Origin: Leptospira sp.
GTDB lineage: Bacteria; Spirochaetota; Leptospiria; Leptospirales; Leptospiraceae
Direction: 5' to 3'
Length of the DNA stretch: 64,000 bases
NCBI GenBank assembly: GCA_027531445.1
Contig: JAPZRK010000007.1
Location: 24,320 to 88,319 of the forward strand
Part shown: one piece after another, positions 1 to 64,000 of the stretch
How the letters are laid out: each line of letters opens with the position of its first letter
How positions within the stretch are numbered: the stretch's first letter is position 1
Position numbers and translations under genes: made by a program
The notes under the pieces: generated by a model
What the model was told of the DNA's origin: nothing
The model's database searches: none
Seen by the model: the letters and a program-made list of their open reading frames with translations, nothing else

Positions 1-63
1 GAAATCAACTCTTTTGATCGTTTCATCTACTGGAAAATTCAAAGTTGGTGAGGAAATGCTCAT
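1..63 (-). CDS. Possible 5' end of a CDS running off the left edge (partial)
   Basis: CAT at 61-63 lies 7 nt past the stop of the 71..970 gene; frame MSISSPTLNFPVDETIKRVDF stays open to base 1. Not in the ORF track. Confidence 0.35.
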   Translation of the reverse strand, partial: MSISSPTLNFPVDETIKRVDF

Positions 64-70
64 GTCTATC

Positions 71-970
71 TCATTTCCCTGCATCATGCAATTCAGTAAA
101 GTGGATTTTCCAAAGCATGTTACCAGATCTTGATTGTGTTCGTGAAGTTTCATGTTGAAATAAATATTTATGAAGAGCGTTGATTGTTTGCGGGGAGACT
201 CCTGCCTCTCCAGGATCTAAAACCTCATAGTATTTTCTAAATTCTCTGATTACTTTAGGTAGAGACGGTTGCAGGAATCGAAGCGAAAGCGAAAGATAAT
301 CAATACCGATCGGGCTATAAACTCGACCCATCGGCCAAATCTCAGAATTGATACCAAGTTCATTTCTGATTTGGTTTTCCAGATCCGAGAAATTTAGTTC
401 ATCAAAAATTTCAGAAAACCTTTGGGGTTTGCTTTTTTCATCTCGATCCGACTCAAGCTTAAAAACTCCACCACGAAATCGAACTGCCTTAAAATCTTTT
501 ACAAAATCACCATCCATTGTAATACTTTCGCATGGAAAAATTTTAACTTGGAAGTAAATACGATCGGTCAATACACTTTGACTTTGATTTTGAGCAGCAG
601 GTTTTTTAATTTCCTCAGGTTTAGCTCCACCTAAGTATTGTAAATCTGTAGAGAATACATACAAAAATTGCTTATCTGCAAACAAAATGGGTCTTACAAA
701 AAATAATCTATGGGTTTCTCTTTTCGGTCTTGGTTCAGGTAATAGACTCGTTCCTTCTATAGCTTCCGGTAAAAAATGAGCCAAGATATTCACAAACTCA
801 GATATGGACGAAAATTCTGGATTTGTTATTGAGGATGATGGTAGTGTAAATGTTTCGCTAAACCGTATGTAAGGCGAATGGAGGTTGTCAACAAACACTT
901 CACCCGGTTTGTTTTTGCCATCTAAATCCAAAAGAAATTTATTTAGTGAAGTAAGATCTTTGAATTGCAT
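71..970 (-). CDS. Hypothetical protein (299 aa)
   Basis: Long ORF 1 nt downstream of the beta-galactosidase stop; no motif recognised. Confidence 0.8.
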   Translation of the reverse strand: MQFKDLTSLNKFLLDLDGKNKPGEVFVDNLHSPYIRFSETFTLPSSSITNPEFSSISEFVNILAHFLPEAIEGTSLLPEPRPKRETHRLFFVRPILFADKQFLYVFSTDLQYLGGAKPEEIKKPAAQNQSQSVLTDRIYFQVKIFPCESITMDGDFVKDFKAVRFRGGVFKLESDRDEKSKPQRFSEIFDELNFSDLENQIRNELGINSEIWPMGRVYSPIGIDYLSLSLRFLQPSLPKVIREFRKYYEVLDPGEAGVSPQTINALHKYLFQHETSRTQSRSGNMLWKIHFTELHDAGK

Positions 971-971
971 A

Positions 972-2954
972 TTATTTTTTTAGTTTTGTAATTTCGAATC
1001 CATATGGGGAGAATCGTTTAAAACCTACCCATTTAGATTTCATCGAATGATTCATGGTGATTTGGTAATTATATTTTTTTCCATGTCTTACGTGTCTCTC
1101 TATGGATCTGCCTAAAAATTGAAAAGGGATTCCAATGTCTTTACAAACCTTACGGAAGAAAATTGGCATACTCTCTGGACTTAAAGAAGTACCTACATAG
1201 TAAACTCTTCCTTTGCCATATTGATTCATTGTAACTGCCGCTGTTCCTTTATAAAACTTTTCGGAGTCAGAGTATTTAGCAACAACTTTGGCTGTGGTAG
1301 GTTCTAAGACTTCGCAAAACTTTTTTCCTTTTAGTCTCCATAGTCCCATCCTCAAGGAAGTGGTATCATTTCCAATTGCTTCAAATTTGTGGACTTCTAC
1401 ACCTGCCAGCTTTGCGAATTTTCCAGGAACTGCCTCTTCAACCATCCAATGATCTTGGTCTTTAATTCCTGCTCGGTATCCAATTACCAAACTTCCACCA
1501 TTTTCAACATATTCATGCAACTTACTAACAAAAGATTCTTCGAACATTGTATACAGGGGAAGGATAATCAGCTTGTATTTTGTTAAGTCGATATCAGCTC
1601 TACTTGGAAGATAATGTGTATTGACATTCAATATATTTGTTCCAGCAAACCAAGTCGCCATCTCGATATCATAACCTACTTTCGCAAATGGAGCGGGATC
1701 AAATTTTAAGCCGTCCGTCAATGGTTGGTGTTTGTAATTTCTAGCATTTTCTATATCGTGAATTACGGCAACATCTGCCGGGTACATAACGCTATCTACA
1801 TCTTCCGCAAACTCCCGAATCTTTTGTATTGTATCCTTGAGTTCAAAATATTTGTGTGTTTTTTTCTTCCCGTGATCTAAAATTCCATAGCACAATTGTT
1901 CCTGACCAAATCTCGCAGTACGATATCTAAAAAAATAAATTTGTTCTGCACCATTAACGACGGCCTGCAAGAGCCATAGACCTATTTGTCCAGGCGGAGG
2001 CAGATAGCCTAACGTATCATGTCCTTGAACACCTGAAAATTGTTCCATAATTGTGAAGGATTTGTTTTTTAATCCACGACTGTACTGTAATGTTGCACTA
2101 ACAAAAGGATGAGGAAACGGCTCTTTCTGGTTTCCCCACACCGGATAATTATCCCAAGAAGTGTAATCCATAAACTTAAACATTTCGTACATGTCTGTGA
2201 CAGGCAAAAATGGCGAAGGAAATAAATTTGTAGTAATAGGTATGTTCGAATTGTATTTTCGAATGATATCTGCTTGCAACCGGATATATGAAATTAACTC
2301 ATCCGATTGAAATCGATAATAATCTTGAATCATTGCAGGATTGAAGTTACTCGCTACGTGTGCTCCAGGGATTGGAATTTCAGACCAGTCTGTGTAAATA
2401 ACTCCCCAAAACACATTCCCCCAACGTTTGTTTAGCGAAGTAATATTTTTATATTTAGCCTTTAGCCATTTTCTGAAATTTGATTCTGCCAATGGTGAGT
2501 AATCCAAATCAGAACCTTCATGTCCTGGCTCATTGTCGATTTGCCAACCAATAACGGCAGGATGTTTGGCATAATGTTTTACCATTGCGGTGACAATTTT
2601 CTCCGTTGCTTTGCGAAATGCAATTGATGAGAAAGAAGCCTGCCTTCGGGTTCCAATAATGCGAGTAATTCCGTCCTTGGATACTTGTACTATTTCAGGA
2701 TGCTTCTTAAACAGCCATGGCGGAAAGGTGGCAGTTGGCGTTCCCAGAATAGCTGTCATTCCAGCCGATTGGATTTTGTCTAGAATGGCATCGAACAAGG
2801 AAAAGTCGAATTTGCCTTCTTTCGGTTCAATCAGTCCCCAGGCAAATTCGGCCAATCTGACAGAGGATAGACCCATCTCCTTCATTAGCGCTAAGTCTTC
2901 GTCCCAATCTTTCTCTGTCCATTGTTCTGGATAATAATCAACACCAAAGATCAT
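972..2954 (-). CDS. Beta-galactosidase, glycoside hydrolase family 42
   Basis: GVDYYPEQW N-terminus, LAEFAWGLIEP, WQIDNEP (acid/base Glu), IMEQ (nucleophile Glu), RYRTARFGQEQ; 660 aa with trimerisation domain. Confidence 0.92.
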   Translation of the reverse strand: MIFGVDYYPEQWTEKDWDEDLALMKEMGLSSVRLAEFAWGLIEPKEGKFDFSLFDAILDKIQSAGMTAILGTPTATFPPWLFKKHPEIVQVSKDGITRIIGTRRQASFSSIAFRKATEKIVTAMVKHYAKHPAVIGWQIDNEPGHEGSDLDYSPLAESNFRKWLKAKYKNITSLNKRWGNVFWGVIYTDWSEIPIPGAHVASNFNPAMIQDYYRFQSDELISYIRLQADIIRKYNSNIPITTNLFPSPFLPVTDMYEMFKFMDYTSWDNYPVWGNQKEPFPHPFVSATLQYSRGLKNKSFTIMEQFSGVQGHDTLGYLPPPGQIGLWLLQAVVNGAEQIYFFRYRTARFGQEQLCYGILDHGKKKTHKYFELKDTIQKIREFAEDVDSVMYPADVAVIHDIENARNYKHQPLTDGLKFDPAPFAKVGYDIEMATWFAGTNILNVNTHYLPSRADIDLTKYKLIILPLYTMFEESFVSKLHEYVENGGSLVIGYRAGIKDQDHWMVEEAVPGKFAKLAGVEVHKFEAIGNDTTSLRMGLWRLKGKKFCEVLEPTTAKVVAKYSDSEKFYKGTAAVTMNQYGKGRVYYVGTSLSPESMPIFFRKVCKDIGIPFQFLGRSIERHVRHGKKYNYQITMNHSMKSKWVGFKRFSPYGFEITKLKK

Positions 2955-3029
2955 AAATTTCCTTTTTCCGATTGCCTAAACTTGATTCAAACACAGACTG
3001 AATTGGAAAACACCTCTTTCAATCAAATA

Positions 3030-3893
3030 ATGGCCGATCAAGTTATTTTAGGTATACATCCACAAAATCATTTTCGATTTTCAATTGCTGAAATTTCGAA
3101 TACTGCATCTGAAATCAGTAAGCTACACCAATTGAATCAGGAAATGTCTGTATTTCTGTCAAAAACGATGCTAGGGGCACTTTTTCTAGCAGAAATGACC
3201 AAAAACCAACAAAGAGTCAGCATTCAATGGAAGGATGATAATAATAAATCAGCGCTAGCATATAGCGATCGTTATGGTAGAATGAAAGCAGTAGCCTATG
3301 GAGATAGATTAGAAGAAGGCGATATACGGAATGAATTTATCCTCGGACAAGGCATTATGAAAGTAATCCGATGGCAATATGATTCAGATTTTTATCAATC
3401 ATATACAAATCTGATCGAAGATACATTCGAAACAAATTTTCTTAAATACTTAGGTGAGTCGGAACAAGTTAAATCTATTGTTGGAATGGATGTAGAAACA
3501 CAAAAAGATGTTGTTAGTTCGCTCAGAGTTAAAGGGGTTATGTTTGAAGCACTTCCTGAGGCCACAGAAGAAGACATTGTTTTCATAAAGAAAAATATAG
3601 AACCACTGTTAAAAAAAGAAAGTTTTTGGAATTTATCCGCAGAAGAGATGCGATCTGAACTGATGATTGCACTCTCATCAGAACTTCTTGTGTTGTCTAC
3701 CGAAGAACCAGCCTTTATTTGCGATTGTTCTAGATTTAAGGTTTCAGAAATTATACTCTCATTAGGCAGAATTGAAGCAGATTCGATTCTTGATGAATTG
3801 GGCCAAATTGAAATTACTTGCGAATTTTGCAAAACAGCATATCAATACAATCAAGAAGATGTTCAAGTCTTATTCAAAGATGAAGCAAATTAG
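3030..3893 (+). CDS. hslO: Hsp33 redox-regulated chaperone
   Basis: C-terminal CDCS...CEFC zinc motif and family-like N-terminus. Start moved from 2922 to ATG 3030 to avoid overlap with the divergent GH42 gene. Confidence 0.88.
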   Translation: MADQVILGIHPQNHFRFSIAEISNTASEISKLHQLNQEMSVFLSKTMLGALFLAEMTKNQQRVSIQWKDDNNKSALAYSDRYGRMKAVAYGDRLEEGDIRNEFILGQGIMKVIRWQYDSDFYQSYTNLIEDTFETNFLKYLGESEQVKSIVGMDVETQKDVVSSLRVKGVMFEALPEATEEDIVFIKKNIEPLLKKESFWNLSAEEMRSELMIALSSELLVLSTEEPAFICDCSRFKVSEIILSLGRIEADSILDELGQIEITCEFCKTAYQYNQEDVQVLFKDEAN

Positions 3894-4326
3894 ACTTCAA
3901 TTAAAGGAAAACGAAATTTCTAAAATATTTAAGGATTTTACGAATATCATTGAGAGTTACCTTTCTTTAAATTTCTTTCCTACTGTATTGCTCTCCGGTG
4001 ATTTAGGAGCTGGGAAAACTACATTTGTCCGGCAATGGATGAGCTCTGTTGGTTCAAACGATTTAGTGAATTCTCCAACATTCGCATTACAAAACGTATA
4101 CCAATGGAATAATTTAGAGGTTCATCATTTTGATCTTTATCGGATTAAATTTCAAGATGAAATCGATGAATTAGGTTTTCAAGAAATTTGGGGAAATGGC
4201 TGTATTTCTTTTATAGAATGGTGGCCAAATGCAATAAACAAACTTCCAACATCTGGATTGATTCGGCTGGAGATTCTTCACGATACACCTGATAGCAGGG
4301 TATATGTCTTGGAATCTGAACACTAA
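3880..4326 (+). CDS. tsaE: t6A biosynthesis ATPase TsaE
   Basis: LSGDLGAGKTT Walker A, VNSPTF, HFDLYR, FIEW. Start moved to ATG 3880 (overlaps hslO end). Confidence 0.93.
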   Translation: MKQIRLQLKENEISKIFKDFTNIIESYLSLNFFPTVLLSGDLGAGKTTFVRQWMSSVGSNDLVNSPTFALQNVYQWNNLEVHHFDLYRIKFQDEIDELGFQEIWGNGCISFIEWWPNAINKLPTSGLIRLEILHDTPDSRVYVLESEH

Positions 4327-5000
4327 TGAAGATATTATTTATTGATAGCACTCAAGACTGGATACACGTGGCTCTCATCGAATCAATTGAGTATCAGCTA
4401 CCACTGATAACAAAATTTGAACTCTTTGAAATGGCACCGAAAGAATCTTCCTTTCGTCTGGTTGCTGAAATCAAAAATGCGATGATCCAAAATTCTTGGA
4501 TCAAGCCAGACAGAATCGTTTGTCTGACAGGACCTGGTTCTTTTACAGGTATCCGCATTTCGGTTTCAACCGGCAGAAATCTTTCTCAGTTATGGAAAAT
4601 ACCAATATTAGGCGTCGATAGCCTTGAGGCATATACCTTATCCTTTCAACAAACATACTCTAAGAATGTTATGCTAGCTCTCGATGGAAAACAAAACAAA
4701 TGGTATTTCGGAATGCGTAACCAACATGAATACCTCGGAAGCTATGACCTTGAGGAAAAGCAAATCGAACAGAGAATACTTGAATTTCGATCCACAGAGG
4801 ATATTTATTTTTTTTCTGGTAAAAAACCTGAATGCTTTCCTTTTCAAAGTATAAAAATTGAAGAGACTTTACTGAAATCTATGCCTATAGTAAATATACT
4901 GCACTCACAATTAAAAGAGTTAGAATTTCAAACTTCTAATTACATAAGTTTACTTCCAAATTATATACGAGGAAGTTACGTGGAAACTAACAAGAAATAA
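4326..5000 (+). CDS. tsaB: t6A biosynthesis protein TsaB
   Basis: ILFIDST start, GPGSFTGIRI signature, follows tsaE. Confidence 0.92.
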   Translation: MKILFIDSTQDWIHVALIESIEYQLPLITKFELFEMAPKESSFRLVAEIKNAMIQNSWIKPDRIVCLTGPGSFTGIRISVSTGRNLSQLWKIPILGVDSLEAYTLSFQQTYSKNVMLALDGKQNKWYFGMRNQHEYLGSYDLEEKQIEQRILEFRSTEDIYFFSGKKPECFPFQSIKIEETLLKSMPIVNILHSQLKELEFQTSNYISLLPNYIRGSYVETNKK

Positions 5001-7171
5001 TGGATACATATAAATTACAAAAGAGAATCATCGAATATCTTGACTCCAAGGTGGGCCGAGAGGTCACAAGACCAGAGTTAAAGAATAAATTTTTAGATAT
5101 AGTAGACAAACCACAAAAAACCTCCCTTAAAAAGAAATCCAATTTTAAGGGAAAAGACAAATCAAATCGCAAAGAGATGGAAAAGAGTATAGACAATCTA
5201 CTCTTTTCCCTTGAGAAAGAAGGACTATTACAAACACATAAGAAATCAATGCTTGTCGTCGCACCCTTTCGCTTTATTGGAAGAATTTCCATTTCTAGGC
5301 GCGGGGATGGTTTTTTGAGACTACCTAGCAAAAATGAAGTTTTTATTCCAGGTCCCTTAACAAACACAGCAATCAGCGGAGACCGCGTCGAGGTATTGCC
5401 CTTAGGTATTGGAAGAAAAGACCGATTCGAAGGAGAGGTAGCTAAAATTATAAAACGTGGCCGTCAACTCTATCGAATGAAAGTAAAAGAAAAAACATCA
5501 AAATATATTTTTGGTCGTTTTCTTGATATGTTAGGCGATGATAAAGAAGGTGTTATACATACTAAAAGTTTATTGAAAGATACTATTGATAACATCAAAG
5601 TAGATGATATATTAATCGTAAACTTGAAAGAAGGTTCTCGACCTGACGATAATCTTTACGAAGTAAGTTTTAACCGTTTTGAATCTGATACAAAAGAAGA
5701 TCCAGATTTAATGCGCATCTTGATGAAATATGATTATACAATTCAACATCCAGACCAAATCAAAATAGACTTTAGTGAAGAAGTATCTGCAAAAACCGTA
5801 AAAGATTGGAATCAAAGGACAGACTTACGAGATTTATATGCAGTCACCATCGATGGTGAAACGGCAAAGGATTTTGATGATGCGATAAGTTTTACTGATG
5901 AAGGCAGTCGTTTGAGAATATGGGTTCACATAGCCGATGTTTCGCACTATGTCATTCAAAATTCCGACCTAGATGAAGAAGCCTACAGTCGAGCTACATC
6001 GGTTTATTTAGCAAATCGAGTCGTCCCGATGCTTCCTCCAATTCTTTCAGAAAATCTATGCAGTCTAGTTTCGAATGTTGATCGATTAGCCTTTACAGTG
6101 GAAATGGAAGCCAGTAAGGAAGGCGAGATTTACAATGCTAAATTCTACAAATCAGTCATAAATGTGAATAAGCGATATACTTACGAAATGGCTGAAGACG
6201 AAATTTTAGCCGCCGATCCAAAAAACTGGATTTATCAAATCTCGAGATTTACTGAAAATTTAAGAAAACGCCGAATTAAAGAGGGACGAGTAGATCTAAA
6301 TCTCAAAGAAGCCACCATATCTTTTAATAAAGAAAAAAAAGCATCTGGCATTGAAATTCGAGAAAGATTGATTAGTCATATGCTTATCGAAGAACTAATG
6401 TTATCTGCCAATATGAAAGTAGACGAATATTTACGGAAAAAAGATTCACCTACTCTTCATCGAATACATGAACCAATGGATGAAGATAAATTGGAAATGT
6501 TAAATCAGTTTTTACAATTAAATGGTCATAACATTAGCATTAAAGATATAAGTTATCCGGAGATAATGAATGCAGTCTCAGCTATAGAATCAAGTCCAAT
6601 AGCAAAAATATTTAATTATTTGTTACTTAGAAGTTTTATGCAAGCCTATTACGGAGGAGAAAGTATAGGGCATTGGGGCTTAGGTTTTAAAGATTATTGT
6701 CATTTTACATCGCCTATTAGACGTTATCCAGACTTAGTTGTTCATCGAGTACTTCATGCCACCTTATTGGAAGAAAAAAAGCCCTACGATAAAGGTGCGA
6801 TTTCAATGATGGGTGTGCATTGTTCAGAAGAAGAAAGAAGAGCATCTGATGCGGAAAGAGATATCATGAAGATAAAATCCTTTCGTTATCTGGAGTCAAC
6901 AGGTGTGACTGAGTTTAAAGGGTTTATAGTTGGAATACGACCTTCTCAAATTTTTATCGAATTAGCAGATTCAAACTTAGAAGGCGTCCTAGACAAATCA
7001 GAATTTACGGATGAATTCGAAGTCATGATAAAATCGGACTTTTCCTTCTATTCAAAAAAATATACAAAAAACTTTTTCATCGGTGATGAAGTCTCTGTTT
7101 CATTAGATAGAATTGATTATGAAGAGATTAAAGTTTATCTAAAATTAAAATCCTTTAAAAAAACTACCTAG
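5000..7171 (+). CDS. rnr: Ribonuclease R (RNB family)
   Basis: TIDGETAKDFDDAIS catalytic Asp cluster, VHIADVSHYV, HFTSPIRRYPDL, C-terminal S1-like domain. Confidence 0.93.
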   Translation: MDTYKLQKRIIEYLDSKVGREVTRPELKNKFLDIVDKPQKTSLKKKSNFKGKDKSNRKEMEKSIDNLLFSLEKEGLLQTHKKSMLVVAPFRFIGRISISRRGDGFLRLPSKNEVFIPGPLTNTAISGDRVEVLPLGIGRKDRFEGEVAKIIKRGRQLYRMKVKEKTSKYIFGRFLDMLGDDKEGVIHTKSLLKDTIDNIKVDDILIVNLKEGSRPDDNLYEVSFNRFESDTKEDPDLMRILMKYDYTIQHPDQIKIDFSEEVSAKTVKDWNQRTDLRDLYAVTIDGETAKDFDDAISFTDEGSRLRIWVHIADVSHYVIQNSDLDEEAYSRATSVYLANRVVPMLPPILSENLCSLVSNVDRLAFTVEMEASKEGEIYNAKFYKSVINVNKRYTYEMAEDEILAADPKNWIYQISRFTENLRKRRIKEGRVDLNLKEATISFNKEKKASGIEIRERLISHMLIEELMLSANMKVDEYLRKKDSPTLHRIHEPMDEDKLEMLNQFLQLNGHNISIKDISYPEIMNAVSAIESSPIAKIFNYLLLRSFMQAYYGGESIGHWGLGFKDYCHFTSPIRRYPDLVVHRVLHATLLEEKKPYDKGAISMMGVHCSEEERRASDAERDIMKIKSFRYLESTGVTEFKGFIVGIRPSQIFIELADSNLEGVLDKSEFTDEFEVMIKSDFSFYSKKYTKNFFIGDEVSVSLDRIDYEEIKVYLKLKSFKKTT

Positions 7172-8873
7172 GTTCAACACCTAGGTCCTGTCTCGTCCAG
7201 ATTTTACGAAAGAAGGGTTTACCATCCATCTCAAAGTTCGATAAGAGTTGAATGATTTGGCTTTCACTAATGTTAAATTTTTTCATAGTTTCATAGTTCA
7301 AGCTCATTTGCGAGTGCGTTACCCATTGGATTAAGCTTTCATTATTTCGTTCCGCCTCAGGTAACAATGTGCTTACAAGTTCAAATAAGTTTTTGTGTGT
7401 TAAGAAGGACCCTTTCGAAACGACATGCATTGGAGCCGCGCCATGATCAGCAGTCACTAAAAGTAAAAATTTATCATCGTAATGGGATCTTAAAAAATCG
7501 AATATTTTTCGTATTTCCATATCCGTTGCTGTAAGTACCCTTTCGGATTCTTTAGATTCCCAACCAAATGCATGACCTACGGCATCTGTCGCCTTTAAAG
7601 TAACATATACTAGGTCAGTTACTTTATCATTATGAAGGTTTTTATTTATAATTTCCTTTTCTATACTATTACGAATTGTGTAGCCATCTAATGCAACTTG
7701 ATATTCAGACGATTGGAAGAGTGAAACTTTTTTAGTAAAATCTACACGATCTTTTGCTTCAAATGTAGAAATGACTTTCCCTTTATTTGAAAGATAAAAT
7801 TCATAAAAATCTACTTTCTGATTAGAACTTGGTACTTCGAATGCTTTATCAAAGGTATCCCAGCGTAAGGTTAATGAATTTGCCCAATAAACAAAATCTC
7901 TATCTGGAGAGGAGTTGCTTGAATAAGATTTTAACTTATCAAGAAGTTCGATAGGAATATCTTTACCATGTCCCGCCATTCCAATGCTAGCACGTGCCGC
8001 ATAACACTGGCTTATAATGACTGGAATATTATTATTCGCATAATCCCAATCATCTGCAAGTGTCAATGACTTAAATTGAGATAAATCTAATTGGTAATCT
8101 TTTCCTTGAAAAACAGGTCTTGAAACTACTTTACCATTTTTCCATGTATAAACTTCGTTAGAAAAGACTTCCGTTGTATTCGGAAACTTTCCTGTACCAA
8201 TTGCCGCATGCCCGACAACCGTATGAGCTTCAAGATGAGCGACTTTTGCATTTTTAAAGTAGGCTGATTGATTTTTAAATGATTTAAGGAATGGAAATGA
8301 GTTTGGATGTGCTTTGTAGAGTTGATCTCCACCTTGGTCAACTATGATGGTAACAATTATTTCTGGCTTCTCTTTTGTTTCCCTGAATACTTTATCGAAT
8401 TTTTTAAGCTCAATTTCCTTTTCAAACGGATGTTGGAGCAGTCTTGCGTATATGGAAGGAATGTGCTGTTGATAAATCTGATCCGAGTAAACACCAGACC
8501 GAATCCACTTGGGTCCATAAAGCCAAATAGGAATATTCGAATCGTATGAGTAGTTTGTGTAGTGCGATGTGTATTTTACTTCTTTCTCAAATTCCGGATG
8601 AGATTCTTCCCAACCCCAATTTTCCCTTAGATCGTCCCAAGAGAGATCATGCTCTATCATAATTTCTTTTAATTCTTCTTTTGAAAAATGTGAAAGAGTG
8701 CTTGCCTCACCTCCGTAATTATCCAGAAGATTGAACGGATAAGGTACTAAAATCAAATCAGTATCTTTTTGGATCGATCGTACAGCCGCATCCCGGTAAT
8801 CGCGCTCCCAACCACATGAGATTATGGATATTAAAAGATACAAAGCCATACATAGATTACTGATTTTAATCAT
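7164..8873 (-). CDS. Alkaline phosphatase superfamily (PafA-like) lipoprotein, apparently circularly permuted
   Basis: Lipobox-like IISC; IIVDQ, HTVVGHAAIGTG, TDAVGH, TADHG motifs; the usual C-terminal H-x5-YD-x2-IP-x3-YG segment sits near the N-terminus. Confidence 0.85.
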   Translation of the reverse strand: MIKISNLCMALYLLISIISCGWERDYRDAAVRSIQKDTDLILVPYPFNLLDNYGGEASTLSHFSKEELKEIMIEHDLSWDDLRENWGWEESHPEFEKEVKYTSHYTNYSYDSNIPIWLYGPKWIRSGVYSDQIYQQHIPSIYARLLQHPFEKEIELKKFDKVFRETKEKPEIIVTIIVDQGGDQLYKAHPNSFPFLKSFKNQSAYFKNAKVAHLEAHTVVGHAAIGTGKFPNTTEVFSNEVYTWKNGKVVSRPVFQGKDYQLDLSQFKSLTLADDWDYANNNIPVIISQCYAARASIGMAGHGKDIPIELLDKLKSYSSNSSPDRDFVYWANSLTLRWDTFDKAFEVPSSNQKVDFYEFYLSNKGKVISTFEAKDRVDFTKKVSLFQSSEYQVALDGYTIRNSIEKEIINKNLHNDKVTDLVYVTLKATDAVGHAFGWESKESERVLTATDMEIRKIFDFLRSHYDDKFLLLVTADHGAAPMHVVSKGSFLTHKNLFELVSTLLPEAERNNESLIQWVTHSQMSLNYETMKKFNISESQIIQLLSNFEMDGKPFFRKIWTRQDLGVEPR

Positions 8874-9927
8874 TTTTCTTTACTCACTTTTAACAAACGT
8901 CAATTGTAATACCTTCATTCGGCGAAGTGCAAAAAAGCAAGTGCGAATTACTGTTGTCGGAGATATCATGTTTCACAGTTCACAGCTTGTGAAATATTAC
9001 AATTCCAAGACAAAATCGTATAATGCTGAAGAGAGTTTCCAATGGATACGTCCGAAATTTGTAAATTCAGATTTGGTAATGGGAAATCTTGAAACAACAA
9101 TAGTAAATCATGCCGAACTTTACGGTGGATACCCTCGCTTTGGCTCGCCTAAGGAAGTTGTATTGGCATTAAAAAATTCTGGATTTCATATACTATCGAC
9201 AGCAAACAATCATTCCGCGGATAAAGGGAGTCATGGTATAGACTTTACTATAGATACGGTCTTAGATAATGAAATGATTCCTTTGGGAACTTACAAATCC
9301 GAAGCAGACTTTCGAAATAGAAGAAATTTCATGATGAATAAAAATGGAATCAATATCGCTATTTACAATTACACTTATTCGACAAATGGAATCAAGGTTC
9401 CGAAAGGAAAAATAGTCCGTCTGATTGAAGAAGAAAGCTTAGAGAAAGACATTTCTTTTGCAAAACAAAATGGTGCAAACTTCGTAATCGTTTGGTTTCA
9501 TTTTGGAACTGAATACCAAACTAAACCTGACGCTTACCAGAAGAAATGGGTGAATAGAGCTTTAGAATTAGGTGCAGATGTTGTAATCGGTGGTCACCCA
9601 CATGTAGTTCAAAAATTGGAAAGAGTGGGTGACAAATTTTTCGCATACTCTCTTGGAAATTTTCTATCTGCACAAAATAAACCGTTTACTGACGGTGGAT
9701 TAGTTTTACACTTCGATCTCATTCTCTCTGGCAATGAAAAAGATATTACGAATATTTTACCTGAAGCAGTATGGGTTGATCCCTCAAATTATCAGATCAT
9801 TCCCATTGATGACGCTTTAGAGGGTAAATTGGAAATTAAATTATCAGACAGCAAAATGATAAGAATGAAAAATTATAAGAAGCAATATTTGAATGTAATT
9901 TCAGATATTGAAGAATCTAAGAAATAA
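8824..9927 (+). CDS. CapA/PGA_cap family metallophosphatase-fold protein
   Basis: VGDIM, GNLET, ANNHSAD, HFGTE, GGHPHV, YSLGNF; hydrophobic N-terminus. Confidence 0.9.
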   Translation: MDIKRYKAIHRLLILIIFLYSLLTNVNCNTFIRRSAKKQVRITVVGDIMFHSSQLVKYYNSKTKSYNAEESFQWIRPKFVNSDLVMGNLETTIVNHAELYGGYPRFGSPKEVVLALKNSGFHILSTANNHSADKGSHGIDFTIDTVLDNEMIPLGTYKSEADFRNRRNFMMNKNGINIAIYNYTYSTNGIKVPKGKIVRLIEEESLEKDISFAKQNGANFVIVWFHFGTEYQTKPDAYQKKWVNRALELGADVVIGGHPHVVQKLERVGDKFFAYSLGNFLSAQNKPFTDGGLVLHFDLILSGNEKDITNILPEAVWVDPSNYQIIPIDDALEGKLEIKLSDSKMIRMKNYKKQYLNVISDIEESKK

Positions 9928-10018
9928 CGATATTTATTGAAATTTTTTTACACTTTCCGATTTTGAATATCTTGAATATTTCGTTGCACGATATTCCTAA
10001 TCAATGTCTCCAAAATCG

Positions 10019-10639
10019 TTAAACGTCAAGCTCCACAAGCTCATATCCCAAACCTTCTCTAACCACTTTTATATCATCTCCCGTACAATCTAATATGGTT
10101 GATAACTCAACTTTCACAATCCCACCGTCAATGATAGAAGTTACATTTTTCGCATACTTACTATCCAAATCATCGATATCGATAATAAAATCATCGTCTG
10201 TTGAGGCGGAAGTAGAGGTAATAGGAGATTGATGGATTTCTAACAAAGACTGGAGATAGATATGGTTGGGAAAACGGATACCGATGTGTTTATCTTTGTG
10301 ATGGGAGAACGAAGGTTTAGGTAAATTTTTATTTGCCTTAAGAATAAAAGTAAATGGTCCCGGTGTAATTTTTTTCATCAATCTGTATGTAGGATTCGGC
10401 AAATATTCGATATACTTTGATGCCATCGAAATATCTTTGCAGAGCAACGACAAAGGTTTATCCTTTGGTAATTTTTTCAATGCGTATAAGGCATCAACCC
10501 CAGCTCTCGAATTTGAATCCGCAATGATCGCATAGACCGTATCAGTTGGAAATATAAATATTTCGCCTGCTTTTAGTTTTTCTGAGATTTGTTTTAGCTT
10601 TCTAACTTCAGGATTCTGAGGATGAAGATAATCAATCAT
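10019..10639 (-). CDS. Sua5/TsaC/YciO family protein, YciO-like
   Basis: FPTDTVY, PGPFT, IGIRFP, TSTSA; K-x-R..S-x-N tetrad reads K-x-L..S-x-S. Confidence 0.88.
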   Translation of the reverse strand: MIDYLHPQNPEVRKLKQISEKLKAGEIFIFPTDTVYAIIADSNSRAGVDALYALKKLPKDKPLSLLCKDISMASKYIEYLPNPTYRLMKKITPGPFTFILKANKNLPKPSFSHHKDKHIGIRFPNHIYLQSLLEIHQSPITSTSASTDDDFIIDIDDLDSKYAKNVTSIIDGGIVKVELSTILDCTGDDIKVVREGLGYELVELDV

Positions 10640-10640
10640 T

Positions 10641-11378
10641 TTACTGGGCGGTCAATCCACCATCAATAACGATTGTTTGTCCAGTCATATAGCTAGATGC
10701 GTCCGAAACTAGAAATTGGGCGGCTCCTAAAATCTCTTCTGGTTTTCCTAACCTTGCCATTGGAATTCCAGCTAACACTTGATTAATTATAAATTCCTTA
10801 CTTTTGATCATTTCCGTCATGTCCGTATCTATCAATCCAGGGCAGATCACATTTACTCGATAGCCGGAGTTACACCACTCAATTGCCAAAGCTTTTGAAA
10901 GTGATATGACAGCGCCTTTTGTTCCAGAATAGACAGATGCGAGCTTTGATCCAACCATACCCAAAACGGATGCTACATTGATGATATTCCCCCCGTCCTT
11001 TTTGTGATGTTTGTAATATGCCTGGCAACTTCGGAAAACTCCCGTGTAATTTGTTTGAATAATATTCTGAAGTTCTTCTCCTTTGAAACCCGAAGCTGGA
11101 GTATTCGTTGCAATGCCTGCATTATTGATCAGACAATTTAGTTTTCCATGTTTTTCACGAATTTTACCAATTTCTGTAAATGCATCAGTCTCTGATTTGA
11201 CATTGATGACAACACCGTTTATACCTTCCTTGGCCATCCACTCTATTGATTCCGGTCGAGATCCAGCTCCATATACAATCGCACCAGCGTCTCTCAAGCC
11301 CAAAGCCAATGTCTTTCCTATTCCGCGACTAGCGCCTGTAATTAAAACTGTCTTATCTTTTACATCAAAAATATTCAT
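10641..11378 (-). CDS. SDR family NAD(P)-dependent oxidoreductase
   Basis: TGASRGIG, NNAG, YSGTK catalytic YxxxK, DGG near C-terminus. Confidence 0.93.
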   Translation of the reverse strand: MNIFDVKDKTVLITGASRGIGKTLALGLRDAGAIVYGAGSRPESIEWMAKEGINGVVINVKSETDAFTEIGKIREKHGKLNCLINNAGIATNTPASGFKGEELQNIIQTNYTGVFRSCQAYYKHHKKDGGNIINVASVLGMVGSKLASVYSGTKGAVISLSKALAIEWCNSGYRVNVICPGLIDTDMTEMIKSKEFIINQVLAGIPMARLGKPEEILGAAQFLVSDASSYMTGQTIVIDGGLTAQ

Positions 11379-11716
11379 TTTACCTCATGGTTTGCTGGAT
11401 AGCATTCACTATTCTCTGGTTTTGTATCTTCTAATAATTTTTTATAGTCAATCGTTCCATCGTCCGTTAATAAATCTCTTCTAATATAGTGGGCGCCTTT
11501 TTCATAGTAGTCTGCGATTGGATTACATTTATCGATCTCCTTATCTGGATTTGGTCGACAATTGATTTTGATATAAAAGTATCCAAACGAGTGATTTCTA
11601 TTTGCTAAGTAATCGCCAAAGGACTCACACTCTGTAATTTGAATTACTTTTTTCTTACATCCTAACATAAAATTGCAAATTACTATCACAAGCACGAAGA
11701 GAACTTTACGGTACAT
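11375..11716 (-). CDS. Small hypothetical lipoprotein (113 aa)
   Basis: Basic start, hydrophobic core and MLGC lipobox; ATGA overlap with the SDR gene. Confidence 0.7.
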   Translation of the reverse strand: MYRKVLFVLVIVICNFMLGCKKKVIQITECESFGDYLANRNHSFGYFYIKINCRPNPDKEIDKCNPIADYYEKGAHYIRRDLLTDDGTIDYKKLLEDTKPENSECYPANHEVK

Positions 11717-11754
11717 AACTTGAGAATAAATGTGATTCCTAGAAAGGCAAGAAT

Positions 11755-12336
11755 TTGTTTATTTTAAAAAGTAGATCGCCAAGACGGATCCAATTACTAA
11801 AAGATCTGGATATTCATTTTCAACTAGAACCTTCTGACATTAATGAAACGCAAGACCAAAGCGAACCACCAATGGACTACCTCAGAAGAATGGTAACATC
11901 AAAATTAGGTGATTTTCGATATTTGAATCCATTAAACACTTATCTTTCTTGTGACACCATTGTCCTGTTCGAAAACCAAATTCTCCATAAACCTAGTTCG
12001 GAAGCCGAGGCGATGGACATACTTGAACGTTTGAATGGAAGGACTCATAGTGTTTTTTCAGCCTCTGCAATGACTGACTCTATCTACTTTGATTATTTTT
12101 ATGAAGAGACACAAATTCGTTTCCATGACTGGGATACGAACGCTCGTCTTCGTTATATCAGAGAGGAAAAACCCTACGATAAAGCAGGCTCTTACGGGGT
12201 TCAGGACAGGAATGGGCCAGTTGCGGAAAGGTACGGTTCCTATTGTAACGTTTTGGGATTTCCGTTGAGAAGTTTTTTAGAACGCTGGCAGAGTTGGATT
12301 CATTATTGGCCAGCTTGGGAAAAAGTCAAAATTTAG
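11755..12336 (+). CDS. maf: Maf family nucleotide pyrophosphatase
   Basis: SRSPRR, SCDT, HKP, DKAGSYG, NVLGFP. Confidence 0.9.
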   Translation: MFILKSRSPRRIQLLKDLDIHFQLEPSDINETQDQSEPPMDYLRRMVTSKLGDFRYLNPLNTYLSCDTIVLFENQILHKPSSEAEAMDILERLNGRTHSVFSASAMTDSIYFDYFYEETQIRFHDWDTNARLRYIREEKPYDKAGSYGVQDRNGPVAERYGSYCNVLGFPLRSFLERWQSWIHYWPAWEKVKI

Positions 12337-12563
12337 GCGTAGACGTTTACTAGATCACCAGGTTTGTAATTTGATTTTTCTTTTGGTGACTTTTCTATCG
12401 AGTCTGCTTTCGAACTTGTGTCCTCGCTCGGATATTTAGGACGGTATTGACGAGATTCAATTGCATCCACTTTCTCAACTGGTTGTGTATTAAATGTAGG
12501 TGAAATGTAGGTAAGGGGCTCACCTAAACCGGAAACTCTTGCCACGCCGCTTGCTATGTCCAT
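12333..12563 (-). CDS. Small hypothetical protein (76 aa)
   Basis: Start moved to ATG 12563 so it no longer overlaps divergent holA; ends KPGDLVNVYA. Confidence 0.6.
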   Translation of the reverse strand: MDIASGVARVSGLGEPLTYISPTFNTQPVEKVDAIESRQYRPKYPSEDTSSKADSIEKSPKEKSNYKPGDLVNVYA

Positions 12564-12613
12564 ATTGTGATTATCGCTCCAAATCTGTCCTGAGATTAGA
12601 CCCAAACGGAAAA

Positions 12614-13723
12614 ATGGAAACAAAAAAAAGCGCAATCGAGATTTCTTCTCTCTTTCAACTCTTCAAATTGCCGGAAAAGTCACTTCCGCAGGTATTTACT
12701 TATGTAGGAGATGATTCGTATGAGTTTGAAATCGCCGTCGAATTCTTCAAAACCAAGCTTGAGAGACAAGGTCAAAGCCTAGATATCATTGTAATCGTGG
12801 CAGAAGGAGGAGAACAGGCAAAATTATTTGCTGAATTGTTCACTCCCGATATGTTTTTCCCTAGAAAATTGATCATTCTCAAGAATGCTAATGCGTTTTT
12901 CAAACCCATCCTTGAGGCAAAAGCCAATTCGGATTATTCTGACTACGTTTCCGGATTCAAAAAAAACATAGTATCCCTATCGGAAAATATCAACTTACTG
13001 ATTCACTATGAAGGTCGTGACTTACCTGCGAGTTTTGCTTCCCTATTTCAAAATCAATATAGCTTCTATAAACCAAAGACACTATATCAAAATGACATCG
13101 CTAAGGCATTAAAAGAAGTCCTTGAACAAGAGAATGTAAAATTGGACGAAGATGCTTGGGACGAATTTATTCACAAATCACCCGCTAATATTGGTTCGTA
13201 TATAAAAGGAATTAGAAAACTCAAACAATACTTAAATAAATCAAAGTTTACTCTGTCAGATATCAATGAAATTCTATTTACTCAAACCGAGATGAATGCC
13301 AATACTCTGGTTGAAAGTTTAATTCAAACAAAAAAGACTGAATTTTATAAAGAGTTTACTAAATTTTCAGATGATAATGGCGAGATCCTATCCTTTCTAT
13401 CTAGACTATTAAACAAACTTGATGAGATACGCAAAATTCGAATCATTAGAGCAAAACATAATGGCGAGATACCTATTCCTATCATGGACGAAATATTAAA
13501 AACTGGTTCTTATTCAGAAGCAAGAAAAGGATTTATGAGACGTCAGCTAACGAATGATGCAAAATTCTTTACAGATAAATCTTTGAATCAATTTTATGAA
13601 ATACTAATCGAAATGAATATAAAATATAAATCAGGGCTACGAAACGAAGAGGCCAGAGTCTATTTTATTCAGAGAACGATGGAAATGTTCAAACTGCTTC
13701 ACTCTGTTGCATCAAGTTCGTAG
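12614..13723 (+). CDS. holA: DNA polymerase III delta subunit
   Basis: VFTYVGDDSYE start, ELFTPDMFFPRKLIILK typical of delta, about 370 aa. Start moved to ATG 12614. Confidence 0.8.
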   Translation: METKKSAIEISSLFQLFKLPEKSLPQVFTYVGDDSYEFEIAVEFFKTKLERQGQSLDIIVIVAEGGEQAKLFAELFTPDMFFPRKLIILKNANAFFKPILEAKANSDYSDYVSGFKKNIVSLSENINLLIHYEGRDLPASFASLFQNQYSFYKPKTLYQNDIAKALKEVLEQENVKLDEDAWDEFIHKSPANIGSYIKGIRKLKQYLNKSKFTLSDINEILFTQTEMNANTLVESLIQTKKTEFYKEFTKFSDDNGEILSFLSRLLNKLDEIRKIRIIRAKHNGEIPIPIMDEILKTGSYSEARKGFMRRQLTNDAKFFTDKSLNQFYEILIEMNIKYKSGLRNEEARVYFIQRTMEMFKLLHSVASSS

Positions 13724-14586
13724 TCTTTGATTTTTCGATACAGGTTACGTTCTGAAATACCTAATAACTTTGCAGTTTTAACACGATTTCCGTTCGAATA
13801 CTTTAAATTGGCTTTTATAATCTCCTTTTCATACACTTCCAATTTTACTCCTGGTTTTATCTGCAAATCTTCCGAAACATTCTCAAAAAAGTGAACGGGG
13901 ATATTTGCAAATTTAATATTCTTTTTCGGTGAATAAGCAACTAGTGAATATACCAAATCTTTCAACTCATGAAGATTGTGTTTAAAATGACGTTTCGAGA
14001 AAAAATGATGAAACTGTTCATCAAACGAAATGACTGATTTTTTCAAGTCAGCATTGGCATGAGATAAAAACTGCAAAACAAAATAAGGTAGATCTGAAAC
14101 TCTCCGATGCAAAGGAGAAAGATAAAATTGAAAAGCAATAAATTGTTCAAATAATTCCAAATGAATTTTACTCTCTTTCAGCTGTTCTATTTCTACGGAA
14201 TTAATTTCCCAATAAAGGTATGAATCCTCTGGAAGTGAATATTTTGTATCTTTCCACCATTGGAGCCACAATCGCACTTCCTCTATCGGAGCTTCCGATA
14301 AATTTTCCCACCAGATAACTACCTGTTTATTTTTTGATAACAAATTTATTGAAATATCAAATAGATCTTTCTTTTGAGAGTAATCAACTTTTATCAATTT
14401 ATATCGATCAGCTTGAAACCGTTCACGAATTGACTGTTCGATCCAAAATGATTTACCTGTTCCTGTGTCTCCTAAAATAACCATAGGTAAATTTGTTTTG
14501 GACATCTCCAACCAACGATCTCGCAACTTTTTCACATCGGGAGAAAGAGAAATCCAATTTGTATCTTTGTTATTTTTTTTTGACAA
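13699..14586 (-). CDS. Degenerate sigma54-activator-like AAA+ domain with Fis-type HTH
   Basis: ILGDTGTGKS Walker A, LSPLHRRVSDLP, C-terminal GNRVKTAKLLGISERNLYRKI HTH_8; no GAFTGA, Walker B degenerate. Confidence 0.8.
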   Translation of the reverse strand: MSKKNNKDTNWISLSPDVKKLRDRWLEMSKTNLPMVILGDTGTGKSFWIEQSIRERFQADRYKLIKVDYSQKKDLFDISINLLSKNKQVVIWWENLSEAPIEEVRLWLQWWKDTKYSLPEDSYLYWEINSVEIEQLKESKIHLELFEQFIAFQFYLSPLHRRVSDLPYFVLQFLSHANADLKKSVISFDEQFHHFFSKRHFKHNLHELKDLVYSLVAYSPKKNIKFANIPVHFFENVSEDLQIKPGVKLEVYEKEIIKANLKYSNGNRVKTAKLLGISERNLYRKIKDYELDATE

Positions 14587-16186
14587 CAGTCACAACTCCT
14601 TTGATGTAACCGGAGAATGTTTTCCTTTTATTTTCAATTAGAAATTGTTTAGCTTTAGAAGGTTGAATTAGTAGTGTTTTTGGAAATGATATATTTGGTT
14701 TGGACAAAAAGGTTTCACTAGGTATATTTTGCACGCCATACGATGTAAAAGAATCCAGTTTCATCGAAGTACGAATTGCATATTCTTTACCGGCCGTTAC
14801 TTGAATTTCAAGTGGGACCTTTAGCCAAATTGCCTCACCTTTCGTTTCAACCAAGATTCCTTGGTATTTATCCTCATTGTCATTTGGTTTGATTATTTCA
14901 TTTCCAATCAATGATTCTATATCTGTCTGTACTTCCAATTTCTCTAATACTTTCGTTTCAGAAATTTTCTCATAAGCCATATTCATGTTATAAGGTGTGA
15001 TTGTGTCAGCTACTTGACGAACAATACTTGCATCGTATTTTTTAAAAGGAGGTGAATCTAACTGAAATGGTTGAGAAACTTCATCGGTCGTATAATATAA
15101 ATTAAATTGATTGAGGAAAATTTGGATGTAACCATCTTCAGTGCCCAATCTCTGATAATCAGTAATTCCAAGAATTTTAGAAGAACTCATGCGTCCAATT
15201 TTTTGTATGCTTCTAATTGTTTCAAGATTTGTATGGTTGGGAATAATTATATAGAGTTCAATACCAAGTTGGCGCAAGTCATTCAAAGCGTTAATGATAT
15301 CGTTTGATTTTTCTTTTGCCGAACCCGACAAAAGTAAAAACAGTTTTCTAGACTTCTTCTTACTGGATCCAAATTTTGATTTTAATGATTGGATCGCACC
15401 TAATAAGACATCACTCTGATTAGATCCTGACCAAGATGTTTCCTCTAGCAAATTTTTTATCTCAGCATGCTCTAAGGTCGGAGGCAGTGTAAGATTTTTA
15501 TTTTTTCGAAGGATAGTAACGCCAAGAAAAAGGTTAGTTTTATCTACGAGAGAGAGTATTGATTTTAGAAAGTCTTTTCTGTAATAAGCATAAGCTCCGT
15601 TTGTATCACAAAAAAAATGTACTTCATAATAATCTTTATCTTCGTTCAAATTTTTTTCGAAATATTTTGGACTTAAAAAGCGAAAGGTTTTTTCTACATG
15701 CATTTCAATCGCAAGTATTGGATTTGTAACTAACTTAGATTGTACTTTTGTTTTTAGCTTATTTTTACAGTTATACACCTCGGTTTGAATGAGTGTCGGT
15801 TTTCCAAAGTCTATGTAATCTTTGGAAATAAAATTACTATCCCATTCAAGACATAGAACATCGTAAATTGGTTCGGAGAGAGTCATGTCATTTTCAATAT
15901 TCTCTTTGGTTAAAAAGCTCTCCGTTAGCAAAGCATCCGTTATCTCTGTTTGGAAATTTCTTTTTAGATAGTGTCTAGTCAATCTAGCGAATTCAGTACC
16001 TGCCTCATTCTTCGTTCCAAATACTGACGTGGGAATTTCGCCTGAGATCGATGCTGGCAAGACAGTGATTTCCTTAGAGAGGAGTAAATTTGGTATCAGA
16101 AAGAAGAAAAAGGCAATTGCATAAATAACATTGTTAAATATGCGCTTTGAATTTCTCACGAATTTTCCATATTTCTTTGATTTCAC
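14570..16186 (-). CDS. Exported hypothetical protein with a vWA-like central domain
   Basis: Signal-peptide-like N-terminus; VHFFCDTNGA (degenerate MIDAS-like), KLFLLLSG and LGIELYII strands. Confidence 0.7.
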   Translation of the reverse strand: MKSKKYGKFVRNSKRIFNNVIYAIAFFFFLIPNLLLSKEITVLPASISGEIPTSVFGTKNEAGTEFARLTRHYLKRNFQTEITDALLTESFLTKENIENDMTLSEPIYDVLCLEWDSNFISKDYIDFGKPTLIQTEVYNCKNKLKTKVQSKLVTNPILAIEMHVEKTFRFLSPKYFEKNLNEDKDYYEVHFFCDTNGAYAYYRKDFLKSILSLVDKTNLFLGVTILRKNKNLTLPPTLEHAEIKNLLEETSWSGSNQSDVLLGAIQSLKSKFGSSKKKSRKLFLLLSGSAKEKSNDIINALNDLRQLGIELYIIIPNHTNLETIRSIQKIGRMSSSKILGITDYQRLGTEDGYIQIFLNQFNLYYTTDEVSQPFQLDSPPFKKYDASIVRQVADTITPYNMNMAYEKISETKVLEKLEVQTDIESLIGNEIIKPNDNEDKYQGILVETKGEAIWLKVPLEIQVTAGKEYAIRTSMKLDSFTSYGVQNIPSETFLSKPNISFPKTLLIQPSKAKQFLIENKRKTFSGYIKGVVTVVKKK

Positions 16187-16233
16187 TTAGTTAGTTTCCT
16201 TTCCACTGACACTCTGAATTCCTTGAGAAAAGA

Positions 16234-16277
16234 TTGACAGCCACATTTCTCGTCTATTAAATCTATCGGAAAGGAGT
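16234..16277 (+). promoter_or_regulatory. Sigma70-type promoter and RBS for lipL21
   Basis: TTGACA 16234-16239, imperfect TATTAAAT -10 region 16255-16262, AGGAG 16273-16277 before ATG 16287. Confidence 0.55.
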
Positions 16278-16286
16278 AGATTCTTT

Positions 16287-16865
16287 ATGAAGAAATCACT
16301 TATCGTAGGTATCTCTATGCTGGCTTTTATCGTAGCATGTGGCTCGAGCGACGGCAGAAGAGATGCGACAACTGTTGGAAAAAACGGTTGGATCTTTGAA
16401 GGTTGGGCATGTGCCCCGGATGCGGCTGCTGGTGCACGTGGCGAAAGTCCTGCTCAGTATTGCAAGGGCAAAGAAAAAGAATTCGACTATCTATACATGA
16501 AATTTTCTGCAAGAGCTTCCGACAAGGCGATCAAACAGAACTCAGTAGCTATGAAACAGTCCACTTGCCGTGAGGCAGCTAGACTACAGGTTGCTGGAGA
16601 CGGACTTAAGAAGATTCTTGGTGAATACCTTGAACAAGCTTCTGGCGTTTCAGATGGTCAATCGACAGGTTCTGTGATTGTATCTGAGTCTAAAGGTCTG
16701 ATCAAAGGTCTTGGGATTTATGACTGCTGTTCACTCAATAACGAAAAGGGTGTATGTGCAGAAGCCGGAGAGCCAGAAACTTGGGAAGAATGTCAGTGTG
16801 TTGGATACATGAAATACGCTGGTGGACAAAAAGCACTAGAAACTAAAGCTCAAGCTGCACAATAG
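16287..16865 (+). CDS. lipL21: Outer membrane lipoprotein LipL21
   Basis: IVAC lipobox; DATTVG..GWIFEGW, KFSARAS, QSTCREAARLQ, ASGVSDG, WEECQC match LipL21 as I recall it. Confidence 0.9.
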   Translation: MKKSLIVGISMLAFIVACGSSDGRRDATTVGKNGWIFEGWACAPDAAAGARGESPAQYCKGKEKEFDYLYMKFSARASDKAIKQNSVAMKQSTCREAARLQVAGDGLKKILGEYLEQASGVSDGQSTGSVIVSESKGLIKGLGIYDCCSLNNEKGVCAEAGEPETWEECQCVGYMKYAGGQKALETKAQAAQ

Positions 16866-16888
16866 TTAGCTTCCTTTTTCTATATAAG

Positions 16889-16917
16889 AACCTCCCAATT
16901 TTTGGGGGGTTTTTTTA
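16889..16917 (+). terminator. Rho-independent terminator of lipL21
   Basis: AACCTCCCAA-ttt-TTGGGGGGTT stem followed by a T run. Confidence 0.85.
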
Positions 16918-16954
16918 TGCCCAGATATCTTGTGAATCGTCTTTAGCTTGGCGT

Positions 16955-17773
16955 GTTATACGTATATCGATAAATTATGAAAAACAGAAGATAAATCGAA
17001 TAAACTAGCGAGAAAATCGAGAAATTAACTAGTGTTTAACTAGAAAGCGTTTTAATGTCAGTTAATACGCAATGCAAGAAGAAAGAATTATGCGAAATGG
17101 ACTTATCTCCTATAATATTTTTAAATTAAAGAGGTTTATAAATGAAGTATCTTATTCTCTTACTCTTATTTGTTGGATGTAGCTCCCAACAAAAATCAAA
17201 AATAACAAATAGTCCCCATGAGAATGATTTTATAGAAATTCGCGAACAAGATAAGTATTCAGGAAAAGAATTACCTAATCCTCCTGATTCTCCTGGATTT
17301 AAATATTCTAAATATGAATCAATAACTCTGGAAGATTTAATTGAAAGAGGAGAGATCGAAGAAAATACAAAAGGAATGAAAATATTCAATTCGAGAAATA
17401 AACTACTTATAAAACTTACTGCTTATCCCACACAAGATCTAAGTCAGGAAGAAGAAGGTAGAAGAAATACATTCGCCTTACTTTTTCAAAATATGAAACC
17501 AATTATTCATATTTATGATTCAAAATTAAAACTTAGATACAAAGATCAAAATTTTCTAATTATATTTCAGTCTCAATTGATACCATACATGAAATCAGAA
17601 CTAAAAATTGGAGATTTGATTGGATTGTATATTGTACATGCTACCTACGATGAATTTGGAAAAATACATATAATCTTAGTCAATGAATTTCATAAATACT
17701 AGATCAGGAATCCTCTTCGTATAACTTCGTCTTACCGCATCGCTTCGAGAAATAGGTAACACTCGTATTATAA
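16955..17773 (+). mobile_element. Putative solitary integron-type gene cassette with degenerate attC-like site
   Basis: GTTATACG 16955-16962 and exact reverse complement CGTATAAC 17718-17725, 15 nt after the ORF stop; then 5 nt, CTTACCGC, later AGGTAAC, 6 nt, ATTATAA (55 nt from 17719). The enclosed ORF is AT-rich. Confidence 0.5.
17142..17702 (+). CDS. AT-rich hypothetical lipoprotein (186 aa)
   Basis: MKYLILLLLFVGC lipobox; GAGG RBS; TATAAT at 17111-17116; three sampled 60-nt lines gave about 20-35% GC versus about 38% in a sampled gyrA line. Confidence 0.85.
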   Translation: MKYLILLLLFVGCSSQQKSKITNSPHENDFIEIREQDKYSGKELPNPPDSPGFKYSKYESITLEDLIERGEIEENTKGMKIFNSRNKLLIKLTAYPTQDLSQEEEGRRNTFALLFQNMKPIIHIYDSKLKLRYKDQNFLIIFQSQLIPYMKSELKIGDLIGLYIVHATYDEFGKIHIILVNEFHKY

Positions 17774-17948
17774 AGACGGCTATTTCTATACCAGGCGATC
17801 TCTTTTTCTCTGCTGAGAATACTGCAGATGGAGACCGTTACCATACATACGGGATTAAAATATTTGCCGGCAGCCCAAGTTTGATCACTGGCTTAAAAAA
17901 ACTGAATTTAATAGTGATCCAAATATTCTCTACTTTGGGCTATTTTAT

Positions 17949-18902
17949 TTAAATGTTAATTGCTAAATTGTATTCGCTTAGCATATCGATAAATTCATTT
18001 AATTTTTCAGTCCGAAGTAATTTTTGTTTTAAATCTTCTGGGAAATTTAAACCCTCTAGATAACGTACAAAGTGTTTTCTAAAAAGGATGAGTGCATATT
18101 GATCTTCACTTGGATAAAATTCTAACATAGAATGTAAATGCTCTAACATAACACTTTTGATTTCATCAAAGCTCAGATTGTATTTCGAAATGGGATTGAA
18201 AATCCAAGGATTCCCAATCGCTTTTCTTCCAATGAGGATTAGATCGACACCATACTGTCTTTTTCTCTCCAATGCATCTTCATAAGAAAAGACATCACCA
18301 TTGCCAAAGATTGGTACCTTTGCAAAGGATTTGATTTCTCCAATTTTATTCCAATCTGCCTTACCGGTATAGCCCATAGATTTGGTTCTACCATGAACGG
18401 AGATAGCAGACACACCAGCATCTTGCAGAACATTGACTGTATCACGGTAATTGTAATTTGATTCATCCCAACCCAACCTAATCTTTGCAGTGACTGGAAC
18501 AGATACTGATTTCTTAATACGCGTGATCATATCTCCAGCGATAGAAAGATTTTTAAGAAGGCCCGCACCCGATCCGCTTCCCGAAACCTTAGCCACAGAA
18601 CAGCCCATGTTTAGATCAATCACGTCGGGTTTCAATTCAATAATGCGTTTGGCTGCAATCTCTACTTTGTTCGGATCGCAGCCAAAAATCTGAAAAAAAA
18701 TCGGCCGTTCCAATTCTTGAAAACGGAACATATCGATTGATCTTTGATTTCCGAGTACAATCTGTTCGGTAGATACAAACTCGGTAAAAGAAAAGGCTGA
18801 TCCTAAACGACGCGTTATCTGTCTATATGGACTATCAGAAATACCAGCCATTGGTGAGAGAGCAACATTGCCTTTGATTTCAACATTGCCAACCCAAACC
18901 AT
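17949..18902 (-). CDS. dusB: tRNA-dihydrouridine synthase (DusB-like)
   Basis: LSPMAGISD, IDLNMGC, VHGRT, GNGD, IGRKAIGNPWIF. Confidence 0.92.
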   Translation of the reverse strand: MVWVGNVEIKGNVALSPMAGISDSPYRQITRRLGSAFSFTEFVSTEQIVLGNQRSIDMFRFQELERPIFFQIFGCDPNKVEIAAKRIIELKPDVIDLNMGCSVAKVSGSGSGAGLLKNLSIAGDMITRIKKSVSVPVTAKIRLGWDESNYNYRDTVNVLQDAGVSAISVHGRTKSMGYTGKADWNKIGEIKSFAKVPIFGNGDVFSYEDALERKRQYGVDLILIGRKAIGNPWIFNPISKYNLSFDEIKSVMLEHLHSMLEFYPSEDQYALILFRKHFVRYLEGLNFPEDLKQKLLRTEKLNEFIDMLSEYNLAINI

Positions 18903-18906
18903 ATTG

Positions 18907-21420
18907 TTACTCCGTATCTTTTACAATTGCAAAATCTTTAACGAAGTCTTCATCTTTCGTATCAACTATCTTCACTCCCATAGCTGACCTTCCTACCAAT
19001 GAAATTTCTTTAGCCGATACGCGAATCGACATGCCAGATTGTGTAATCACTAAAAGTTCATCATCTTCTTTGAGAGAACAGAGACCTACGGCTTTTCCAT
19101 TCTTTTCCCCTACTTTCAGGTAAGTCATACCTTTACCTGCACGACCTTTGGTAGAAAACTCGTCGAAATCGGTTCTCTTTCCAATGCCATTTTCAGAAAT
19201 ACAGAATAATTTTGAATCTGGCTCTACTTTCGTAAGCCCAACGATTTCATCCGTTTCGGAAAGGCGCATAGCCGTCACGCCTGAGGCAGTGCGTCCTTGA
19301 GATCGCAATTCATTCAAATTCATACGAATTGCCAAACCCTCTTTACTTCCAATAAATACATCGAAGCTTTCAGGATTTGAAAGAACGTCGATCAATTCAT
19401 CTCCATCACGAAGACCGATAGCGATAATGCCAGATTTTTTTGTGCTAGAGAATTCATCTAATTGAATCTTCTTAACAAAACCATCTTTTGTTACCATGAG
19501 TAGATAAGATTCATCAAACTGCCTAAATGCAAATAGAGAAGTAATTACTTCATCTTCAGTTAGGTTAATGATTGCCTTTAATGATTTGCCTCGAGCCTCT
19601 TTAGTTGCAATAGGCAATTCATACACTTTCAACAAAAATGCTCTACCTTTATTTGAAAAAAGCATCAGGTGATCGTGAGTCATTGCGACACTTAATTTTT
19701 TAATAAAGTCTTCACGTTTCGTTGAAATACCTTGGATTCCTTTTCCACCGCGTTTTTGACGCCTAAATGTGTCCATAGGTAATCTTTTGATAAACATATC
19801 TTCAGAAATTTGAACTACTACTTCCTCATCTGCTATCAAATCTTCTGCGTTAAATGAAGATGATTCTACAGATTCTAAGCTAATTTCGGTAATACGATTT
19901 GATCCATATGATTCAGCTACTTTTGTTAATTCATCACAAATGATTTGTTTTACACGCTCTGGCTTTGCGAGGATGTCTTCAAGATCCATAATATGAAGCC
20001 TTATCTGTTCTAATTCTTCTATTATTTTTTGAACTTCTAAGGAAGTTAAACGTTGGAGTCTCATTTCCAAGATAGCGTCTGCCTGCATCTCTGACAAAGC
20101 AAATGTGCTTATCAATTTTGCTTGAGCTTCCCTCGGATCCTTCGAAGAACGGATGATTCGAATTACTTCGTCAATGTTATCTAGAGCGATTTTTAATCCC
20201 TCTAAGATGTGAGCTCTTTTTTTGGCTTTATCTAAATCAAACTCTGTACGTTTGATAACGACTTCATTTCTATGTGCGGCATACGCGCTTAAAATTTCTT
20301 TTAATGGAAATATCTTAGGACGATTGTCCAAGATTGCGAGCATCGTAATCCCATAACTCACTTGCAATTGAGTTAATTTGTAGAGTTGATTTAGAATTAC
20401 TTGGGCATTAAAATCCTTTTTGATATGAAGTTCAACGCGGATCCCTTTCCTATCTGATAAATCTAGAATCTCTGTTATTCCTTCGATCACCCTTTCATTG
20501 ACAAGGTCTCCGATCTTCTCTAATAAATTCCGTTTGTTTACTTGATACGGTATTTCATGAATAACGATGATTTCGCGACCCTTGGCGTTATCAATAATTT
20601 CAACTTTAGATCGAATACGAATCGATCCTTTTCCTGTTGAATACGCCTGGTAAAGACCCTCTCCTCCGATAATCGTTCCACCGGTAGGAAAATCTGGCCC
20701 TGGCAGGATCTTCATCAATTCATAAAGTGAAATATCCGGATTTTGAATTACTGCTACGACCGCACTTATTGACTCACGCAGGTTATGTGGAGGTATGTTT
20801 GTTGCCATACCCACAGCAATACCAGTAGAACCGTTTACTAAAATATTTGGAAAATTCGCTGGTAGAACATCCGGTTGTTGGCGAGTATCATCGAAGTTTG
20901 GAGAAAAAGAGACTGTATTCTTTTCTATATCTTTCAATAACTCTTCAGCTAATTTCGTTAGCCGCGCTTCTGTATATCGATAAGCGGCCGCAAAATCACC
21001 ATCCACCGATCCAAAGTTACCTTGACCATCGATGAGCGGCTCTCTCAATGAGAATGTCTGAACCATACGAACCATTGTATCGTACACCGCAGAATCACCA
21101 TGTGGGTGATAGTTACCGATCACTTCCCCAACAATTTTCGCTGATTTAACATATGGTCGATCACTTCGCCATGCTCGTTCATTCATAGCATGGAGTATTC
21201 TTCGGTGAACAGGTTTTAATCCATCTCTAACATCTGGTAATGCTCTACCAACGATTACGCTCATCGCATAATCGAGATAGGCCTCCTTCATCTGGTCTTC
21301 TATCTCCACAGGTATTACGCGAACACCTGCTTTCAAAGCGCCTGCAATATCGGGTCTTCCTGCTAAATTAAGAGCGAGTGTTTTAGTCGATTCGTTTTCT
21401 TGGCCGTTAGTTTCGGTCAT
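18907..21420 (-). CDS. gyrA: DNA gyrase subunit A
   Basis: RALPDVRDGLKPVHRR, HPHGDSAVY, AAYRYTE, GyrA-box QKRGGKG, C-terminal pinwheel repeats. Confidence 0.98.
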   Translation of the reverse strand: MTETNGQENESTKTLALNLAGRPDIAGALKAGVRVIPVEIEDQMKEAYLDYAMSVIVGRALPDVRDGLKPVHRRILHAMNERAWRSDRPYVKSAKIVGEVIGNYHPHGDSAVYDTMVRMVQTFSLREPLIDGQGNFGSVDGDFAAAYRYTEARLTKLAEELLKDIEKNTVSFSPNFDDTRQQPDVLPANFPNILVNGSTGIAVGMATNIPPHNLRESISAVVAVIQNPDISLYELMKILPGPDFPTGGTIIGGEGLYQAYSTGKGSIRIRSKVEIIDNAKGREIIVIHEIPYQVNKRNLLEKIGDLVNERVIEGITEILDLSDRKGIRVELHIKKDFNAQVILNQLYKLTQLQVSYGITMLAILDNRPKIFPLKEILSAYAAHRNEVVIKRTEFDLDKAKKRAHILEGLKIALDNIDEVIRIIRSSKDPREAQAKLISTFALSEMQADAILEMRLQRLTSLEVQKIIEELEQIRLHIMDLEDILAKPERVKQIICDELTKVAESYGSNRITEISLESVESSSFNAEDLIADEEVVVQISEDMFIKRLPMDTFRRQKRGGKGIQGISTKREDFIKKLSVAMTHDHLMLFSNKGRAFLLKVYELPIATKEARGKSLKAIINLTEDEVITSLFAFRQFDESYLLMVTKDGFVKKIQLDEFSSTKKSGIIAIGLRDGDELIDVLSNPESFDVFIGSKEGLAIRMNLNELRSQGRTASGVTAMRLSETDEIVGLTKVEPDSKLFCISENGIGKRTDFDEFSTKGRAGKGMTYLKVGEKNGKAVGLCSLKEDDELLVITQSGMSIRVSAKEISLVGRSAMGVKIVDTKDEDFVKDFAIVKDTE

Positions 21421-21438
21421 TTAATTTTTCCGTATCTT

Positions 21439-23367
<1,929 letters not shown>

Positions 23368-23437
23368 TTATATCCTAATGGAAGTATCCTCAGAATGGCC
23401 CCCTAGAGCAAGTGAAATCGAAATAGAATGTTGATTC

Positions 23438-23758
23438 TTATTTTTTGAAATTAGGAGAATTGCCAGCTTTAAACGCAATTTTTGAAACTTCAATAGGAAG
23501 CTGTTTTGACAGAATTTTCTTTAAAATCTCATTTCGCATAAATTCTAATTCTTGGGAAATCATCGAATGTTTACAAATAATGGTGAGCTTTCCTTCCTTA
23601 AGTAGAACTGGTTTTGAGCCATCCGCTAGCACATCGCCAACCATTTCTTTCCATTCGCGTTGCAAAATTTTCAATGTTTGATCTATAAAGATTTCTTCTC
23701 TGTTGATTCCTAATTTTTCTAGGCTATGAAACAAATCTGAAATTTCAATTTTTTTCAT
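23438..23758 (-). CDS. dciA: DUF721/DciA family replicative helicase loader
   Basis: W..MVG..LA..SKP and QELEF pattern; position between recF and gyrB. Confidence 0.8.
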   Translation of the reverse strand: MKKIEISDLFHSLEKLGINREEIFIDQTLKILQREWKEMVGDVLADGSKPVLLKEGKLTIICKHSMISQELEFMRNEILKKILSKQLPIEVSKIAFKAGNSPNFKK

Positions 23759-24858
23759 ATCATGTCAGACTTTGTTACGATTCCATTTTTGATGTCAAAA
23801 ATTTCCCTTTCAATGTTCAAACTTCCGACATAATCTTTGATACCTTCGAGATCTGTTGTGGTAAAGAATGCTTGCCCACACTCAGAAATTAAATTAACAA
23901 AATATTCTCTTCGTTTTACATCTAACTCTCTGATTATATCATCAATTAATAAAACTGGCGCTTCCCCTGTTTCTTCCTTAATCATTTGAAAACAAGCAGT
24001 TTTTAAAGCTATCACTGCACTACGCTTTTGACCTTGTGATCCAAAATGACTCAAATCATGATTTTCAAAACCTATGGGTAGATCATCTCGATGATTACCG
24101 CAACTCGTATAACCAATTGATATGTCTTTTCGTAAGTTCTTTTTTAGACGTAACAAATGTTCTTCTTTATCTTTTACATTAGGTATGTATGTTAAATTGA
24201 AATCATCCTTTCCTTGACTTAATAAAATCAAATTTCTATTAAAATAAGTTGAAAGTCGTTCAACAGTAGACTGACGTTGCGCTCGTATTTCCTCTTCTCT
24301 TTTTATCAACGGCTCATTCCAAATCTCAATTTCTGAATCACTGGCATTGTCTTTCTTTAAGGCACTATTTCTTTGTTTTAAAAGATGATTGTATTCGATT
24401 AATTGATTCAAATAATGAGAATTAGTTGATGAAATAAAAGAATCTAAAAATTTTCGCCTTTCTATATTTCCAGATTCAATAATTTTGATGTCTGGAGGAC
24501 TCATGATTACAGAACGAAAGAAACCAACGGAATCTGCTATCCGCTTGATCAATTCACCATTGATTTTTATTTTTTTTCTTTTAATTGAATCTTTTTGAAT
24601 CCCATATTCAAAAGTATACTCTTCACCTTGCGCTTCAAATTCTGCCTTTAAAAATGTAAAAGGTGATTCCCACTTCAATAATTGGTTTTCATCTGATTCA
24701 CGAAAACTTTTTAAATAGGAAAGTAGAGAGATTGATTCGAGTAAGTTAGTTTTTCCTTCTCCATTGTTTCCAATAAAGAAGATTAGACGAGCGTTGAATT
24801 CTAAAGCTGTGTTCGCATGATTTCTAAAATTTGTGAGCGAAATTCGCCTTAAATACAT
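23755..24858 (-). CDS. recF: DNA replication/repair protein RecF
   Basis: GNNGEGKTN Walker A, GSQGQKRS, LLIDD..ELD. Confidence 0.96.
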   Translation of the reverse strand: MYLRRISLTNFRNHANTALEFNARLIFFIGNNGEGKTNLLESISLLSYLKSFRESDENQLLKWESPFTFLKAEFEAQGEEYTFEYGIQKDSIKRKKIKINGELIKRIADSVGFFRSVIMSPPDIKIIESGNIERRKFLDSFISSTNSHYLNQLIEYNHLLKQRNSALKKDNASDSEIEIWNEPLIKREEEIRAQRQSTVERLSTYFNRNLILLSQGKDDFNLTYIPNVKDKEEHLLRLKKNLRKDISIGYTSCGNHRDDLPIGFENHDLSHFGSQGQKRSAVIALKTACFQMIKEETGEAPVLLIDDIIRELDVKRREYFVNLISECGQAFFTTTDLEGIKDYVGSLNIEREIFDIKNGIVTKSDMI

Positions 24859-25976
24859 TACAGTTTCATTGGCATGATTACAGAAACAAAATCACTATCT
24901 GATGGATCCTTAAACAAAACAGGAGCACTTGAAGATGAGAACTCTAGTATAACTTCTGGATCATCAATAACTTTTACAACATCACTTAAATAATCACCCT
25001 TGAAAGCTATCGCTATCGGCTCACCAGAATAATCTATATTCATATTGTGATCAAACATCATTGTACCTGGATTAGATGAACTGATATTTACACTTCCGGG
25101 TGTAAAATTAAGTCTGATTTGTTTTGAAGGCTCTTCTGCGGAAATGAGTGCTTGCTTCAAAAATGTCAGAAAATCTGCTTTCTGAAGTCTTACGGATTGT
25201 GTTGCTTGTTTGGGTATAACTTGTTCGTAGTCTGGAAAGTTTCCATCAATAAGTTTAAACAACAATTCAATATTACCAGAAGATACATAAATTTGTTCCT
25301 CAACAAATCCAATCTTTGCAGTTTCCTTGCCTTCCATCATTTTAAGCATTTCGCGTACTGCTTTGTGAGGAATAATCACACCATTCTTAAATGGAAACTG
25401 TTTTGGAAATTTACGTACTATTTTTGAAAGTCGTCGACCATCCGTACCTACAACAATCAAATCTGTATCATTAGGTTTTAAGAATAAACCATTAAAAACA
25501 AATCTAGTTTCTTCCATAGCCATCGCGTATGATGTTTTACGGAACATTTCTCTTATCGTCTGACATGGGAATTCTACAATACTTGCTTCGTCTACAACTG
25601 GTATCGTTTTGATATCTTCAGAATCAATACCATTTACTTTAAACTTAGTATCCATCTTTCCACTGGCATCCGTAATAAGCGTCTCAGATGAGTCATTACT
25701 ATCACTCGTAGTTAATGCTGTTGTATCAAAGTTTAAATTTTTAAAAATACTTGATAATTGTTTTGCCGGTAAGCTTGCGGAACCTTTCGATCCGACTATT
25801 GCGTTAACAGAAGTTTTAATCGCAATTTCCAAATCTGTTGCAGAAAGGTATACTGAATTGTCCGTAGCTTGAATTTTTAAATTTGAGAGTGCTGACTTTA
25901 TTTCTCTAACGGATATTACTCCATCCACTGAATTGATAGCTTTTAAGAATTCTGTAGTATTGACAGTGAATTTCAT
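24858..25976 (-). CDS. dnaN: DNA polymerase III beta clamp
   Basis: ATDLE, GTDGRRL, GNFPDYEQVIP, C-terminal VIMPMKL. Confidence 0.97.
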   Translation of the reverse strand: MKFTVNTTEFLKAINSVDGVISVREIKSALSNLKIQATDNSVYLSATDLEIAIKTSVNAIVGSKGSASLPAKQLSSIFKNLNFDTTALTTSDSNDSSETLITDASGKMDTKFKVNGIDSEDIKTIPVVDEASIVEFPCQTIREMFRKTSYAMAMEETRFVFNGLFLKPNDTDLIVVGTDGRRLSKIVRKFPKQFPFKNGVIIPHKAVREMLKMMEGKETAKIGFVEEQIYVSSGNIELLFKLIDGNFPDYEQVIPKQATQSVRLQKADFLTFLKQALISAEEPSKQIRLNFTPGSVNISSSNPGTMMFDHNMNIDYSGEPIAIAFKGDYLSDVVKVIDDPEVILEFSSSSAPVLFKDPSDSDFVSVIMPMKL

Positions 25977-26220
25977 TTTCTTCCTCTTTATGTATTTATA
26001 TATTTATAATTATATATTATGTCGTCTTCGTTGTTTCTGTCAGTATGTCGATAAACCCACTTTCTTTCAATTTTTATTGAATTATGTCTTATTTTTTCAG
26101 TCAGAATTATGTTCATTTTTATGTCGCTTATGATCGTTCTAGTCAATAATGGAACCATAATTTGATGCTTATGTCTTATAAACACTTTGTGAACAGTTTA
26201 CTTTCAGGGTTACTGACTAT
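25977..26220. other. Probable oriC (dnaA-dnaN intergenic region)
   Basis: AT-only tract about 25993-26020; four exact TTATGTC (26017, 26082, 26119, 26169) plus four variants; imperfect DnaA boxes TTATAAACA 26176-26184 and TGTGAACAG 26188-26196. Confidence 0.65.
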
Positions 26221-27567
26221 TTATTGGAAGGATATTTGATGTTTGAGGGATTGGTAGATATCCTCAACGTTTCTGTCAGTGGCGATTTTTTCTTGGATTT
26301 TATTGATCCCATGAATTACCGTAGTATGTTGCGCCGAGAAAATTCTTCCAATTTGGGCTTTCGGAAGACCTAACACTTCATTCAAAATTAACATACACAA
26401 ATGGCGAGGTGTAATGTAGTCAGCTTTTCTGCTTTTTCCTAGAAGATCTTTTCGTGCAATGTTCATTTTTTGACATAAAAGATCGATGACCTGATCTGCG
26501 TTAAAGCCAATACGTTTCCTATTGGTCTGAAGTCTGACGTTAGCAATTTCTTTAATTTTGTCTTCTGGTAGAACAAAATAGCTGTAGGCTTTTTTATACA
26601 AAATTAGGTCATTCATGATTCCCAAAAGAGCCCGTGAATCACCTTCAGAATGATTGGAAAGCCAATGTAAAATTTCTTCAGACATGGGTATGTCGTACAA
26701 TTTTGAATAATTTCGGAACATCTCAATTCGAAGAGCAATATCATGTTCTTTTATATCGGCCTGCAAACCGTGAACAAATCTAGACTTCAGTCTGTCGTGT
26801 AAGGGCAATTCATAGCTTGGTCTATCTGAGGCGATTACGATCTGCCGTTTTCTTTCATACAAAAAATTAAATAGGGCAAAAAACTCTTCCTGAGTTTTTT
26901 CTGCACCACCATTTAAAAACTGAATATCATCGAATAGAAGTACGTTATACGATTGATATCTCATTTTGAATGACTCTAAACTATCTCGATTATTTTGTCT
27001 GACCGTAAAGATGAACTCGTTTAAGAAAGAAATACTATTTACATAACGTATTGTTTTCCAAGGATCACGTTTGAGGATTTCGTTTCCAATAGCATGTAAC
27101 AGATGTGTTTTTCCAACGCCTACTGGCCCAAAAATATATAAAGGATTATATTTTGCGGGAGCTTCACTTATACTTTTAGCCGCAGTATAGGCAAGTCTAT
27201 TGCAATCAGAGACAACATAACTATCAAAATTGTATTCTGGGTTTAGGTCGGAATCAACGCCATCAAAACGACCTTCAATGATATCCTTCATTTGTGAAGA
27301 GGATTCTTCGTTGTCTGTGATTAAGACCAGTTTAAAAGCATCACCTTTTACCTGATAAGCGGCCGCTTCTATAAATGAAGAGTATTTTGCTTCAACGTGG
27401 CTCTTTATTGTGGTGGAAGGAGCAGTTACATACATGTCTCTGCCTTCAAATTTTCTAAATCTTAGGGGAGTAATAAAGTTTTTAAAGTAAAATGGCGGTA
27501 CGTGTCTAGATACTTCTTCTAGGATTTCTTCCCAACTAGATTCCAATTCTTTTTTTCCATTTACCAA
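26221..27567 (-). CDS. dnaA: Chromosomal replication initiator DnaA
   Basis: YNPLYIFGPVGVGKTHLL, LFDDIQFL, RLKSRF, HTTVIHG. Confidence 0.98.
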   Translation of the reverse strand: MVNGKKELESSWEEILEEVSRHVPPFYFKNFITPLRFRKFEGRDMYVTAPSTTIKSHVEAKYSSFIEAAAYQVKGDAFKLVLITDNEESSSQMKDIIEGRFDGVDSDLNPEYNFDSYVVSDCNRLAYTAAKSISEAPAKYNPLYIFGPVGVGKTHLLHAIGNEILKRDPWKTIRYVNSISFLNEFIFTVRQNNRDSLESFKMRYQSYNVLLFDDIQFLNGGAEKTQEEFFALFNFLYERKRQIVIASDRPSYELPLHDRLKSRFVHGLQADIKEHDIALRIEMFRNYSKLYDIPMSEEILHWLSNHSEGDSRALLGIMNDLILYKKAYSYFVLPEDKIKEIANVRLQTNRKRIGFNADQVIDLLCQKMNIARKDLLGKSRKADYITPRHLCMLILNEVLGLPKAQIGRIFSAQHTTVIHGINKIQEKIATDRNVEDIYQSLKHQISFQ

Positions 27568-27630
27568 GACGGGTACTATACTTCTATTCAGTAGGTAGAA
27601 TTCAAATGAAAAATCGAAGATACTCTCAGG

Positions 27631-27699
27631 TTATCAAAAATCTTTTTCTTTAAATAAGAAAATTATGTCTCCTTGGTTGTTCGTGGAAAATTACCCACT
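27631..27699. promoter_or_regulatory. Imperfect DnaA-box-like sites upstream of dnaA
   Basis: CGTGGAAAA 27682-27690 (rc TTTTCCACG, one mismatch to TTWTNCACA), TTACCCACT 27691-27699, TTATCAAAA 27631-27639, TTATGTC 27663-27669. Confidence 0.4.
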
Positions 27700-28639
27700 A
27701 ACGAGAAGAAACGCTAAGTTTTAAAAAAAGCTGAGATAGCAAGAAGTATTCTAGAGCGGGAATATTAAAATGCAATTTAGATTTAAAGTCTAAAATATGA
27801 TACACTTTACGTACGTTAGCTTCAAAATTTTCCTTTCTAAATTCATAGATCAACAATAGACAAATCATTTCTAAAAAATCAATGTTGGAAAATTTATCCT
27901 TCATAGGTTTTTTCTCAGACATTTGTTCTCGAATCCAGTTTTCTAATTTGAGAATTAGAATTGAATCATGGCAATTTTCTCTTACGACAGAATGCCATTC
28001 AGATATCACCTCCTCCGGTATTTCAAAAGGATTCATGGATCCACCATAATATTCTTTAAAATCTTTATCGATGGATCGATTCATTGTGCGAATCAGATTT
28101 TGCGGTAAGTAGTTAAACGGAACGCAAACAGAACGAGAAACGATCGTCTTTTTCAATTTGTTCAAATCATTTACAATTAAAATAAACTTTGTATGCTCCG
28201 GAGGTTCTTCCAGCGTTTTTAAAAGAGTTGTTTCCGCTTCGTTATTGATGCGTTGTGCCTCCGGAAACAAAATGATTCGTTTCGTTGAAACATGAGGTTT
28301 ATAAATAATTCTATTTCCAAGTAACCAGCGTATCGTGAACTCTTCGGGATCTTTATCTTTACCGATTGCAATATTTTTATTTCTAGGAAATTGAATGTAG
28401 TCGGGATGTTCCCCTCTCATAAATAGTCGACAGGATTCACAGTTTCCGCAGGAGCTACCGTTGTTACAAAGTAAATGTCTTGAAAATCTTTCAGCAGCAA
28501 ACCACTTACCAACGCCGTCTGGTCCATGAAAGATAAGCACTCCAGGAATGCGATCTTGGTGTTTCAAAAAAGATTTTAGATATGTCAGGGCAACATCTTG
28601 CCCAACTACCTCATCTATTTGAAAATAACCAGGTTCCAT
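27698..28639 (-). CDS. holB: DNA polymerase III delta-prime subunit
   Basis: FHGPDGVGK, CGNCESC zinc motif, [25 protein letters not shown]. Start moved to ATG 28639 to clear ilvE. Confidence 0.88.
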   Translation of the reverse strand: MEPGYFQIDEVVGQDVALTYLKSFLKHQDRIPGVLIFHGPDGVGKWFAAERFSRHLLCNNGSSCGNCESCRLFMRGEHPDYIQFPRNKNIAIGKDKDPEEFTIRWLLGNRIIYKPHVSTKRIILFPEAQRINNEAETTLLKTLEEPPEHTKFILIVNDLNKLKKTIVSRSVCVPFNYLPQNLIRTMNRSIDKDFKEYYGGSMNPFEIPEEVISEWHSVVRENCHDSILILKLENWIREQMSEKKPMKDKFSNIDFLEMICLLLIYEFRKENFEANVRKVYHILDFKSKLHFNIPALEYFLLSQLFLKLSVSSR

Positions 28640-28649
28640 TGAACGTGAA

Positions 28650-29567
28650 TTAGTAGATTGGAGTAAGCCAAGAGGAATAGTTACTTTCTTCTCCGCGAAC
28701 GATTTTGAAAAATAAAGTTTGTAGTTCTTTGGAAATTGATCCCATACTTCCTTCTCCAACTCTGCGACGATCAACTTCTTTTACCCAAGCAACTTGGACA
28801 CCTGTGCCTGAGAAAAATATTTCGTCTGCTATATAAAGTTCAGAGCGTGCGACGTCTCTCTCGATTACTTTATAATTCAGATCGCTAGCAATTTTTATAA
28901 GGGATCTTCTTGTGATGCCTTCCAATATTGATGAACCAATACTAGGTGTTATGATCTCGCCGTTTCGGACTAAAAAAATATTTTCAGCTGAACCTTCTGA
29001 GACAAACCCTCTTCCATCTAAAAAAATTGCTTCATCATATCCATTTTGTACAGCCTCAGATTTTGCAAGGGCGGAGTTGACATATCCTCCACTTGCTTTT
29101 GCAAGCGTCGGGATTTGATTGTCAGAAAATCTTTGCCAAGTGCTCACCATGGTTGTGAGTCCATTTTGCGTATCCAAGTAATCATCCAATTTTAAAACAT
29201 AGATTGCGATCTGAGTTTTTACGTCGTGAAATCTTGGAGATAGCTGTAATGCCGATGTATAAATGATCGGTCTGAGATAAATATTTTGTTTGTAGTTTGA
29301 TTGTTTGATGAGGTCAATCGTGATCGCGACAAGCTCATCTGGAGTCTTATCAAAATTCAACTGCATGATTTTTGCAGAATTGACCAAACGTTGGTAGTGG
29401 TCTCTTAACCGAAAAATATAGAGGTTACCTTTTGATTCATTATAATATCCTCTAATGCCTCCGAATACAGAAGTTCCATATTGAAAGGCATGTGTTTGAA
29501 TGCTTATGTTTGCTTCCGAGGAAGGAACGATCTTTCCTTCAAAATAAGATAGGTCTTTTGTATTCAT
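28650..29567 (-). CDS. ilvE: Branched-chain amino acid aminotransferase
   Basis: [22 protein letters not shown] lysine, [15 protein letters not shown]. Confidence 0.93.
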
Positions 29568-29728
29568 TGTTATGGAGATTCCTAGACTTCCAGATTTTAG
29601 ATCTTACCTTTTTAGAAAATGAATTTTATCTTTTTTTATCTCGAACGAGAAGCCCTACAATTTGTTATCGTTCTAAGTGTAGAAACTTTGTTTCACAAAA
29701 TCTTATAAGGTTTGTTAGAAGACATAAT

Positions 29729-31603
29729 ATGAGTTCATCTTTTTATCCGGATCGTTTTGATTGTATCGTTGTCGGAGCAGGGCATGCAGGAACGGAAGCA
29801 GCATACATCGCTTCGCGGGGTGGATTGAAAACACTGCTCATCACAATGAACTTAGATACGATTGGGCAAATGAGTTGCAATCCTGCAATCGGTGGAATTG
29901 CGAAAGGGCATATGGTTCGCGAAGTAGATGCACTAGGCGGACTCATGGGACGAACAATTGATGCTACTGGAATCCAATTCAAAATGCTGAACACATCCAA
30001 AGGTCCTTCGGTTTGGGCACCTCGCGCTCAAGCAGAAAAGAAGCAGTACCAACTTGCAATCAAACACCAACTTGAGCAGATTCAAAATCTTTCCATAAGA
30101 CAAGATACTGTGGAAGATCTCATTGTGGAAAACAATCAGATCGTTGGATTGATCACAGGTAGAGGATTTGAATTCAAAACAAACTATGTCATCTTAACAA
30201 CGGGAACCTTTCTCTCCAGCGTGATACACATTGGAACATATCAAAAAGAATCTGGAAGGATTGGTGAACCAACAACCAAAGGTTTGTCCGCAACACTTGC
30301 TCGCTTTCAATTTCGCTTAGGAAGATTGAAGACGGGAACACCTGCTCGGGTGCACAAGAACTCGATCAACATTCCTATTTTAGAAGAACAACATGGAGAT
30401 GAAAACCCAAAGCCTTTTTCATTTTCAACAAAGAAGATCGATCGGAGACAGATTCCTTGCTACATCACTTATACGAATGAAGCGACTCATACTTTCATCA
30501 AAGAGAATTTAGAATTCTCACCGATGTATTCCGGACAAATCAAAAGCATTGGTCCACGTTATTGTCCTTCTATTGAAGATAAGGTTGTTCGATTTGCAGA
30601 GAGAGATCGCCATCAGATTTTTATCGAGCCTGAAGGTTATGATACAAATGAAATGTATTTGAATGGAGTGTCGACAAGTCTTCCGGAAGAAGTCCAATGG
30701 AAATTTCTGCGCACGATCCGCGGCTTAGAAGAAGTAGAACTCATGCGACCTGGCTATGCTATTGAATATGACTTTGTGGATCCAACAGAACTTTCGCCTA
30801 CTTTGGAAACGAAGAAGATCAAAGGCCTCTTTCATGCAGGTCAGATCAATGGAACTACCGGCTATGAAGAAGCTGCCGCCCAAGGTCTCGTTGCCGCTTA
30901 TAATGTAATTCGATCTTTCAAGAAAGAAGAACCCATTCTGTTTCCTAGAAGTGAATCTTATATCGGTGTGCTTGTTGATGATTTAGTTTTCAAAGGTGTG
31001 GAAGATCCATATCGCATGTTCACAAGTCGGGCAGAGTATCGACTTCTTTTAAGACAAGACAATGCAGACAAGCGACTTATGAAGTATGGTTACGAGATGG
31101 GTCTTGTATCGAAAGAATCTTTCGATGAAATGAATGATCGTTACGCTCGTATCGAAAATTTAAAAACGCAAATCTTTGCACAACATATGAAGCCCTCTGA
31201 TGAGTTGTCTACCCTACTCTCTGAACGAAAGATTTCAAATTATAAATTTGGCCACACGGTAGCTTCCTTTTTGAAACGTCCGGAAATCAAAATCAATGAT
31301 TTGGAAATGTTGTTACCAGATCTTTCACTCCTTACGGAAGAAGAGAAAGCAGTCGTAGAAATGGAAGTAAAGTATGAAGGTTATTTGAAACGAGAACTTG
31401 AGACGATCGACTACCGTAAAAAGTTTTTAACACTACCGATTCCAACGGACTTTGAATATGCAAAAGTCAATGGATTGAAAACAGAAGCAGTTTTAAAATT
31501 GGAAAAACATCGGCCACTTAATTTAGAAATGGCTTCTCACATTTCCGGAGTAGATCCCTCTGATGTTGATCTACTCCTCTATCACTTAGTTGAAAAAAAG
31601 TAA
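29729..31603 (+). CDS. mnmG: tRNA uridine 5-carboxymethylaminomethyl modification enzyme MnmG (GidA)
   Basis: [56 protein letters not shown]. Start moved to ATG 29729. Confidence 0.97.
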
Positions 31604-32362
31604 TCAGTCCTTCTTGGTAATTTTTGATTTTGTGCCACTCTCATAAAAGAGAGTGTGCGTCTTGTCTACTACCCACGACTCCCCTTGTTTCACGTGAAAC
31701 GAAAAACTTTCTAACAATCCGTCCGAACGATACTTCAATTTATGGACTCGTCTTGCTTCACCTTGAAAGAATTCTCTTTCAACTAGATTTCCTTTTGCAT
31801 CAAACTTGAAGTGAATTTCACCGAGTGCTTTCTTTTTATCATCAAGTAATGTTTGGATTTGAACATTCGGCCTTTTTGGATCGATAGAAAATTTGAAAGC
31901 TTCTATGTCATTGGCTTCTGCACTTTTTCCTTCGCCGGAAATGACTGATCCATCTTTGTCCGTCGTGAGGTTGTATTGGATCAGAATGCTTCCATCTCCA
32001 CTCCGAGTTGTAAGCTTTTTCAGATATTGAGTTTTGTAAAAGAATTCTTTCTTCTCGACGAGAACGTCATTGGCACCATAACTTTCTTCCGCGACTAGCA
32101 ATCCATCTCTGTAAACAAACCTAGTTTTGCCATCAGACTTGCCTTCTTTATCTGAATACGTTTCCTGAACCAACCTTCCATCTTCATCGTATTCATATTC
32201 AGCAACGTAAGTTACGATTCCTTCGCCGTTACGAATGATTTCTTTGCTTGGACCTTTCGCTCCTTTATAGAGAGTGAATTGATCTTTGTAAGACCACTTG
32301 CCAGGAGTGTAAGCAAGCAACATAGACGAGAAAGAAAAGATGAAAAGAAAAATGAATTTCAT
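31604..32362 (-). CDS. Exported hypothetical protein with YD/RHS-like repeats
   Basis: Signal peptide MKFIFLFIFSFSSMLLA; repeats YEYDEDGRLVQE, FKFDAKGNLVER, YRSDGLLES. Confidence 0.75.
   Translation of the reverse strand: MKFIFLFIFSFSSMLLAYTPGKWSYKDQFTLYKGAKGPSKEIIRNGEGIVTYVAEYEYDEDGRLVQETYSDKEGKSDGKTRFVYRDGLLVAEESYGANDVLVEKKEFFYKTQYLKKLTTRSGDGSILIQYNLTTDKDGSVISGEGKSAEANDIEAFKFSIDPKRPNVQIQTLLDDKKKALGEIHFKFDAKGNLVEREFFQGEARRVHKLKYRSDGLLESFSFHVKQGESWVVDKTHTLFYESGTKSKITKKD
31686..31701. promoter_or_regulatory. parS site
   Basis: TGTTTCACGTGAAACG, 15/16 to TGTTTCACGTGAAACA; 1.5 kb from parA. Confidence 0.88.
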
Positions 32363-32419
32363 AGAAAAGGATTCTCCTAGATGATCATCGACTGATTTTG
32401 GAAAATAAGTAATCGAATT

Positions 32420-33163
32420 ATGTCATCCACTGAAATAGAAGAACAAGCTAAGATATTTTTACCAACAATGTTTGAGAGAATCCAAAACGATTTCAACTGG
32501 AATCGAATTGAACAGTACCAGGAATTTTTAATTCGCCAAAATGAAAGAGGAGGATTCTTTTCTAAGAACGATGCCGCCGTTATTTTTGAGCGTCACATTC
32601 TAGACTGTCTTCTCTTTGTCTGGAAGTTGAAGGAGGAAGGTTTAGTTTCACGTGAAACAAAAGTGGCGGATGTTGGAACAGGACCGGGACTTCCTGGTTT
32701 TATATTCCTGTGTTTGAAGCAATTGCCTTCTGTCATCTTGATTGATTCCCAAAGACGTAAACTATTTCTCTTAGAGGAGGAAGTGATGCATGGCAATTTG
32801 TCGGAGGTCAAAGATAGAATTACATTTAGTTATGAACGAGCAGAAGATATGAAAGCAAAGTTTGATGTAGTGACATCACGCGCTGTTGTTCCCTATCCGT
32901 TTATGATTGAAGTTGCATCCAACTTGGTAAAGCGAGGAGGAGTATTATGTCCCTATCTCGGACAACTGCGCTTTGATGAAAGTGTAGAAAAGAGAGTCCT
33001 TCAGTATTCTGGATTTCATATCAAAAAAGAAATCGAACTTTCGGAATTAGACTTTTTAGGAAAGAGACATATCAAGATACTGCAAAAGGATTCAGATACG
33101 AAACCAGGTTATCCAAGACTTTGGAAAGATATCGTGAAGGAGACAAAGCAAGCGAATGGGTAA
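32420..33163 (+). CDS. rsmG: 16S rRNA m7G methyltransferase RsmG (GidB)
   Basis: [27 protein letters not shown]; between mnmG and parA. Confidence 0.93.
32644..32659. promoter_or_regulatory. parS site inside rsmG
   Basis: AGTTTCACGTGAAACA, 15/16 to consensus; reads VSRET in the rsmG frame. Confidence 0.88.
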
Positions 33164-33920
33164 AATCGTTTCAATCAGCAACCAGAAAGGTGGAGTCGGA
33201 AAGACGACCACCGCGATCAACTTAGCATCGAACTTAGTTGAACTTGGTAAAAAAATCTTACTCGTAGACATTGATCCCCAAGGCAACTCAGGATCAGGAT
33301 TAGGTATTGAAGTTCAAACACTTCACAAGACCACGTATGAACTCATCATCGGAGAATTTTCCGCACGTGAAGTGATTCAAAAAACTTTTGTAGAAGGTTT
33401 AGATATCATTCCTTCCAATATCAATCTCTCTGGATTGGAAGTCGACTTTCTAGGAATCGATAAAAAAGAATTCAAACTCAAAGACGCGCTAGCTAGTGTG
33501 AAAGAAGATTATGATTATATATTAATCGATTGTCCTCCTTCTCTCGGAGTTCTCACGATCAATGCACTCTGTGCATCTCAATCAGTTATGATCACATTAC
33601 AGACAGAGTACTTTGCGTTAGAAGGTTTGTCTCAACTCATGAGAATCATCTCGCTTGTCCAACAACAATGGAATCCTGGTTTGGAACTAGAAGGAGTCTT
33701 ACTCACCATGTATGACAAGAGAACCAACCTTGCGAATCAAGTTGCCGAAGACGTGCGAAACTTCTTTAAAGAAAAAGTTTATCAGACCATCATTCCTAGA
33801 AATGTAAAATTGTCTGAAGCACCATCCTTTGGTAAACCGATCAATCATTACGATCCTGATGGTGTGGGTGCAAAGAGTTATAAAAATTTAGCTAAGGAAT
33901 TGATTGGAGCGAGCAAGTAG
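33156..33920 (+). CDS. parA: Chromosome partitioning ATPase ParA/Soj
   Basis: [39 protein letters not shown]. Confidence 0.97.
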
Positions 33921-34817
33921 ATGGCATTAGGTAAAGGAAAAGTATTAGGTCGAGGCTTAAGCAATCTAATTCCCGTTAACGAAAAGAATGAAGAGATCGC
34001 TAAAGATGAATTGAGTGGTTTGCGTGAGATCAAAGTTTCGGAGATTCAGCCCAATCCTCACCAACCTAGAAAGCACTTTTCAGGAGAAGCAATTCAAGAA
34101 CTTTCAATCACCATCCAACAACACGGAGTGATCCAACCCATCGTTGTTCAAAAGAATAGTGCGGGTCCTGGATTTATTTTGATCTCTGGAGAACGCAGAC
34201 TTCGAGCATGCAAGCTAGCGGGTTTCATGAAAATCCCAGCAATCGTGAAGGAAGTATCCGATGCGGATATGATGGAGCTTGCACTCATTGAGAATCTTCA
34301 ACGTGAAGATTTGAATGCTTTAGAAGAAGCACAAGCATATCAAAATTTGATCGATAAACGCGGTTTAAAAATTACTGATCTAGCTACCCGAGTTGGAAAG
34401 AATCGGTCCACCGTTGCTAATTTGATTCGTCTACTTGGTTTGCCTAAACAAGTTCAAGACTGGATTAAAGAAGGAAAAATTTCTGAAGGACAGTCTAGAC
34501 CTCTTCTCTCGCTTCCCGATCCAAAAAAACAAGTAGATGTTGCTAACAAAGTTATAACAGAAAATTGGACTGCACGTGAAGTTGAAAACTACGTTTCCAA
34601 CTTATTAAACCCAGACAAAAATAACAGAAATGATTCGACTGGAGATAAGAACAAAGACGCTTCCATTGTGAAACTGGAAGGTAAGCTTAGAAACAAGTAT
34701 AGTTCAAAAGTGGAAATAACCCATAATGAAGCAAATGGAAAAGGAAAGATTGTTTTTTCTTATGCCAATCTTTCCGACATGGAACGTCTACTAGAGCTCC
34801 TCGGTTTGAAATTGTAA
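33921..34817 (+). CDS. parB: Chromosome partitioning protein ParB/Spo0J
   Basis: [43 protein letters not shown]. Confidence 0.97.
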
Positions 34818-36563
34818 ATTCGCAAGCCGTTTATACAGATTACTTTTTAGTAGTAGCTCCTCATGAGTACCCATTGAATCTACTTTCCCATGATTCACGA
34901 CGATGATTTGGTCACTTCGAATAATTGTTGCAAGGCGGTGGGCAATGATAAGAGTCGTTCGATCTTTCATCAACACATCTAATGCTTTTTGAACCATTCT
35001 TTCCGACTCCGAATCTAGCGCAGAAGTTGCTTCATCTAGAAGTAAGATTTTTGGATTTCGGAGTACAGCACGAGCTATAGCAATTCGTTGTTTTTGTCCG
35101 CCTGACAGTCTCGTACCCATATGTCCCAAATCAGTATCCCATCCGTTACTCATTTGAGCTAAAAATTCAGTAACATATGCTTGCTCAGCGGCAACTTTGA
35201 TATCCTCGAATGAGGCAGAAGGATTACCGTAGGCAATATTCTCTCGAAGTGTACCGGAAAAGAGAACTGGCTGTTGTGGAACAAATCCAATCAATCCTCG
35301 CAATTCTTTTAAAGAAAGGTTTCTAATGTCTAGTCCATCAATTTGTATCGAACCTTTTGTCGGATCATAGAAACGAAGAATCAATTCAAACAAAGTTGAT
35401 TTCCCTCCTCCAGAAGGTCCGACGAGTGCAGTTGTTTGATTCGCTTTTATGCTAAGATGAAAATCTGAAATCGCAAATTGCTCTGGCCTAGATGGATATG
35501 AAAAAGACAGATTTTCAAATTGGATACTTCCAGTCACATTACTTCCAAGTGAAATTGGAGATACAGGATCTTCAATATTTGATTTTGAAGAAAGTAATTC
35601 CATTAATCTTTCAGTGGCACCTGCGGCTCTTTGAAGATCCCCTAAGACTTCAGAAATCGCACCAATTGAACTTGCAACCATGATTGCATAAAAAGCGAAA
35701 GCGATTAATTCTCCCCCTGTAATTCTTCCTTCAAGAACATCCATTCCGCCTACCCAAAGCATAAAGCTAATACCGACAAGAATCAAAAGTATCACAGTCG
35801 CTATAAGTAAAGATCGTTGTTTGATTCGCGCGACCGACACACGGAATGAATCCTCTACCGTTTGACTGAATTTGGTTTTGTCTATCTCTTGATGATAGAA
35901 ACTTTGAACAATCTTAATGTTGAATAATGATTCACTTACATAAGCACCGACGTTTGCAATTTTATCTTGAGTATCGCGAGATAGATTTCTAACTTTACGT
36001 CCATAAAAAAGTATAGGAAAAACAATAAAAGGAACAGATATAAGGACGATTGCCGTTAGCTTTACATTCGTAATAAAAAGGAAGATAATTCCTCCTACAA
36101 ACATCAACAGATTTCTCAGAGCAATAGAAGCTGAAGAACCAATGACAGATTGGAGCAATGTTGTATCGGTAACGATTCGAGATTGAATTTCTCCTGGTGA
36201 GTTTATTTCAAAAAAACTTGGATGCATTTCTATGATATGGGCAAAAACATCAAAACGCAAATCGGATGACACTCGTTCACCGATCCAGGAAACTAAATAA
36301 TGTCGTAGGTAAGTACCTCCCGCGAGCAAAATTCCTATGATTATAATTCCGATTAAAGAATAGCCCAGTTCCTGTGAAGAGCGTGCTGAAAAACCAGCGT
36401 CGACTAGATGTTTGAGACCCTGACCCAAAGAAAGGGTTACGCCGGCGGTAAACAAAAGTGCTATTGCTGATAAAACTATTTGAAATTTGTAAGGCTTTAG
36501 ATAACGAAACGTCTGATTGAGGGAATTTAAATTTTTGCTTTTCGGTCGATTAGTATTTTGCAA
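34791..36563 (-). CDS. ABC exporter, fused permease/ATPase (MsbA-like)
   Basis: N-terminal TM helices; [28 protein letters not shown]. Confidence 0.93.
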
Positions 36564-36570
36564 TGGAGAT

Positions 36571-37035
36571 CTATCCTTTTATATCTATAAGTAGACCCCT
36601 TATTTCATCTAATTGTTTTAAAATAGCAAATGCAGAGTTTGTAGGTGAAAACATAGTATTCGCGAGTATGTCTAGTTTATCGTCCAAAATTTTTACATAG
36701 CGAATGTCTTTCGTATCATTTCTTCCCCGAGCTGGAGCTTGGATTACCTTGTGATTTTTTTTTAATATCAGTTGAGCAATTTGTTTTATATGATTTTTAT
36801 ATTCACTTAAATTCTTATGATTTGGGTTGGCGATAAGTGCTTTTTCTAAATCAGGTAGGTCTTTCCAAAGTTCATTTAGCTCTCTTGTTCCTTCTTCATT
36901 CGAGGGAACGATTGATTCTAGAATATCTAAGAATGTTTGATTAGATTGAATCCCATCTTTCTCTTTTAATCTGTCGCTTGAATGTTTACGCGAAGAAGTA
37001 GATGAAGGTTTCGGTTGAGCTGATTGAACAAACAT
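36571..37035 (-). CDS. YaaR/DUF327 family protein
   Basis: LSEYKNHIK, ILDDKLD, QLDEIRGLLIDI pattern of YaaR. Confidence 0.75.
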   Translation of the reverse strand: MFVQSAQPKPSSTSSRKHSSDRLKEKDGIQSNQTFLDILESIVPSNEEGTRELNELWKDLPDLEKALIANPNHKNLSEYKNHIKQIAQLILKKNHKVIQAPARGRNDTKDIRYVKILDDKLDILANTMFSPTNSAFAILKQLDEIRGLLIDIKG

Positions 37036-37044
37036 AGATCCATC

Positions 37045-37398
37045 CTAATGGCGAGTAGGATTGATCGTACACTTTCCATGAAAAATGACACCTTCCTCAA
37101 CGATGAGTCTTGGTGTGACGATATCCCCGTAGAGACGGCAGCTAGAAAGTAGAGTTACTCTTTCGGTAGCATAAATGTTACCTCGGACTTCCCCACCAGC
37201 TACAACGACCCTTGCCTTGATATCTGTATCGACGATTCCCGTCTTTCCAATAAGTACCTTTCCTTCCGTTTCCAGTACTCCACGAAATTTTCCATCAATG
37301 CGTATAAAGCCAGGAAACTTGAATTCACCTGTAAATTCAGCTCCTTCTCCGATTACGCTATTAACTAAAAATTCTTCTTCGATTGGTTCTTTGGACAT
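37045..37398 (-). CDS. Bactofilin (polymer-forming cytoskeletal protein)
   Basis: SVIGEG, IRIDG, VVVAGGEVRGNI, GDIVTPRLIVEEG beta-helix repeats. Confidence 0.92.
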   Translation of the reverse strand: MSKEPIEEEFLVNSVIGEGAEFTGEFKFPGFIRIDGKFRGVLETEGKVLIGKTGIVDTDIKARVVVAGGEVRGNIYATERVTLLSSCRLYGDIVTPRLIVEEGVIFHGKCTINPTRH

Positions 37399-38384
37399 TA
37401 TTCTTGGATTTGATTGAGAAATGAGAATGGATTGAGAGCTTGAGTGCCAACATGAACTTCATAGTGAAGATGATAGATTGGATTTTCTGGAGTTTTTCCA
37501 ACATAACCTATCACATCACCTTTTGAAATCTTTTCGTTCTTTTTCACCTTGATACGATCGAGATTAGAATAAATCGTTTTCCAACCGAATCTGTGAGCAA
37601 GTTTGATGTAGTAACCGGTGGCAGGTGAGAAGCCAGAGTCGAAGACGATACCTGGAGCTGTGGCTAGTACTTCCGCACCAGGAAACGAACCTATATCCAA
37701 TCCTTTGTTTGATTCTTCTTTTCCTGTAATCGGAGAAAGATACTTTCCGTATGGGAAGAGGACATATCCTTTCGTCGGCCAAATCGAAGGTGTATTTCGA
37801 ATGATGCTTTTTCTCTTTTTGATGAGTTTGATGATTTCGTCTGATAGTTCGGATGAAAGTTTTAAGTTGTGTATGTCTTCTTTGATTCGAAAAGACTCGT
37901 CTGTAATATCAGTCTGCGGTGTACCTTGCATCGCAAGAAATTGATTGGATCCGCCCATTCCCTTAGAAACTCGTGAAGGATCACCACCTAGTTTGATGTA
38001 GAGACTAGAAATTTTTTCGTAGTAATATTGGATCGTGTCATGTAACGAACTAACCTCATCCTTCATTTTTTGAGACTGTCTAATGAAGTCTTTGTTTGTG
38101 AGATTAAGTTCCGTAAGTTGATGAACAGAGCCACTATGTGAAAGCACGTTTACCGCACTGACAACAAGGAGTATCACCAATACTCCGATAAAGATTGAAA
38201 TCGTTTTGTAGGAGATAACAAAATTGAGAGATTTTCTATCTGTATGGGGAATCACCATAATCGTCAGACGTTCCCGACCTTTTTTGTCCAAATCTTCGTA
38301 ACGACGTGCGAGTTTGAGCTTCCATTCTTGGAATTTGTATCGCAATCGGTAGAATAAAAGGTGTAGGTGCTGTTTGAAATTCAC
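37398..38384 (-). CDS. M23/LytM family protein with TM and coiled coil, probably catalytically degenerate
   Basis: [13 protein letters not shown] in place of HxxxD, HLHYEV; coupled to the bactofilin gene. Confidence 0.88.
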
Positions 38385-38489
38385 TGGCTTATCTAAAAAT
38401 TCTCGGATTAGACAAAACTTCTTACTTACCCTTTATCTTTCGATTGAATTTTCATTTTCAATGAATGATATTTGCAAAACCTGATCCTT

Positions 38490-39296
38490 ATGGCCTATTC
38501 CATCATCGATACACATTGCCATTTGGACATAATTAGGGATCAGGGTAAGGAAATTTCGGATTCTCTGGATGATGCAAAGGCCTCAGGTGTCAAAAAAATC
38601 GTTCAAATTGGCATCGATTTACCTAGCTCTCTGCAAGCTAAAGAAATCGCCAATATTCATTCCAATTTTGAACTATCGATTCAATATACGATTGGGTGCC
38701 ATCCAACGGAAACCCACGAATTTCCAAATGCCGATGAAATTCTTAAATTAGCCACAGAAAGTCTTTCCGATTCTAGATTCACAGGTATTGGTGAAATTGG
38801 AATGGATTTGTATCACAATGCGGAAAAAAGAAGTGAACAACGTGAGATCCTATCCAAATTTTTGGACTTTTCTGCAACACATAGTTTGCCCGTTGTGATT
38901 CACTCGCGCGATGCATTCCAAGATACGTTTGAGGCTCTCAGTGAATTTAAGGGAAAAGCATTTGGCGTGATTCACTGCTTTACTTACGATTATGAGATGG
39001 GTAAGAAGTTTGTGGATCTGGGTTATTATATTTCATTTTCAGGAATTCTTGCGTTTAAGAATGCTACTGACATTCATAACGCGGCAAAAAATTTACCACT
39101 TGAAACGTTATTGATTGAAACCGATGCTCCCTTTCTTGCTCCTCCACCCCATCGAGGTAAAAGAAATGAACCAGCAAATATGAAATATATTTTAGAAAGA
39201 ATGTTTTCTCTCCGTGCCGAATCGAATTTAAAAGTAGAAGAAACTCTCTACCAAAACTCCGAAAAATTTATTAACAGAAAGGCTTACCATGCTTGA
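38490..39296 (+). CDS. tatD: TatD family nuclease
   Basis: IDTHCHL, GEIGMD, IHSRDA, IHCF, ETDAPFL. Start moved to ATG 38490. Confidence 0.93.
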
Positions 39297-40545
39297 TATC
39301 AATCGTATATTACAGAATCCTGATGAACTATTAAATTCACTTAAAAAACGTGGAGTGAATGCCGCTGATATTGAAGCTAAAATCAAAGAAGTATCATCAA
39401 AGCAAAAACTATTAAAACACGAGGCCGAAGAGTTAAGGGCGGAAAGAAATCGAGTATCAAAAGAGATCGGAATATTAAAATCTCAAGGTAAAGATATCAC
39501 CGAAATTTCTGCTTCTGTAAAGGGAGTTGGAGAACGAATCAAGTCTATTGAGGATGAGCTCACCTTACAAGAAGAGTCGCTTTTAGATTTAAATATTGGT
39601 TTACCCAACATTCTGGATGATAGTGTTCCGGAAGGTAAAAATGAAGAGGACAACGTTGAAGTCAAACGGTGGGGTGATATTCCTTCCTTTCAATTTTCAC
39701 CTAAGGCCCATTATGAAATTGGAGAAGCGATGGGCATCTTCGATTTTGAACGAGGAGTAAAATTGGCGGGAGCCAGATTTTATACCTACATTGGCCTTGC
39801 AGCAAAGCTAGAAAGGGCTCTTATGAATTTAATGCTCGATACTCATACTACAGAAAATGGTTACACAGAAATGTGGGTTCCTGTGTTAGTAAATGATGAT
39901 TCGATGATTGCGACAGGACAATTACCAAAGTTTGCAGAAGATTTCTATCGGTTGGAAAAGGATGGGCTCAATCTGATTCCTACTGCTGAAGTACCGCTAA
40001 CGAATTTTTATCGGGATGAAATCATTCAAGAGAAAGATCTTCCTATTTCTGTTTGTGCACATACCTCTTGCTTCCGGCGTGAAGCAGGTTCTTATGGCCG
40101 TGACACAAGAGGACTCGTTCGAGTACATCAGTTCCAAAAGGTAGAACTTGTAAAATTTGTTACACCGGAATCCTCGCAACAAGAACACGAAAAAATGCTA
40201 ACCAGTGCGGAATCCATCTTACAAAAATTAAATCTTCCTTACCGAATCATGCTTTTGTGTAGCCGGGATATATCGAGTCAATCTTCAAAAACCTATGATA
40301 TTGAAGTATGGATGCCTGGATTAAACCGATTTATGGAAATTTCCTCTGTTTCTAACTTCAAGGACTATCAAGCAAGACGCGGAAAAATTCGATACAAGAG
40401 CAAGGAAGGAAAAAACCTGCTCGTTCACACCTTGAATGGTTCTGGTCTAGCAATTGGTCGTACTCTTGCGGCAGTGATAGAAAATTACCAAACTGAGGAT
40501 GGAACCTTCCATATCCCAGATGCACTCAAAACGTATTTGAGGTAG
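39289..40545 (+). CDS. serS: Seryl-tRNA synthetase
   Basis: [47 protein letters not shown]. Confidence 0.98.
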
Positions 40546-40574
40546 ATTGAATTTGAGCAGTAGGCAAGGATTCT

Positions 40575-41819
40575 ATGCTCAAATGTACATTTATCTTCAT
40601 CTTAACACCTATATTCTTGCATGCGCAAAATCAGGAGACTATCGTTGTTGAGCCGATCCGCGGAAATGTAAATACCGCCTTTCAAGAGTTTGGTCCAAGT
40701 TTATCGCCAGATGCCAAAACGTTATATTTCTATTCAAAAAGAACCAATAAGGGTTATACAGAAATTTTTAAAAGTTCCTTAGATTCTAAAAATGAATGGT
40801 CGTTTCCTGAGGAGGTAGTGGAGTTAAATTCAGAATTTGATGATCAAAGTCCTTTTGTTACAAGAGATGGAAAATCGATATTATTGTCATCAAATCGAGA
40901 TGGGTCAGTAGAGGTTGAATTAGAAAACGGAAAGGTTGGAATTTCTCGCGATTTGTATATTTCCAATTGGAATGGAAAATCTTGGAGCACACCGGTTGCA
41001 CTTCCAAAAAATATTAATACAGAGGAAATTGAAGAAAATCCTCACTTAATGGGAGATAAACTATTATTCACACGTTATCCGTTTGGAAAACCGGATAAGG
41101 CGAAAATTTTTATTTCTACTAAAAAAGGAAATATATATTCAGATCCAAAACCGCTTCCGTCGCCTATCAATGACCAGTATGCTACAATCGCCGCCGCGTT
41201 TAATGATGAGGGAAATATATTATTTTTTGCATCAAATCGTCCAGGGGGATACGGCGGTTTTGACATTTATATGATCAAAGTGCAGAATGACAAATTTATA
41301 GAATTGGAAAATCTTGGTAACGACATTAATAGTGAAATGGATGAAGGTTATATTATCTATCAACAGGTGAAAAAAACATTTCTGTTTTGTAGGCGAGTTG
41401 AAAATAGATCTTTTGATATCTTCTCAGCATCAATTCCTAGGAAACCAAGTATAGTTGAAGAGAAATTAACGGAAGAAAAGAAAATTTCATTGGATACAAT
41501 ATATTTTGAGAGGGCATCTTCACAATTGCGGAATGAATCTACGGCATCTTTAGATTTGATCGTCGATTATTTGCATGAGAATCCAAAGGTGCGGATGAAG
41601 GTTATAGGACATACCGACCTAATTGGAAACTTGGAAGATAACCTTATTCTTTCAAAGGAACGGGCGCTATCCGTGAAGGAATACTTAACGAGAAAAGGGG
41701 TTGATAGAAGCAGACTTGACACTGAGGGAAAAGGGCCAACGGAACCACTTATCTCAAAAACTGATGAAGAATCCTCTAAGAAAAATAGAAGAACAGAATT
41801 TGTGATTATTGAAAAGTAA
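40575..41819 (+). CDS. PD40-repeat protein with C-terminal OmpA-like domain
   Basis: Repeats PSLSPDAKTLYFYS and LFFASNRPGGYGGFDIY; GHTD, NLILSKERA, NRRTEF. Confidence 0.9.
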   Translation: MLKCTFIFILTPIFLHAQNQETIVVEPIRGNVNTAFQEFGPSLSPDAKTLYFYSKRTNKGYTEIFKSSLDSKNEWSFPEEVVELNSEFDDQSPFVTRDGKSILLSSNRDGSVEVELENGKVGISRDLYISNWNGKSWSTPVALPKNINTEEIEENPHLMGDKLLFTRYPFGKPDKAKIFISTKKGNIYSDPKPLPSPINDQYATIAAAFNDEGNILFFASNRPGGYGGFDIYMIKVQNDKFIELENLGNDINSEMDEGYIIYQQVKKTFLFCRRVENRSFDIFSASIPRKPSIVEEKLTEEKKISLDTIYFERASSQLRNESTASLDLIVDYLHENPKVRMKVIGHTDLIGNLEDNLILSKERALSVKEYLTRKGVDRSRLDTEGKGPTEPLISKTDEESSKKNRRTEFVIIEK

Positions 41820-41864
41820 TTTTACTTGATTCCTCGATTCTAGAAGACGGAATCAAAAATTGAT

Positions 41865-42734
41865 ATGTATTTAAATCCCCGAATTATTTCCCAAAGTTTG
41901 GGTGCAGTTTTTTTGCTCATTTGTTCAATTCTACCACTTCGATCTCAAACCAGCCCTACGATCGATAAAATACGCAAAACAAAAACGTTAGTTGTCTCCG
42001 TAAATGAATTCTACGATCCATTTTATATCGAAAATCCTTTACCTGATTATCCAGGTTTGGATGTTGAAGTAGCACAAGAATATGCAGATTTTTTAGGCGT
42101 AGAGTTAAAGGTAATTCCTCTACGAACATTTGATCAACATGCCCGTATGCTTGAGAAGGGTGATACTCAAATAGTTCTTGCTGGTCTATCTAGTACGTTA
42201 ACTCGTTTTCGTGACGCATACTTTACGGATCCTTATTTAACTTCGACACCATCAGCTCTCGTTAGACGCTCCTCATTGCCTCCAGAACCAGAAGGACAGA
42301 TTGTCGCAGTACAATTATTTCGTACCATCATGGACTTACAAAGTATTTCTGGAATCTCATATTCCGTTCTTTCCAATAGCTCCAACCATAATTTTCTAAA
42401 AGAAACATTCCCGAAAGCTCAGATATTTTCATATTACACAAGTGAAGCCGCGTTTAATGAACTAAAAAAGAACAATGTGAATTGTTTTGTGGCAGATTCT
42501 TATTACATTTTAGCTCTGCTTCAAAAAACACCTTCCTTAAACGCGACGTATCTTGCAATTACGGGAAGTGTGCAAGAAGATCACATTAGCATGGCAGTTG
42601 CCAAAAAAGACATAGAGTTTATCTACCATTTGAATTTCTTCATTAAGGAAATGAAAAGAACGGGGAAAATTCAAAAGCTAGTAAATAAATATTTCAAATC
42701 AAATAAATGGGTTAAAAATACCAACGAACCATGA
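41865..42734 (+). CDS. Family 3 periplasmic solute-binding protein
   Basis: GLDVEVA, polar amino acid SBP architecture, G...KLVNKYF ending. Confidence 0.85.
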   Translation: MYLNPRIISQSLGAVFLLICSILPLRSQTSPTIDKIRKTKTLVVSVNEFYDPFYIENPLPDYPGLDVEVAQEYADFLGVELKVIPLRTFDQHARMLEKGDTQIVLAGLSSTLTRFRDAYFTDPYLTSTPSALVRRSSLPPEPEGQIVAVQLFRTIMDLQSISGISYSVLSNSSNHNFLKETFPKAQIFSYYTSEAAFNELKKNNVNCFVADSYYILALLQKTPSLNATYLAITGSVQEDHISMAVAKKDIEFIYHLNFFIKEMKRTGKIQKLVNKYFKSNKWVKNTNEP

Positions 42735-44272
42735 TTAAGTTTTATTTGATTATATTTTGTATTTTTTCTTCTTTCACTTATTTAATAGCAGAGGATGAAG
42801 AATCGCAAAAAACTAATTTAAACTTCAGTGGATCATTTAGGGTTCGTGGAACTAACGTAGGTAGAGATGTATTATTGACTAGGCAGTCGCCAGTTACGCC
42901 ATTTTCTGATCCTTTAGCAGAATACAACTCGAGACTCTTAAAAGAAGGTGAACTTATAGCCAAGGATTTGGAACGAAGGAGAATTGGTGAGCCCTCACAA
43001 TTAACACCGAGAAAGGAGGATATCAACTATTACGATACTAGGTTCTTATACAACATGAGTTTTTCAACTGGAAAGTATGTTGAGGGCGTATGGGGGATGC
43101 AAGTCGGAGATATTCCCTTTGGTGGAAGAGGGTTACGACCAACAGGTCCTGATGGTTTCGATCCTGGTGTTATTGGAGCTGGTTCCGGTGGTGAAAGAGG
43201 ACGAACGTCAGCTGTTAATGTGCAGACAAACTTTTTATATTTAAATTTTCGCATCCCAGAATCCGCGTTATTTATAAAGGTTGGACAACAGCTATTTACA
43301 TCCGCGCAGGGGCGCGTTTTGTTTTCTACAGGAACGGGCGTTAGTATCCTTAAAAACTTCCAGTTCTTAAGAATGTCATGGGAAGGCGGTTTGCTTCGTG
43401 CCAAAGATACTAGTTTTTTAGATGTCGATAAAAATGGTTTCGCTGATAAAAATTATCAAAATTCAAATATTTTTTATAATCGTGTGAAAGTAGAATACTT
43501 CAGAAATATACGCAATGAAGTTTACATGTATTACTTGGATGATAATGATAAAACAGACAACGAAACTTCCCGGTTAGGTTGGTATGGATTGTTCAATGAG
43601 TTTAACTTTCAAACTTTCTCATTTTCCGTACATGGCATATTGAACACTGGCATTGTCAAAAAACTGAAACCTATCAAAGATGCTTCCGACATAACAATTT
43701 ACAATACAACAAATCGTCATTTTATAAAGGGAGGATTCTATGATTTTCAATTTACCTACCGTTGGAATGATTCCTTAAACTTAAATTTGATAGCGTTGGG
43801 TACAACTGGCCGCCCAGGTTATGATGCAAATGGTGATGAGGCAAATTTAAAGGGTAATGGTTATAGAACTTTGGCCCCAGGATTTTCCATTTCAAATATT
43901 GCAACTGACTTTACAGGTGGTTATGCCATTTTCAATGGTTCTAGTTTTTCAGGTTTAAATGAATATGGAACCTTTGCCAATATCATTGCATTTGGACCAT
44001 ATCAATTCACGTTAGGTTATTACCAATTGTATGCTACAAAATCACCGGAGATAAAAATCAATCGGGAGTTTTCTGAATGGGCTGGATATAAAACATCTAC
44101 ATATCTTGGTATGGAATATAATTTTAATATTCGGTACAACGTTACCGCAGATTTTCAAATTGTTTTTAGATCTGGATATTTTGTCGCAGGTGATGCGATG
44201 TTTGTTTTGTTAGATTCAAAGTATGGAAAATATCTAAGAGAAGCATTCGTAATGTTCGAGCATAGATTTTAA
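42731..44272 (+). CDS. Probable outer-membrane beta-barrel protein
   Basis: Signal peptide, alternating aromatic/Gly strands, C-terminal Phe (FEHRF). Confidence 0.7.
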
Positions 44273-44874
44273 ATTTGAAGCCTTGATTTGATTGCTTTTC
44301 CCAAAGTATATTGATCAGAATACTCGATAGTTCCACCGATTGTGATTCCATGTGCGATTCTAGAAACGACTATATGAAGCTGTTTAATGAGATGTGAAAG
44401 GTATGAAGCTGTAGCATCTCCTTCTAGGGTAGGATTTGTTGCAATCAGAACCTCGGTTACTTCACCTTCTTTTAATCTTTCTATTAATTCTTTGATTCGA
44501 AGCTGATCTGGTCCGATTCCATCGAGTGGTGATATGGAGCCGTTCAAGACATGATATTTTCCTGAATATTCTTTTGTATTTTCTATAAAGAAGATGTCTT
44601 CGGGCTGTTCAACGACACAAATGATTTGCGAATCGCGTTTTGGAGATTCACAAATATTACAAATTTTTTCTTCTGTTAGTCCCGCACAAACTTCACAAAA
44701 GTGAAGCTTCTCTCTAGATTCTTTGATTCCATTGATCCAATTTTGGAAACTTGCGGGATCCATCCTGAGTACATGAAAACCTATTCGAGTTGCGCTCTTT
44801 TTACCGATACCTGGCAACTGAGAGAATGAAGTGATTAATTTCTGAAATTGATTATCAGACAGAAGGGTTACCAT
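44269..44874 (-). CDS. recR: Recombination protein RecR
   Basis: [15 protein letters not shown] zinc finger, [21 protein letters not shown]. Confidence 0.97.
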
Positions 44875-45223
44875 TTTGGTTCATTTGATTCATCATGGAT
44901 TCGATGTCCTTTGGATTGAAACCAAGTATATTCTTTACTTCATATGCCATTGCTTCTTTAGATTTACGAATGGCCTCATTCGTTGCAGATAAAATTAAAT
45001 CCTCTAACATTTTTGAATCCTTGGATTGAAACATGATAGGGTTTATCTTGATATCAGTTATATTGCCGTCTCCCGAGGCCGTCACTTCAACCATACCTGC
45101 ACCGGCCGATGCCACGACGTGAAGCGCCGCTAATCTTTTTTGAAGTTCGGCTTGTTTCTCTTGCATATTTCCAAGTTGGGAGAATGCGTCTTTCATTTGT
45201 CGAACCTGATCAAAAATTCCCAT
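44855..45223 (-). CDS. ebfC: YbaB/EbfC nucleoid-associated protein
   Basis: [23 protein letters not shown]; between dnaX and recR. Confidence 0.92.
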
Positions 45224-45235
45224 AGTGTGTTTCTC

Positions 45236-46621
45236 CTAAATATTTTTAAACTGATTTGGATCTACTTCCATACCCGAAAATTTTTCTTTGATTAACATTT
45301 CCATATCCTGAGCAGGAGCAATAGGTGCGTTGGATTTCATTGCTTGTGAGTTAGACTTCTCAAGGGTAGATGGTGGTGTGCTTATGGGGGTTGGTGCGGC
45401 GGTCTTTGTCGGAATGGAGACAGTATTGTCTTGGATATTGTTAATATCAGACTGAATTAGTTTTGTAAGCTCAGAGATTTTTGAAAGTAAGCCAGAAACA
45501 CTTGGCTTTTCTCTTTCTAGAATCACTTTACGAAACTGAATTTCCAAGTATACTTTCACTTCATAGGAACTTCTTAATTTCATTTGATTTAACTTTTCAT
45601 GAATCAGAAATATATTTTCGGATAACATGATTAGTAGTTCTTTATCTAGTGTTCGAAATTGAGTTTTTATTTTTTGGATATCGTCTTGAGGAATATTTAT
45701 AGATTCACGTTCAGCTAGATTATCCTGAATTAATAGTAAGGAGTTTAAAAATTCAACAAAATCCCAAATGAATTTAATTAGATCTACACCTTCTTGAAAA
45801 TAGTGCTCTAATTTTTCAAAAATTTGTGCAGATTTCGTAGAATCCAAGATGTCGTTCAAAAAATCGATAAATGTATCGATACCATGATACCCTATCATCT
45901 TTCTAAGTTTTGCACCAGTTAGATTGCCATCCGTAAAGACAACTGCTTGTTCCATAAATGAAAGCGTGTCTCGAACAGATCCGTCCCCTTTTTTAGCAAT
46001 CCAGAAGAGACCCTCAGTATCATAATTTAAGTTTTCTTTCTTAGCTATGGTTTCGATGTATTGTTGTAATACGGAAACGGGAACCTTTCTAAAGGTAAAA
46101 TCTTGACATCGTGAGAGTATCGTTTCAGGAATTTTGTGATATTCAGTGGTGGCTAAAATGAAAACGACATGTTGTGGCGGTTCTTCTAAGGTTTTTAACA
46201 ATGCATTAAATGCCGCACCGCTTAACATATGTACTTCATCCAAAATGTAAACGCGGTACTTACCGCCCATAGCATTGAACTTAACATTTTCCCGAAGTTC
46301 CCGAACGTTATCGACTCCACTGTTGGAAGCGGCATCGATTTCAAGGACATCGTTCGAATTTCCTTTGGTAATTTCGATGCAGGATGTGCATTGGTTGCAA
46401 GGTTCGACACCATCTGGTCTTTCGCAGTTAAGACGTTTTGCTAGGATACGAGCAATAGTAGTTTTACCGACACCACGTGGACCTATGAATATGTAGGCAT
46501 GCCCTATTTTTTTTGTTTTGAATGCGTTGCTGAGTGAATTTACAGCGAGATCTTGGTAGATAACGTCTTTAAAAAATTGCGGACGATACTTGCGGAATAA
46601 AACTTGGTGACTTTCGTTCAT
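45236..46621 (-). CDS. dnaX: DNA polymerase III gamma/tau subunit
   Basis: [43 protein letters not shown]. Confidence 0.97.
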
Positions 46622-46631
46622 TTAGAAACCT

Positions 46632-46716
<85 letters not shown>

Positions 46717-46761
46717 AATGAGTTCTACGAACATCCATAAAAAGAAATGGTCAATAGAATT

Positions 46762-47202
46762 CTACCTTTTCTCTTTGAAAAACGCCTTAAAATCGGACTC
46801 AATCGAAGAATTTTTAATGAGTTCAATTTTTGGAAAATGATTTAGCAGGTATATACTTTCCATTGAATAAGAAGTGATGCCTTCTCCCTTTTTGGCTGGT
46901 AAAAAGTAATAAATTTCAGGTAATTTAACCCGAATGATTGATCCGGCACATTGCAAACAAGGCTCTAATGTTGTGACAAGTCTGCAGTCCATTAAATATT
47001 TTCCATTCATCTTCTTAAGTGCCAGGTCTATAGCGTTGATTTCGCTATGGGATGTGGCGTTTAACTGCGATTCGACGTTGTTGAAAGATTCGGAGATCAG
47101 TTCGTCTTTGTTGGTGTAGATTTGAGTAAAGGAAGGAATCTCGTTTGGAAACTTGGACTTTATGTGCCCGTATTGAGCGAGGAATGTTTCCTTAAAATCC
47201 AA
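46762..47202 (-). CDS. tadA: tRNA adenosine-34 deaminase TadA
   Basis: HSE and TLEPCLQC zinc motifs, FFKEKR end; TTG start next to tRNA-Arg(ACG). Confidence 0.85.
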   Translation of the reverse strand: MDFKETFLAQYGHIKSKFPNEIPSFTQIYTNKDELISESFNNVESQLNATSHSEINAIDLALKKMNGKYLMDCRLVTTLEPCLQCAGSIIRVKLPEIYYFLPAKKGEGITSYSMESIYLLNHFPKIELIKNSSIESDFKAFFKEKR

Positions 47203-47203
47203 G

Positions 47204-47277
47204 CGCGCCCAAGAGGATTTGAACCTCTAACCTTCTGATCCGTAGTCAGATACTCTATCCAGTTGAGCTATGGGCGC
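47204..47277 (-). tRNA. tRNA-Arg(ACG)
   Basis: GCGCCCA/TGGGCGC acceptor stem, TCTGA-CT-ACG-GA-TCAGA, GTTCAAATC; CCA not encoded. Confidence 0.97.
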
Positions 47278-47661
47278 AAGATTGCTTTCTAAAAATTTTA
47301 CCCAGTCTGAAAGAATGAGTATTTCAATGGTTTTTTTGAATCGGACAGAGTAAATCAAAAATCCCGAGATAAAGAGATAAAATACAATCGATACAAGATG
47401 GATAAGATTGGAGATTACGTTACCAATCCACGGAAGGATAGAACAGACCTGAGCAAAAACCAAAAGTGAAAAAAATAAACTCGTGTTAATTGCGGAATAG
47501 AATGAAACTTCTCTGATTTTATTTACTTTTGAGAACCAAGTGAAAGTCGGAACCCACGAAAAATACAGTGGTAGGGCAGCTAGATAGCTAAGATATTCTT
47601 CTCGATCTGCTGTTTCGATGAATTGGGAGAATTTTTCTCTTAAGAGGGCAATCTTTGACAT
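47227..47661 (-). CDS. Small membrane protein whose 3' end overlaps tRNA-Arg
   Basis: Three hydrophobic segments; last 16 codons and TAG stop lie inside the tRNA. Confidence 0.7.
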   Translation of the reverse strand: MSKIALLREKFSQFIETADREEYLSYLAALPLYFSWVPTFTWFSKVNKIREVSFYSAINTSLFFSLLVFAQVCSILPWIGNVISNLIHLVSIVFYLFISGFLIYSVRFKKTIEILILSDWVKFLESNLAPIAQLDRVSDYGSEG

Positions 47662-47668
47662 ACACTTT

Positions 47669-47757
47669 CGGAGACGCAGGGATTCGAACCCTGGGTACGT
47701 TTTAACACGTACGACGGTTTAGCAAACCGCTCCTTTCGGCCACTCAGGCACGTCTCC
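47669..47757 (-). tRNA. tRNA-Ser(GCT)
   Basis: GGAGACG/CGTCTCC acceptor stem, GCT anticodon, long variable arm, GTTCGAATC. Confidence 0.97.
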
Positions 47758-47766
47758 ATAATACTT

Positions 47767-47850
<84 letters not shown>

Positions 47851-47864
47851 AAGAGTACCTATCC

Positions 47865-47892
47865 GTTATCGGAAATTCAAGTGCAGTGTCAA
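47865..47892 (-). promoter_or_regulatory. Possible sigma70 promoter for the tRNA operon
   Basis: Minus-strand TTGACA (47892-47887), 16 nt, GATAAC (47870-47865), 14 nt before tRNA-Ser(TGA). Confidence 0.45.
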
Positions 47893-47920
47893 ATGAATAA
47901 TCAATGAATGGTTGCAGAGA

Positions 47921-49039
47921 ATGAAAAAGCTAAGAATAAAACTTCAAAAATGGGTAAACGGTGGGTATACAATTGCACATCACGATGGTCACGCTGTATT
48001 TATAAATGGTGGAATTCCTGGTGAATTGGTAGACATAACTCTTGAAAAACTGGGCAAAAAAGAATGGTTTGGTACCGTTTCAGAAGTAATAGAAGCTTCG
48101 ATAGACAGGATTGATTCGGATTGTATTGTCTATCAGAAATGTGGAGGTTGCGCTTTCCGTCACATAACATACAAAAATGAAATTGAAGTTAAATTGCAGT
48201 CCTTACGTGAAATGTTTCCCAACGAATCAAATTGGATCGAATTGATAACAGGATCAGAGTTGAATTATAGGAACAATGTCCAATGGCAGATAGACAAGGG
48301 TAAAATTGGCTTTTTTTCTAAACAAACTCATCAAGTTGTCGAAGGATCACAAGAGGCCTGTCTCAACTTAGAGCCAAATCTGTTAGGGAGTGCATTAAAC
48401 CCAATATTCAAAAAAAACCTCGGAAAGAAGAAAAGCATCCACCTTCGTCTAACAGAAAATGGAATTTTTGATTATGAAAAACAAACTTCTTTAATGATTG
48501 TAAATGGATTTCGTATCTCTGTTCCTGAAAAAGGTTTTTTTCAAGTAAACAGATACCTGATTCAACCTTGGTTAGATAAGATTGGCGAATGGTTGAACGA
48601 AAAGGAGAAAGTCTTAGAATTATTTTGTGGGTCAGGTATGATCGGCATTTCTCTCAGCCAAAAAATAGCTGAACTTTATGGGATAGAATTGCATTCGAAA
48701 AGTATTGATTTTGCGAAAGAAAACGCAAAAACCAATGGAGTTCATAATTTTCATTATGAATCTATTGATTTATACCAGAGACCTATTCCGAAGGCGGCAG
48801 ACAAATATCCAACATGGATTGTGAATCCACCAAGAGCCGGATTAACAAAAGAAATCATTGCAATGATGGCGAAATGTAAACCAACAAAAATCATTTATTC
48901 AAGTTGTAATCCAAGCACACTCAAACGAGATATTGTTGAGTTAAAAAAAAGAAATTATAGAGTTTCAAAAATTGTTCTCTTAGATTTTTTTCCACGCACT
49001 CCCCATTACGAAGTGTTAACTTGTCTGGAGAGAACGTAG
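47921..49039 (+). CDS. RlmD/TrmA family RNA m5U methyltransferase
   Basis: TRAM-like start, C..YQKCGGC Fe-S motif, FFQVN, ELFCGSG, VNPPRAG, YSSCNP, FFPRTPHYE. Start moved to ATG 47921. Confidence 0.9.
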   Translation: MKKLRIKLQKWVNGGYTIAHHDGHAVFINGGIPGELVDITLEKLGKKEWFGTVSEVIEASIDRIDSDCIVYQKCGGCAFRHITYKNEIEVKLQSLREMFPNESNWIELITGSELNYRNNVQWQIDKGKIGFFSKQTHQVVEGSQEACLNLEPNLLGSALNPIFKKNLGKKKSIHLRLTENGIFDYEKQTSLMIVNGFRISVPEKGFFQVNRYLIQPWLDKIGEWLNEKEKVLELFCGSGMIGISLSQKIAELYGIELHSKSIDFAKENAKTNGVHNFHYESIDLYQRPIPKAADKYPTWIVNPPRAGLTKEIIAMMAKCKPTKIIYSSCNPSTLKRDIVELKKRNYRVSKIVLLDFFPRTPHYEVLTCLERT

Positions 49040-49050
49040 AATTTTTGAGA

Positions 49051-49254
49051 TTACTTCTCTGATTTTGTAGAGAACTTGAAAGGAAGGTATGCAGGACAAA
49101 AACCGACTGCAGACGTTCCAATCATGACAACACCGACTACCGCTAACACAATGGCGACAGTTCCTTCCACAACTCCACCTAAGTAAAGTCCACCCAAAAT
49201 CAAACCTACAGCAACTCTGGCGATCCGATCATATGTTCCCATATTCTTAAACAT
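49051..49254 (-). CDS. DUF2892/YgaP-like small membrane protein
   Basis: NMGTYDRIAR, two TM helices, GFCPAY; RBS GTGAGGA. Confidence 0.88.
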   Translation of the reverse strand: MFKNMGTYDRIARVAVGLILGGLYLGGVVEGTVAIVLAVVGVVMIGTSAVGFCPAYLPFKFSTKSEK

Positions 49255-49287
49255 TTTATTTCCTCACTTCCTAATAGAAAAAATATA

Positions 49288-50172
49288 TCATACTTTTCTA
49301 TGAGTTTCAAGCCAGTTTGTAATGTCTTCTACTACTTCTTCTGGTTTTTCCCAATGCAGGAAATGACCCGCGTGGTCAAATCCCAGTCTTCGGAGTCCGA
49401 ATGGGAAGTCGGAATCTCTCAGAATTTGCTCAAAAAGATTCCGATGGAAACAACCATCATTTAAACCATAAAGCACCTGAGTCGGAGAACCAACCACTGC
49501 ATCGATAATTCCCAATATGCTTTCGCGCCCAGAATCTGTTAGCAAATCATTGAGGTTGCGGTAATAAGCTAAGGCCGAGGATAACACTCCTGGATTTTGA
49601 AAGGATGCTTTGATTTCTGCAAGGTGTTCTGAGTTCGGTTGATAATCTGGAGACCAATCTTTCCATAAATAATCTACAAGAGCGAAATCGTTGGAGCGGA
49701 GTGTAAGTTCTGCAAGATAAGGAATTTGAAACAGTAATAAATACCAAGAGTTAAGTGATTGCTGGGGAGCCCAAAACAGAGATTCTTGATAATTTTTAAG
49801 TAGTGGTACACCAATGGAAGTGATTGATGAGATCCGCATAGGATAGTAAATACCGCAAGCATAAGCGATAACCGAACCCCAGTTATGTCCAACTAAGTGA
49901 ACATGATCCCAACCCCTGTCATCCATCCAACCGAGAATATCTAAAATTAAATCATTGATATGTAACTTCGACCAATGAGAGATGGACCCTGGTTCATATC
50001 CTCGCATAACAGGAGCCACACAGTGGAATCCCTGCTTTGCTATCGGTTCTAATATATGTGAAAATGTTTTATTATTATCAGGGAAACCATGAAGGAATAA
50101 AACAGGTTCTCCTACACCCGCCTCAATGGTAGAAAAGACTGTCTGTTTATTTCGTATCTCAGAATAAAACAT
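49288..50172 (-). CDS. Alpha/beta hydrolase (epoxide hydrolase-like) with Asn at the nucleophile position
   Basis: LHGFPD, MRGY, GHNWG (normally GHDWG), GHFLHWE. Confidence 0.88.
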   Translation of the reverse strand: MFYSEIRNKQTVFSTIEAGVGEPVLFLHGFPDNNKTFSHILEPIAKQGFHCVAPVMRGYEPGSISHWSKLHINDLILDILGWMDDRGWDHVHLVGHNWGSVIAYACGIYYPMRISSITSIGVPLLKNYQESLFWAPQQSLNSWYLLLFQIPYLAELTLRSNDFALVDYLWKDWSPDYQPNSEHLAEIKASFQNPGVLSSALAYYRNLNDLLTDSGRESILGIIDAVVGSPTQVLYGLNDGCFHRNLFEQILRDSDFPFGLRRLGFDHAGHFLHWEKPEEVVEDITNWLETHRKV

Positions 50173-51191
50173 TAGTTTACTCCTATCCTTATCTTAGGTG
50201 TTTGTTTAAAGAAATTTAAAACGATACGGGATGCATCAATGTCGTCGGTCAAATACCCATAATTTTTTTCATTAACATAGAAGAAACCATGTGGCCAAAC
50301 ATGCCCACCTTTTTCTATCAAATGTGCCTCTAATCTACTATTTGTGTTGGAGTTCATATACGTTTGCTTTATAATCTCTCCATTTTTTCTACGCGAGAGG
50401 GATTCGATAATTTGGAAATCCTCCAAATCACATTTCAATCTATTTTTCCACAATTGTACTGTATCCTGGTAGGAGAGACTTTCGCCGCCTGGAAGTCGTT
50501 CCGCATTTGGTTCAGAGGAGACGGGAATATATATATTTCCGCCATTGAATGGAATGATATCATCTTTTTTGCCAAATATGAAACCCACGGATACTGGGCT
50601 CTGTATATTGCAAGAATTTGCAATAAAGACAGATGATGTGGCCGCAACAGAAAACCCTGATGCAAAGAGATCTGATGCTTCGCAGATTAATCTTTGTGCC
50701 ATAAATCCACCATTTGAAATTCCAACTACATGTATTCGCTGGCTATCCACGTTATAGTTCATTTTAAAAAATTCTATCATGTCCCGAAAAAATTGGACAT
50801 CATCGATATTCAGTTGATCCGTGATGAATCTTTGAATTCCTCTTCCGTCATTCCACCGGTTGGCATAACCTGTAGGATAAACGACTATAAAATCTTCTTC
50901 CTCGGCATAATCCGTTATGCGAGAAAGATAGATCATAGCTTCACCATTTCCTCCACCACCATGTAAAACAAAAATCAATGGTTTAGCAGTGGTCTGATTT
51001 TCCCTAGGTAAATAATATCGAAAAACTCTTTCTCTCCCCGCACTTAATATCTTGGATTCTTTGTGATCTGATACTGGAACAAACTTAGGCAATGTTTTGC
51101 AAAAAGAACAAATGTTAAGTGAACACAATAAAAAAATTGATTTCAGTTTCACGAAAACAGTTTTTTCCAAATCGTTAATTGTTCTGAACAT
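50172..51191 (-). CDS. PHB-depolymerase/LpqC-like esterase, probably exported
   Basis: VLHGGGG, VVYPTG, WNDG, DDVQF, GISNGG, GGHVWP. Confidence 0.85.
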   Translation of the reverse strand: MFRTINDLEKTVFVKLKSIFLLCSLNICSFCKTLPKFVPVSDHKESKILSAGRERVFRYYLPRENQTTAKPLIFVLHGGGGNGEAMIYLSRITDYAEEEDFIVVYPTGYANRWNDGRGIQRFITDQLNIDDVQFFRDMIEFFKMNYNVDSQRIHVVGISNGGFMAQRLICEASDLFASGFSVAATSSVFIANSCNIQSPVSVGFIFGKKDDIIPFNGGNIYIPVSSEPNAERLPGGESLSYQDTVQLWKNRLKCDLEDFQIIESLSRRKNGEIIKQTYMNSNTNSRLEAHLIEKGGHVWPHGFFYVNEKNYGYLTDDIDASRIVLNFFKQTPKIRIGVN

Positions 51192-51622
51192 TTGGCATCA
51201 CTTTCCATAGGGTAGGCATGATGAAATTCTTTATCAACACTTTCAATGTATGGACCGGATTTACCTTCAAAGCAGACGGCAACATCACTCAAGCATACCA
51301 AATTATGCCAAACCCCTGGTTGAATATCTATACCAAAGTTCGGTCCCTCCGAACAAAGGAGATGCTTTTCCTTTAGAGTTCCATCATTATTAAAGATTAA
51401 GAAACCGACTTTACCTTGTAGAATGACAAATGTTTCTGGTTTGGGATCTGCGAGATGCCTGTGCACAGAGATGAACGTTTCTTTTGTAAGAACATTTAGA
51501 AATCGTTGGTATACTTCTGTTAGTTGATGAAAATTATGGTTCTTTCTTTTTCGCGGAGAGGAATTTGCTTCTGAAATTACTCTTTCAATCAGTTTCTGAT
51601 CAATAATTTGTATGTCCTGCAA
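51149..51622 (-). CDS. WbuC family cupin-fold metalloprotein
   Basis: SPRKRKNHNFH, QRFLNV, VHRH, ETFVILQG, WHNLV, EGKSGPY. Confidence 0.85.
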   Translation of the reverse strand: MQDIQIIDQKLIERVISEANSSPRKRKNHNFHQLTEVYQRFLNVLTKETFISVHRHLADPKPETFVILQGKVGFLIFNNDGTLKEKHLLCSEGPNFGIDIQPGVWHNLVCLSDVAVCFEGKSGPYIESVDKEFHHAYPMESDAKCSEQLTIWKKLFS

Positions 51623-51794
51623 GAGTTCGACCTTCCAATCTTGATTCGATATACGAGAGCATATCGGAAACGCATGCAGTACATGTTTCTGCCGCTCCTA
51701 ATTCTCTCGCGACCTCAAGTATAGGTCTTTCTGAATCTTTTACAATCTTTAAGATATCTTGAAAGTAAACTTCTGCACAGTGACACTTTTCCAT
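51600..51794 (-). CDS. Bfd-like [2Fe-2S] ferredoxin
   Basis: C-x-C-x31-C-x2-C motif. Start moved to ATG 51794. Confidence 0.8.
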   Translation of the reverse strand: MEKCHCAEVYFQDILKIVKDSERPILEVARELGAAETCTACVSDMLSYIESRLEGRTLAGHTNY

Positions 51795-51847
51795 AGTGGT
51801 TCTGAGAATCATTCTCTGTACAAACAAATCGATTTGCAATTCAAAAA

Positions 51848-52960
51848 TCAGTCATTTAGCAAACTTTCGTACATTTTTTTGATTTTTTTAATCTGATCTA
51901 ACCAGTGAAACCTTACAGAATTGACTAATCCTTCGCTTTTTTTGGAGATTCGCAGCTCATGATCTCCAAGAAGGCGTAATAAGACTTCTTGGAAGTCCTT
52001 ATCGTTTGTTGGATCAAATAAAAATGCAGAGTCCTTCAAAATTTCGGGCAATACCGTCGCGTTTGATGACAAGACAGGAGCACCCACTGCCTGGGCCTCC
52101 AAAACTGGAAATCCAAACCCTTCAAATTTGCTAGGAAATATAAAAAGATCCGATGTTTGGTAGATGAATGGAAGTTTTTCATAAGATAGAAATGGAAGAA
52201 TTATCAGTTTATCTGGAAATTGAGATTTTAAATTTTGGATGTCATCTGGTACATCTTTTGAAATCCCACCTAATATGAGTGGTATATCTAGTGAACCATT
52301 GCGCCATAGCGTAACTAGATTTCGGATGAGGAATTCAAAATTTTTATGAACCTTACCTATTCCTATGGAAAGAAGGAAAGTTTTCGGAAGGTTTAGATTC
52401 TGGCGAAATTCGTTAACCAGTACTTCGTCATTTGGATGAAATATAAGTGGATCGATTCCATTGTAGATTACCTCGATGTCTCTATTCCCAGAATAGAATT
52501 CCTTTTGTATATCTTGCTTAGTAAAATTAGAAACAGCTACGATCTTTTTTGCATATCGAATAATGAGTCTTAGTATAAAGTTTAAGTAGAAACGTTTTAT
52601 CAAAGATCCATGGACCGATTTGAAATGGTATGGTATCAAGTCGTGAATAGTCACGATACATTTTGAAATCTGAAAGATTGGAACATTAAAGTGAGGTATA
52701 TCCAGCAGATCCATATTCTTCATTGCTGGATGGCCCATCCACTCCTTGACCGAGTAAATTTTTGCAAAATAAGGGATGATTTTTGCATGTTTCGGTAAAT
52801 CATAATTGCGCAACTTTTCAGGATCACCAAACACAAATAATTCAGCATCGATCATATTTATTGGCCAAAATCTGAGTATATGTTGGATGCGAACTCCGAT
52901 ACCGGAATGTTCAATCATACGGGCATCATATCCGATTTTTCTTCTCATGGATTCATCCAT
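51848..52960 (-). CDS. Glycosyltransferase family 4
   Basis: SGIG, VTIHDLIP, VIYNGID, HKN, FPSKFEGFGFPVLEAQAVG. Confidence 0.93.
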   Translation of the reverse strand: MDESMRRKIGYDARMIEHSGIGVRIQHILRFWPINMIDAELFVFGDPEKLRNYDLPKHAKIIPYFAKIYSVKEWMGHPAMKNMDLLDIPHFNVPIFQISKCIVTIHDLIPYHFKSVHGSLIKRFYLNFILRLIIRYAKKIVAVSNFTKQDIQKEFYSGNRDIEVIYNGIDPLIFHPNDEVLVNEFRQNLNLPKTFLLSIGIGKVHKNFEFLIRNLVTLWRNGSLDIPLILGGISKDVPDDIQNLKSQFPDKLIILPFLSYEKLPFIYQTSDLFIFPSKFEGFGFPVLEAQAVGAPVLSSNATVLPEILKDSAFLFDPTNDKDFQEVLLRLLGDHELRISKKSEGLVNSVRFHWLDQIKKIKKMYESLLND

Positions 52961-53030
52961 TCTGAGCTAGAATGGAGAAAAAACGACAACATTCTCATCA
53001 GTTTGGAATCCAATGGGAGTCAAATTAGCA

Positions 53031-53582
53031 ATGGAAGACTTAGTAGAAGAGATATTGCGACAAGTTGGAGAAGATCCTAGCCGAGAGGGTCTCGTAAAAA
53101 CACCGAATCGTGTAAAAAAGGCATATGAATTCTTAACTAGTGGCTACAGCGCGGATATCAATAAGATAGTCAATGGAGCTATTTTCGAAGAGAAAACAAC
53201 TGGTATGGTACTTGTTCGGGATATTGAAATGTACTCCCTTTGCGAGCACCATTTGCTTCCATTCTATGGCAGGGCGCACGTTGCCTATATTCCTAACAAA
53301 AAAATAATCGGTATTAGTAAGATTCCTCGCATTGTAGATATCTTTGCCCGGAGATTGCAAGTTCAGGAAAGATTAACAGATCAAATCGCACAGGCTATTC
53401 AAGAAACCTTAGATCCTTTGGGAGTTGGTGTAATTATCAAGGCAAAACATCTTTGTATGATGATGAGGGGAGTCCAAAAACAAAATTCCGAGCTGTTCAC
53501 ATCCAGCCTCCTTGGTGTATTTAAATCTGATCCGACAACCCGAAGCGAATTTTTAGATTTGATTCGAACTGGGTCTCACTGA
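53031..53582 (+). CDS. folE: GTP cyclohydrolase I
   Basis: [42 protein letters not shown]. Start taken at ATG 53031 (53013 possible). Confidence 0.96.
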
Positions 53583-53594
53583 TAAAAGGAAGGG

Positions 53595-55562
53595 ATGGCA
53601 AAAGAAAGAATCGTCCCACCCAGCAAAGAGTTCGCAAAAAAAGCAAACATTGATCTTAAAACATACAAAGCACGTTACAAACTATCTATAGATCAACCCC
53701 TAAAATTTTGGGCCCAAGAAGCTGAAAGTTTAACTTGGAGAAAGAAGTGGAAAAAGATTCTTTCACATGATTTTGCGAAGGCGAAGGTTAAATGGTTTGA
53801 AGGTGGGAAAATAAATGTCTCTGAAAATTGTATTGATCGTCATCTAGATTCGCCTCTCCGCAACAAAGCGGCCATTATCTGGGAAGGCGACAATCCTGAT
53901 GAAAGCAGAGTTTTAACGTATCAGGACTTACACCGAGAAGTTAATAAATTTGCTAATGTTCTACTCCATCTAAAAGTTAAAAAGGGCGATCGTGTTCTAA
54001 TTTATCTTCCTATGATTCCAGAGCTTGCTATAGCAACTTTAGCATGCACACGCATTGGTGCAGTTCATTCTGTTGTTTTCGGCGGATTTTCACCCGAAGC
54101 TCTTCATGGACGAATTGAAGATTCAAAGCCTATACTCGTGATAACTTCAGATGGTGGTTATCGTGGAGGAAAAAACATTCCACTTAAAAGTAATGTTGAT
54201 AAAGCGTTAGATACATCAAAAACGACTATCAAGGATGTAATTGTTGTAAAACGAACTGGTGATGAAGCCACACTGAATTGGAAAGAGGGCAGAGATCATT
54301 GGTACCACTTTCTAATGAAAGATTCATCAATTCCAAAGTATTGTCCACCCGTATCTATGGATGCAGAGGATCCATTATTTATACTATATACTTCAGGATC
54401 GACAGGTAAACCAAAAGGAGTTTTGCACACAACGGCAGGATATCTGTTAGGTGCAAATTTAACATTTCGGTCTATTTTTGATTATAAAGAAACCGATACA
54501 TTCTGGTGCACGGCAGACATTGGCTGGATCACTGGACATAGCTATATTTTATATGGTCCCTTATCTAACGGTGCAACGACACTTATGTTTGAAGGCGTTC
54601 CAAGTTACCCAGACCATGGAAGATTTTGGGATGTGATTGATAAATATAGTGTTAGCATTTTTTATACTGCTCCTACTGCAATCCGCGCTCTGATGAGAGA
54701 GAGTCTGGATTTTGTGAACAAAAGATCTTTAAAATCACTCAGACTTTTAGGAACGGTTGGTGAGCCGATCAATCCAGAAGCATGGGAATGGTATTACAAA
54801 AATATAGGTAAATCAAGATGTCCCATAGTAGACACTTGGTGGCAAACGGAAACTGGATCTATTATGATTTCGGGAATACCGGGGGCTATACCACAAAAGC
54901 CTGGTTCGGCGAGTCTGCCTTTTTATGGAATCAAACCGGTTTTAGTTGATAATGACGGAAAAGAAATAAAGGAAAAAGGCTTTATTTCAGGTAATCTCTG
55001 CATCGCTTCTCCTTGGCCATCGATGATGAGAGGTGTGTATGGAGATTCAAAAAGATTCTTTGATACCTATTTTTCACAATTCCCTGGTTATTATTTTACT
55101 GGAGATGGAGCAACCCGTGATAAGGATGGTTACTTCCGAATCACTGGTCGAGTTGATGACGTGCTCAATGTTTCAGGTCACAGGATAGGTTCCGCTGAGG
55201 TTGAAAGTGCTCTCGTTGAGCACAAATCAATTGCGGAAGCGGCTGTAGTTGGTTTTCCTCATGGTATAAAAGGGCAAGGCATCTATGCCTATGTAACAGT
55301 AAAACAAGGTATAGCGACAAATGATTCATTAAAACAAGAATTGATAGCCAGTGTTGAAAAGATGATTGGAAAGATAGCAAGACCAGACGTAATACACTGG
55401 GCACCTGGCCTTCCAAAAACAAGATCAGGTAAAATCATGAGAAGGATACTTAGAAAGATAGCATGTGATGAATTTGATACGTTAGGTGATATTTCTACTC
55501 TGGCAGATCCTAATGTCGTTCAAACATTGATAGATGACAAAAAGAAATACCACAGCAACTAA
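53595..55562 (+). CDS. acs: Acetyl-CoA synthetase
   Basis: [42 protein letters not shown]. Confidence 0.97.
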
Positions 55563-55565
55563 TTC

Positions 55566-56729
55566 TTAAAGCTCCAAACGTTCTAAGGAGAATGGGCCGA
55601 TAACAAATAGAAATTCCTTTTCGGAACTCTCTTCGTCCCTTTTCCTCAGTAATGTTCTATAATAATCTGCCTTTAATGGATTCTTACTGCGAAACCAATA
55701 GACTCCGAAAAGAAGGTATTCCCTATTTTTTCGATATGTTTGTATATGATTTTCAAGCACATCATCTGTCAATGTGTCTCGATTCTTAATGTCTTTGCCA
55801 AGAGAATCGATGGCCAAGGTTTCTTTTTCCCATCCAAGATTCGCATAACTTTGTCTAAGTAAAAAAAGAAATTCTCCCCTGTCACCTTTGGCGTTATACT
55901 TGAGTGAATTAAAAAATGCTCTTCGAAAAAGCGAAAGCGATTCTAGATAACGATTGTTCTCCTGCATATAAACACCGAATCGAACAAAATATCTAGTTTC
56001 TTCTTTGAAAGTGACACAAGCCATAGTGTATGCATCTTCGATCAACGGAGATTTAGTTCCCCTTCTTGCAAGAATCAATGTTTCGAACAATCCCTCCACT
56101 CGAGGAAAAAATGGAAGATACCGTAAAGCTAGGTCTTCTGCCTCCTTCCATTTTTTAAGTTTGATATTTTTGGTTAAGGAAGATTGTAAGGAATCCCCTT
56201 CAGAGGCGAAGGAATTATCATTCTCCAGACTTTGAATATATGTTTGGTAATCAGCTTCCTTTCCAATCCGTCTTGAAAGTATTGCTGATTTAAAGATGCG
56301 ATATTTATCCGTCGGAACCAGTTTTAAAAATCTCTGATTGTACAAAAGCGCCAATTCTGGTTTTCGTTCCGATTCATAGAAATCTGCAATTCTAAGCTCA
56401 AGCAAGTTTTGATTTGGATTGAGGTCAGCCGATTTACGATACGCTTCCATTGCTTCGAACTGTTTGCCTAGTTTCCAGAATGCATCACCGGTAAGATTAA
56501 AATATCGAAATTCCGGTTCTGGACGAAGATCAAGAGCTTTTGCTAAGAAGGAGAAAGAATTGCTCGGCTGATCCGTGATGATTTTCTGTTCAGCGATATC
56601 TAAGAGGTGGTCATATGTGAAGAATACCTTTACCGGATTCAAAGATTCCGCATAAATTCCAGTTTGAAACTGAAATAGACTTGTTAAGAGAAGCCATAAT
56701 TGACATATTCTCCTTGACCGTGATTGCAT
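55566..56729 (-). CDS. TPR-containing exported hypothetical protein
   Basis: Signal-like N-terminus; LAKALDLRPEP, GDAFWKLGKQFEAMEAYRKSADLNPN helical repeats. Confidence 0.7.
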   Translation of the reverse strand: MQSRSRRICQLWLLLTSLFQFQTGIYAESLNPVKVFFTYDHLLDIAEQKIITDQPSNSFSFLAKALDLRPEPEFRYFNLTGDAFWKLGKQFEAMEAYRKSADLNPNQNLLELRIADFYESERKPELALLYNQRFLKLVPTDKYRIFKSAILSRRIGKEADYQTYIQSLENDNSFASEGDSLQSSLTKNIKLKKWKEAEDLALRYLPFFPRVEGLFETLILARRGTKSPLIEDAYTMACVTFKEETRYFVRFGVYMQENNRYLESLSLFRRAFFNSLKYNAKGDRGEFLFLLRQSYANLGWEKETLAIDSLGKDIKNRDTLTDDVLENHIQTYRKNREYLLFGVYWFRSKNPLKADYYRTLLRKRDEESSEKEFLFVIGPFSLERLEL

Positions 56730-56801
56730 CTATGGTTTCTCATCGGTCATCTTTCAAAATTACTTAGAAAATCAAATATTCCACTCTAAAAGAGGATCTT
56801 C

Positions 56802-58949
56802 ATGAATGCAGAGCTGATCATAATCGCTATGGCCTTACTTTCCATTGTCACGGCGATATTCTACGCTAGCCGAGTCGTTCGAATTAAAGTTGGTGCCGAA
56901 GGTGGCAACGTTGAACAAAACAAGCGCTTAATCGAAATTGCCGCCGCTATTTCCGAGGGAGCTATGGCTTTCTTATTAAGAGAATATCGAGTCATTTTAC
57001 TATTTATCAGTTTTATGACCGTTCTTATATTTCTTCTACTCGATAATCCGAAAACGGCTTTCAACGAAGGGATTTACACATCAGTTGCCTTCATTAGCGG
57101 TGCTTTGATCTCCTGCCTCTCTGGTTTTATCGGAATGAAGATTGCAACGGCTGGAAACGTCCGTACAGCGCAAGCAGCAAAGACTTCCTTATCGGGTGCT
57201 TTCCGAGTAGCTTTTGACTCTGGGGCGGTGATGGGTTTTGGTCTGATTGGTCTTGCTGTGCTTGGACTGATAGGACTCTTTATGGCTTTTACTGGTCTGA
57301 ACCTTGGCGTTGAAAAACACATCCTTATGGAGTCTCTCGCTGGTTTTGGTTTGGGTGGATCTTCAGTAGCACTTTTCGGACGAGTGGGTGGTGGTATCTA
57401 CACAAAGGCAGCCGACGTAGGCGCTGACTTAGTAGGTAAAGTTGAGAAAGGTATACCGGAAGATGATCCTAGAAACCCGGCAACTATTGCAGATAACGTT
57501 GGAGACAACGTGGGTGATATTGCAGGAATGGGTGCTGACCTTTTCGGATCTGCTGCTGAAGCAACTTGTGCCGCACTCGTGATTGGTGCCACAGCATCTG
57601 CATTAGCTGACAATACAGCCGCACTTCTTTATCCATTGTTGATTTCTGCTGTTGGTATTCCTGCATCACTCATCACATCATTCTTTGCTCGGGTGAAAGA
57701 AGGTGGAAATGTTGAAAAAGCATTAAAAATGCAACTTTGGATTTCAACTTTCTTAGTCGCAGGTGCATTGTATTTTGTTACAGACATTTTTATGGTTGAT
57801 TCATTTCAAATCGCTGACCAAACAATTACAAAGTGGAATGTTTATACTTCAGTTCTACTTGGTCTTTTCGCTGGTATGTTGATCGGTTGGATTACAGAAA
57901 TTTACACTTCGCACTCTTACAAGCCGGTTCGTGAAGTGGCAGATGCATGTGATACAGGTGCTGCAACTAACATCATCTACGGTCTTGCTCTTGGATATAA
58001 ATCATCAGTAATTCCAGTAGTTCTTCTCGTGATCGTCATTGTTGTATCTAATATCGTTGCTGGTATGTATGGTATTGCTGTAGCAGCGATCGGTATGATA
58101 TCAACTATCGCGATCGGACTAACTATTGATGCGTATGGACCAGTTTCTGATAACGCTGGTGGTATTGCTGAAATGGCAGAACTCGGTAAAGAAGTGCGCG
58201 ACCGCACAGACAATTTAGATGCAGCTGGAAACACAACGGCGGCCGTCGGAAAAGGTTTTGCGATCGGATCTGCTGCTCTTACATCTCTCGCATTATTTGC
58301 GGCCTTTATTACAAGAACACAAGCCACTTCAAAAAGCATGGGAGAAGGTGCCATCGATCTAACATCTATTGAACTACTAGATCCTTGGGTATTCGGTGGA
58401 TTGTTGTTTGGTGCTATGTTACCTTTCATTTTTTCCGCAATGACAATGAAATCAGTTGGAAAAGCGGCTTTGGATATGGTAAAAGAAGTTCGCCGCCAGT
58501 TCAAAGAGATTCCTGGATTGATGGAAGGTACCGCAAAACCTGAGTATGCAAAATGTGTCGATATTTCAACATCTGCGGCACTCAGAGAAATGATTCCTCC
58601 AGGTATGCTTGTTTTATTGAGCCCAATCGTAGTTGGTTATCTCTTTGGAGTCAAATCGCTAGCTGGTATGTTAGCTGGTGCCTTGGTTTCCGGAGTTGTG
58701 ATGGCGATTTCAATGGCAAACTCAGGCGGCGCTTGGGATAATGCGAAAAAGTACATCGAAAAGACTGCTGGTGGAAAAGGATCTGACAAACACAAAGCGG
58801 CAGTTGTTGGAGATACTGTAGGTGATCCATTTAAAGATACATCTGGTCCTTCAATTAACATTCTAATCAAATTGATGGCTATCACATCACTTGTCTTCGC
58901 TGAGTTTTTTGTCTTAAAAGGTGGGATTTTGCTTCCATTCTTTAAATAA
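56802..58949 (+). CDS. hppA: Membrane-bound K+-dependent proton-translocating pyrophosphatase
   Basis: [60 protein letters not shown]. Confidence 0.96.
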
Positions 58950-58973
58950 GATCTAAGAATTTCTCATTTGTAT

Positions 58974-59003
58974 AAAAAGCCGGACAGTTTGTTCGGCTTT
59001 TTT
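58974..59003. terminator. Bidirectional rho-independent terminator
   Basis: AAAAAGCCGGAC-AGTTT-GTTCGGCTTTTT between convergent hppA and the Ig-like gene. Confidence 0.88.
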
Positions 59004-59006
59004 AAT

Positions 59007-59450
59007 TTATTGAGTTGTAAAAGAAAAAGTAAAATCTGAGCCTAAAGTTTCACCAGAAGTAGATCGGATCGCTGATTTTAATGTTATGCTGTAGGTACTT
59101 GCAGCATCAAAAACATTGCTCGGTCGAATAGTCAAAGTGACAGTCGATGTTGAAGCTGATAAGCTTGATATGCTATTTGTTGCTGGTTGAACGAACGAAA
59201 TGTTTCCTGAAATGGAAGTATTATCTAAAGATCGATTAAATAAGATCGAGATATTTGTGTTTCGATTGATACCAGTTTCTCCATTCGATGGATTTGTACT
59301 GGTAACACCGAAGGGAGCAGTAGCCGTCGCTGCCGGTAATGCTAGAAGTCCCAATAAGAAGGGTTCAGGCTTTGGAGTGCAACCAAAGACAAAAAATGAA
59401 ACAATTATGGTATTTAGAAAAGATAATTTATTTCCTATCTCGGAGTTCAT
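59007..59450 (-). CDS. Lipoprotein with bacterial Ig-like (Big_5-type) domain
   Basis: VFGC lipobox; VTSTNPSNGETG, ISILFNRSLD, YSITLKSAI, FTFSFTT. Confidence 0.82.
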   Translation of the reverse strand: MNSEIGNKLSFLNTIIVSFFVFGCTPKPEPFLLGLLALPAATATAPFGVTSTNPSNGETGINRNTNISILFNRSLDNTSISGNISFVQPATNSISSLSASTSTVTLTIRPSNVFDAASTYSITLKSAIRSTSGETLGSDFTFSFTTQ

Positions 59451-59473
59451 AATTGTTCTTCTATTATTTACGA

Positions 59474-59797
59474 CTAAACACCCTTAATTATTGTGCATAG
59501 TTTTGCATAAATTCCCAAAATTGTAAAAGAACGCTGGTCTATCGTATTTATTTTTGAAACATAGGCATGTTCTTGAGCAGTTGAAATTGTAGCATCGCCC
59601 CAAGCAATGAGACCCAGTATCGAGTAAGCGCATGCTGATCCTTCTTTCGAAGAGATAGAACCTGTACTATAAAGAGTTAAAGTGTGTTCGGAGAAAAGGA
59701 GAGGTTGTGGTCCGGATCCGGTAGAAGCACAAGTAGTGAAGAAAGATAAGAGTAAGCAGAGAAATCCTCTCTGTATTCTAATATATTTATTTCCCAT
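59474..59797 (-). CDS. TRL-like family lipoprotein
   Basis: TTC lipobox; GSACAYSILGLIAWGDATI, IDQ, CTIIKG. Confidence 0.82.
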   Translation of the reverse strand: MGNKYIRIQRGFLCLLLSFFTTCASTGSGPQPLLFSEHTLTLYSTGSISSKEGSACAYSILGLIAWGDATISTAQEHAYVSKINTIDQRSFTILGIYAKLCTIIKGV

Positions 59798-60113
59798 AGA
59801 TCAAAGTACAGTATTCCTGAAGAAATAGATATTGTGTTTTGACAGAGTGATCGATTGAATAAATTTCCTTAATATTTGCCTGGTTTTGTGCGATTTCGGA
59901 ACTGGCATCTCCATATGAAACCAAACCAAAATAGCTTGTGATACATGATTCGCCCATCTTAAATTGATATCTTGGAGAGGTTGATTTTCCATATATTCCC
60001 TGCACACCTTGATTTTTAAATACAGTGAGGCTTGGATTCCCAGATTGAATACTCAAACAAGCATTTCCCAAAATAGCAAACATACACAAAAAATTATTAA
60101 GGTTTCGAATCAT
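59787..60113 (-). CDS. TRL-like family lipoprotein (tandem paralogue)
   Basis: GNAC lipobox; GESCITSYFGLVSYGDASS, IDH, CTLIYG. Start moved to ATG 60113. Confidence 0.8.
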   Translation of the reverse strand: MIRNLNNFLCMFAILGNACLSIQSGNPSLTVFKNQGVQGIYGKSTSPRYQFKMGESCITSYFGLVSYGDASSEIAQNQANIKEIYSIDHSVKTQYLFLQEYCTLIYGK

Positions 60114-60942
60114 TGATGGTGTCAAAGAAGTAAAAATAGGAAAAACGGATGCCCCTATCCATCGCGTTCTCGTTACGTGCAAGTATACTCAATTGCAAAG
60201 ATAAACTAAAAGTACCAATTGATTCAGATTTGTAAGCGATACCCGGGTAAATATTGAAGAAACGAGTTTTTGTATCTACATTACGATCAAATGGCTCTCG
60301 GTATTCTAACTCTAAAAACATTCGTATACTTTCTGTAGCGGCAAATGAAGGCGCTATTCCAAATTGATAATACCTTCGAAATTCTTCTAACGTACCTTCC
60401 TTCATTTTCTGATTCGTTTCTGTTTGGAATCTTAATTCACTCATAATTTCAAATCGTCCCGATTTAAAACCTAAACCAAAATTTGGACGAATCAAATAGT
60501 ATTCAGGATTCTCTCGTTCTCGCAGCTCGCCTCCACGTTTACGATCGAAGAATGAAATTCCTCCGCCGACCAAAAGTTGTCCTGAGGCGAAATCAAAAAT
60601 CTTCCCATATTTCAGTCCGAAATTCCAGCGATTCCATGTCTCTTCTACTGCAGAATTTGTTTGAACATAGTTGGTTTTTCCGATGGAGGATGTTATTGAA
60701 AAATTGTTCCAAAAATTATATTCACCTTCAATATTAAGATTTTTGTTTTGTTCATAAATCCCTAGATTTCTTTTATCCCAATAACTTGCATTGACTCGAA
60801 TTTTATTGTAGATAGCGACAGGTTCAATCTGTAATGGATGTGCAAAGTTGGATTTTGATTCTGCAAAATTGGCTGAATGAAAAATATGAAACAATAAAAA
60901 AAGAGAAAAACCTTTATAAAGTAAAGAGAAGATTGTTTTCAT
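60097..60942 (-). CDS. Exported hypothetical protein, probable beta-barrel
   Basis: Signal peptide; alternating aromatic/polar strands throughout. Confidence 0.7.
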   Translation of the reverse strand: MKTIFSLLYKGFSLFLLFHIFHSANFAESKSNFAHPLQIEPVAIYNKIRVNASYWDKRNLGIYEQNKNLNIEGEYNFWNNFSITSSIGKTNYVQTNSAVEETWNRWNFGLKYGKIFDFASGQLLVGGGISFFDRKRGGELRERENPEYYLIRPNFGLGFKSGRFEIMSELRFQTETNQKMKEGTLEEFRRYYQFGIAPSFAATESIRMFLELEYREPFDRNVDTKTRFFNIYPGIAYKSESIGTFSLSLQLSILARNENAMDRGIRFSYFYFFDTINDSKP

Positions 60943-61793
60943 GGATTTACACCCGTTATAGGAGAAATCAATTTACTAAAATTGTTCCCGATGATTTCAA
61001 ATCCTAAGTTGTTTGGATGTATACAATCCAACATTAATTCCGACTTTGCAATTGGTGGCCCACCCAAACTTCTCCTTAAATCAGTGTAATAGAATGTAGG
61101 TTCTTCCGAAGTGATTCCTCTTAACATTTCATTGTAAGCATTCAAAATCGAAACTGAGTAGGTTTCTACGTTTTCAGAGCTCACTCCGGCAGAAATAAAT
61201 TTTGTTCTACATCCTTCATCGGCACCTGGTATGACTGCTGATTTATACGGATTTGAATAATCATATCCATGTATGATCCATTTTAACGGAGCACCACCAT
61301 ATTTTGAAAGTTTAAAGGCATTGCCCGATTGTATCATTACCTTTAAATCGTTTTTGATCTCACGGAGTCTTGTTGATTTAGTAGCTTCGAAGTTATTAGC
61401 ATATTCGGATAAATTGGCCTGTAAATCATTGCCACCTAGTGAGAGTAGAATTGTATTTACATCAGCTCCAGCCTGATCAATCACCTGGTAATGCAATCCT
61501 TGACTAAATGCTGCCTTAAGTGTTTGTCCACCTAGTGTAGCGCCTGTAATTTGGTAGCCATGTTTATTTTCTAGTTGAATGCGAAGGGTATCAATGGCAG
61601 GAAATCCTAAGAGTAAGTCAGTCCAACTATCCCCAATCATTCCCACTCGGGTTGGTTGTTTTTTTCCACATCCGGCAAATGAGTAACAAATGATGTTCAG
61701 GGCTGCATCATCGAAATAGTCTTTTTTAGTATCGCAGTTGCTGACTGTTAAAAACGAGGAAACTATAATTAGAGAAGCGAATCTCGAATGCAT
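60939..61793 (-). CDS. SGNH/GDSL hydrolase family lipoprotein
   Basis: IGDSW, LGGNDL, DCIHPN; SNC lipobox-like. Confidence 0.88.
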   Translation of the reverse strand: MHSRFASLIIVSSFLTVSNCDTKKDYFDDAALNIICYSFAGCGKKQPTRVGMIGDSWTDLLLGFPAIDTLRIQLENKHGYQITGATLGGQTLKAAFSQGLHYQVIDQAGADVNTILLSLGGNDLQANLSEYANNFEATKSTRLREIKNDLKVMIQSGNAFKLSKYGGAPLKWIIHGYDYSNPYKSAVIPGADEGCRTKFISAGVSSENVETYSVSILNAYNEMLRGITSEEPTFYYTDLRRSLGGPPIAKSELMLDCIHPNNLGFEIIGNNFSKLISPITGVNP

Positions 61794-61797
61794 TCAC

Positions 61798-63045
61798 TCA
61801 TTTTGATTGCCGAGACCATCTGTCAATAATTACGGAAGCTACTAAATCGCCACTTAGGTTTACAGAAGTGCGACACATATCTAAAAATCTATCTACTCCG
61901 AAAATCAGCGCAATCCCTTCGACTGGAATCTGAAATGTCTGAAGGATTGAGGCTAAGATGACAATACCCACGCCAGGCGTTGCGGCCGTCCCAATAGAAG
62001 CACCAGTTACACTCAGTACAAGTAAAATGAGTTGGGGCAGAGTGAATTCAATTTGATATATCTGACTGATGAAAATTGTTGCTACTGCTTGATAAAGGGC
62101 GGTCCCATCCATATTGATAGTCGCACCTAACGGTAAAACAAAATCAGCTACTTTCTCTTTGATATGAAGCTTAGTTTTAGCAATAGTAAGTGAAATAGGA
62201 AGAACAGAGCTAGAACTTGAAGTAGAAAACCCTAAAATCTGAACCTCGCGAATTGAGGCTAGAAAATGAAATGGGTTTCTTTTGCCGAGTATAAATACAA
62301 TGATCAGATAAAAACAAAGCAGAAGAAGAAGTCCAAATATGACACAGGCTACATAATATAACAGAGCAATCATTAGACTTGCCCCAATTTGTGTAACTGC
62401 GTAAGCCATTAAACCAAATACAGCAAAGGGAGCCATCTTCATAATTTGACTTACAGTCCATATACAAAACGATTCCAGAGATTTGAAGAAGATCCGGAGG
62501 GGCTCCGAATCCATTTTGTTAGATGATAAAAAGAAAATTCCGAGTATGACTCCGAGTAAAACAAGAGATAACATCTTTTGTTCAGAAAATGCTCGAACGA
62601 TATTTTTAGGAATGATCTCTGAAATTATAAATGGTATCGCTTCATCCTTTTCAATTTTTTGAACCTTTATATCACTTTTTATGGCAGGCAATATCGAAGA
62701 TTCAATGTGAGAGCCAGGCTTAACGAACGATGCAATGGAAATTCCTATGATGACGGCGATGATCGTTGTGGAGACAAAATATGCAATTGTTCGAGTTCCT
62801 AAGTTTAAAAGTTCACTCACATTTTCTAAACTAGAAACACCTAGTGCAACGGAAGAGATTACGAGTGGAATCATAATCATTTGTAATAAATTGAGAAAAA
62901 TGTCTCCAGGAAATTTTAGCCAAGGTAGAATCGCATCCGAGGTGATCTTTGTAAAAACATTTGCCTCTGGATGTAAGCAAATTCCAGTAAGACTGCCAAG
63001 AAAAAAACTAATGAGTATTAGAAGCCAAAATGGAATGCGTTTCAT
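61798..63045 (-). CDS. Dicarboxylate/amino acid:cation symporter (GltP/DctA family)
   Basis: FLNLLQMIMIPLV, FSTSSSS, PLGATINMDGT, DRFLDMCRTSVN. Confidence 0.94.
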   Translation of the reverse strand: MKRIPFWLLILISFFLGSLTGICLHPEANVFTKITSDAILPWLKFPGDIFLNLLQMIMIPLVISSVALGVSSLENVSELLNLGTRTIAYFVSTTIIAVIIGISIASFVKPGSHIESSILPAIKSDIKVQKIEKDEAIPFIISEIIPKNIVRAFSEQKMLSLVLLGVILGIFFLSSNKMDSEPLRIFFKSLESFCIWTVSQIMKMAPFAVFGLMAYAVTQIGASLMIALLYYVACVIFGLLLLLCFYLIIVFILGKRNPFHFLASIREVQILGFSTSSSSSVLPISLTIAKTKLHIKEKVADFVLPLGATINMDGTALYQAVATIFISQIYQIEFTLPQLILLVLSVTGASIGTAATPGVGIVILASILQTFQIPVEGIALIFGVDRFLDMCRTSVNLSGDLVASVIIDRWSRQSK

Positions 63046-63059
63046 ATAGTTACTTTGAG

Positions 63060-64000
63060 TTAAAGTGCTATGTAAAGTTGAAACAAATCAATCGTCTGCA
63101 ATATTTTCGCACCGTTTTTGATTTTTCGGATTTCAATTTCGTAAGTTTCCTTAGCCTTTTGAATCTCTTTCATCGTACGATGTAAAACAGACTTTTTCTC
63201 CGGGCGAGTATCCCATTTATACGCGGCTTCCTGACGCATTAATTTTTCTTCTAATTGACGGATCAATTTTTGGTGAGATAGTTCAACTTTGTATTCTTCT
63301 TTTTGGAAAATAGACAATGTCTCTTTCTGGAGTATCTGTTTTCTTGCTTCTACGTCGCTCAAGATTTTTGGATAACATTTGATATAAAGATTTTCAATTT
63401 TTGAAAGGGGAAGCTCGTCCGCGGGAACGTATGTTTTTGCCTCAACCCAGTCCGATGAAATTTCGTCTTTATGATTGATTTCATTCGTCGTTAGATCATA
63501 TTCCAAAAAGAAGATTTCTCTCCTTTTCAAAGAAAACTTAAATTCGACAAGAAAGACTAATAAAATTTTGTTTTTTAGTACTTTTGAGTAAACATACTTC
63601 TTTTTGTTACCAATTTGTGAGTTGGTAAATAACTCTGTGACGCGTTCGACGAATGGATGACCGAATGCCATAAATTCTAATGTATCATTTGTTAAAGCAA
63701 GATCAGAATCAAAAGTTGCAGGTTTTGACTTGCCTTCCGGATTTGTATATTGATAGAGTTCATTCTTTTTTTCACTCAATCTTCCTGGTAATTGATTTAA
63801 AAAGATTTTTGAACCAGAAGTAACGATTTCTTCTAGATGTTGGTTATTCCATGCTCTATCATCTTGAGTGTGATCATAATAGTCTTTAAGATTGAAATCT
63901 AATAATTTTGGTGTAACTAGAGAATTAAGTTTCTCAAATCCTTTTTGAGCAACTTGAATTCTTAGATCAAGTTCAGTGTCCATTTCTTCTTTCGTTTTTG
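63060..64000 (-). CDS. C-terminal part of a longer protein, possibly a RapA/SNF2-like helicase tail (partial)
   Basis: Frame stays open upstream of ATG 63983 (KTKEE) to the window edge; charged helical C-terminus. The family guess is weak. Confidence 0.6.
   Translation of the reverse strand, partial: KTKEEMDTELDLRIQVAQKGFEKLNSLVTPKLLDFNLKDYYDHTQDDRAWNNQHLEEIVTSGSKIFLNQLPGRLSEKKNELYQYTNPEGKSKPATFDSDLALTNDTLEFMAFGHPFVERVTELFTNSQIGNKKKYVYSKVLKNKILLVFLVEFKFSLKRREIFFLEYDLTTNEINHKDEISSDWVEAKTYVPADELPLSKIENLYIKCYPKILSDVEARKQILQKETLSIFQKEEYKVELSHQKLIRQLEEKLMRQEAAYKWDTRPEKKSVLHRTMKEIQKAKETYEIEIRKIKNGAKILQTIDLFQLYIAL

Follow-up and report, generated by a model that had tools for sequence, protein, structure and literature searches.

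The insert of about 1 kb that lies between lipL21 and dusB in this Leptospira genome is probably a small and decaying satellite array, which varies between strains and has no integrase gene of its own. In its proposed order, the satellite would begin with an attI-like docking core (17061-17087), followed by an intact cassette from 17088 that carries a lipoprotein gene, by the 5' arm of an attC site (17717-17747) and by gene debris. An IntI/XerA-like tyrosine recombinase encoded on contig C27, or its ancestral equivalent, would act in trans on the satellite site, adding and removing cassettes at the attI-like junction, and later deletions would have removed the distal part of the array.

The window, by which we mean the whole 64-kb stretch analysed, corresponds to positions 24320-88319 of contig C66, in a 4.0-Mb assembly of 134 contigs. 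Species-named homologues of the lipoprotein come from L. levettii, L. kanakyensis, L. paudalimensis and L. ryugenii, which indicates that the host is a saprophytic Leptospira. Beyond dusB, the minus strand carries gyrA, gyrB, recF, dnaN and dnaA, up to position 27567, and the lipL21-dusB spacer is about 8.5-10 kb away from dnaA. The distance of about 8 kb from oriC given in a preliminary description of this DNA thus holds approximately, provided that dnaA adjoins the origin. The sequence strings which that description listed were all checked, and are present where it had placed them. The features of the locus are the following:

16287..16865, plus strand: lipL21 (192 aa), left core flank; open reading frame (ORF) with a homologue in all congeners searched, at about 77-83% nucleotide identity
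16891..16917, plus strand: intrinsic terminator of lipL21, hairpin 16891-16909 plus T-run
16955..16962, plus strand: GTTATACG, 38 nt past the terminator T-run, exact reverse complement of R'' and the 'core site' of the preliminary description
17061..17087, plus strand: attI-like core GTTAATACGCAATGCAAGAAGAAAGAA, ending at the crossover position, from the junction matrix and local alignment
17088..17141, plus strand: probable cassette 5' end and 54-nt leader (TTATGCGAAATGGACT ... ribosome-binding site AAAGAGG), from the alignment with metagenome contig L100
17142..17702, plus strand: cassette ORF, 186-aa lipoprotein with lipobox LFVGC; ORF call, small family found in saprophytic Leptospira only
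17717..17747, plus strand: attC 5' arm, R'' CGTATAAC (17718-17725, 15 nt past the ORF stop) and L'' GTCTTACCGC, from the arm profile and alignment with array copies
17748..17769, plus strand: junction sequence of 22 nt that holds AGGTAAC; it can pair 7/8 with L'' and has no profile support
17770..17826, plus strand: remnant of a mazE-type antitoxin gene, first ~19 codons, start ATG now ATA, from nucleotide identity to mazEF pairs
17860..17914, plus strand: internal fragment of a RibD_C (dihydrofolate-reductase-like) gene, from nucleotide identity to G012 genes
17949..18902, minus strand: dusB, right core flank, convergent with lipL21; PF01207

Since the lipL21 terminator is strong, expression of the lipoprotein must start from a promoter within 16918-17141, where no promoter-like site was identified. 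A scan of 16000-19000 with Rfam, which has no attC model, gave only sub-threshold noise around the terminator.

The lipoprotein gene and the Leptospira attC family

The 186-aa lipoprotein has no match in Pfam or NCBIfam, and its AlphaFold model, built from 6 sequences, has a pLDDT of 37. In G024, which is Leptospira ryugenii in a database, contig C11 matches window positions 17102-17744 at 89% nucleotide identity, as compared with only 77-78% for lipL21 between the same two genomes. The G024 copy, whose ORF has a premature stop, is followed by a full attC and lies within an array. In addition, a homologue with 80% identity is found on metagenome contig L100, directly after the full attC of another cassette, and the full attCs adjoining the lipoprotein ORF in these two arrays are about 165 nt long. 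The lipoprotein unit is therefore found in three contexts, the G024 array, the L100 array and the lipL21-dusB locus, as is characteristic of a cassette. The homologues of G020 and G023 (the latter L. paudalimensis in a database), at 60-61% amino acid identity, are ordinary syntenic chromosomal genes without attC, which together with the array copies indicates that the family exists in both states.

A profile of the attC 5' arm, built from other species only, matches the window at 17717-17747 with E = 5e-3 over the whole 4-Mb genome, and all its other matches at E<0.05 are in arrays or solitary cassettes, with the exception of C96:29456. This match and the array copies in G024 and L100 bear out the preliminary proposal that the ORF is an integron-type cassette, and from these comparisons the ORF with its attC 5' arm almost certainly originated as one.

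The repeat CGTATAAC-TTCG-TCTTACCGC at the window locus is the 5' arm of a family of attC sites. A genome search with 17703-17948 gave weak matches on contig C96, where about eight same-strand repeats are spaced 0.8-1.9 kb apart with ORFs between them, and further attC copies are present on C27, C113, C25 and C91. In the C96 array the consensus of the 5' half is CG(C/T)ATAAC-TNCG-GCT(G/T)AC(A/C)CGC and that of the 3' half is GTCG(TG/GT)(T/A)AGCC-TANTTC-GTTATGCG. The family makes up true cassette arrays on C96, C27 and C113 of this genome and also in related species, with unrelated ORFs between the copies; G017 has about 45 copies across at least 50 kb beside a recombinase gene, and G049 has another array. 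A dispersed Leptospira repeat mentioned in the preliminary description turned out, in this genome search, to be this family.

The sites are mostly 165-180 nt long, with a few short forms of 76-77 nt, and their arms pair R'' with R' and L'' with L'. Covarying L''/L' pairs include GCCTTACCG/CGGTAAGGC, GGCTTATCG/CGATAAGCC, GACTTAACG/CGTTAAGTC and GGCTGACACG/CGTGTAGCC. When the arms are aligned, 94.7% of the cells are paired, against 21-40% when the partners are slid, and compensatory changes on both sides are seen in five pairs (34 cells). The covariation of the arms is 0.144, against 0.061 in shuffles, and none of 500 shuffles reached the observed value. The family thus keeps its hairpin geometry conserved while the sequence varies, with compensatory changes, as is expected of attC sites. 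In 10/33 sites the variable position of R''/R' (alignment columns 4 and 59) is simply mismatched, so that exact complementarity of the two boxes is not to be expected.

The two ends of the insert

The left end of the cassette was placed by comparison with L100, where a full attC ends in G/TTATACGAAATGGACT (the slash marks the crossover) and the junction reads ...GTGTAGCCTAGTTCG/TTATACGAAATGGACT, followed by 54 nt and then ATG. The window junction, ...AAGAAAGAA/TTATGCGAAATGGACT, is likewise followed by 54 nt and ATG, and the two cassette starts share the same 16 nt and the same 54-nt leader. Aligned in this way, the cassette starts at 17088, after the attI-like core, and not at G/TT 16955 as previously described, and we consider 17088 very probably its left end. 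The TTRRRY-type start at 17088, TTATGCG, equals that of L100 base for base, and the base before it is A, not G (A/TTATGCGAAATGGACT). This crossover A is present in all four assemblies of the window form, against G at eight other junctions (seven of attI type and L100), and with it the attI-like site may be dead.

What immediately precedes 17088 is not the 3' arm of an attC. In G052, G049, G044, G024, G017 and G005, the junction adjacent to the recombinase gene reads ...TTAAC.CAAT.CG, a purine-rich run and GAG/TTAT(G/A)CG. We built a matrix from the 28 nt upstream of these six other-species junctions and scored all 949 NTTAT(G/A)CG sites of the genome with it. The first rank is held by C27:17149 (25.4), which adjoins the recombinase gene, the second by C96:22070 (15.3), the head of the C96 array, and the third of 949 by position 17087 of the window (8.8), while the fourth site scores only 0.6; GTTATACG at 16955 ranks 192/949. 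The matrix does not simply detect cassette starts, since neither of the two solitary cassettes (C91 and C25) is among the 15 best-scoring sites. Local alignment of the window junction with those of C96 and C27 scores 35, against 20 +/- 2.3 for shuffled sequences, with 0/300 shuffles as high (z ~6.5), over a short stretch of similarity (15/19 identities with C96 upstream of the junction). The junction-anchored matrix was used because an unanchored nhmmer profile of the attI core is too weak: its top match is the true attI of C27, at only E = 10, and the window is outside its top 20. On the strength of the matrix and the alignment, we regard 17061-17087 as probably homologous to attI cores.

The octamer GTTATACG is rare, with 188 copies on both strands of the 4 Mb, and the 16955-17087 segment that it heads has no counterpart in any cassette, nor does 16866-17101 have a match among the 41 genus genomes. 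GTTATACG at 16955 may mark the outer boundary of the inserted module, or else act as an accessory site. Its exact complementarity to R'' was counted against the satellite-array reading.

At the right end, only R'' and L'' of the paired arms are found in the window, whereas the G024 copy has the full site, and the window copy is a truncated member of the cassette family. The preliminary description had recognized here a complete attC of 55 nt, with boxes R''-L''...L'-R' that included CTTACCGC at 17731-17738, AGGTAAC at 17755-17761 and ATTATAA at 17768-17774; our results support the 5' arm alone, fused to debris. A 3'-arm profile, again built from other species only, has no match at the locus. 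A two-arm covariance model, which recovered two held-out short attCs at 55.2 and 41.6 bits, found nothing at 17715-17775 with the filters off and E<=10. Folding of either strand is no better than for shuffled sequences (z +1.1 and +1.3), in a test of low power, as genuine short attCs give z -0.3 and -1.2.

The sequence that follows the arm consists of pieces of other genes. The intact mazEF pairs of G016, G046 and G020 are 83-86% identical to positions 17770-17826 at the nucleotide level, and that of G017, a cassette that immediately follows an attC, is 79% identical; the mazE remnant of the window has its start-codon region partly within the ATTATAA box. Positions 17860-17914 are 84% and 80% identical to two genes of G012, whose protein matches PF01872, and the mazE and RibD_C pieces share one open frame without a start codon. 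A weak likeness of 17746-17795 to the beginning of the second C96 cassette, in three blocks (GAGAAAT, GGTAACAC and GACGNCTATTT), was also considered, and set aside as it has no statistical support. With no 3' arm and the mazE and RibD_C fragments in its place, the attC has been truncated after about 31 nt, and only debris is left of the distal array.

Excision of a cassette requires a folded attC with both arms. Given this requirement, the lipoprotein cassette would be stuck: it is likely, with a good degree of confidence, that it can no longer leave via its own attC. The deletions that took the 3' arm would thus have fixed it in place. A fixed cassette had been suggested before, and loss of excision through its own attC agrees with this, but the cause then offered, a decayed final GTT, does not hold, as it is the 3' arm that is missing.

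Strain variation, the recombinase and alternative readings

The genus set comprises 41 genomes including this one, and all the others belong to different species (77-83% identity in lipL21), so that no base-exact empty site is available for comparison. In line with the preliminary description, the lipoprotein is absent from this locus in all 40 of these species, which have nothing alike there, with the spacer either empty or differently filled. Among the 24 congeners whose spacer was read, 22 have the terminator, a pilZ-like gene and dusB (465-530 nt), while in G024 and G052 the spacer has only the shared terminator (~55 nt) and the dusB stop comes directly after the hairpin. In G001 the spacer is occupied by a gene for an unrelated lipoprotein of 210 aa, with no attC arms.

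Closer relatives were found in other assemblies. VYLP01000001.1, the only contig recovered by a metagenome scan with the lipoprotein, carries the exact lipoprotein in the short form and is colinear with the window and 98.6% identical over 6.5 kb; a scan of genome contigs with the 25-nt core gave no match. This contig and two Logan assemblies represent the window form, and their spacers differ by 0-4 substitutions in up to 1086 nt. A long form is present on a 65.8-kb contig of JGI sample 3300059473, where, by the gene calls, lipL21 is followed by genes for products of 82 aa, 113 aa (PemK toxin) and 163 aa (TIR/SEFIR), then by a 39-aa ORF, the gene for the identical lipoprotein and finally dusB. 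The 82-aa and 113-aa genes overlap by 14 nt, and this pair is exactly the mazEF cassette. Relative to the window, the long form has 1982 nt more between lipL21 and the lipoprotein, and the downstream 247 nt have the same length. The distance from the lipL21 stop to the mazE ATG in the long form is 346 nt, where 342 is predicted for insertion at 17087 and 210 for insertion at 16955, using the 120-nt mazE leader of G017 and long-form junctions inferred from gene-call coordinates only. By its gene order the long-form sister probably qualifies as a CALIN. The single landing formerly envisaged is at odds with these extra cassettes and with the remnants of at least two more genes at the window locus.

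In accordance with the earlier claim that there is no integrase, a TIGR02249 scan found no recombinase within the 64-kb window; genome-wide the claim fails, as an IntI-like recombinase heads the array on C27. No protein of this genome reaches the integron-integrase cut-off, and the best candidate is this tyrosine recombinase (C27:15440-16546), which scores 203.7 bits against NF040815 (XerA/integron integrase, with a cut-off of 220) and 191.9 bits against TIGR02249, whose cut-off is 265. The IntI-specific domain was not found in it, TIGR02249 positions 183-235 being unmatched. Its best solved relative is Vibrio IntI4 (2A3V), which aligns in two pieces, and it has 36 residues where IntI4 has an IntI-specific region of 63. 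Downstream of the gene there are about 600 nt with five GTTAACACGCAC-type repeats, the junction, a cassette for a 315-aa lipoprotein and a full attC at the contig end.

Arrays directly adjacent to the recombinase gene and in the same orientation are found in G000 (C27), G017 (at least 50 kb) and G049, and not at the window locus, and in G044, G052, G024 and G005 only the junction motif was seen just downstream of the gene. Arrays or junction motifs beside the gene were confined to these seven genomes, while orthologues occur in 41/41 genus genomes, several of which have no array downstream, and for this reason the role of the recombinase is regarded as putative. Judging by the strain difference, we lean slightly towards the view that it acted in trans at the window junction.

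Other loci of this genome have comparable features. The C96 array occupies 8 kb between a pair of convergent core genes, which in most congeners are separated by 10-100 nt, and is a satellite of the same design as the window locus. With at least two attC and no integrase nearby, it is a CALIN. It is absent from the congeners checked: at the equivalent locus, G017 has an insert of about 1.5 kb that is one long open frame without attC arms, and the inserts of G049 and G005 are also without arms. C91 carries a clean solitary cassette (TAG/TTAGCC, a 207-aa ORF, an attC with R'' GGCTAAC, then G/TTAAAT), and C25 a solitary cassette with antitoxin and PIN-toxin genes and a damaged attC. These two solitary cassettes indicate that landing at secondary sites does occur in this genome; the lipL21-dusB locus is no example of it.

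A different origin of the insert, which we consider unlikely, is that a fragment of an array was moved in by homologous or illegitimate recombination or by transformation, with an attI likeness that is due to chance or was passively acquired, and that it never was a working dock. Deletions have made a patchwork of the right half, which shows that illegitimate events did occur, and at the crossover an A stands in place of G; the spacer is moreover a general hot spot, with unrelated genes in other species. Recent exchange by recombination would also fit the lower divergence of the module relative to its flanks between strains (4/1022 against 122/11536 differences), which is marginal (p = 0.047). 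Such a transfer does not account for a junction that lies exactly at the cassette start and resembles three kinds of array heads, nor for the whole units of cassette size which set the sister form apart and are placed between the core and the lipoprotein cassette, and the C96 satellite repeats the same design between other convergent core genes.

Much less probable still is the model of the preliminary description, in which one cassette inserted at the secondary site G/TT 16955, with a complete and slightly decayed attC of ~55-57 nt whose final GTT became ATT at 17768. An exact complement of R'' (CGTATAAC at 17718) such as GTTATACG at 16955 has a chance of only ~0.5% in this orientation within ~230 nt, the boxes are spaced as in the classical scheme, L'' GTCTTACC can pair 7/8 with GGTAACAC, and the solitary C91 cassette shows the same left/right logic. 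However, the L100 homologue begins at the equivalent of 17088, leaving 16955-17087 without a cassette counterpart, the 3' arm gives no profile, covariance-model or folding signal, and ATTATAA is explained by the start region of mazE. Moreover, exact R''/R' complementarity is not to be expected in the family, with its 10/33 mismatched sites, and the extra genes of the sister strain fit an insertion at 17087, not at 16955. That the locus is not integron-related at all, and holds a lineage-specific lipoprotein gene with chance look-alikes of the boxes, has a negligible probability, because, despite the G020 and G023 homologues in ordinary chromosomal contexts without attC, the ORF adjoins full attCs in G024 and L100, the 5'-arm match is significant genome-wide and remnants of a mazEF cassette follow downstream.

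Returning to the decaying satellite array as the preferred reading, a broader model may be tentatively put forward, with somewhat less than even confidence, in which saprophytic Leptospira of the clade would carry an integron-like system for gene capture, and one recombinase without the canonical IntI-specific domain would serve several dispersed attI-like docking sites in trans, namely the main array and satellites budded into the spacers of convergent core genes such as lipL21 and dusB.

Relation to known integrons and significance

Clusters of attC and single attC sites without an integron integrase are known as CALIN and SALIN, respectively (Cury et al. 2016, PMC4889954; Loot et al., bioRxiv 10.1101/2022.09.11.507474), and an origin of such elements by cassette insertion outside integrons was already proposed by Loot et al. 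It is also established that integrases mediate insertion at non-att sites. The window locus resembles these elements in being small chromosomal cassette DNA with no integrase nearby and no flanking transposable elements, but differs from them in the attI-like core before the cassette, in the cassette turnover that its sister strain shows at the head, and in the half deletion of its sole attC, which would probably escape a search with attC models. With one half attC, the locus falls short of the two or more that define a CALIN. Compared with a SALIN, its attC is incomplete and its upstream partner is attI-like and not a random GTT; the clean case of SALIN type in this genome is C91.

The Leptospira system shares with the sedentary chromosomal integrons of Treponema (PMC3607928) and Vibrio the large arrays, near-uniform attCs and many cassettes with toxin-antitoxin genes or without functional annotation, and with Treponema also the orientation of the recombinase gene, which points the same way as the cassettes. 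In contrast to these systems, the Leptospira recombinase is under the curated cut-offs and has no alignable IntI-specific region, the attCs are long (about 165-180 nt) with few short forms, and the genome has extra array heads far from the recombinase gene. There is also a likeness to cassettes of Delta-attI type (PMC12901181), in which pieces of attI are found away from the integrase-proximal position and are usable as recombination partners. Those are fragments in class 1/2 plasmid arrays and were shown by experiment to be functional, whereas here the putative site is the head of a separate chromosomal locus. A 2013 survey found Treponema to be the only spirochaete clade with integrons (PMC3607928), and in the literature searched we found no description of integron arrays in Leptospira. 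What is new is the host genus, the atypical recombinase and the presence of attI-like array heads that are remote from the recombinase gene.

The arrays on C96 and C27, the window locus and the 50-kb array of G017 reveal that free-living Leptospira carry large cassette reservoirs, which include toxin-antitoxin and TIR-domain cassettes and probably lipoproteins. Half-deleted attCs such as that of the window would be missed by model-based integron finders, so that cassette genes fixed in the core may be under-counted. The findings also bear on the origin of integrase-less arrays, as two of those described here have attI-like heads and one varies between sister strains by whole cassettes, which makes the question of remnant or active satellite directly testable. 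If the reading of service in trans is true, CALIN-type arrays can be living docking sites and not dead remnants. Our results suggest that several sites of gene capture exist in this free-living Leptospira, and that a single recombinase gene, located elsewhere in the genome, probably serves them all.

Repeats and an open frame in the lipL21-dusB spacer

Upstream of the attI-like core of the window (17061-17087), positions 17000-17045 hold three direct repeats (ATAAACTAG, ATTAACTAG and TTTAACTAG), each ending in AACTAG, which could be accessory recombinase sites or a product of chance in AT-rich DNA. On the other side of the lipoprotein cassette, beyond its truncated attC (17717-17747), positions 17749-17948 form a single continuous open frame that lacks a start codon, joins the N-terminus of MazE to a RibD_C-like piece and extends as far as the stop codon of dusB. 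The frame has the appearance of a dead fusion.

Cassettes elsewhere in the same genome

Contig C96 carries a cassette array at 22070-29500 with eight attC sites, five of them complete and three degenerate or reduced to the 5' part, headed by an attI-like core, GCAATACGAGAAGATAGAG|TTATACG (the bar marks the crossover point). The array is inserted between two convergent core genes, which in most congeners are separated by a gap of 10-100 nt. One protein from its cassettes has a DUF2007 domain, and no Pfam family was found for the others among those tested. The remaining loci lie on three further contigs:

C91:42026-42810, minus strand, solitary cassette of textbook form
C25:24404-25230, solitary cassette with antitoxin and PIN-type toxin
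C27:15440-18299, IntI/XerA-like recombinase gene followed by a junction, a cassette and an attC

The C91 cassette is flanked by genes for an efflux pump and a permease, with a left junction, TAG|TTAGCC, complementary to the R'' box GGCTAAC, a full-length attC of about 158 nt and a right junction, G|TTAAAT. The C25 cassette starts at G|TTATACGACATGG, encodes an antitoxin of 78 aa and a toxin of 132 aa, and ends in an attC with an internal deletion. On C27, about 600 nt containing five GTTAACACGCAC(A/G)TC repeats, which may be accessory binding sites, separate the recombinase gene from the junction AAGAAAGAG|TTATGCG; beyond the junction come a cassette encoding a 315-aa lipoprotein and, at the end of the contig, a full attC.

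The spacer and a cassette array in congeners

The content of the lipL21-dusB spacer differs among congeners: a small pilZ-like gene occupies it in 22 species, G001 has an unrelated 210-aa lipoprotein gene, and G024 and G052 have no gene there. Another congener, G017, carries a long array:

G017:C1:1701000-1754200, array of cassettes spanning 50 kb or more

This array contains about 45 attC 3' halves, runs on the strand of the adjoining recombinase gene and includes two identical mazEF cassettes with about 33 kb between them.

Follow-up and report, generated by a model that had tools for sequence, protein, structure and literature searches.

Which sequences mark the start of chromosome replication in Leptospira, and which protein reads them? 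To our knowledge, no Leptospira origin has been dissected by experiment so far. The question is raised here by the 244-nt gap between dnaA and dnaN in a 64,000-nt stretch of a Leptospira genome (the window, whose positions are used throughout), in which the heptamer TTATGTC, or GACATAA on the dnaA strand, is repeated. Literature searches on the motif and on the Leptospira oriC found no description of it. We find that the repeated motif is a real, conserved, non-chance element, and we tentatively propose, with a rough probability of 0.4, that it is the site of a sequence-specific regulator of the origin and of dnaA other than DnaA itself.

The dnaA-dnaN gap as probable origin

The genome comprises 3.99 Mb in 134 contigs with 38.6% G+C, and the window is C66:24320-88319. 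Its DnaA shares 81% identity with that of the nearest genome compared, 78% with that of Leptospira sp. 'Mane' and 77% with that of L. idonii, which places the source among the saprophyte-clade Leptospira. The minus-strand gene order is gyrA, gyrB, a DciA-family gene, recF, dnaN, dnaA, a holB-like gene and a class IV aminotransferase gene, and mnmG is transcribed opposite to the gyrA-dnaA block. Both dnaN (24858-25976, minus strand) and dnaA (26221-27567, minus strand) were recognized by Pfam, and the gap between them spans 25977-26220. The cumulative GC skew of the whole 216-kb contig has its minimum at 29057, 3 kb from the gap, with negative skew to the left of the minimum and positive skew to the right. 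Given this minimum, the dnaA-dnaN synteny, an AT-only tract, arrays of DnaA boxes and a layout common to 100 Leptospiraceae genomes, the gap is very probably the chromosomal oriC, to within a few kb, as a first-pass annotation of the window had proposed.

Two features of the neighbourhood are recorded here as observations. The DciA-family gene (PF05258) lies at 23438-23758, between recF and gyrB in the origin operon. In addition, two near-perfect canonical parS sites, TGTTTCACGTGAAACG and AGTTTCACGTGAAACA, are found at 31686-31701 and 32644-32659, ~5.5 and ~6.4 kb from the origin; with true parS sites located there, canonical parS was discarded as an identity for the motif.

A repeated and conserved word

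TTATGTC occurs in the gap four times in one orientation (26017, 26082, 26119 and 26169, all on the plus strand), with the variants TTATGTA at 25988, GTATGTC at 26043, TTATGTT at 26107 and TTATGAT at 26128. It recurs outside the gap at 27663 (plus strand) and, reversed, at 29721. No perfect TTWTNCACA is present on either strand of 25977-26220, and an AT-only tract of 28 nt runs from 25993 to 26020. Every position listed in the first-pass annotation was recovered. Numbered from the dnaA side and read as GACATAA on the minus strand, copy 1 (26169-26175) is fused to a DnaA box, with TGTTTATAA running straight into GACATAA; copy 2 (26119-26125) forms the conserved block GACATAAA-AT between variable flanks; copy 3 (26082-26088) has the context ATAAGACATAAT, which matches a longer consensus described below at 11 of 12 positions; and copy 4 (26017-26023) adjoins the AT tract.

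Chance does not account for these copies. Genome-wide the heptamer is rare, the 362 copies on both strands corresponding to 0.011 expected per 244 nt per strand, and 20,000 composition-matched shuffles of the gap held a mean of 0.057 and a maximum of two copies, against four in the real gap. Any non-trivial 7-mer reaches at least four occurrences in only 72 of 32,543 genome segments of 244 nt (0.22%), and many of the segments listed resemble short tandem repeats.

The dnaA-dnaN region was compared with those of 39 same-genus genomes (DnaA 59-81% identical) and 60 genomes from other Leptospiraceae genera. When the 40 sequences of the genus were aligned with MAFFT, at least 90% of them shared the following blocks, given on the dnaA strand: GACATA of copy 1 (26175-26170), GACATAAAAAT of copy 2 (26125-26115), GACATAAT of copy 3 (26088-26081), CAATAAAAATTGA (26079-26067), TTTAT (26055-26051), ACATACTGACAGAA (26048-26035) and ACGACATAATATATAATT of copy 4 (26025-26008). 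The core of CAATAAAAATTGA, TCAATAAAAATTGA, is an inverted repeat, and the same block contains the TTGAAA of a possible TTGAAA-17-CATACT promoter found in a promoter scan. All four GACATAA copies are position-conserved in the 40 genus genomes, copies 1 and 2 being islands amid diverged sequence. The motif is better conserved than the neighbouring DnaA boxes, two central bases of which vary freely.

The conservation extends to the origins of ~100 Leptospiraceae genomes. GACATA(A/T) is present 2-4 times in the dnaA-dnaN gap of the 60 genomes from other genera, and across four groups of genera it averages 2.2-3.6 per origin against 0.12-0.18 in shuffles. Outside the genus it occupies two near-invariant places, one after the box array, as CTGTAAATAA-GACATAAT, and one as ATG(A/C)GACATATT(T/C)C in 57 of the 60 genomes. 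The origin copies of the genus all point in one direction, and some of those in pathogens are reversed. In the other families of the class, the sequence downstream of dnaA is without the motif, and dnaN does not follow dnaA there. A known RNA family within the gap was also considered and set aside, an Rfam scan of 25800-27900 with E-values giving no relevant family.

Relaxed DnaA boxes and the candidate unwinding region

The first-pass annotation had further supposed that the origin uses TTATGTC rather than canonical DnaA boxes. The motif is real, but boxes of a relaxed consensus, TTATNNACA, are also present and are position-conserved throughout the family. A box cluster of the kind expected at an oriC appears only under this relaxed consensus, by which boxes are 8-19 fold above shuffles in 100 Leptospiraceae genomes. 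The dnaA-proximal pair (26176-26195, plus strand) consists of TTATAAACA (26176-26184) and, with one mismatch, TTGTGAACA (26187-26195). A second pair (26037-26054, minus strand) consists of TTATCGACA (26054-26046) followed by a weak TACTGACAG (26045-26037) and is proximal to the 28-nt AT-only tract, the candidate DNA-unwinding element (DUE), which is located directly before the dnaN ribosome-binding site and has an AT-rich counterpart in the corresponding place in all genera. At the DUE-proximal column relatives have TTATGCACA, TTATGAACA or TTATCAACA, the first of these being a perfect box.

The box layout is identical in every genus and has two parts in opposite orientation. After the dnaA stop, the dnaA strand carries two to five (C/T)TGTNNATAA words, mostly TGTAAATAA (the reverse complement of TTATTTACA), which cluster at -280 to -200 from dnaN, and a forward TTATNNACA box follows at -120 to -40. 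Boxes and motif are physically joined. The fusion TGTNNATA(A/G)GACATA is found in 34 of 40 genus genomes, 19 of 20 genomes of the pathogen genus (g12) and 13 of 20 genomes of other genera, and the fusion of a DnaA box with GACATA is kept in 68 of 100 genomes overall; a second box overlaps the motif as TTATCGACATAC. When a DnaA box is defined by at least seven of nine matches to TTATNCACA or to the local TTATNNACA, the motif falls short, as TTATGTCGT, TTATGTCTT and TTATGTCGC match at 4-6 of nine positions and the ACA half is absent.

A co-oriented box pair stands beside the unwinding region, and relatives have TTATCTAC-TTATTTACA or TTATGTACATATTTACA there. On the strand with the AT tract to its 5' side, the box adjoining this tract has the sequence TGTCGATAA, which we take to be the R1 orientation of E. 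coli oriC. DnaA-trios (3'-NAN-5') were sought as a run of at least three within 16 bp, on the strand where the box reads TGTGGATAA, a strand rule that we assume from the E. coli R1 and B. subtilis sequences; on that strand the window reads GTC GTC TTC GTT GTT, with no central A. The basal unwinding system of B. subtilis oriC comprises a DnaA-box pair, DnaA-trios and an AT-rich region (PMC8287927, PMC10721633). The Leptospira origin resembles it in having TTATCGACA with a weak second box, a short spacer, the AT tract and dnaN, and pathogenic Leptospira have the run 3'-CAT GAT GAG GAT-5' on the expected strand. It differs in that the expected trio strand of the window, by the assumed rule, is T-rich without a periodic A, and GACATAA is no trio. 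In the pathogens themselves (g12, L120-L139), a module ~60-100 nt before dnaN, made of TTATGTACATATTTACA, these trios and an AT tract, resembles a textbook unwinding module, with two TGTACA words (EbfC-type GTnAC palindromes) flanking the trios. The first-pass suggestion that the heptamer is itself an unwinding-element repeat is unlikely, since the word is also found in double-stranded palindromes and at promoter-region sites far from origins.

Copies at dnaA, dnaN and mnmG

The dnaA promoter has a further GACATAA copy upstream of it (27663-27669, minus strand), at a distance of ~95 nt from the annotated start of the gene. Of the 36 genus loci that extend to this point, 34 have this copy exactly and two have GACATAG, and g12, g13 and g5 contain it in 17 of 17 genomes. 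No TTATNNACA box was found in the dnaA-upstream regions examined. The candidate dnaA promoter itself (TTGAAT ... TATAGT, 27575-27605, minus strand) is a conserved block of the genus, and its pathogen counterpart, TTGAGT...TACTGT, agrees with the dnaA start mapped in L. interrogans, which is 269 nt upstream of the gene. The dnaA copy lies ~65 nt upstream of the conserved -35, about -105 or ~100 nt upstream of the start site. On the plus strand, another copy (29721-29727) abuts the true mnmG start (ATG at 29730), with GACATAATATG in 5 of 5 relatives.

The L. interrogans dnaN start site has been mapped 96 nt upstream of the gene (PMC5243855 supplement). It falls 14 nt beyond ATGAGACATATTTC, so that the copy occupies -27 to -16, within the -35/-10 spacer. 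In our window, the best sigma-70-like match in 1.9 kb is CTGACA-16-CATAAT (10/12, 26043->26016), whose CATAAT comes from copy 4 and both of whose hexamers are within conserved blocks; copy 4 may therefore have a double role, as motif and as part of a promoter-like match aimed at dnaN. The dnaA-upstream copy is weakly promoter-like (TTTCCA-16-CATAAT). Copies 1-3 have no -35-like hexamer 16-18 nt upstream under a sigma-70 criterion that includes T at position 6, and promoter-like matches in the scan number 9, against 7.6 in shuffles. A general -10 element was rejected for copies 1-3 on the promoter scan together with the L. interrogans start-site table. Compared by eye, sites for sigma-28, sigma-54, EbfC (GTnAC), LexA and HemR (TGACA-N6-TGACA) do not fit either.

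A longer word at other loci

A longer word, with the consensus ATGAGACATAAT, contains the heptamer as its core. The full word accompanies 13 of the 362 genomic copies, where ~0.6 would be expected as estimated from base frequencies. The 12-mer ATTATGTCTCAT occurs 9-13 times per genome in 13 genomes of the genus, against 0-2 times for its reversed control, and the origin copies in the window match it at 10-11 positions. The genus shows a ~5 fold enrichment of the 10-mer, g4 one of 3-4 fold and the pathogen genus g12 one of 2-3 fold; in g13, g14, g3, g6 and g8 the 10-mer is not enriched. Inverted pairs of the form GACATAA N6-25 TTATGTC are found four times in the genome, where our own estimate gives about 0.3.

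Several of these sites lie on secondary replicons. In the three-replicon genome G003, the 74-kb replicon has ATTATGTCTCAT-N8-TTGACA before a rep-like gene. In L. interrogans, the gap between a ParB-like and a winged-helix gene has the word separated by 7 nt from a following TTGACA; relative to the mapped start, the word occupies -55 to -44 (PMC5243855 supplement). The long word is also on a plasmid-like contig (C32) of the present genome. Other copies are at flagellar genes, either in front of the gene or at its start, these genes being fliG, fliI and flhF in this genome and flhF and fliY in G003. At the fliG start codon, GAATTATGTC(A/T)CATG is kept in 30 of 30 genus genomes, as is GAAAATTTTGTCTCATTA ~40 nt further upstream, with a variable spacer between them. 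Both 23S rRNA genes of G003 have the word ~440 nt upstream.

Which protein might read the word?

DnaA domain IV (encoded at 26221-26480) retains the equivalents of Arg399, His434, Thr435 and His439 in Leptospiraceae. Across all Leptospiraceae genera, however, the Pro423 equivalent is A, S or T, the Asp433 equivalent is Q, E, K, T or N, and the domain IV loop is one residue shorter, unlike in the other families of the class, where domain IV is canonical and FG(R/K)xDHTTV is kept. The Pro423 and Asp433 changes fit the free choice at box positions 5 and 6. In one unrelated genome, TTATTAACA boxes are said to be coupled with loss of both P423 and D433. Co-variation of the motif with residue 433 was considered and dropped, the residue changing while the motif stays constant. 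No second protein with Bac_DnaA_C (DnaA domain IV) was found in this genome, and DnaA being its sole carrier, a second domain IV protein was dismissed as the binder. The HU/IHF family has exactly one gene in this genome, and its product is nearest to ordinary HU; an IHF-like pair was dismissed for the same reason, only the single HU-like gene being present. Hbb was not among the structure matches of this protein at E <= 0.001. By eye, the IHF consensus WATCAANNNNTTR has no match in the motif, which leaves it short of an IHF- or Hbb-type site. Overall, the in silico search for a cognate DNA-binding protein gave no candidate.

From the motif, its conservation, its position relative to boxes and mapped starts and its over-representation in the genome, we infer that a protein other than DnaA binds the word. 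The simplest reading is a separate factor, as relaxed classical boxes are already present and the motif is without their ACA half. Throughout the Leptospiraceae, the origin runs from the dnaA stop through relaxed TGTNNATAA boxes, a spacer, one or two opposite boxes and the AT-only tract to dnaN. In this reading TTATGTC/GACATAA, outside the boxes, is the core of a separate recognition word, ATGAGACATAAT, which a DNA-binding protein other than DnaA would read. The sites of the proposed factor abut DnaA boxes (at the junction of TGTTTATAA and GACATAA) or overlap them (TTATCGACATAC); one covers the core of the dnaN promoter mapped in L. interrogans, and another lies ~100 nt upstream of the dnaA start site. 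The inferred effect, direction included, would be a control by the factor over the ease with which DnaA fills the origin and over the level of dnaA and dnaN transcription.

Several lines of evidence argue for such a factor. All four copies are in blocks kept in at least 90% of the genus, and the motif is conserved more strongly than the boxes that it adjoins. The GTC of its 3' half misfits the ACA of the local boxes, which are themselves enriched and arranged in two parts. Several sites at oriC overlap or abut DnaA boxes, as those of a regulator would. The core is found upstream of the dnaA promoter, where there is no TTATNNACA box, and the long word is enriched over its reversed control and forms four inverted pairs. 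It is placed at parB-rep gaps here, in G003 and in L. interrogans, and at flagellar genes; with dnaA, the L. interrogans dnaN promoter, fliG and rep promoters of secondary replicons among its sites, the distribution is that expected of a regulon. The varying position relative to start sites (-27 to -16, -55 to -44, about -105) is the behaviour of a factor site, unlike that of a fixed promoter element, and together with the palindromic pairs and the invariance of seven bases it points to a sequence-specific protein site. Against this, no cognate protein emerged in silico, with DnaA the only domain IV protein and a single HU-family protein; the long word is unenriched in g13, g14, g3, g6 and g8; some copies are near contig ends, possibly in repeated elements; and the fliG and mnmG sites touch start codons, so that other constraints could keep them.

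The remaining counter-evidence leads to the main rival, a somewhat unlikely one in our judgement, in which GACATAA/TTATGTC is a second, lineage-specific DnaA site. Domain IV would then read both TTATNNACA and (A)TTATGTC(T/G)CA, the latter being similar to a canonical box into which one base is inserted between TTAT and C-CA, and the copies would serve origin filling and dnaA autoregulation. Motif and box have TTAT in common, and the equivalent of Arg399, which reads the TTAT part, is retained; loss of Pro423 and Asp433 with the shorter loop, in all Leptospiraceae and unlike in the other families of the class, makes a second binding mode possible. In most bacteria, DnaA boxes are the element common to the origin and the dnaA promoter region, and here GACATAA is the only motif common to both. 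Likewise, rep and par regions of secondary replicons often contain DnaA boxes, and those of this genome carry the motif. The co-orientation of the genus copies is as in DnaA-oligomer arrays. Moreover, Borrelia DnaA binds DNA without recognisable boxes and the spirochaete DnaA box is still undefined, leaving spirochaete DnaA specificity unsettled (PMC9879097). However, canonical-like boxes, enriched and classically arranged, are already there, the motif fits a box at 4-6 of nine positions only and is missing the ACA half, and it stays constant while the Asp433 position varies among Q, E, K, T and N. Copy 4 is also on the unwinding side of the DUE-proximal boxes, in an orientation wrong for an R1-type array, and the flagellar-gene sites and palindromic pairs suit a transcription factor better.

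Two other readings give the word to a DNA-bending protein or to transcription and RNA. It is improbable that, in parallel to Borrelia Hbb, the single HU/IHF-family protein binds the word preferentially, bending the DNA at the origin, at plasmid rep promoters and at recombination sites. The site is asymmetric and ~12 bp long, exactly one family gene is present, and the distribution (origin, plasmid rep/par gaps, an attC-like neighbour, flagellar genes) resembles that of IHF sites in other bacteria. In B. burgdorferi, the dnaA-dnaN gap contains a specific Hbb site (Kobryn et al. 2000, cited by PMC2811001). The protein here nevertheless looks like ordinary HU, with Hbb absent from its structure matches at the same threshold, the motif is unlike WATCAANNNNTTR, and four to five sharp bends in 244 bp would be unusual. 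It is very improbable that the copies are transcription or RNA signals, either the -10-like CATAAT of promoters towards dnaN or a motif of the dnaA-dnaN and mnmG mRNAs. Copy 4 does provide the best sigma-70-like match, with conserved hexamers, the dnaA-upstream copy gives its TTTCCA-16-CATAAT, six of six local copies are on the sense strand of the neighbouring gene, and the copies at mnmG and fliG reach the start codon. Promoter-like matches hardly exceed those in shuffles (9 vs 7.6), though, copies 1-3 are without a conserved -35, and two copies end in CATAAG and CATAAA, without the key final T. In addition, the L. interrogans dnaN start, 14 nt past the motif, is too distant for a -10, pathogen origins have reversed copies, GACATAAT is unenriched upstream of the mapped start sites in the L. 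interrogans table, and there is no Rfam family match.

Comparison with known origin systems

Returning to a separate factor, several bacteria have origin regulators whose sites overlap DnaA boxes: CtrA in Caulobacter, Spo0A in B. subtilis, HP1021 in H. pylori, MtrA in M. tuberculosis and AdpA in Streptomyces. Like the sites of these regulators, the Leptospiraceae word is short, lineage-specific and repeated at oriC, where it abuts or overlaps DnaA boxes, and it is found also at dnaA, dnaN, flagellar and secondary-replicon rep promoters. Unlike them, ATGAGACATAAT resembles none of the known sites and is family-wide, in saprophytes and pathogens alike. An unlikely extension of this reading makes the one factor that recognizes ATGAGACATAAT a master regulator of the cell cycle, CtrA-like in logic and present in the pathogens too, that would couple origin firing, dnaA and dnaN transcription, the replication and partition of secondary replicons and plasmid-like elements, and the expression of flagellar genes. 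With the DnaA box TTATNCACA and its lineage-specific variants (TTGTCCACA, TTTTCCACA, TCATTCACN and the Thermotoga 12-mer), the motif has TTAT in common. The motif is like a DnaA box in being asymmetric and in its presence both in oriC and before dnaA, in a lineage where the base-contact residues of DnaA are altered; it is unlike one in having no ACA/CACA half and in coexisting with TTATNNACA boxes in the same origin. The Borrelia Hbb site (PMC2811001) is likewise a specific non-DnaA site in a spirochaete dnaA-dnaN gap (here a candidate one). It is a single HU/IHF-family site, in contrast to four to five here, and the two are likened by location, not by sequence.

The analysis provides a map of the origin for the whole family, with its promoters, its unwinding tract and two arrays of relaxed boxes, and a new invariant word found at the origin, at the dnaA promoter and in the rep/par regions of all secondary replicons examined. 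Whether the word is read by a new regulator or by DnaA in a second binding mode, the answer would explain the control of replication start in a genus with major zoonotic pathogens. Better leptospiral shuttle vectors are a possible gain, and the 12-bp word offers a simple route to its binder via pull-down.

Further occurrences of the word

Additional loci with the word or its core were observed in the present genome (G000) and in relatives. A secondary replicon here has a perfect 20-bp palindrome, GACATAATGTTAATTATGTC, between a rep-like gene and parB-parA (G000 C124:26910-27071, L266), and the identical palindrome is found on the 278-kb replicon of G003 (C2 about 1880-1920, L209). Just upstream of smc (G000 C134:21527-21683), four GACATAA/TTATGTC copies form two inverted pairs. 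These copies are partly inside the 5' end of a divergent gene, and one is kept in G003, where it encodes EYYVS; coding constraint may explain its retention. A conserved element that contains attC-like core sites (GTTAGG ... CCTAAC) and has ATTATGTCTCAT at its end follows the 16S rRNA gene, ~170-300 nt downstream. It is present in G003 at L202 and L203, two copies 3.7 kb apart, and here at C100:1-260 (L265).

Some 12-mer copies are near contig ends and may belong to repeated elements. Three paralogous intergenic elements of the form GCAACTTCC(C/G)ATAAT-N4-(A/C)TTATGTCG(C/T)AT were observed at G000 C57:14802, C114:80053 and C69:22187 (L262-L264); to judge by their sequence they could form a hairpin, and Rfam gave nothing for them at E <= 0.01. 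In G003, a comparable element adjoins a match to Flavo-1 RNA (L210:810-906). Flavo-1 RNA was rejected as their identity, its matches lying beside one G003 site and not at the three G000 GCAACTTCC(C/G)ATAAT...TTATGTCGCAT loci. Finally, arrays of TATGTCTCAT with 58-65 nt spacing are present in two large-genome Leptospiraceae of g3 (G042 C416:80-461; G043 C244:7958-8141, C309 and C535), and these may be repeat arrays of some kind.
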